This document shows, in pieces, positions 1 through 25,417 of a DNA stretch of 25,417 nucleotides (position 1 is its first letter; the number at the start of each line of letters is the position of its first letter). A model generated the notes under the pieces. It searched no databases. It was given only the letters and a program-made list of their open reading frames with translations, and had not been told where the DNA came from. This DNA comes from a virus (lineage: Duplodnaviria; Caudoviricetes). A program made the translations under genes and the position numbers. The stretch covers positions 1 through 25,417 of IMG/VR virus record IMGVR_UViG_3300028145_000020. One strand, written 5' to 3'.

Positions 1-39
1 CGCGTCACGCAAGAATTTATGCAATATTGAGAGGCTAAA

Positions 40-489
40 ATGGCCGGTCGCGGCCGCCCGAGAAAACCGCATCATCTGCATATTGCCGAAGGAACATTGG
101 TTCCCTGCCGGCACGACCCGGACAATGCTATCATCGCGACCGGCACGCCAGAGATGCCGCCAGGGCTGCGCGGCGAGGCGCGGAAGTTCTGGAAGGCGTG
201 GGCGGTGAAGCTGGCCGGTATGGGGGCAGCCGAGGTTGATTCGGCAGAACTGGCGTCAATGTGTGAGTGGTGGGGCCGGTATCGGGCGCTGGCGCGGAAG
301 CGGATGCCAAAGGACATGCTGGACGCAAAGCGGCTGCTGGACGGTCTGAAGCTGGCCTGGCGTGAGTTCGACCACATCGCGGCCCGTTTTGGCCTGACGC
401 CGAGCGACCGCGCGCGGCTGAAGATCACGCCCAAGCCGGTTGCGGACGAGTTTGAGGATATGCTGAACGGGAGGAAAAAGCATGGCTAA
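40..489 (+). CDS. terS: Terminase small subunit (P27 family)
   Basis: N-terminal GRGRPRKP, PPGLRGEARKFW and the C-terminal FGLTPSDRARL motif typical of P27-family TerS; GAGAGG SD upstream; directly upstream of TerL. Confidence 0.93.
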   Translation: MAGRGRPRKPHHLHIAEGTLVPCRHDPDNAIIATGTPEMPPGLRGEARKFWKAWAVKLAGMGAAEVDSAELASMCEWWGRYRALARKRMPKDMLDAKRLLDGLKLAWREFDHIAARFGLTPSDRARLKITPKPVADEFEDMLNGRKKHG

Positions 490-664
490 ATTCTTTGGCG
501 GCCCGTGCGACGGTTGGGATAAGGATCTTACAGATGAAAGCATCGTAGTTTATTTCGACAAGTCCAATCCAACCAAATTCGCTCAATATGACCGCCAGCC
601 CGATGGGAATTACAAATTCGTGATGATTTATGACGAAAATGACTTCCAAAAAGTCGCAGGCTGA
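482..664 (+). CDS. Small hypothetical protein (60 aa, FxGGPxDG motif)
   Basis: ATG overlaps the terS end with GGAGG upstream; FFGGPCDG start is common in small phage proteins; more AT-rich than its neighbours. Confidence 0.65.
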   Translation: MAKFFGGPCDGWDKDLTDESIVVYFDKSNPTKFAQYDRQPDGNYKFVMIYDENDFQKVAG

Positions 665-2426
665 CCTCACGACCGCCTACGCCCGCGCTGTGATCGCTGG
701 TGAGATTGTGGCTGGGCGGTTGGTGCGGCTGGCGTGTGAACGTCATTTGCGCGACTTGGAAACCGCGGCGGCGCGTGGCCTGCGGTGGGATCTGGAAGCG
801 GCCAATTTTGCTATCAAGTTCTTTTCATTTCTGCGCCTGCCCAAAGACGGTGAGATCGATGGCCAGCCATTTATGCTGGCGCCGTTCCAGCAGTTCATCA
901 TCGGCAGTCTGTTCGGGTGGAAGGGTGCGGATGGATATCGGCGGTTCAGGACGGCTTACATCGAGACGGCTAAGGGCAGCGGCAAGACCCCGCTGGCGGC
1001 CGGGATCGGTCTATTTGGGCTGGTGATGGACGGTGAAGCGGCAGCAGAGATCTATTGCGCGGCCACGACGCGGGACCAGGCCGGGATGTTGTTCCGGGAC
1101 GCCAAGCGGATGGCCGAGGCGAGCCGATCGCTGCGGTCCAGGCTGGACATCGGCCTGCATAACGTGGCCTATCACGACAAACACTCATTTTTGCGCCCTT
1201 GCAGCAGCGAACACCATGGACTCGACGGTAAACGCGTGCATATGGCGTTGCTGGACGAGATCCACGAGCATCCGACACCGCTGGTCGTGGACAAGATGCG
1301 GGCCGGGACCAAGGCCAGGACGCAGGCACTTATCATCGAGATCACGAACGCCGGCCACGATCGCACTACCGTCTGCTGGGCACACCACGAGTACAGCGTA
1401 AAGGTTCTGGAAGGCGTTCTGGAGGATGACTCGTGGTTTGCATTCGTTTGTGCGTTAGACCCATGCGACGCTTGCAGGCTGGAGGGCCAGACGCAGCCGA
1501 AAGACGGTTGCAAGGATTGCGACGATTGGCGGAATGAAGCAGTTTGGGAGAAGGTGAATCCGAACCTGAATGTCACGCCCGGGCTGAAGTACCTGCGCGA
1601 GCAGGTGCGGGAAGCGATGGGGATGCCAACCAAGGAAGGGATTGTCAAGCGGCTGAATTTCTGCATCTGGACGCAGGGCGAAACCAGGGCAATCCCCATG
1701 GACCGCTGGGACGCCTGTAAGCGGCAAATCGACTGGAAGCAGTTTGAAGGCCGGGAATGCTTCGCTGCGCTGGACATCGGGTCCACGAGTGACTTTTGTT
1801 GCCTGGACTTGTTGTTCCCGCATGACGATGGCGAGCTGGTGGAAATCCCGCTCGATGCCGAAAAGCCGGATGGTGAGAAACTGTCATTCACGCGCCGCAG
1901 CTATACGCAGATGCCGGTATTCTGGCTGCCAGAGCAATCGGTGAAGCGCGACCACCGAATCCAGGGGATTATCGACCACTGGAAGAAACTCGGGTTGATT
2001 CGGGTCACGGGCGGTGATGTGGTGGACTATGGGCGGGTGCTGTTGGACATTCTGGCGCTGGACCGGGTTTACGGCATCCGCAAGATTGCCGTTGACCGCG
2101 GCTGGCAGGGCGCGCAGATCTGCACCGATCTGATGGCACACCTCGGCGCCGAGCGGGTGGTGATGTTCGTGCAGGGTATTGTCTCGATGGCGGCGCCGTT
2201 CCGGGAATACCTTGAGCTGGTCAAGCTCGGGCGGCTGCATCACGACGGCAATCAGGTCTTGCGCTGGATGGCCAGCAACTGCGTTGCGGAAGAGCGCAAC
2301 GGGCTGAGCAAGCCTAGCAAGGATAAAAGCACGGAGAAGATCGACGGCATTACGGCTGGCGTGATGGGTGTGGGTCTGGCGAGTGCGGAAGCCCCAGCCG
2401 TTGAAGTAACGGTAGACGTCTGGTAG
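630..2426 (+). CDS. terL: Terminase large subunit (HK97/Terminase_1 type)
   Basis: LAPFQQF adenine-binding motif, Walker A-like AKGSGKT, Walker B LLDEIHE, ITNAG coupling motif, nuclease ALDIGS and KIDGITA; start may be ATG 639. Confidence 0.97.
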   Translation: MTKMTSKKSQADLTTAYARAVIAGEIVAGRLVRLACERHLRDLETAAARGLRWDLEAANFAIKFFSFLRLPKDGEIDGQPFMLAPFQQFIIGSLFGWKGADGYRRFRTAYIETAKGSGKTPLAAGIGLFGLVMDGEAAAEIYCAATTRDQAGMLFRDAKRMAEASRSLRSRLDIGLHNVAYHDKHSFLRPCSSEHHGLDGKRVHMALLDEIHEHPTPLVVDKMRAGTKARTQALIIEITNAGHDRTTVCWAHHEYSVKVLEGVLEDDSWFAFVCALDPCDACRLEGQTQPKDGCKDCDDWRNEAVWEKVNPNLNVTPGLKYLREQVREAMGMPTKEGIVKRLNFCIWTQGETRAIPMDRWDACKRQIDWKQFEGRECFAALDIGSTSDFCCLDLLFPHDDGELVEIPLDAEKPDGEKLSFTRRSYTQMPVFWLPEQSVKRDHRIQGIIDHWKKLGLIRVTGGDVVDYGRVLLDILALDRVYGIRKIAVDRGWQGAQICTDLMAHLGAERVVMFVQGIVSMAAPFREYLELVKLGRLHHDGNQVLRWMASNCVAEERNGLSKPSKDKSTEKIDGITAGVMGVGLASAEAPAVEVTVDVW

Positions 2427-2464
2427 GATAACCCGCAACCAACCGATGACTGAGGAACAGTCTC

Positions 2465-4183
2465 GTGCAGCCTTTCCAACTCGTTGGCGGCGCAGGCTTA
2501 GATATTCAAGATCGCATTACCGCACCTGCGCAGGTTCCAGGCTACAGCACCGGATATGAAGAAGCAGCTCTTGAACACGCCTATTGGCAGATGGGCCTGA
2601 GCGAGCAATACCACGACTACCTGGACGATGTTGTCAACGAAGAGACGGCGCTGAAGTATTCGGCCATTTGGGCCTGTGTCCGTTGGATCTCGCAAACGAT
2701 TGCATCTCTCTGCTTCAATGTCTTTGAGCGCGAAGATAAAAAGCGAAAGCAAATCGACTTCCAGGCTGATCCAATTGCCTGGATGCTGCAGATGGAAGCC
2801 AGCCCGGAAATGTCTTCGTTCTGCTGGCGTGAAGTCATGTGCAAGGATGCGCTGACCTGCGGCAACGGCTATTCGGAAATCGAGAAGGACGGGTTTGGCC
2901 GCATCGGCGCCATGTGGTATCTGGATGACGATCGAGTCAGCCCGGACCGCACCTCGGGCGGGAATCTGATTTATGAAGTCAAAAACGGCAGCGGAATGAA
3001 GAATTCCATTCTGCGGCCGGATCAGGTGTTTCATCTCAAGGGCCTGACGGATGACGGGTTGGTGGGGTTTTCGGTCATCAATATGGCCCGCCAGTCAATT
3101 AAATCCGGTCGGGCACAGGACAAGTTTGGGTACGATTTCTTCAGCCGCGGCCCGACACCGGCTGGCGTGTTCTCAACACCGCAGAAGCTGGGAGTCAAGG
3201 AAGAAGAGCAGGCCAGAAAAAGTTTTGACGCACTCTACAGCGGTCGTAAGAACGTCGGGCGGGTAATCCGGTTGACGGGCGGTGCAACCTTCACGCCGCT
3301 ATCGTTGCCGAACAATGACGCGCAATGGATCGAGGGCCGCACGTTCAACTTGGAAGAGATTTGTCGTTGGTTTGGAGTGCCGCCGCATAAGATCGCGGAC
3401 CTGAGCAAATCAACCAATAACAACATCGAGCAGCAATCAATCGAGGCCGTGCAGGACTGTCTCTGGCCGTGGTGCAGGCGGTTCGAGACGGAAGCGAACA
3501 TTAAGCTGTTCGGCCGAACGACCCGCGGCAAACGCTTTGCGCGGCTTGACTTGCAGGAGATTCTGCGCGGTGATTCAGTGGCTCAATCTGAGTCGCTGGG
3601 CAAGCAGGTCGTCAGCGCCATCCGCACGCCGAATGAGGCTCGGGACATTCTGGACCTGGATCCGGACCCGGATGGCGACCAGCTCATGATCCAGGGTGCG
3701 ATGGTGACATTGGAGCGAGCTGCATCCGACCAGCAACCAGTTGCGCCGCAACAGCCCGGAACTGCATCACCGCAACCGTCAACTGAGCCAGGCCAACAAC
3801 AGCCGGCACCGAACAAACAGGCTGCTGCATCGATCAAACAGGCTACTAAGCGACTGCTGAGCGATTTGTACGCCGATTCGTTGCGGATTGAGAAGGACAA
3901 GGCAAATCGAGCCGCGAACAAGAGCGCGCTACCCGAACACATAGCCGCGTTTTACGACGGGCACCAGCGCTGGCTCGGTGAACGGTTGCTGCCAATTTTT
4001 ACCGTGGCTGTCGATGCGCTGGGCTGGAATGACGACCCGAAAGAACTGACGCAGATTGCGGTCCGGCGCCATGTATCCGCCAGCGTATGCGGGCTGCGCG
4101 AGTTTGGGAAAACAGCAATCGAGCAATGGAGCGAACGGGCCGAGAAGCAGGCTGGTGTCGATCTGAAGGAAGTGCAATTGTGA
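2465..4183 (+). CDS. HK97-family portal protein with C-terminal extension
   Basis: ETALKYSAIWACVRWISQTIASL, GNGY, VFHLKG..DGLVGFS, EICRWFGVPPHKI, NNIEQQ, RTPNEAR motifs; GTG start with GAGGA SD. Confidence 0.96.
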   Translation: MQPFQLVGGAGLDIQDRITAPAQVPGYSTGYEEAALEHAYWQMGLSEQYHDYLDDVVNEETALKYSAIWACVRWISQTIASLCFNVFEREDKKRKQIDFQADPIAWMLQMEASPEMSSFCWREVMCKDALTCGNGYSEIEKDGFGRIGAMWYLDDDRVSPDRTSGGNLIYEVKNGSGMKNSILRPDQVFHLKGLTDDGLVGFSVINMARQSIKSGRAQDKFGYDFFSRGPTPAGVFSTPQKLGVKEEEQARKSFDALYSGRKNVGRVIRLTGGATFTPLSLPNNDAQWIEGRTFNLEEICRWFGVPPHKIADLSKSTNNNIEQQSIEAVQDCLWPWCRRFETEANIKLFGRTTRGKRFARLDLQEILRGDSVAQSESLGKQVVSAIRTPNEARDILDLDPDPDGDQLMIQGAMVTLERAASDQQPVAPQQPGTASPQPSTEPGQQQPAPNKQAAASIKQATKRLLSDLYADSLRIEKDKANRAANKSALPEHIAAFYDGHQRWLGERLLPIFTVAVDALGWNDDPKELTQIAVRRHVSASVCGLREFGKTAIEQWSERAEKQAGVDLKEVQL

Positions 4184-4359
4184 GTGAATCGACAGTTGCC
4201 GCTGCCATGTGCCGAGATTTCCGTGATGGCCGCCGCATTTGGGTGCCGCCGACTGGCAAGCCTTTTTGGGCGCATTGCAGTCCGACCGTCAATTTAACTG
4301 ATGAAGAAATCCGACGTTATTTGCCGGATTTGATCGATCAGAAGGAAGCGCAATCATGA
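4180..4359 (+). CDS. Small hypothetical protein (59 aa)
   Basis: GTGA overlap with the portal stop, AAGGAAG SD upstream, ATGA overlap with the next gene; start revised from the track's 4087. Confidence 0.6.
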   Translation: MSESTVAAAMCRDFRDGRRIWVPPTGKPFWAHCSPTVNLTDEEIRRYLPDLIDQKEAQS

Positions 4360-4559
4360 GTGATGAACCAAAACCGACTATTCCCGATTTAGTTCGACGT
4401 AGTTTGAGTCGTTTAGTGATGGCTTGTCCTGAATGTCGTGGCTATGGAAATAAGGGCGGTTTGTTATTTGCAACCGACCGACAACCTTGTCCGATCTGTA
4501 AGCCAGTTAGGCAATGGATTTGGGAAATCTACGGGATCGACTTTGAGGAACTGACATGA
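4356..4559 (+). CDS. Small Zn-finger protein (CPECRG...CPIC), 67 aa
   Basis: Two CxxC pairs; ATGA coupling at both ends; AT-rich codon usage. Confidence 0.7.
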   Translation: MSDEPKPTIPDLVRRSLSRLVMACPECRGYGNKGGLLFATDRQPCPICKPVRQWIWEIYGIDFEELT

Positions 4560-5221
4560 AAGAACTCACGATCCGCATGAAGGACGATATGGCTGAAATC
4601 CTGCTCTATGACCAGATCGGCGAAGACCCGTTTTTCGGTGACGGGATTTCCGCCAAGACGTTCCGCGAACAGATCAAAGCCGTCAAGGCCAGGACGATTA
4701 ACCTTCGCATCAACTCGCCTGGCGGCAGTGTCACTGAAGGCGCGGCCATGATGTCGGTACTGGACGATTTCAAGGGCACGGTGGAAGTAGACATCGATGG
4801 TATGGCGGCCAGCGCTGCCTCGGTGGTTGCCATGTCCGGCGACACGATTCGTATGGCTTCAAATGCGCTGATGATGATTCATGACCCTTACGCTGGTGTC
4901 ATGGGCGGGGCCGATGAGATGCGGCGCACCGCGGATCTGCTCGACAAGGTGAAAGGCCAGATTCTCGACGCTTACGGGCGGCGCGCGAAGGCAGATCGAA
5001 AAGCGATTGCGAAGATGATGACCGATGAGACCTGGTTCAATGGCCAGGAGGCAGTCGAGGCCGGGCTTGCCGACGAAACCACCGCACCGATGCAAATGGC
5101 GGCATCCTTTGATCTGACTAAGTTCGGTTATCGCAAGGTGCCGGAAAAGCCCGGGCCGACTCCCGAGCAGATCGCGGCTTTCAGCGCGCGCAAGGAGCGA
5201 TTCAAGACTCTTTGCTCTTGA
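4556..5221 (+). CDS. Prohead maturation protease, ClpP-like
   Basis: INSPGGSV, DGMAASAAS (catalytic Ser), MMIHDP (His), ETWFNGQEAVEAGLAD. Confidence 0.96.
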   Translation: MKELTIRMKDDMAEILLYDQIGEDPFFGDGISAKTFREQIKAVKARTINLRINSPGGSVTEGAAMMSVLDDFKGTVEVDIDGMAASAASVVAMSGDTIRMASNALMMIHDPYAGVMGGADEMRRTADLLDKVKGQILDAYGRRAKADRKAIAKMMTDETWFNGQEAVEAGLADETTAPMQMAASFDLTKFGYRKVPEKPGPTPEQIAAFSARKERFKTLCS

Positions 5222-5247
5222 CATAAGCTCGCCTGTTTATCTAAATT
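5218..5247 (+). promoter_or_regulatory. Candidate sigma70 promoter for the capsid operon
   Basis: Perfect -35 TTGACA (5218-5223, overlapping the protease stop), 18-nt spacer, -10 TAAATT (5242-5247). Confidence 0.55.
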
Positions 5248-5256
5248 GAATCCATC

Positions 5257-5364
5257 GCCGGGCATTCTTCGATTGCCCAGCACCAAACCAAAATCAGCTA
5301 GGCGCGGCCTTCTTCGATGGTCGAAAGCGAGCAGCTTTCTTCCATCGGTGAGAAATGCCGCGTT
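5257..5364 (+). promoter_or_regulatory. Structured 5' leader of the major capsid gene (candidate translational switch)
   Basis: Two hairpins with the identical loop TTCTTCGAT (5260-5278, 5306-5322); an alternative long stem 5301-5364 sequesters the RBS and ATG. Confidence 0.6.
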
Positions 5365-6722
5365 CAATCACCACAGTCAAAGAAGATTTGGCGCATAAAC
5401 AGCGCTGCGCTCAAGACCTTATCGACCGGGCCGAAAAAGAAAACCGCGTTACCACCGCCGAAGAAAACACGCTTTTCGACAAGCAGATGTCGGACGTGGA
5501 AACGCTCAAAGCCGAGATGGCGGCGCTTCAGGAACATGACCGGCGCCGGACCAGCATCAACGATCTGCGGAAAGAGTTTGAGGAATCTCGGCGGGTCACA
5601 TCGCCAACCGCGGTTGCCAAGCCCAATCCAACCGATTTCGATGGAACGCTGAACCGTTACCGCCGGGACGGCAAGCTCCATGCCTTTACCGGAGCAAATG
5701 CCGAGGAGCGCGCGTACCGCAGCGGTATGTGGGCCAGGGCATTCTGGTTCAACGACGTGCGCGCCCAGAACTGGTGTGTCAATCACGGCATCGACATCCG
5801 CAACGCGCAGGGTGAGAATGTCAATTCGGCCGGCGGCTATCTGGTGCCGGATGAATTCTCGCAGGCCATCATCGACTTGCGGGAACAATACGGCGTTGCC
5901 CGCCAGAACGTTCAGATCATGCCGATGGGCCGCGATACGATGCTGATCCCGCGGCGGGCGGGCGGCATTACGATTGCTCCAATTGGCGAAAATCCTACCT
6001 CGGCAATCGGCCAATCTCAGGCATCCTGGAACAATGTTCGCCTGGTCGCCAAGAAGTTCGGCGGGTTGACTCTGATGTCAACCGAGATCGCCGAAGATGC
6101 GATTATTTCGCTTGCCGACTGGTTGGCACGTGAATTCGCCTACGGCTTCGCGCTGTTTGAAGACCAGTGCCTTTTCCTTGGCGATGGCACGTCAACCTAT
6201 GCCGGTATTCGCGGGCTGGCGAATATTCTTGTCGCCGGCACGCTCATTAGCGCACAGGATGCCGCAACCGGCCACGATACGCTGCCGGAAATTGACGCTG
6301 CCGATTTGACCAAGTGCATGTCGGTCCTTCCGGCCTACGCTCGGCGAAATGCGAAGTGGTTCTGTTCGGCCGCCGCGTCGGATCTCGTCTTTGGCCGTTT
6401 GATGGCTGCTGCCGGTGGAAACAACATCCAGACCATCATGGGCGGCTACGGACTGAGCTATCTGGGTTATCCGATTGTGATTTCGCAGCTTCTGCCGGCG
6501 AGCGGCACAATCAACGACGTGCCGATTCTTTACTTCGGCGATTTGAATCTGGCGGTAACGATGGGCGACCGGCGCCAGGTGACGGTCTTCCCGTCCGAAC
6601 ATCGCTACATGGACACCGACCAGATCGGCATCCGTGCAACGGAACGGTTTGACATCGTGGTTCACGACTACGGTGATACGACCGTTGCCGGTCCAATCGT
6701 TGCGCTTGTGGGCAATACGTGA
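5355..6722 (+). CDS. Major capsid protein, HK97 fold, with N-terminal delta/scaffold domain
   Basis: N-terminal coiled coil; SAGGYLVPDEFS, LVAKKFGGL..MSTEI.ED, YLGYPIV, ILYFGDL, IGIRATERFD motifs. Confidence 0.97.
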   Translation: MPRSITTVKEDLAHKQRCAQDLIDRAEKENRVTTAEENTLFDKQMSDVETLKAEMAALQEHDRRRTSINDLRKEFEESRRVTSPTAVAKPNPTDFDGTLNRYRRDGKLHAFTGANAEERAYRSGMWARAFWFNDVRAQNWCVNHGIDIRNAQGENVNSAGGYLVPDEFSQAIIDLREQYGVARQNVQIMPMGRDTMLIPRRAGGITIAPIGENPTSAIGQSQASWNNVRLVAKKFGGLTLMSTEIAEDAIISLADWLAREFAYGFALFEDQCLFLGDGTSTYAGIRGLANILVAGTLISAQDAATGHDTLPEIDAADLTKCMSVLPAYARRNAKWFCSAAASDLVFGRLMAAAGGNNIQTIMGGYGLSYLGYPIVISQLLPASGTINDVPILYFGDLNLAVTMGDRRQVTVFPSEHRYMDTDQIGIRATERFDIVVHDYGDTTVAGPIVALVGNT

Positions 6723-6746
6723 TTTATTATCAGGAGTGTTTTCGCC

Positions 6747-7052
6747 ATGGCCAAAATCATCGTCAATTACGCTGGCGATGTCACGGATGACAAGCGGAAA
6801 TCGTTGACCAAGAAAATGGCGGACCTTTTAGCGGTTCTGGAAGAGGACATTATCATCCTCTCGAATGTGACCATTTCCGTTGTGGAAATCCCTGCGGAAA
6901 TGACCAAGGCCAGGGCTGCCAAAGACAAGGAAGACGCTGCGGCAGCCGAGAAGGCCGCCCACGAAAAGGAAAAGGCCGAAAAGGCGGCGGCGGCAGCGGC
7001 TGCCAAGGCCGAGAAAGCTGAAGCCAAGGCGCACGCACACGACAACGCATGA
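6747..7052 (+). CDS. Hypothetical protein with Ala/Lys/Glu low-complexity helical tail
   Basis: AGGAG SD; globular ~50-aa N-terminus followed by AEKA repeats. Confidence 0.8.
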   Translation: MAKIIVNYAGDVTDDKRKSLTKKMADLLAVLEEDIIILSNVTISVVEIPAEMTKARAAKDKEDAAAAEKAAHEKEKAEKAAAAAAAKAEKAEAKAHAHDNA

Positions 7053-7297
7053 AAGAGCTACCCAAGTGCCGGGTCATTCTGGCTTACGGCACTTTTCGCG
7101 TTGGCAACATCATTACCCCGCCGGCGATGCTGCGCGGCTGGCTGATGGCTCGTGGATTCATCGAACTGGTTGAACCTGCCGAGAAATCGGCAAATCTCGG
7201 AGAGAAACATGATCTCGTTGCAAGACGTGAAGATCCTCAACACGACGCCGCCGGTCGCCAGCGTAAACAACACAAGCGCGCTCACAACCACGATTGA
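7049..7297 (+). CDS. Small head-associated hypothetical protein
   Basis: ATGA coupling; the RVILAY..FRVGNII....RGWLMARGFIE pattern resembles small proteins often found after HK97 capsid genes; the C-terminus overlaps the next gene. Confidence 0.65.
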   Translation: MKELPKCRVILAYGTFRVGNIITPPAMLRGWLMARGFIELVEPAEKSANLGEKHDLVARREDPQHDAAGRQRKQHKRAHNHD

Positions 7298-7670
7298 CAC
7301 GCTTGGGTTTGATTACTGCTCCATCTTCGTGGAGTTCGGCGTCATGGACGCGGCGCTTACGGTGTTGAAGGTCCAGGAGTCGGACTTTGCCAACATGTCG
7401 GGTGCTGCCGACATCACGGGTTTGATTTACGGCACCAGCACGAACATCGCTGGCTCGGTGAGCGCGTTGCCATCCAGCACCAGCGACAACACGGTATTTG
7501 GCTTCGACATCGACCTGAAAGCCCGCAAGCGATACCTGGACGTGGTTGCGACCGTTGGGGCCGCCGGCACGACCGGGGCTTTCATTACTTGCCAGAGTGT
7601 TCTTTCACGTGCCGAGCAGGCGCCGACAACGGCCGCCGCACGCGGGTGCGCCGACATCCTCCGGGCTTGA
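7209..7670 (+). CDS. Putative capsid cement/decoration protein (Bbp16-like beta-sandwich)
   Basis: GGAGA SD before ATG 7209; IDTLG..LKVQESD..DLKARKRYLDVVATV pattern recalls Bbp16-like cement proteins; lies just after the capsid gene; Ser/Thr rich. Confidence 0.65.
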   Translation: MISLQDVKILNTTPPVASVNNTSALTTTIDTLGFDYCSIFVEFGVMDAALTVLKVQESDFANMSGAADITGLIYGTSTNIAGSVSALPSSTSDNTVFGFDIDLKARKRYLDVVATVGAAGTTGAFITCQSVLSRAEQAPTTAAARGCADILRA

Positions 7671-7677
7671 GATTTAC

Positions 7678-8976
7678 ATGCGCGTTTTGCTTGCGATGCC
7701 GCGCTATAGCGGCAAAGTCTGGATGCCGGCGGCGCAGGCGTTTTTCAATCCGTCAAACGCAGGTTCCCCGCTCGATGTTCGCCATTGCGACATCCGGTAT
7801 CCGCGCGCCATCTCGCCGAATTCCAGCATCGCTACAGCTTGTTTTAACGCCTGCTGGGCAATGGCCCGTAACGAGTGGGAAGCCGGTCGCATCGATGCCT
7901 TTGCGATGATTCATGACGACGTAGGCGCTCAGATGCAATGGCTGGACATTCTGCATCGCGAGCGCGAGAAGTGCGGCGCCGACATCATTTCAACTGCTGT
8001 ACCGATCAAGGATGCCCGCGGGCTGACTTCCACGGCGATTGATGACCTTGATGAGAAATGGCGGGTGCGCCGGATCACGACCAAACAACTCCGCAAGCTG
8101 CCGTTGACGTTCACGGATTCAGATGTTCCTGGCCTGTTGCTAAATACCGGCCTTTGGCTGGCGAAGCTCGGGCCGTGGATGAATGAAGTTTGTTTCCATG
8201 TGCCGAACGCCATCGAGCGGATCAACGGCCGGTGGAAAGCTCTGCACTTCCCGGAGGATTTCAACTTCTCGCGAGATTGCCGCAAGCTGGGTCTGAAGCT
8301 GGCCGCGACTAAGGCTGTTCGCGTCGATCACTTCGGCGAGCATGGCTGGTCGAATCAGGAAGCCTGGGGCTGGGAAAAGGACGTGCAGGCGTTCCCGGGC
8401 GAAATGAAAGTGCCGGAAAATTGGCGATTCCCCGACGATGTTACTGGCTGGCTTACTGAGAGCGAAGGCCGGGCACTGGCCGAGGCCGCGCTTGGCAAGA
8501 ATGTCCTGGAGATCGGCAGCTATTGCGGTCGCAGCACGATCTGCATGGCGCAAACTGCCGGCATGGTCTATGCCGTGGATACATTCGACGGGCGCGCGAC
8601 TCCGCAGGCTCGCGACACTTTTGATGAATTCAATCTCAACATCGACCGCTATGGCGTTCTCAGTCGCGTCATGGTCGCGGTTGGAACCTCGGCTGACGTG
8701 GTGCCGACTCTCAGTGAAGAAATGGGGATGGCTTTTATCGACGGCGCGCATGACGAGGATTCGGTTCTGGCCGATGCCAAACTTGCCAACTCGATAAGCG
8801 CTGCTGATTCGCTGATGTGTTTCCACGACTACATGCGACCTGGAAATGAAGGCGTTACGACCGCCGTTGATTTGCTTCGCCGCAATGGTGCCGAACTGAT
8901 TCGCGTGGTTGACAGTGTGGCGATGCTCAAAGGCATGGATCGGGCGCTGGCGAATCTGGCTGGGAGCAAGACGTGA
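7678..8976 (+). CDS. Glycosyltransferase (GT-A-like) plus class I SAM-dependent methyltransferase fusion, 432 aa
   Basis: N-domain MRVLLAMPRY, FAMIHDDV (DxD-like), NTGLWL, PEDFNFS..RKLG...VDHFG; C-domain VLEIGSYCGRST, YAVDTF, FIDGAH, FHDY (Methyltransf_24-like); start revised from 7546. Confidence 0.85.
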   Translation: MRVLLAMPRYSGKVWMPAAQAFFNPSNAGSPLDVRHCDIRYPRAISPNSSIATACFNACWAMARNEWEAGRIDAFAMIHDDVGAQMQWLDILHREREKCGADIISTAVPIKDARGLTSTAIDDLDEKWRVRRITTKQLRKLPLTFTDSDVPGLLLNTGLWLAKLGPWMNEVCFHVPNAIERINGRWKALHFPEDFNFSRDCRKLGLKLAATKAVRVDHFGEHGWSNQEAWGWEKDVQAFPGEMKVPENWRFPDDVTGWLTESEGRALAEAALGKNVLEIGSYCGRSTICMAQTAGMVYAVDTFDGRATPQARDTFDEFNLNIDRYGVLSRVMVAVGTSADVVPTLSEEMGMAFIDGAHDEDSVLADAKLANSISAADSLMCFHDYMRPGNEGVTTAVDLLRRNGAELIRVVDSVAMLKGMDRALANLAGSKT

Positions 8977-8977
8977 T

Positions 8978-9601
8978 ATGGGCCTGCAGCTTGTTTACGC
9001 GCCGCAGGTTGAACCAGTCGATCTGGACGAGTTGAAAGCGTATTGCGGTGTCGATGATGGAGACGCCGATTGGGACACACAGTTGCGGACGTTGCTGAAG
9101 AGCGGCCGCGAGCGAGCGGAACGGATTACGGGCAAGGGTCTGATTAACCAGCAGTGGCGGCTGAACCTGAAGACGTTTCCTGCTGGCAGTGTTTTTGAGT
9201 TGCCGTTGCCGCCGCTGAATTGGGACACGGTTGGACTGGTCGGGCCGCCTGCGAAGGCAGTTGATTCGATCAAGTACCTGGACGTGAACAACAACCTGCA
9301 GACGGTTGCCACGACAGAGTACACGGTCGATACGACCACGACAATGGGAACGATCCGGCCAGCTTACTTGAAATACTGGCCGACTTCGTTGCTCTCGGGC
9401 TGGAACATACCGAACGCCGTGCAGGTGCTGTTCACGGCTGGTTATGGGGCGACGGCTGACACGGTGCCCGCTGAGATCCGCGAGCGGATCAAGGATTACG
9501 TCAAGTATTGTTTTGATCGCGGCGGCATTGATTCGGACCAGGAATATCTGGACCGCCTGTTCGCGGGGTTGAGTTGTGGCAGCTTCTACCAGACGACCTA
9601 G
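8978..9601 (+). CDS. Head-tail connector/adaptor (phiE125 gp8-like)
   Basis: PQVEPVDLDELKAY, AERITGKGLINQQW, LPLPPL, SIKYLD, NAVQVLFTAGYG..VPAEI; start revised from 8909. Confidence 0.92.
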   Translation: MGLQLVYAPQVEPVDLDELKAYCGVDDGDADWDTQLRTLLKSGRERAERITGKGLINQQWRLNLKTFPAGSVFELPLPPLNWDTVGLVGPPAKAVDSIKYLDVNNNLQTVATTEYTVDTTTTMGTIRPAYLKYWPTSLLSGWNIPNAVQVLFTAGYGATADTVPAEIRERIKDYVKYCFDRGGIDSDQEYLDRLFAGLSCGSFYQTT

Positions 9602-9971
9602 GCTGACTCAAAAATGGGATTTGCAACAGAATCAAGCGAGTACGCGGGACGCTTTTCAGGGAGTTCCACCGAATTGGGTCGATGTGAGAAAAGGAATTCC
9701 ATGCGAGGTGCGACCGGCGAGCAGCCAGGAAATGTTCAATGCCGTCCAAATGCAAACTGTGATAAGTCACAAGGTTAAATTCAGATGGATACGCAGTCTT
9801 CAGTTGTATTCGACTATGAGGCTTCGGAGAGTGAAAGGCGGTCGTGAGAGGATTCTGAATTTTGTCGGTGATCCGCGCAACGTCGATGAAGGGAATTTCT
9901 GGTGTGAAGTGGATGCGGATGAAGTGATTAAGCCGGCGACCGAGGCGGAAGAAGATCAGGGCCAAGCGTAA
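9576..9971 (+). CDS. Head closure/head-tail joining protein (SPP1 gp16-like)
   Basis: RDAFQG..NWVDV...PCEVRP..SQE...A.Q...SHKVKFRW..MR pattern; position after the connector. Confidence 0.8.
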   Translation: MAASTRRPRLTQKWDLQQNQASTRDAFQGVPPNWVDVRKGIPCEVRPASSQEMFNAVQMQTVISHKVKFRWIRSLQLYSTMRLRRVKGGRERILNFVGDPRNVDEGNFWCEVDADEVIKPATEAEEDQGQA

Positions 9972-9983
9972 CAGGGGAATGAC

Positions 9984-10484
9984 ATGGCATCGAGTTATTC
10001 GTCATCGGTATCGCTGGCGTTGAACACGACCGAGACGTTCGACGCAACGGTTATGCCATTTGTTAATTCGGGTGCGAATGCCGTCGTCCATACCGGCATC
10101 GATCTCACGCAAACGCTCAATGCCACCAGTTCGCCGGCCATTTCAAAGATGGCCGCTGGCCAGAAAGCAATGATTGCCGGTGTGGCGACTATTGACCTGA
10201 CGGCTGTTACGCACAATGGCGCAGCCGTGGACATGACCGGTCTAAAAATGGCGGTCTGGAAGTTCCGCAATCCATCAACGAATGCCAACAACATCACAAT
10301 CACCAAAGGTGCTGCTAACGGCTATACGATTGGCGGCGGTACTTTCACGGTTACGCTGAAGCCTGGCCAGCAGTGGGCGCATTATTTCTTTACCGGCGGT
10401 GATAGCGTGGCGGCCGGTGTGAAAACCATCGACATCAGCGGAACCGGAACGCAGGCACTCGATTACGAATTCATCGCAGGGTGA
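9984..10484 (+). CDS. Putative virion structural protein (Thr/Ala/Gly-rich beta protein)
   Basis: AGGGG SD; beta-strand-like composition; located in the neck gene block. Confidence 0.75.
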   Translation: MASSYSSSVSLALNTTETFDATVMPFVNSGANAVVHTGIDLTQTLNATSSPAISKMAAGQKAMIAGVATIDLTAVTHNGAAVDMTGLKMAVWKFRNPSTNANNITITKGAANGYTIGGGTFTVTLKPGQQWAHYFFTGGDSVAAGVKTIDISGTGTQALDYEFIAG

Positions 10485-10487
10485 CGA

Positions 10488-10958
10488 ATGGCTGGGATTG
10501 GTGCAAACGTTGTTATTCCCGCACTGCCGCGTTTCCGCAACGCGCTGGCGGGTTTTCGCAACGAGTTTGGCGACAAGGTTCTGCGGACAGGCATGCGCAA
10601 GCTGGTACTATCGACCAAGAAGGACATGCAGGGTTTTGAGCGCGGCAAGATCGGCCAATCGCTTCGCATCAAGATCCGCGGCAAGGGCAGGGAAATCACT
10701 GCCTTTGTTGAGCCAGGACCGGGGACCTATCCGTTGCCATCCGGGCGCGGCTATGTGCGGATCAAGAATTTCAGCCCGCGGCGCGTGGCGCATTTGATTG
10801 AGCGCGGGACCGTGATCCGCCGCACTAAAGCCGGGGCCAACCGCGGCAAGGTGACAGCCAGGCCATTTGCGGCGCCGGCTTTCGATCTGAATGCTGCGAA
10901 GGCCGAGGATATCTTCGGGGTCGTCCTGCATAAGGCGATGCTAAAAGCGGTGTCCTGA
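10488..10958 (+). CDS. HK97 gp10-like tail completion protein
   Basis: Basic protein with AHLIERGT...ARPFAAPAFD, matching the E.GT..M.A.PF..PA motif. Confidence 0.85.
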   Translation: MAGIGANVVIPALPRFRNALAGFRNEFGDKVLRTGMRKLVLSTKKDMQGFERGKIGQSLRIKIRGKGREITAFVEPGPGTYPLPSGRGYVRIKNFSPRRVAHLIERGTVIRRTKAGANRGKVTARPFAAPAFDLNAAKAEDIFGVVLHKAMLKAVS

Positions 10959-11404
10959 TGGCGGTGGACATCGATGAAGCGCTGGCGGTACTGATCCAGG
11001 GAGCTTCGGCGGTTTCGACAATTGCAGGCGATCGGGTGTATCCGAATCGAGTGCCGCAGCCATCGAATGTCCCGGCCGTGATATTCCGAAGGCTGACAGC
11101 CGGAAGCGCGCCGGTGATTCGGGGAAAGTCAACGGCGCTGTACGCGACGTTCCAGGTAGAAAGCTGGAGCGGCGCCAGCCAGATCGAGGCCCGGACGCTT
11201 GACCTGGCGGTTCAGGGTGTAGCCAATGTGAATTCGGTTTTGGTGGGGCCGCCATCATTACCGTCGCCGGGTTGGTGGATTCAGGCACTGCGGGTAAACA
11301 CGGACACCGACCAGGACAACCCGCAGATACCGATTCATGCAGACGACCTTGGTTTGTTCTGTTCGTTCTGTGAGATGTTCGTTCAGTATCGGGCTTTGCC
11401 ATAA
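10958..11404 (+). CDS. Tail terminator/completion protein (DUF3168-like)
   Basis: GDRVYPNRVPQ..PAVIF...FQVESWS pattern; TGATG coupling; precedes the tail tube. Confidence 0.85.
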   Translation: MAVDIDEALAVLIQGASAVSTIAGDRVYPNRVPQPSNVPAVIFRRLTAGSAPVIRGKSTALYATFQVESWSGASQIEARTLDLAVQGVANVNSVLVGPPSLPSPGWWIQALRVNTDTDQDNPQIPIHADDLGLFCSFCEMFVQYRALP

Positions 11405-11416
11405 GAGGATTGAGCT

Positions 11417-11857
11417 ATGGCTGCTTCTGCCGGTCTGCATCCCTATGGCAGCAAAGTCGAAGTTAGCGACGACGGCAACTCATGGAATGCCATCGCTGAA
11501 ATCTCCGACATCGACCCGCCTGACGAACAGGTCATGGAGGCCAAGGCAACCCACCTGACGAGCGACAACGCGGCCAAGGAAAAGAAACCCGGTCTGTCGG
11601 AAACCGGCGATCTCAAGTTTACGCTGAACTTCACCAAGGCCCAATTCACGACGTTCAAGGGCTATCGCCGGCTGATGAAATTCTGGCGCGTCAGCGCTCC
11701 GCTGGACACCGGCGAAACCAATCCAAGCCGCTGGGTATTCCAGGGATTCTGGAAGCGGCTCGGCAATCAGAAACTTGACCCGGAAGCCACTCAGGTCATT
11801 CAGTGCAGCGTGGAAGTCGCTGTCACTGGAATCATCACTTACACCGCGGGGGCGTGA
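11417..11857 (+). CDS. Major tail tube protein
   Basis: IAEISDIDPP...ATHL.SD..KEKKPGL.ETGDLKFTLNF...FQGF...VAVTG, typical of siphophage tail tube proteins; GAGGA SD. Confidence 0.9.
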   Translation: MAASAGLHPYGSKVEVSDDGNSWNAIAEISDIDPPDEQVMEAKATHLTSDNAAKEKKPGLSETGDLKFTLNFTKAQFTTFKGYRRLMKFWRVSAPLDTGETNPSRWVFQGFWKRLGNQKLDPEATQVIQCSVEVAVTGIITYTAGA

Positions 11858-12318
11858 TGCGATTACTTGGAGCGGCGGAAATCATTGCCGTCGCGGATCT
11901 GCCCTATGAAGACGTGCCGACGCCGGAATGGGGCGAAGATACCGGTGTGCGCGTCTATCGCCTGACGGGCGAAGAATGGGACGAGTTCGAGAACTCGACC
12001 ATTGCTTTCGATGGAGAGCGGACGCGGCGGGACAACGCTAACTTTCGCGCCAAGATGGCAGCCATTGCCATCAAGGACGAAAAGCGACAACGACTTTTCA
12101 CGGCCGATCAGGTCGAAGACCTTGGGGCCAAGAATATTGCGACACTGGACCGCATTTATGATGTCGCGATCCGGCTTTGTAAACGGCGCAAAGAGGACAT
12201 GGAGGAGTTGGAAAAAAACTTCGGCCCGGCGAGTGGCGCAGGTTCATCCTCGACCTCGCCGGCCATCTCAAACGGACACGCCGCGAACTGCTCGCCAGCC
12301 TTGATGCCGCTGAATTGA
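11857..12318 (+). CDS. Tail assembly chaperone (gpG-like), 153 aa
   Basis: VPTPEWG..VRVYRLTGEEWDEFE, RLFTADQVEDLG, ending at the EKN slippery site; TGATG coupling; start revised from 11803. Confidence 0.9.
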   Translation: MRLLGAAEIIAVADLPYEDVPTPEWGEDTGVRVYRLTGEEWDEFENSTIAFDGERTRRDNANFRAKMAAIAIKDEKRQRLFTADQVEDLGAKNIATLDRIYDVAIRLCKRRKEDMEELEKNFGPASGAGSSSTSPAISNGHAANCSPALMPLN

Positions 12319-12530
12319 GCGAATGGCATGCGCTCTACACTCAATCGCCTTGGGGAGAAGAGTGGGGCGAGTTGAGATTCAAGCAGGTTGCGGACGCGAT
12401 CAAAGCGAAAGGGACTGCCGCGACGCCGGGTGAACACAATCGCCGCCCGCCGCTATCGTCGCCGGCCAATCTAAGGCGCAAGCTGCATCTCACATTCGCA
12501 GCAATGGGGGCCGTGGAAAAGCGGCGGTGA
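11857..12530 (+). CDS. Tail assembly chaperone G-T fusion via -1 frameshift (~224 aa)
   Basis: The -1 frame is open from the slippery site to 12530 and reads LRPGEWRRFILDLAGHLKRTRRELLASLDAAELSEWHALYTQSPWGEE, a typical gpT motif. Confidence 0.88.
12213..12262 (+). promoter_or_regulatory. Programmed -1 ribosomal frameshift signal
   Basis: Heptamer A AAA AAC (12213-12219); 8-bp stem CCGGCGAG (12226-12233)/CTCGCCGG (12255-12262) starting after a 6-nt spacer; GGAGG at 12201-12205. Confidence 0.9.
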
Positions 12531-12533
12531 ATC

Positions 12534-13922
12534 GTGGCTTACGAAATTGATGACGATGAAATCATCGCCGCGATTTTAAGCGTGCCAACTCATTTCGCTG
12601 TCACCAAACATTTGCAAGTTGTGATGACTGCCAACGCGCAGCAGTTGGAGTCCGCTCTCACCAACGTCAACAGCCTTTTCGGCAAGCTACAAGGCGCAGT
12701 CGGCCTGCTTGGCATTGGTTTGTCGGCTGGTGGGCTGTTCGCGGCTTTCGAGCATTTCAACAGCCAGATTGTCGAGTTCAAGCACGCATCTGACACGCTT
12801 GGAATCTCACTTGAAAACGTGGCCGGTGTGAAGCTCGCTGCCGGCAGCAATTGGGAAGGAGTGCAGGCCGGGCTTGCCAAGATGGTCAAGGCGCTTGGCG
12901 AGGCCAGGTTCGGATCGGAGGAAGCGGCCAAGGGCTTTAAGCTGCTGGGTTTGAACGTCGAAGAACTCAGCGGAATGAAAACAGAAACGGCGCTCGGGAT
13001 GATTGCCGACAAGATGAAGGCAATCGAGAATCCGACCGAGCGTGCTTACGTCGCCAGCCTGATCTTCAAAAAGGGCTGGGTGGAAATGATTCCGATCCTG
13101 GAGAAGGGATCGGCCGGTTTGAAAGCAGCCGAGGAGTCGGCGAACAAGTTTGGTGCTGTTACCGAGAAGATGGCTGAGGAGGCAAAGAAGACAAAAAAGG
13201 AACTCAAGGAACTGGCTGCGGATTGGGATGCGCTGGGGCGCAATATCTCTAGCGCGACCGCGCATCTGTGGGAAAACATCAAGGCCGCCGAGGCGTGGGT
13301 TTCGGCAGACCTGAAGATGCGCCAGAAACTTCGTGATCCGAATGCAACTGAGAAGGAGAAACAGGACGCCCGCGACATGCGGGATTTCGGGATGCTCGAC
13401 CAGACCCGCGGCCCGTCAGTGGTCAAGCAAAAGATTGATCCGGTCAAAGCGCAAGCCGATCTGGATGCTCTGGAAGCCAAAAAAAAACAGCAGGAGAAAG
13501 ACAGGGAAGAAGCTCTCAGGGTGCAGGAGAGTTTGCAGAAGCGAGCCAACCAGTTGATCGAGGAAGCGGACTCGCCCTGGGAGAAAGTCAACCGAAAGAT
13601 CATGGAGGCCACAGACCTATTCGCGCGCGGGCTTATCCCAACTGCCGCGGAGTTCGACAAGGTTATCGGACACATCGGCGATTCATTCGTTCACGCTGAA
13701 AAGGCCAAAGAGGATTTTGCCGGGACAGCCGGACTGGAGCGCGGCGGGGCCGGTGCCTTCTCAGCACAGGAGCGATTCATTCGTGAATCGGAAGGCGTGA
13801 AGGACGCGACCCGCGACCAGCTTGCCGAGCTAAAAGCGATTCGTTCCAGTTCGACCAAGACCGAGCAGAACACCAAGGGCATGGCGGATGCCTTGAAGAA
13901 AATCGGCGTGGCGAAGTTCTAG
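12534..13922 (+). CDS. Tape measure protein (short, 462 aa)
   Basis: Follows G-T; LQVVMTANAQ N-terminal motif, helical Ala/Lys/Glu composition, FKLLGL..IADKM..IENPTER...IF core. Confidence 0.85.
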   Translation: MAYEIDDDEIIAAILSVPTHFAVTKHLQVVMTANAQQLESALTNVNSLFGKLQGAVGLLGIGLSAGGLFAAFEHFNSQIVEFKHASDTLGISLENVAGVKLAAGSNWEGVQAGLAKMVKALGEARFGSEEAAKGFKLLGLNVEELSGMKTETALGMIADKMKAIENPTERAYVASLIFKKGWVEMIPILEKGSAGLKAAEESANKFGAVTEKMAEEAKKTKKELKELAADWDALGRNISSATAHLWENIKAAEAWVSADLKMRQKLRDPNATEKEKQDARDMRDFGMLDQTRGPSVVKQKIDPVKAQADLDALEAKKKQQEKDREEALRVQESLQKRANQLIEEADSPWEKVNRKIMEATDLFARGLIPTAAEFDKVIGHIGDSFVHAEKAKEDFAGTAGLERGGAGAFSAQERFIRESEGVKDATRDQLAELKAIRSSSTKTEQNTKGMADALKKIGVAKF

Positions 13923-14245
13923 GGCATCCGGCTGAGTGCGCCAAGAATCATGAAGGCGATGACGATCAACGCAGGGACGACGATGAACGCCGTGATAATC
14001 CCGCAGCCGATTCCAAACCCGACGCTGAAGCTGCTGGGAGGCTGCGGCGCTGGTGGTTGCGGCCGAGGCGTGGGTGGTTCGTTCCATTCGACGGCAGGTG
14101 GCGGTATTGGTGGTGTCGCGCGAATGCCATCGAATCGCGCCCATTCAAATGAAGTTCCGCATCGGGAACAAGCTGCTTTCGTGGCCGTTTGTTTGTCGGC
14201 GAATCGTTGCGACAGTCCGCATGACGGGCAATCGAAGTCAATCAT
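13919..14245 (-). CDS. Antisense moron: Zn-ribbon (CPSC...CSRC), Pro-rich linker, C-terminal transmembrane helix; 108 aa
   Basis: MIDFDCPSCG...AACSRCG, PPIPPP..PQPP linker, hydrophobic FGIGCGIITAFIVVPALIVIAFMILG; fills the gap between the tape measure and the next gene; start revised from 14326. Confidence 0.8.
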   Translation of the reverse strand: MIDFDCPSCGLSQRFADKQTATKAACSRCGTSFEWARFDGIRATPPIPPPAVEWNEPPTPRPQPPAPQPPSSFSVGFGIGCGIITAFIVVPALIVIAFMILGALSRMP

Positions 14246-14260
14246 GGCGCTGGTCCGATA

Positions 14261-15346
14261 ATGGGTGTGGTTTCCTGTTTTGAGATCATGGATCGCCGGC
14301 GCGGTGGCGTGGACGCCAACCGTCACCGCACCTACGAACGCGTCTTCCGTGTCGAGTTTGATTCTGCGATTTCTTCCGGTACGCTCGCCTGCCAGCAGGC
14401 GGTATATGACACTTACGGTATCTTCCGGTTCGCTGTCTACATCGAACCGAACGGGCGTTATGATCGTGCGGCCCTGGCGGAATCAATCGAATCGACGCCA
14501 GAGGATGCAGAGAATTGTTTCAGTTGGATCACGGTAGTCAAGTATAGTTCGCAGATTTGGGACGACTATCTAAAAGCGCTTCAATCCGGCGGCACTGGAC
14601 GTTCGGGCAGCCCGCCGACTTCGCCGCACAATCAGAACAGCGATTCCAGCAGCCCCGAGAATCCGTTGAACCGGCCTGCGAATCTTCGGTTCAGCACGGG
14701 CCACGGCGAAAAGATGGCGCTTGAGCAGGACTATTCGGGCATTCTCGACCCGGCGACCTTTCGACCTACGGGTATTGCTGTTGCCAACAGTGCTGGCGAC
14801 CGATTCGACCCGCCTGTCGAGATCGAGCTGCCTTCGTTTGTTATCACGGTATCGCGCAACGAAGCGAATCTGCTGATCCCATTCCCCATCGATGCGACCT
14901 CGGGGAACGTGCTGAACTACACCGAGACGATGAACAGCGATGTTTTCAGGATTGGCAGTTTCACTTTCCTGCCAGGCCAAGCGCACATTGCCGACATCCA
15001 GGCCGAAAGTGTTTTTGAAGATCCCTGGAGTTATTTCAAAGTCACTTACGAAATTCAGATTCGCTACCCAACCAGGAACGGCAATCTGGCTGGCAATGCG
15101 GCCAAGCCGATCCGCGGCTGGGACATTGACAAGCTGGACCAAGGGCGGCGCGAACTGGTCGCGGCCGGATCGTGGATGCAGCAGAACTACGACAAATACG
15201 GGACGCCATCGGCGAGTGATATTCCGCTCGACGGCGCCGGTCGGGCGCTAACCGTGGCGAACATCCAGGCAAGAAACTTTCAGTATCGGGCTTTCAGGCG
15301 GTTCATTGAAGCGTCCTACACGGTGTTGCAGATGCCGCACATTTGA
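14261..15346 (+). CDS. Putative distal tail/tail-tip protein, 361 aa
   Basis: First plus-strand gene after the tape measure; RTYERVFRV, NSAGDRFDPPVE, YFKVTYEIQIR beta-rich segments; function from position only. Confidence 0.7.
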   Translation: MGVVSCFEIMDRRRGGVDANRHRTYERVFRVEFDSAISSGTLACQQAVYDTYGIFRFAVYIEPNGRYDRAALAESIESTPEDAENCFSWITVVKYSSQIWDDYLKALQSGGTGRSGSPPTSPHNQNSDSSSPENPLNRPANLRFSTGHGEKMALEQDYSGILDPATFRPTGIAVANSAGDRFDPPVEIELPSFVITVSRNEANLLIPFPIDATSGNVLNYTETMNSDVFRIGSFTFLPGQAHIADIQAESVFEDPWSYFKVTYEIQIRYPTRNGNLAGNAAKPIRGWDIDKLDQGRRELVAAGSWMQQNYDKYGTPSASDIPLDGAGRALTVANIQARNFQYRAFRRFIEASYTVLQMPHI

Positions 15347-15355
15347 GGTTGATGC

Positions 15356-16810
15356 GTGGCCAATGTCGGCGAAGGTGATGTCTTTCTTCTCGACGGCGAG
15401 AGCGCGCGCCGGCTGATTGACGACGCTGTCAACGATGAAAGACAGCTCGACACACCAGGGCGCCGGCCGCAGCGTGCGCCGGCTTCGTTCGTCACGCAGT
15501 TCTGTCTTGTCACAAGCGACACGCAGAACGCCAACACCTTTTGGCCGGGGAAAGTTCAGTTCCGAGATACGGCGACGAAGACCTGGACTGATTTCGGAAA
15601 CGTGTGGGTTGAATCATCGACAGGCGAAGGGCTGAAGAATAATCAGCGTCCGTATTGTCGCCTTGTTGGTTTGAACGCCGCTGACGGCTTACCGGTATTC
15701 GAGACGTGCGCTGTCGGTGCTGATCCAGGCTGTTGCCCTGGAAACCTCGGTGGCAAGCCGCTTGGCGGCGGCGCGATTCTTGGCGGCACCAATTGCTGTT
15801 GCACTGGCGGAACGACTCCACCACCTGGCGGTATTGGCGGAACTCCGCTTTGCAATGATCCGGGAAATCAAGCTATCCGTTGCAGTCAATATACACGACC
15901 GATTGTTATCAATGGTTTGACTTGGTGGGCAAACGCATTTGGCATCGGGGCTGGAGAAGTTGTGTGGTGCGGTCCTGGACCGGAACCGGCAAACGGGCCA
16001 GGTCCAGGATGGATTCCATTTAGTTGTGGGTGGATATGTTTACCGGCGCTTATGGGTGGTAGCTGTTTCGGTGGGATCAGTGGAACCAGCGGCGGCGGTG
16101 GTGTCATTTCTGGCGGTGGCGGAACTGGCGGTGTGCCAGGAATGTCTGGCGGCTTTACAAGACCTTCGCCTGTGTCTCCTGGTCTGCCGAATCCAATTGG
16201 GACCGGTCAGTCGATCGATGGCGGCGGTGTGAGCCTGCCTTATCCGACTCCCGGTATTGCTCCCGGTACTCCATTGTTTCGCAACACCAATCCGCCGAGG
16301 CCGGTTTATGCAACGCCGATTGGCGGGGGGCCGCTTGGCGGTGGCGGCAGCGCGTTCATATTCCCGAGCGAAGGCGGGACCGGAACAACGAGTCCAGGAG
16401 CAAGCGGGAATGTTCTTACTAGCAATGGGACGGCTTGGGTAAGTTTGCCGCCTGGTGTCGGCGGCCAGACGATCAACCCCACGATTTCCGCGAGCCAAAA
16501 CGATTATAGCTTTGGCGGTCTGGTGGCTGTCGGCGGTGATAACGTCGTGGTTCTCGCATCGTCTGGTGTCGGGCCGTGGGACATCACCGGTATCGCGATT
16601 AGCCAGGTTGATCGCACGCGGTTGACGATCATCAAGACCGCGAGCGCGCCCAACGTGGTCTTGAAACACAACTCGGCATCATCGGGAGCGGCCAACAAGA
16701 TGCGCCTCGGCAATGCCGCGGTTGACATCACGCTGACCGGTGACAAGACAGTCTCGTTTATTTACGACGGAACTCAAGGCAACTGGAAAATGACCGCGAA
16801 CAGTAACTAA
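15356..16810 (+). CDS. Putative tail fibre/tail-tip protein with Cys-rich and Gly/Pro-rich middle
   Basis: Contains GGTGTTSPGASGNVLTSNGTAWVS, a fibre-type motif, and a C-terminal beta domain ending SFIYDGTQGNW. Confidence 0.75.
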   Translation: MANVGEGDVFLLDGESARRLIDDAVNDERQLDTPGRRPQRAPASFVTQFCLVTSDTQNANTFWPGKVQFRDTATKTWTDFGNVWVESSTGEGLKNNQRPYCRLVGLNAADGLPVFETCAVGADPGCCPGNLGGKPLGGGAILGGTNCCCTGGTTPPPGGIGGTPLCNDPGNQAIRCSQYTRPIVINGLTWWANAFGIGAGEVVWCGPGPEPANGPGPGWIPFSCGWICLPALMGGSCFGGISGTSGGGGVISGGGGTGGVPGMSGGFTRPSPVSPGLPNPIGTGQSIDGGGVSLPYPTPGIAPGTPLFRNTNPPRPVYATPIGGGPLGGGGSAFIFPSEGGTGTTSPGASGNVLTSNGTAWVSLPPGVGGQTINPTISASQNDYSFGGLVAVGGDNVVVLASSGVGPWDITGIAISQVDRTRLTIIKTASAPNVVLKHNSASSGAANKMRLGNAAVDITLTGDKTVSFIYDGTQGNWKMTANSN

Positions 16811-16822
16811 GAGGATTCAGGA

Positions 16823-17218
16823 ATGGGAGCGCCGCTTTATCCGACCGCTTCAAGAAGCAACCGCGTTGCAATCGCGGCCGCCAACGCCGGCCAGCGAACC
16901 GGCACAGGAGCATCAACCGGTATTGCCGGTGTTGCGGCCGGGACCAAAGTGCAGGCGCTGCGGCTGGCAATGACCGCCACCAACGCACAGACGATCCTGC
17001 GCGTGTTCAAACATGACGGCACCAACTATGCCTTGTTGTTTGAAGTCAACATCCCCGAAAACACCATCGTTATCGGCGGCAAGACGGCCTGGTCACTGGT
17101 GCTTGGCAGCGATGCCAATCCACTTGGGATCTCGTTGCCGAACACCAGCTTTACAATGCGGTATTCGATGGAAACGGCTGACTCGATTGTCATCACCGAA
17201 GAGGTAATTGACTTCTGA
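16823..17218 (+). CDS. Putative virion fibre-associated protein, 131 aa
   Basis: GAGGA SD; beta-sandwich-like composition; follows the fibre gene. Confidence 0.75.
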   Translation: MGAPLYPTASRSNRVAIAAANAGQRTGTGASTGIAGVAAGTKVQALRLAMTATNAQTILRVFKHDGTNYALLFEVNIPENTIVIGGKTAWSLVLGSDANPLGISLPNTSFTMRYSMETADSIVITEEVIDF

Positions 17219-17232
17219 CCGCGGAGTAGGAA

Positions 17233-17661
17233 ATGCCAGCAGCTTACAACAAATTCAACGCGTTTACCGAGGACGTTTGCGAGAAAAAGCACGACCTCGG
17301 TGCGGATACGCTTAAGCTGTTGCTGACGCTTACGGCGCCGGTCGCGACCAATTCTGTCAAGGCAGACCTGACCGAGATTGCACCGGGAAATGGTTATTCG
17401 GCAGGCGGCAATACGATCACGGTCACGACATCAGCGCAGGCGAGCGGCACTTACACGCTGGCCGCGAACCAAGTTGTGTTCACGGCGTCAGGTGGGCCAT
17501 TCGCGAACTTACGCTACGTGGTGTTTTATAACTCGACGCCGGCTGCGGGCCCGCTGATAGCATGGTGGGATTACGGGGTCACACTGACGTTGAACGACGG
17601 AGAAACGCTGACCGTGAAATTCAACAGCGCAAGCCCGGGAACGATTTTTACCCTGGTGTGA
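17233..17661 (+). CDS. Putative fibre subunit ('bead') protein, 142 aa
   Basis: GGAG SD; YNKFNAF.E...KHDLGADTLKL...EIA.GNGY.AGG...LIAWWDYG..LTL.DGETLTV.F, a pattern I recognise from phage virion proteins. Confidence 0.8.
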   Translation: MPAAYNKFNAFTEDVCEKKHDLGADTLKLLLTLTAPVATNSVKADLTEIAPGNGYSAGGNTITVTTSAQASGTYTLAANQVVFTASGGPFANLRYVVFYNSTPAAGPLIAWWDYGVTLTLNDGETLTVKFNSASPGTIFTLV

Positions 17662-17662
17662 G

Positions 17663-17836
17663 ATGGATGATATTGACCGCTCGACCCGACCGCATGAATG
17701 CTGCCGCGAGATTGGCAATCTGCTTGTCGGCAAAGATGGCGGTATGACGGTGGAACGCTGCTTGGTCTGCGGCCGGAACCATTACATTCTGGAAGCTGAG
17801 CCTGGGCAGTTTGGAATCACAGGAAGTCGGGTTTGA
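17663..17836 (+). CDS. Small Cys/His protein, 57 aa (not in ORF track)
   Basis: Manual translation MDDIDRSTRPHECCREIGNLLVGKDGGMTVERCLVCGRNHYILEAEPGQFGITGSRV; TGA-G-ATG junction; fills the gap between two genes. Confidence 0.7.
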   Translation: MDDIDRSTRPHECCREIGNLLVGKDGGMTVERCLVCGRNHYILEAEPGQFGITGSRV

Positions 17837-17857
17837 AACTCTAACCGCGAGGGAACG

Positions 17858-18409
17858 ATGGCTGACGGATTATTTTATCTCGACACGCGCGAGCCGCATA
17901 TCGTCTCAAACGTGGCGATTGTGACGATGACCACGACCGCTAAGGCAATGTATCCCGCCGCCGCTTTCCCAACGCTCGGCGGCGGGTATTTCTCCCGGCC
18001 CGGCAAGGCAATCAAGATCAGCGCATCGATGCTGTTCACGTTGCCCGCCACGCCAGGGAACTTGTCATTCAACGTCCTGTGGGGAACCGGTGCCGACGCC
18101 AACGGAACCAACCTGCTCACCGGTACGCCGGTCGCGGCCACGAACGCAACCAAGCGGGCCTACCTTGAATGCACGGTACGCTGCATCACGACCGGCACGT
18201 CCGGCTCGCTGCAGGCGTGGTATGTCTGCTATTTCGATGTTGGGTTGGTCGCATCGCCGAACTTTATCTACTTCGCTCCTTCTGGTGCGCTGGCAGCCGC
18301 GGTGACGGCTGACACCACGGCAGCGAATATCATCTCTGTTCAACCGCTGCAATCAGGCACGGCGGGAACTGTTCAGGTTGACGATCTGCGCGTCGAGGCG
18401 TTGAACTGA
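17858..18409 (+). CDS. Putative virion beta-sandwich protein, 183 aa
   Basis: GAGGGA SD; Thr/Ala/Gly-rich beta composition in the fibre block. Confidence 0.75.
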   Translation: MADGLFYLDTREPHIVSNVAIVTMTTTAKAMYPAAAFPTLGGGYFSRPGKAIKISASMLFTLPATPGNLSFNVLWGTGADANGTNLLTGTPVAATNATKRAYLECTVRCITTGTSGSLQAWYVCYFDVGLVASPNFIYFAPSGALAAAVTADTTAANIISVQPLQSGTAGTVQVDDLRVEALN

Positions 18410-18410
18410 G

Positions 18411-19232
18411 ATGCCGGTTCTAATCTGGCCATTGATGGACAAGCTGCGGCGACCGACCGCCTACCAGCGCTGGCCGAAGGCGATGGCGAACGCGCGCGTA
18501 CAGTTGCCGCCTACGATACCGTGGGATGACAATGACCGGCCAGGACCGCTCTTTTTCGGTCAAGTCCGAAGCGATCCGCAACTCTGGAATATTGCTCCGT
18601 GGAATTTCGGCCTATGTGCAATCGGGGTGCAGTCGGCATTTCTAACGACGTTCCGAACCAATCCGCGGGCCAATCCGGTTTCGGAACAGACCCACGAACC
18701 GGCTGCGATTCATCCGCTGATTTTCGGTCAGGTATTCCCACCGTCGCCACCGGTCAGAGACGACCGGCAGGCGAGTCCAATTATCTGGCCGCTTCTCAAA
18801 CGGTTGGCGTTCAATCCTAAGCGGATTGTTGCGGGGAGTCCAATCAACCTACAGGCGCGATTGTGCAGGATCGCCGGCCAGCAAAACCCTAACGCCGTGA
18901 CGGGGAAACCGCCTGCGGTGCTGCGACCGTGGGCCTACGGCAGTCCGGTGTTTAAGCCGGCGGTCGTCCACGGACTGAAACCATTACCACCACGCATCGC
19001 AACCATCGAGGGATTTACACGGGACAATACCGGCGCGATTCTTGGCAATTGCATTGTTGAGTTGTATCTCACGGCCACGGACGAGCCGTTATTTAAAACC
19101 ACGTCCGACGCGAACGGATTCTTCCGGTTTACGGCCGCGAGGTATTCGCCAGCGACTCATTACCTTGTGGCGTACAAAGCCGGCTCGCCAGACGTTGCGG
19201 GCACGTCGGTCAACACGCTACAAGGGGTCTAG
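18411..19232 (+). CDS. Pro/Trp-rich N-terminus plus C-terminal carboxypeptidase-regulatory-like (prealbumin) domain, 273 aa
   Basis: C-terminal IEGFTRDNTGAILGNCIVELY...TTSDANGFFRF pattern; TGA-G-ATG junction; the N-terminal extent is less certain. Confidence 0.65.
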   Translation: MPVLIWPLMDKLRRPTAYQRWPKAMANARVQLPPTIPWDDNDRPGPLFFGQVRSDPQLWNIAPWNFGLCAIGVQSAFLTTFRTNPRANPVSEQTHEPAAIHPLIFGQVFPPSPPVRDDRQASPIIWPLLKRLAFNPKRIVAGSPINLQARLCRIAGQQNPNAVTGKPPAVLRPWAYGSPVFKPAVVHGLKPLPPRIATIEGFTRDNTGAILGNCIVELYLTATDEPLFKTTSDANGFFRFTAARYSPATHYLVAYKAGSPDVAGTSVNTLQGV

Positions 19233-19234
19233 CA

Positions 19235-19441
19235 ATGAGTGTGGCCAGTACGTTCGCTACCGCATTGGCGACAGCGATTGCCGAACGGTCGGCGATTCCA
19301 CCGCCAGTAGCATGGACTGGAAGCGAGTTGTTGACTGTGACGATTACTTCGGATGGCGGCTGTATTATGGATCGGTCGGCAACCTTGACGGCTGCACAGG
19401 CGTTGGATCTTGGGACCTGGCTGGTGAGTAATTTCACATGA
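19235..19441 (+). CDS. Small protein, paralog A (68 aa)
   Basis: Coupled ORF; similar to the next gene. Confidence 0.75.
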   Translation: MSVASTFATALATAIAERSAIPPPVAWTGSELLTVTITSDGGCIMDRSATLTAAQALDLGTWLVSNFT

Positions 19442-19659
19442 GTATTGCATCCGATTTTGCTGCTGCTGTCGCTGCCGCCGAGTCTGATATTGCGGCGGCT
19501 AAGGTCACGCGCCCGGCGCCGTTCGTCGGCCCGAATGGGAAAGCCGAGGTTACAGACTCGGGCGGATTGAAACTGACACCAACAACGGTGGGGAACTTTG
19601 AAATCAGCGGGGCGGCTGCGCTGGCGTTCCGAAACTGGTTGACGAGCGTATTCGGGTAA
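19438..19659 (+). CDS. Small protein, paralog B (73 aa)
   Basis: ATGA overlap; MSIASDFAAAVA vs MSVASTFATALA; both end AL...WL.S.F. Confidence 0.75.
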   Translation: MSIASDFAAAVAAAESDIAAAKVTRPAPFVGPNGKAEVTDSGGLKLTPTTVGNFEISGAAALAFRNWLTSVFG

Positions 19660-19662
19660 CTC

Positions 19663-20061
19663 ATGGCAACGGACATTTTTCTTTGGACGGTTCCTTCGGA
19701 TACCAATCCGAACGATGTCCGGCTGCGCGATCCGACCAGGGCCGGAACTGCTGCCTATGTCCTTAATGTCGATGCCGGTTCCTACTCAATCACCGGCGCA
19801 CCTGCTCGGCTTCTCGCCAGCCGCCAGTTGAACGCCGGCGCCGGATCGTATGCGATTTCCGGCAAGGCAACCGGACTGCTGGCCAGCCGAGTCCTGGCGG
19901 CTGCGCCGGGTGCCTACGTTGTCACCGGCAATGCCGTGACGTTCGTTTACACGCCGGTCGGTCCTACGGGGCCGGGGCGGATTGCATTCCCACCGCAGGT
20001 AATTACCAGCGCGGACGTGCCGCGGGTTTCCACGGTCGCAAGGCCAAGGCGAAGGAGCTGA
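19663..20061 (+). CDS. Putative fibre 'rope'/adaptor protein with three 22-aa repeats
   Basis: Repeats of xLxxxxGxYxxxGxxxxLxxxR; C-terminal motif shared with 21675..21896. Confidence 0.75.
   Translation: MATDIFLWTVPSDTNPNDVRLRDPTRAGTAAYVLNVDAGSYSITGAPARLLASRQLNAGAGSYAISGKATGLLASRVLAAAPGAYVVTGNAVTFVYTPVGPTGPGRIAFPPQVITSADVPRVSTVARPRRRS
19759..19956 (+). repeat. Three tandem 22-codon protein repeats
   Basis: VLNVDAGSYSITGAPARLLASR / QLNAGAGSYAISGKATGLLASR / VLAAAPGAYVVTGNAVTFVYTP. Confidence 0.9.
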
Positions 20062-20062
20062 T

Positions 20063-20365
20063 ATGGCATTCAACAGCGGCAAGAACTTGACTTACTTCCA
20101 GCGCAAAAAGAACTGGTGCGCGGCCATGATGAACCTATACGAAGAGGCCAAGCGCTTACAGGCACTCAGAGCGGTTGAGGTTGCGCCCGGTGGGAGCGAG
20201 AACGCAGCCTATGTGGATGTGCCGTCGATCGCCACCAAGGCCGAGGCCAACGCGCTTGACGGGATTCAAGGCGAGTTCGTGACGTTTATGGCCGGTGGCG
20301 GCACGCTTGGCAGTTCGGTGCGAAGTGATTTTATGGTTCCGTTTGTTGATGAGGTGCCCGCGTGA
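20063..20365 (+). CDS. Hypothetical protein, 100 aa
   Basis: AAGGAG SD; GTGA coupling to the next gene. Confidence 0.75.
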   Translation: MAFNSGKNLTYFQRKKNWCAAMMNLYEEAKRLQALRAVEVAPGGSENAAYVDVPSIATKAEANALDGIQGEFVTFMAGGGTLGSSVRSDFMVPFVDEVPA

Positions 20366-21678
20366 CGACGTGGTTCGTGAACTCCGGGGCGGTTGGTGCG
20401 AACAACGGAACAAGCTGGACCGATGCTTGGACTTCGCTGGCATCGTCAACGTCTGTGGCGGCCGGTGATGTCGTGAAGGTCCATAAGACGCATTCACAGA
20501 CCGGACTGGCTGCCGCTTTGAATTGGACCAATGGTGTATTTGCCAACCCGGTGAGGGTCGCCTGTGTTGACAAGGACAATGGCGACGCGCCGGCAACCGG
20601 CGCCAGCGCGGAATGGACAACGACCGCGCTGGGGCCGCAGAGCGGAACCGGTCTGATCGCCAGCGGGATGAAGTGGAAGTCAACCGCTGCGGTGCTTCGA
20701 CTTATCGGCGTGACAAACGCGTACATGCGTTACGAAAATTGTACGTGGGTTTCCACCGGTTCGGCTGGTATTGATTGCGGGGCCGGGTCCAGGGTGCGGG
20801 TGGATTTCATTAACTGCGACGTGGATTTTTCCGGTGCATCAAGCGCCGCGGTTGCAATCTTTTTTTCCAGTACTTTCATCTTCAACTGGACTGGCGGGTC
20901 GTACATTTTGCGCGGTACGCAAACCAATGCTTTCAGGTGCCCAACATCTGCGGTTGCTCCAATTAATTTCCGCGGTGTGAACTTGGTCGGCACCGTGACG
21001 GATTTCTTCGACCAGGGCGCAAACTTTGCGGGACTCTTCAAATTCGATGGCTGCGGGCTTCCGAACTATACCAATCTGTTCGCGGGCGGCGCAACGCCAT
21101 CCAGCCTAAGCGGGCGCGTCAGCTTCGACGGTTGCCAATCCGGCACTCTCGTTGCTCAGTTGTTGCGCCCGAGCATCCAGGCGGATGCAACCGGCACTCT
21201 TGACGAAACGCGGTCGCGCTATCGTTCCGGTGGCGCGGACCAAAGCGCGGCCGCCGATGGTTCCGACCCGCACAGTATTGAGATCGTCACCACCGCCAAC
21301 GCGGGCACGTTGACGACACCATTCGAGACGCCGCAGATCCCGCTGTTCGTCCAGGCCGGCGCGCAGACGCTGACCTTTCACATTGCTAGCGGGGTAACGC
21401 TCACTGACGCCGAGGCATGGGTGGAAGTCCTTTCGCCCAGCGAGGCCGTGAGTTCAACAGCACAATTCCGATACCAGTCAACCAGGTGCCTTTTACTTGC
21501 AACACCGGCTGTGCTGGCCAGCGACAGCGGGGAAACCTGGGTTGGGTCTGGCGTTGGAACGAAACAAAAGATGTCGGTTACGATCAACCCGACGCTGCCG
21601 GGAATTATCTACTGGCATTTCAATCTGGCCAAGCCAACGACGACCGTTTACGTCTGTCCAAGGGCTACAATTGCATGA
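20362..21678 (+). CDS. Putative tailspike/receptor-binding protein with right-handed beta-helix (pectin-lyase-like), 438 aa
   Basis: N-terminal WFVNSGAVGANNGTSWTDAWTSL...AGDVVKV motif typical of beta-helix proteins; recurring YENC/FINC/FDGC rungs; C-terminal beta-sandwich; GAGGTG SD. Confidence 0.75.
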   Translation: MTTWFVNSGAVGANNGTSWTDAWTSLASSTSVAAGDVVKVHKTHSQTGLAAALNWTNGVFANPVRVACVDKDNGDAPATGASAEWTTTALGPQSGTGLIASGMKWKSTAAVLRLIGVTNAYMRYENCTWVSTGSAGIDCGAGSRVRVDFINCDVDFSGASSAAVAIFFSSTFIFNWTGGSYILRGTQTNAFRCPTSAVAPINFRGVNLVGTVTDFFDQGANFAGLFKFDGCGLPNYTNLFAGGATPSSLSGRVSFDGCQSGTLVAQLLRPSIQADATGTLDETRSRYRSGGADQSAAADGSDPHSIEIVTTANAGTLTTPFETPQIPLFVQAGAQTLTFHIASGVTLTDAEAWVEVLSPSEAVSSTAQFRYQSTRCLLLATPAVLASDSGETWVGSGVGTKQKMSVTINPTLPGIIYWHFNLAKPTTTVYVCPRATIA

Positions 21679-21896
21679 GAGTCTATTACGCCGATGGGCG
21701 CTATGTCGTTGAAGACTCGCAGCGAACTTATTTCGCGGACGGGGCTTACTTTGATGGCAGGTGGATCAATCCGCTGCGCGACCCCGGTGAGATCGCGCGG
21801 CCGTTGCGGGTGCCGTTGACGGGTACGCCGCCGCTGGTTGCAGCAACAGCGCGGCCGCATCAGGTGGCGACGACAGACACACCGGCGAGGGTTTGA
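21675..21896 (+). CDS. Small putative spike-anchoring adaptor, 73 aa
   Basis: ATGA overlap; duplicated YYADGRY/YFADGAY; C-terminal PxxV 9-residue periodic tail; start revised from 21417. Confidence 0.7.
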   Translation: MRVYYADGRYVVEDSQRTYFADGAYFDGRWINPLRDPGEIARPLRVPLTGTPPLVAATARPHQVATTDTPARV

Positions 21897-21897
21897 G

Positions 21898-22212
21898 ATG
21901 GGCGTGCCGTTGGTTGAGTTCCGTTGCAGCGTCGGCAGCAAGCCGCTGAACTATACCGTTGATTTAAGCGAGCAGGATTTCGTCTTATCGCAGAACCTGT
22001 TGAGTTGCACGATCGAGATACTACCGGCCTATGTGGGCCAGATTACGCTCGGAGCCGCGACAGTAAGCGGCAAGCGCGCCACGGCTTCAGTCACGGCCAT
22101 GACCGGCAGCGTCGCTGGCACGCGGGTCAAGACGCAATGGAAAGCGGTCGCGGCCGATGGGCAGACGTTCGATCAACCGGTTGATTTCGTCATCGAGGAT
22201 CGCGGCGAATAG
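21898..22212 (+). CDS. Putative fibre-tail adaptor protein, 104 aa
   Basis: LNYTVDLS...SCT...ITLG...GKRATASV...AGTRVK.....ADGQTFD..V.FVI pattern resembles phage fibre-tail adaptor proteins; start revised from 21838. Confidence 0.6.
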   Translation: MGVPLVEFRCSVGSKPLNYTVDLSEQDFVLSQNLLSCTIEILPAYVGQITLGAATVSGKRATASVTAMTGSVAGTRVKTQWKAVAADGQTFDQPVDFVIEDRGE

Positions 22213-22218
22213 CGCGGC

Positions 22219-22247
22219 TTGCGGTAATCAGCGCAACCCGCTAGACT
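22219..22247 (+). promoter_or_regulatory. Candidate sigma70 promoter
   Basis: TTGCGG (22219-22224), 17-nt spacer, TAGACT (22242-22247) in an intergenic gap. Confidence 0.6.
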
Positions 22248-22253
22248 ACAGGC

Positions 22254-22342
22254 AACCAAACACGGGCGACGCAGCGGAGTTATAAACCACTGCGAAGCCA
22301 CAATAAGGCCGTGCGGGGCCGCAACCTCCGCGCGGCTTTTTT
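22254..22342 (+). ncRNA. Candidate ~90-nt leader RNA/sRNA
   Basis: Lies between the candidate promoter and terminator; hairpin 22265-22299 (GGC-GA-CGCAGCGG, loop AGTTATAAA, CCACTGCG-AA-GCC). Confidence 0.45.
22305..22342 (+). terminator. Intrinsic terminator
   Basis: GCCGTGCGGGG / CTCCGCGCGGC stem (two G-U pairs) followed by TTTTTTGTT. Confidence 0.8.
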
Positions 22343-22382
22343 GTTGCGCTCGCCCGCTTTTGGTTCGTTCAAGGGGCAACCT

Positions 22383-22661
22383 TTGGGCAAACGTCTAAGG
22401 CCCGTTGACCATGCAACCGCGTTCAGACGCGCCAAGATCAATCACGTTTTGCAATCCGATTGGGGCAGTACCGTTTGGCTCGACATTGAATTTGATGAGC
22501 CAAGCCACGAGCAATTGCGGGTGACGCTTTTCGATGCGCCGGACTTTATTGACGCGTGTGCGGATACGCCGGTTGAGATGAGTGCCGAGTTTATTTTCTG
22601 CCATGGCCAGAAATGGGCGCGGCGGCTGAACTATACGCAGGCAAGGTTGTGCAAGCCATGA
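22383..22661 (+). CDS. Hypothetical protein, 92 aa
   Basis: AAGGGG SD then in-frame TTG at 22383; globular-looking sequence; the track start 22311 lies inside the terminator and was rejected. Confidence 0.6.
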   Translation: MGKRLRPVDHATAFRRAKINHVLQSDWGSTVWLDIEFDEPSHEQLRVTLFDAPDFIDACADTPVEMSAEFIFCHGQKWARRLNYTQARLCKP

Positions 22662-22690
22662 CGGTCCGTTTCCCAAAGGAGTTCCCTTCG

Positions 22691-23185
22691 ATGAAATTCG
22701 CATTCGGCATTCTTGTATTGGTGCTGGTGGCTGCGCAGGCCCGCCCGCAGGGCTGCAACGGGCGTGGCAGCGTGTTTGGCTTCCAGAACGTGCGCGAACG
22801 TCATGTCGTCCGTTCTTTCAGCACGGCTCGCGGTGGATGCAGCGGAGTCGCGGCCTATGGAACCGGCTGTTCCGGCACGGTCCAGATGGTCCCTGTTACG
22901 GAATACAAGCCGGTGACTCGCTGGGTGGTCGCCGATCTTCCTCCGAAGGCCGCTCCGCAGCCGATGCCGAAAGGCCCACCGCCCATCATCGCCTATGCCC
23001 CGATTGTCCAGACGGCCGAGCCACCGCTATTCGGATCGAGAATCCGTGCCACCGTTGGGGTTGGCATCCACGGCATCGCTGGCCTGCTATGCCGAGCCAA
23101 ACATGCGATGGTCGCGGTTGTGACGGCGCCGCTGCACCTGCGGTCGAAAGAAGTCCACCGCGAGTTCCACTTGTTCAAGCGTTGA
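22691..23185 (+). CDS. Secreted protein with signal peptide and GCxG repeats, 164 aa
   Basis: AAGGAG SD; MKFAFGILVLVLVAAQA signal peptide; GCNG, GCSG, GCSG; Pro-rich linker; alternative start 22658. Confidence 0.7.
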   Translation: MKFAFGILVLVLVAAQARPQGCNGRGSVFGFQNVRERHVVRSFSTARGGCSGVAAYGTGCSGTVQMVPVTEYKPVTRWVVADLPPKAAPQPMPKGPPPIIAYAPIVQTAEPPLFGSRIRATVGVGIHGIAGLLCRAKHAMVAVVTAPLHLRSKEVHREFHLFKR

Positions 23186-23219
23186 TCCACGAGCAAGCCC
23201 TTTGAGGGGGGCAATCCGG

Positions 23220-23253
23220 CCCGGCTTGTTCGACAGGGAGCAAGCCGGGTTTT
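23220..23253 (+). terminator. Terminator-like hairpin, part of a candidate attenuator
   Basis: CCCGGCTTGTTC-GACAGG-GAGCAAGCCGGG 12-bp stem followed by TTTT. Confidence 0.65.
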
Positions 23254-23267
23254 CACAAGGAGCCAAG

Positions 23268-23537
23268 ATGGCGACGGAACCGAACAACCTGCCTGATGTG
23301 CCGGACTCGTGGAAGAAGTTCCTTGAGCGCGCGATTCTGCTGATATCGCTGTTGTTGAACTTCTACAGCGGCGTGATGTCCAGTTGGAACAACGTCAAGC
23401 TGGGTGGCGTCCAGACCCACCAGGAAGTCAACAGCGTCAAGCTGGACGACGCAAAAGCCGAAGCAGCGGCAGCCAAGATCGAAGCGGCTGAGACAAAACA
23501 GGTCGTAAAGAAAGTTGACGCCAAGCTCGACAAGTAG
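23268..23537 (+). CDS. Single-TM plus coiled-coil protein, 89 aa (lysis-cluster candidate)
   Basis: AAGGAG SD; hydrophobic AILLISLLLNFYSGVM; start revised from 23202. Confidence 0.75.
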   Translation: MATEPNNLPDVPDSWKKFLERAILLISLLLNFYSGVMSSWNNVKLGGVQTHQEVNSVKLDDAKAEAAAAKIEAAETKQVVKKVDAKLDK

Positions 23538-23569
23538 GCCGAACGATTCGCGCCTAAGAGGCACGCACG

Positions 23570-23890
23570 ATGCTTTTGTTATTCGCGGCCGAAGGACTGG
23601 AAGCCCTGGCTGGCGGATCAGGATGGGTTGGCGCTGGGCTGTTAGGGATGGTGCTGGCGTGGTTGCTGCTGTTCCATTTGCCAGCCAAAGACAAGCAGAT
23701 GGAGCGGATGATTGCCGACAAGGACAAGGTGGTATCTGACCTGATGACGCGGCACGAGGCCATTCAAGAAAAGTCTCGCGTGGCCTACCAAGCGACGCTG
23801 GACGTGGTGGTTAACCACTGCGACAAGGAAGTGGAGTCGATCAAGTACATCGCCGAAAAGATGGCGGCGGCCATTGGAGCAAGGACGTGA
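23570..23890 (+). CDS. Single-TM plus coiled-coil protein, 106 aa (holin-like candidate)
   Basis: GAGG SD; GWVGAGLLGMVLAWLLLFHLP transmembrane segment then helical tail. Confidence 0.75.
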   Translation: MLLLFAAEGLEALAGGSGWVGAGLLGMVLAWLLLFHLPAKDKQMERMIADKDKVVSDLMTRHEAIQEKSRVAYQATLDVVVNHCDKEVESIKYIAEKMAAAIGART

Positions 23891-24186
23891 CGGAGAGCAT
23901 GATGCTTGAAACCCTCAAGCTGGTGGTACAGGTGCTGCTGCTGCTCACTGTGGTCATTGTCCCTGTCGCCGAGATCATTTGGGCGCTCAAGATGATGAAC
24001 ACGACCTGGGACATTCGTTACCGTGAGCAGAAGATAAAGCTCGAAGCCGAGGATTTGCAACGTCGTGAGCATGTGCTGCTCGAAAGCTGGGAGCGTCTGC
24101 ACACTGCTCAAGGGAAGTCGATGGAGACGAAACTGGCGGAGAAGAAGCAGGCACGTTCCGATTCGGACCCAAATATGAAGACATGA
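23887..24186 (+). CDS. Single-TM plus coiled-coil protein, 99 aa
   Basis: GTGA coupling; LVVQVLLLLTVVIVPVAEIIWAL. Confidence 0.75.
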   Translation: MTESMMLETLKLVVQVLLLLTVVIVPVAEIIWALKMMNTTWDIRYREQKIKLEAEDLQRREHVLLESWERLHTAQGKSMETKLAEKKQARSDSDPNMKT

Positions 24187-24464
24187 AAATGTACCGCAAT
24201 GAACGCGACAACACCGACATCATGATTCAAACGGAAGCAACTATCGGGAAAAAGCCATTGTGGCTGATTGGCGCGGTTCTGCTGGTGACGATGGGCGTGA
24301 ATGTTTGGCTGGGTGTATCGGCGGCGCAGCGGGAAACCAACGAGGCTAAACGCCACGAGGAGTTGATGCTGGAGGTCAGGGCGCTCAAAATGTCTGCCTC
24401 TCCCCGTACCGATACGGAACGGGGATTTTTCCCGCTTGAGAAACCCAAACGAGGCAATGAATGA
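24183..24464 (+). CDS. Single-TM protein, 93 aa
   Basis: ATGA coupling; LWLIGAVLLVTMGVNVWLGVS. Confidence 0.75.
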   Translation: MKMYRNERDNTDIMIQTEATIGKKPLWLIGAVLLVTMGVNVWLGVSAAQRETNEAKRHEELMLEVRALKMSASPRTDTERGFFPLEKPKRGNE

Positions 24465-24991
24465 AACCCGAACCAGAACTGTTTCCCTGTCCGTCGCGGT
24501 CTTCCGACTTGCTCCCCCCGACGATGCCCCAGCAAAATCACGGCAAGGTTGGCGATGCCGCCAGCGACGCCAGGGCTGCGGCAGTGGCAGCCCGCACGAC
24601 CGCATGGCAAGCATACACGGCCGCGAACACGGTGCTTGGTGATGATGTCAGCCGTTACAACGGTGACATCTCAACGTGGAATGCGGAAGCGCCGACGATG
24701 CCCAACCCGGATTACAACGATTGCTTCAACTTGCTGGCGCAGGCTCATGACGCACTGACGCCGGAATCCGACAACGTGAACAGCGGCTACAACCACGTTG
24801 GCGCTGGTGACACCGATTTCACGAACGGCGACAACTCGCAGAACCCGATGCAAAAAACCATGCTCTACAACTCGGCAAAGGCCCACTACGACGCATGCAC
24901 GACCGCAGCGGGAACTGCTGGGACGAATCACACGGCGGTCGATACGAAGCTCGACGCAGCCGAAGTGATATTGGCTCGACACGGCCCATGA
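24461..24991 (+). CDS. Helical hypothetical protein, 176 aa
   Basis: ATGA coupling, GAGG SD; Ala/Asn/Asp/Thr-rich amphipathic helices. Confidence 0.7.
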   Translation: MKPEPELFPCPSRSSDLLPPTMPQQNHGKVGDAASDARAAAVAARTTAWQAYTAANTVLGDDVSRYNGDISTWNAEAPTMPNPDYNDCFNLLAQAHDALTPESDNVNSGYNHVGAGDTDFTNGDNSQNPMQKTMLYNSAKAHYDACTTAAGTAGTNHTAVDTKLDAAEVILARHGP

Positions 24992-25000
24992 GGTGACATC

Positions 25001-25240
25001 ATGATCGGCTTGGACCAACTTGTGTACGTGATTGTTTTCCTGCTGATTGCGGCACTGGTGATCGGCCTGTTGTACTGGCTAATCACCTATATCGAAGGGC
25101 AGGGCATCGGCCCGCCGATCCTGTTCAAGATCATCAAGATTATCCTGGTCGTGCTGGTCGTGCTGTTCTGTATCGGGTGTCTGCTGCATTTGATGGGGTT
25201 TCCGGTGATCAGGATGCCGGCGCAGCAAGGAAGGTTATGA
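25001..25240 (+). CDS. Two-TM membrane protein, 79 aa (holin-like candidate)
   Basis: GAGGTG SD; two long hydrophobic helices separated by EGQGIGPP. Confidence 0.8.
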   Translation: MIGLDQLVYVIVFLLIAALVIGLLYWLITYIEGQGIGPPILFKIIKIILVVLVVLFCIGCLLHLMGFPVIRMPAQQGRL

Positions 25241-25417
25241 GCGAAACGGCAATCATCGTTAACACCGTTGTCGGGGCCGTGGTCGCCATGTTTACTGGCG
25301 TCATGGCTTACCAGACCCTGAAGCTCAACCTGAAAGCCAAGGACGCGGCGACGAAAGTTGAGGAAGTAAGCCAGCAAGCAAAGGTAGCGGCCGTGGAAGT
25401 CGTACACGTCAAGGAAG
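25237..25417 (+). CDS. N-terminal TM plus coiled-coil protein, partial (runs off the window; not in track)
   Basis: ATGA coupling, AAGGAAGG SD; MSETAIIVNTVVGAVVAMFTGVMAYQTLKLNLKAKDAATKVEEV... Confidence 0.75.
   Translation, partial: MSETAIIVNTVVGAVVAMFTGVMAYQTLKLNLKAKDAATKVEEVSQQAKVAAVEVVHVKE

What the first reader, a model, noticed from the sequence alone, without database searches (positions are those of the whole stretch)
5218..5364. Capsid mRNA leader with two identical-loop hairpins competing with an RBS/start-sequestering stem: candidate translational switch
Seen: after a candidate promoter (TTGACA-18-TAAATT), the 9-mer TTCTTCGAT occurs twice (5265-5273, 5310-5318). Each copy is the loop of a hairpin with a different stem sequence (GGGCA/TGCCC; GGCC/GGTC), and an unstructured A/C-rich linker separates them. 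Hairpin 2 is mutually exclusive with a long stem: CGCGGC 5303-5308 with GCCGCG 5357-5362, TTCT 5310-5313 with AGAA 5351-5354, CGATGG 5315-5320 with CCATCG 5342-5347, and GAAAGC/GCTTTC at the apex. That stem buries the capsid RBS region and ATG. A further CCATCG at 5252-5257 can also capture CGATGG. Inference: a dimeric RNA-binding factor or antisense RNA recognising both loops would stabilise hairpin 2 and free the RBS, switching capsid synthesis on. A similar loop (CCTTCGAT) overlaps the 22691 start codon, a possible third site. I know of no described element matching this.
Basis: partly seen in the sequence, partly recalled or inferred. Interest (0 to 1): 0.85.

Follow-up and report, generated by a model that had tools for sequence, protein, structure and literature searches.

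The report
Twin-triloop RNA switch gating phage capsid
The untranslated stretch in front of this uncultured phage's capsid gene carries two hairpin-forming sequences with the same tiny loop, kept by compensating mutations in related phages and absent from the Rfam catalogue, and the second is predicted to compete with a helix that hides the ribosome landing site, so it likely is an on-switch for capsid synthesis thrown by a still unidentified RNA-binding protein.

Summary
The leader between the ClpP protease and HK97-type capsid genes folds far better than shuffles (z -4.1). All nine distinct loci of this capsid clade with leader DNA carry two cores 5'-YC[NUH]GR-3' 40-55 nt apart; none of 37 tree rows outside the clade matches the profile built from them. 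The conserved unit is not the 9-mer but a triloop on a two-pair stem whose outer pair switches U-A/C-G (16 of 16 paired; covariation 0.74 vs 0.26, 0 of 500 shuffles). The first loop base is the same in both hairpins of each locus (9 of 9) while changing between loci. Hairpin A is predicted stable; hairpin B is predicted only on nascent RNA and is then absorbed into a helix burying the Shine-Dalgarno site. A sigma70-like promoter precedes 7 of the 8 discovery loci. Best model: a bivalent protein loaded on A traps B and frees the ribosome site, working like Mu Com/mom or ANTAR dual hairpins but failing their defining loop features. No such protein was found in these fragmentary contigs, and nothing is shown experimentally. 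The proposed third site (22691) and the CCATCG capture are not supported.

The parts
4556..5221 (+). ClpP-type head maturation protease gene; its stop codon overlaps the -35 hexamer
   Evidence: phrog_94 E 4e-67; PF00574
5218..5247 (+). sigma70-like promoter candidate TTGACA-18-TAAATT; start site inferred near 5254
   Evidence: 10 of 12; similar TTG(A/C)(C/A)N-17/18-hexamer 18-26 nt before hairpin A core in 7 of 8 discovery loci; start site is inference
5260..5278 (+). hairpin A: 5-bp stem, U.U mismatch, UC[UUC]GA two-pair triloop cap; predicted stably folded
   Evidence: (core pair probability 0.79-0.81; at least 0.79 in 7 of 8 loci)
5279..5302 (+). A/C-rich linker, predicted single-stranded
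   Evidence: A+C 0.61-0.89 in 8 of 8 loci
5305..5323 (+). hairpin B (ON state): CGGCC/GGUCG stem, U.U mismatch, UC[UUC]GA cap; predicted only on nascent RNA
   Evidence: P 0.60-0.67 for transcripts ending 5326-5338, 0.0 from 5346 on
5303..5362 (+). long interrupted OFF helix that uses hairpin B as its 5' strand and buries the ribosome-binding site and start codon; apical hairpin 5323-5339
5347..5357 (+). Shine-Dalgarno-like GGTGA (5347-5351) and ATG (5355-5357)
   Evidence: sequence; start agrees with homolog N-termini; relatives have GAGGG/GAGGA/AGGGA here
5355..6722 (+). HK97-fold major capsid protein gene, the regulated gene
   Evidence: phrog_10 E 6e-47; PF05065

Best explanation
The 5' leader of the capsid mRNA is a conserved two-state RNA whose predicted ground state buries the ribosome-binding site, and it likely is switched on by a bivalent RNA-binding protein, not identified here, that would dock on hairpin A and trap the look-alike hairpin B. 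Shown by comparison: two YC[NUH]GR triloop hairpins, a flexible linker, and a helix in which hairpin B's strands pair over the Shine-Dalgarno site, all kept by compensatory change. Predicted by folding: A is stable, B exists for about 15-20 nt of transcription and is then displaced. Inferred: a host-type promoter makes the leader at any time, capsid translation stays off (and untranslated RNA would be open to Rho polarity) until a phage late factor is present; because forming B costs up to 14 kcal/mol at equilibrium, capture is most likely co-transcriptional, with A serving as the loading dock.
For: Nine of nine distinct clade loci with leader DNA have both cores: 8 used to define the motif and L457, found afterwards through the protease gene and hit by the profile at E 0.006. 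All 8 fall in one capsid fork (SH-aLRT 96) holding no other locus row; the 37 locus rows outside gave no hit. 16 anchored hairpins: inner C-G 16 of 16, outer pair U-A 9 / C-G 7, covariation 0.74 vs 0.26 shuffled (0 of 500) and at most 0.20 for slid partners; hairpin B alone 0.41 vs 0.20 (0 of 500), flanked by a pyrimidine-pyrimidine mismatch in 9 of 9. First loop base identical in A and B in 9 of 9 loci (G six, A two, U one), the two A loci not being sisters in the tree. The same base pairs with the SD strand as U-A, G-C or A-U in 5 of 8 loci, so ON and OFF folds are both maintained. Hairpin B probability at most 0.013 in full-length RNA in 8 of 8, 0.27-0.87 at peak on nascent RNA; cost of opening -12..+3 falls from 7.4-21.1 to 5.3-9.8 kcal/mol when B is forced. 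Mis-called N-terminal extensions of two more capsid proteins can encode the B core at the expected place (P0030, 4 of 500 shuffles; P0032, 38 of 500). Precedent: Com binds a short hairpin next to the mom translation-inhibition structure (PMC6483171); ANTAR dimers bind two loops, the second competing with a terminator (PMC3369931).
Against: No experiment and no read data. No shared regulator gene was found: genes shared among the fragments are structural; Com, ANTAR and Ogr families gave 0 of 5 records each, though records are 11-60% complete and the Com and ANTAR controls rang nowhere. Only nine loci; related sequences inflate shuffle tests, and motif and anchoring were chosen by me. Hairpin A's triloop register is poorly predicted in L015 (0.02) and L457 (0.0-0.12); L015's leader is no more stable than shuffles (z +0.22). 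L015 has no promoter match and L457 has a tRNA-like stretch in its place. In L090 forcing B gains only 2 kcal/mol of access. The fall in opening cost follows partly by construction. For the window the reverse strand folds as well (z -5.5 vs -4.9), and the G-U versus A-C tally is only 9 to 4. Five of 7 clade extensions tested could not show the core (four are too short to reach it; P0024, 20 residues, did not match).
Confidence: 0.6

Rival explanations
1. The OFF helix is opened by a host activity rather than by a loop-reading phage protein, for example RNase III cleavage or binding as in T7 early leaders or lambda cIII (recalled), or it is a fixed damper on capsid translation; the hairpins only stabilise the 5' end.
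For: Long interrupted helix of 17-25 pairs in most loci; hairpin A lies within about 5-15 nt of the inferred 5' end; no regulator gene found.
Against: Does not explain why a hairpin that is unpopulated at equilibrium keeps its own covarying stem, nor why loops A and B change together. An opening cost of 18 kcal/mol is implausible as a fixed setting for the most abundant virion protein (inference).
Confidence: 0.15
2. An antisense RNA pairs with both repeated loops and opens the OFF helix, in the manner of the repeated targets of P1 C4 or P4 CI RNA (recalled).
For: Repeated 7-9 nt sequence, literal in three loci (window, L090, L122); concerted change of the first loop base fits a single complementary partner.
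Against: Positions 1 and 7 of the core always change as a Watson-Crick pair (18 of 18) and differ between A and B in 6 of 9 loci; a triloop is a poor pairing seed; no exact complement in the window (window about 60% of the genome); no Rfam C4-type hit.
Confidence: 0.08
3. The factor is a structural or packaging protein (capsid delta domain, protease, terminase) that reads the hairpins to match capsid output to assembly, as P22 scaffolding protein regulates its own mRNA (recalled), rather than a dedicated late activator.
For: The motif tracks the capsid clade exactly, and the only genes shared by all fragments are head and neck genes.
Against: Binding to B would activate, giving positive feedback if the capsid itself binds; no RNA-binding family matches any of these proteins.
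Confidence: 0.12
4. The two cores are quasi-palindromic DNA operators for a transcription factor at the promoter, and the RNA folds are a by-product.
For: YC-NNN-GR is a short palindrome, and U-A/C-G switching is also what a homodimer site would show; the sites lie just downstream of a promoter; the reverse strand folds comparably in the window.
Against: Spacing 40-55 nt is out of helical phase; the flanking positions are pyrimidine on both sides in hairpin B (9 of 9), which breaks a DNA palindrome; outer stems covary without sequence conservation; compensation extends to the SD strand; sense strand has the better folding z in 6 of 8 loci.
Confidence: 0.05

Closest known systems
Phage Mu Com / mom translational activation (PMC6483171)
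   Different: Com reads CC(N)2-3GAG in a six-base loop; here the consensus is YC[NUH]GR with Y after it in hairpin B, there are two separated hairpins 40-55 nt apart, the target is the capsid gene, and no Com-family gene was found.
ANTAR dual-hairpin targets of EutV, NasR, AmiR (PMC3369931; review PMC12591593)
   Same: Two hairpins with like loops, the second mutually exclusive with a longer inhibitory helix; dimeric reader implied.
   Different: ANTAR loops are hexanucleotides with A1 and G4 and linkers of 5-12 nt; here loops are odd-length (triloop) without A1/G4 and the linker is about 17-32 nt; the competing helix has no U-tract; where ANTAR sites overlap the RBS the review reports inhibition, not activation.
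Candidate structured RNAs before HK97 capsid genes in Fremin et al. 2023 (PMC10690425), and Rfam GP20-a/b
   Same: Uncharacterised cis RNAs directly upstream of phage head genes; six candidates are listed before HK97 capsid genes.
   Different: No Rfam match here. The six candidates are 61-104 nt with no host assigned; their alignments could not be read, so identity with this motif is not excluded.
CsrA/RsmA dual GGA hairpins (recalled)
   Same: Dimeric protein bridging two loops over a flexible linker of tens of bases.
   Different: Loops here contain no GGA; CsrA usually represses.

Membership tests
ANTAR dual-hairpin RNA | Two hairpins, the second overlapping the 5' arm of an inhibitory helix | tested here: met
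   (predicted and covarying)
ANTAR dual-hairpin RNA | Hexanucleotide loops with A at 1 and G at 4 | tested here: not met
   cores are YC[NUH]GR, loop lengths 3, 7 or 9; definition from PMC3369931 passages
ANTAR dual-hairpin RNA | Linker of about 5-12 nt | tested here: not met
   linker about 17-32 nt in 8 loci
ANTAR dual-hairpin RNA | Cognate ANTAR (PF03861) protein | tested here: inconclusive
   0 of 5 fragmentary records, control rang nowhere; host genome unknown
Mu Com-binding site | Short hairpin next to or overlapping a translation-inhibition structure | tested here: met
Mu Com-binding site | CC(N)2-3GAG loop motif | tested here: not met
   none of the 18 cores reads CC-NNN-GA; 10 have C-NNN-GA with U in front, 8 have CC-NNN-GG; motif from PMC6483171
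Mu Com-binding site | Com-family zinc-ribbon gene (PF10122) in the phage | tested here: inconclusive
   0 of 5 records 12-60% complete, control rang nowhere; no Com hit for small zinc ORFs
Mu Com-binding site | Protein-dependent activation of translation | not testable with these tools
   needs reporter and binding assays
Any Rfam 15 family | Score at or above the gathering threshold | tested here: not met
   0 hits in the window; best in 5150-5450 E 3.2; none in the leaders of L090, L122
Intrinsic terminator / attenuator | U-tract after the inhibitory helix | tested here: not met
   no terminator-like site in the leader; no T-run in the 21 bases from the start codon in 8 loci

The most novel reading that the evidence does not exclude
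HK97-like phages of this group, probably of Planctomycetota, time their capsid genes not with a late promoter activator but with an undescribed family of RNA-binding proteins that read RUY-loop hairpins: in this clade a twin-triloop anti-sequestrator, in a sister group a single CU[NRUY]AG hairpin that competes with a terminator. That would be a widespread, modular RNA-level late-gene switch with protein-RNA pairs that co-evolve phage by phage.
Probability: 0.3. Interest if true: 0.82.

Novelty: new variant of a known kind. Interest (0 to 1): 0.63.

Why it matters
Activation of translation by a phage protein is well studied in essentially one case, Mu Com, which controls a DNA-modification gene. 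A covarying twin-hairpin switch on the major capsid gene itself, behind a host-type promoter, would show that some temperate-type phages gate virion assembly at the RNA level. The motif is short, defined and testable, predicts a bivalent reader with phage-specific loop preference, and could supply orthogonal translational on-switches.

Tried and rejected
Rfam: no family. Third site at 22691 and CCATCG 5252-5257 capture: rejected. Loop A pairing with the SD strand: probability 0.0. Of 12 stem-closed cores in the window, only three lie in this leader; the other nine are single and scattered; extra CCYYCNTYGRYGG matches in G672 and G674 looked like chance in coding sequence. Pattern scans of viral contigs were mostly chance: 120 stretches of an unfinished scan gave only known loci, 11 gave 2 known loci, 108 gave no new leader. 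No close prophage in 401 phylum and 267 order genomes around a Fimbriiglobus bin (one 36% match); cultured phages reach only 26%. Whole-leader MAFFT alignment misregisters hairpin A; the structure I gave model R1 fits its alignment poorly, so R1 acts mainly as a sequence profile. Candidate factors: zinc-finger-like ORF 4356-4559 has no family (Anti-TRAP/DnaJ-like at E 0.05-0.08, Atlas 0.86) and no counterpart in the relatives; small zinc-ribbon ORFs lie just before the leader in only 2 of 118 loci, one outside the clade. Read data for start site or expression were not obtained. Literature: eight searches found no description of this motif; one search had an ill-chosen term and one search matched a software name; the library lacks most subscription papers.

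Full report
Context. The window is a linear virus record, estimated 60% complete, holding an HK97-like head-tail module: terminase, portal, ClpP-type protease (4556-5221), major capsid (5355-6722), neck and tail genes. The capsid has 1214 homologs at E <= 1e-60 among 7999 candidates scored, the best at 62%; one clade member is named from a Gemmataceae bin, a weak pointer to a Planctomycetota host. Cultured phages reach only 26%.

Observation. The 141-nt region folds at -48.1 kcal/mol, z -4.12, 0 of 200 shuffles. The 9-mer repeat alone is weak (150 of 5000 shuffles); two stem-closed cores at this spacing occur in 1 of 5000, with a pattern chosen afterwards. The upstream CCATCG does not capture CGATGG (probability 0.0) and the 22691 site forms no such hairpin.

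Relatives. Eight distinct loci, the window included, share the architecture: window, L001, L002, L005, L006, L015, L090, L122 (capsid identity 46-57% to the window). In a quick maximum-likelihood tree of 73 rows (45 loci, 28 proteins; loci under 43% identity, with late match starts or under 330 aa were left out; SH-aLRT only) all eight lie in one fork with support 96 that holds no other locus row. L035, dropped for length, is 84% identical to P0081 outside that fork. A profile of the 3' half (R1, mostly sequence) hit only these eight among 200 sources, plus two reverse-strand matches at E 0.4-0.8; all 37 outside rows were among those sources. A ninth locus, L457, found later through the protease gene, was hit at E 0.006 among 98 further sources and carries both cores 48 nt apart: an out-of-sample confirmation. 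Mis-called N-terminal extensions of P0030 and P0032 can encode the B core at -51 and -47 (4 and 38 of 500 shuffles); P0030's matches nine residues of the in-frame reading of L005's leader; five other clade extensions did not show it, four being too short.

The motif. The conserved unit is 5'-Y-YC[NUH]GR-3': a triloop (GUU, GUC, AUU, AUC, AUA, UUC) closed by C-G and then U-A or C-G. On 16 anchored hairpins the inner pair is invariant, the outer pair is U-A in 9 and C-G in 7, 88.5% of cells pair, and the covariation score is 0.74 against 0.26 for shuffles (0 of 500) and at most 0.20 for slid partners; the two type-count measures were not significant (264 and 59 of 500). Hairpin B alone scores 0.41 against 0.20 and always has a pyrimidine-pyrimidine mismatch under the cap (9 of 9). 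The shuffle control ignores kinship and the anchoring was mine. The first loop base is the same in A and B in 9 of 9 loci although it differs between loci (G, A, U), and the two A loci are not sisters. In L090 the loop is not paired in the OFF helix, so this identity is not explained by pairing with the SD strand and points to one trans-acting reader of both loops (inference).

Two states. In all eight discovery loci the ground state pairs part of hairpin B with the strand carrying the Shine-Dalgarno site; hairpin B has probability at most 0.013, hairpin A at least 0.79 in 7 of 8. The first loop base of B pairs with the SD strand as U-A, G-C (three loci) or A-U, so the OFF helix also compensates. 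On growing transcripts B peaks at 0.27-0.87 and, in the window, lasts from about 5326 to 5342. Forcing B costs 2.7-14.5 kcal/mol and lowers the cost of opening the start region from 7.4-21.1 to 5.3-9.8; L457 gives 13.2 to 4.2. This drop is partly by construction. A sigma70-like promoter lies 18-26 nt before core A in 7 of 8 (L090's -10 departs from TAnnnT); no U-tract follows the helix, so the control is translational, not termination.

Mechanism. Most likely a bivalent protein binds the always-folded hairpin A near the 5' end, reaches over the A/C-rich linker and traps hairpin B before the 3' strand is made, leaving the ribosome site open. Without it the mRNA from the host-type promoter is locked. 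The structure and its conservation are shown computationally; the protein, the switching and the start site are inferred. No regulator was found: shared genes among the fragments are structural (output partly cut), and Com, ANTAR and Ogr families gave 0 of 5 records each, all fragments, with silent controls for the first two. Rivals are host nuclease or fixed damping (0.15), a structural protein as reader (0.12), antisense RNA (0.08) and DNA operators (0.05). Results against the reading: weak triloop prediction for hairpin A in L015 and L457, no folding signal in L015, no promoter in L015, comparable reverse-strand folding in the window, and only nine loci.

Comparison with known systems. It works like Mu Com/mom (PMC6483171: read part 1 of 6 of the text and 12 passages) and has the layout of ANTAR dual hairpins (PMC3369931: 12 passages; PMC12591593: 4 passages; PMC8934654 seen only as a search listing), but fails the loop motif of both and the ANTAR linker length, so it is filed under neither. 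Rfam has no match. Fremin et al. 2023 (PMC10690425: 10 passages and supplementary files 3 and 5 searched) list six candidate RNAs before HK97 capsid genes; their alignments (files 1, 2, 4 and three oversized files) were not readable or not searched, so overlap is not excluded. Eight literature searches found no description. RNase III leaders, lambda cIII, P1 C4, P4 CI, P22 scaffolding autoregulation and CsrA are recalled, from no call. An earlier unchecked AI note (e1-6094025) describes the same layout with a different loop before capsid genes of another phage; it is a lead, not support. In my own loci two further leader families recur before more distant HK97 capsids, one with an RUY-loop hairpin competing with a terminator.

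Verdict. A real, clade-wide, uncatalogued RNA motif with comparative support for two alternative folds; a new variant of protein-responsive leader switches, reader unknown. Interest 0.63.

Noticed in passing
L043, L085, L177, L190, L192 (about 100-116 nt before the capsid start); also L145, L208, L213: A sister leader family before more distant HK97 capsids (32-38% identity): hairpin GC-AA-CU[NRUY]AG-CG-GC, predicted on nascent RNA (0.78-0.94) but displaced in 5 of 8 loci by a long hairpin followed by a T-rich tract, mostly then an RBS-covering hairpin. Same design and RUY loop letters, acting on a terminator; no Rfam hit in L085, L177, L192.
   Followed up: partly
L027, L037, L038, L062, L123 capsid leaders: A third leader type with two tandem hairpins sharing a GCCRAAGC loop, followed in four of the five by a terminator-like hairpin; no Rfam hit in those scanned.
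   Followed up: partly
126 distinct capsid leaders among L001-L235: 38 of 126 have a run of five T 15-70 nt before the start, many between a long hairpin and an RBS-sequestering hairpin: structured capsid leaders are common in this phage group.
   Followed up: no
window 5336-5355: A third consensus core CC[ATC]GG (5342-5348) with a 6-pair stem overlaps the Shine-Dalgarno site; seen only in the window, where it is the complement of hairpin B's 3' side.
   Followed up: partly
window 4356-4559 (+): 67-aa ORF with two CxxC pairs between portal and protease; weak Anti-TRAP/DnaJ zinc-finger likeness only.
   Followed up: partly
window 13919-14326 (-): 135-aa antisense ORF in the tail region with a zinc ribbon (PF13717 E 5e-4, under cut-off), proline-rich linker and hydrophobic C-terminus; looks like a moron.
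   Followed up: no
L015 1059-1238, L009 5682-5849, L365 1476-1667: Small zinc-ribbon ORFs (55-63 aa); two lie directly before the capsid leader; no family above cut-off.
   Followed up: partly
L457 about 4430-4490: tRNA-Met-like stretch (CAT loop, TTCGA arm, by eye) directly before hairpin A in place of a promoter; not called by ARAGORN. The capsid frame of L457 is interrupted near its start relative to P0055.
   Followed up: partly
window 7049-7297 and about 7209-7670 (+): Two small genes after the capsid gene are conserved across the clade, their frames overlapping by about 90 nt; the second matches phrog_5707, unknown function.
   Followed up: no
window 7546-8976 (+): A methyltransferase-domain gene (PF13578) sits inside the head-neck module; L041 has a 55% identical counterpart, and other relatives carry sugar-modifying-looking genes here.
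   Followed up: no
L072 7905-7966: Rfam int-alpA RNA above gathering score inside a phage structural region.
   Followed up: no
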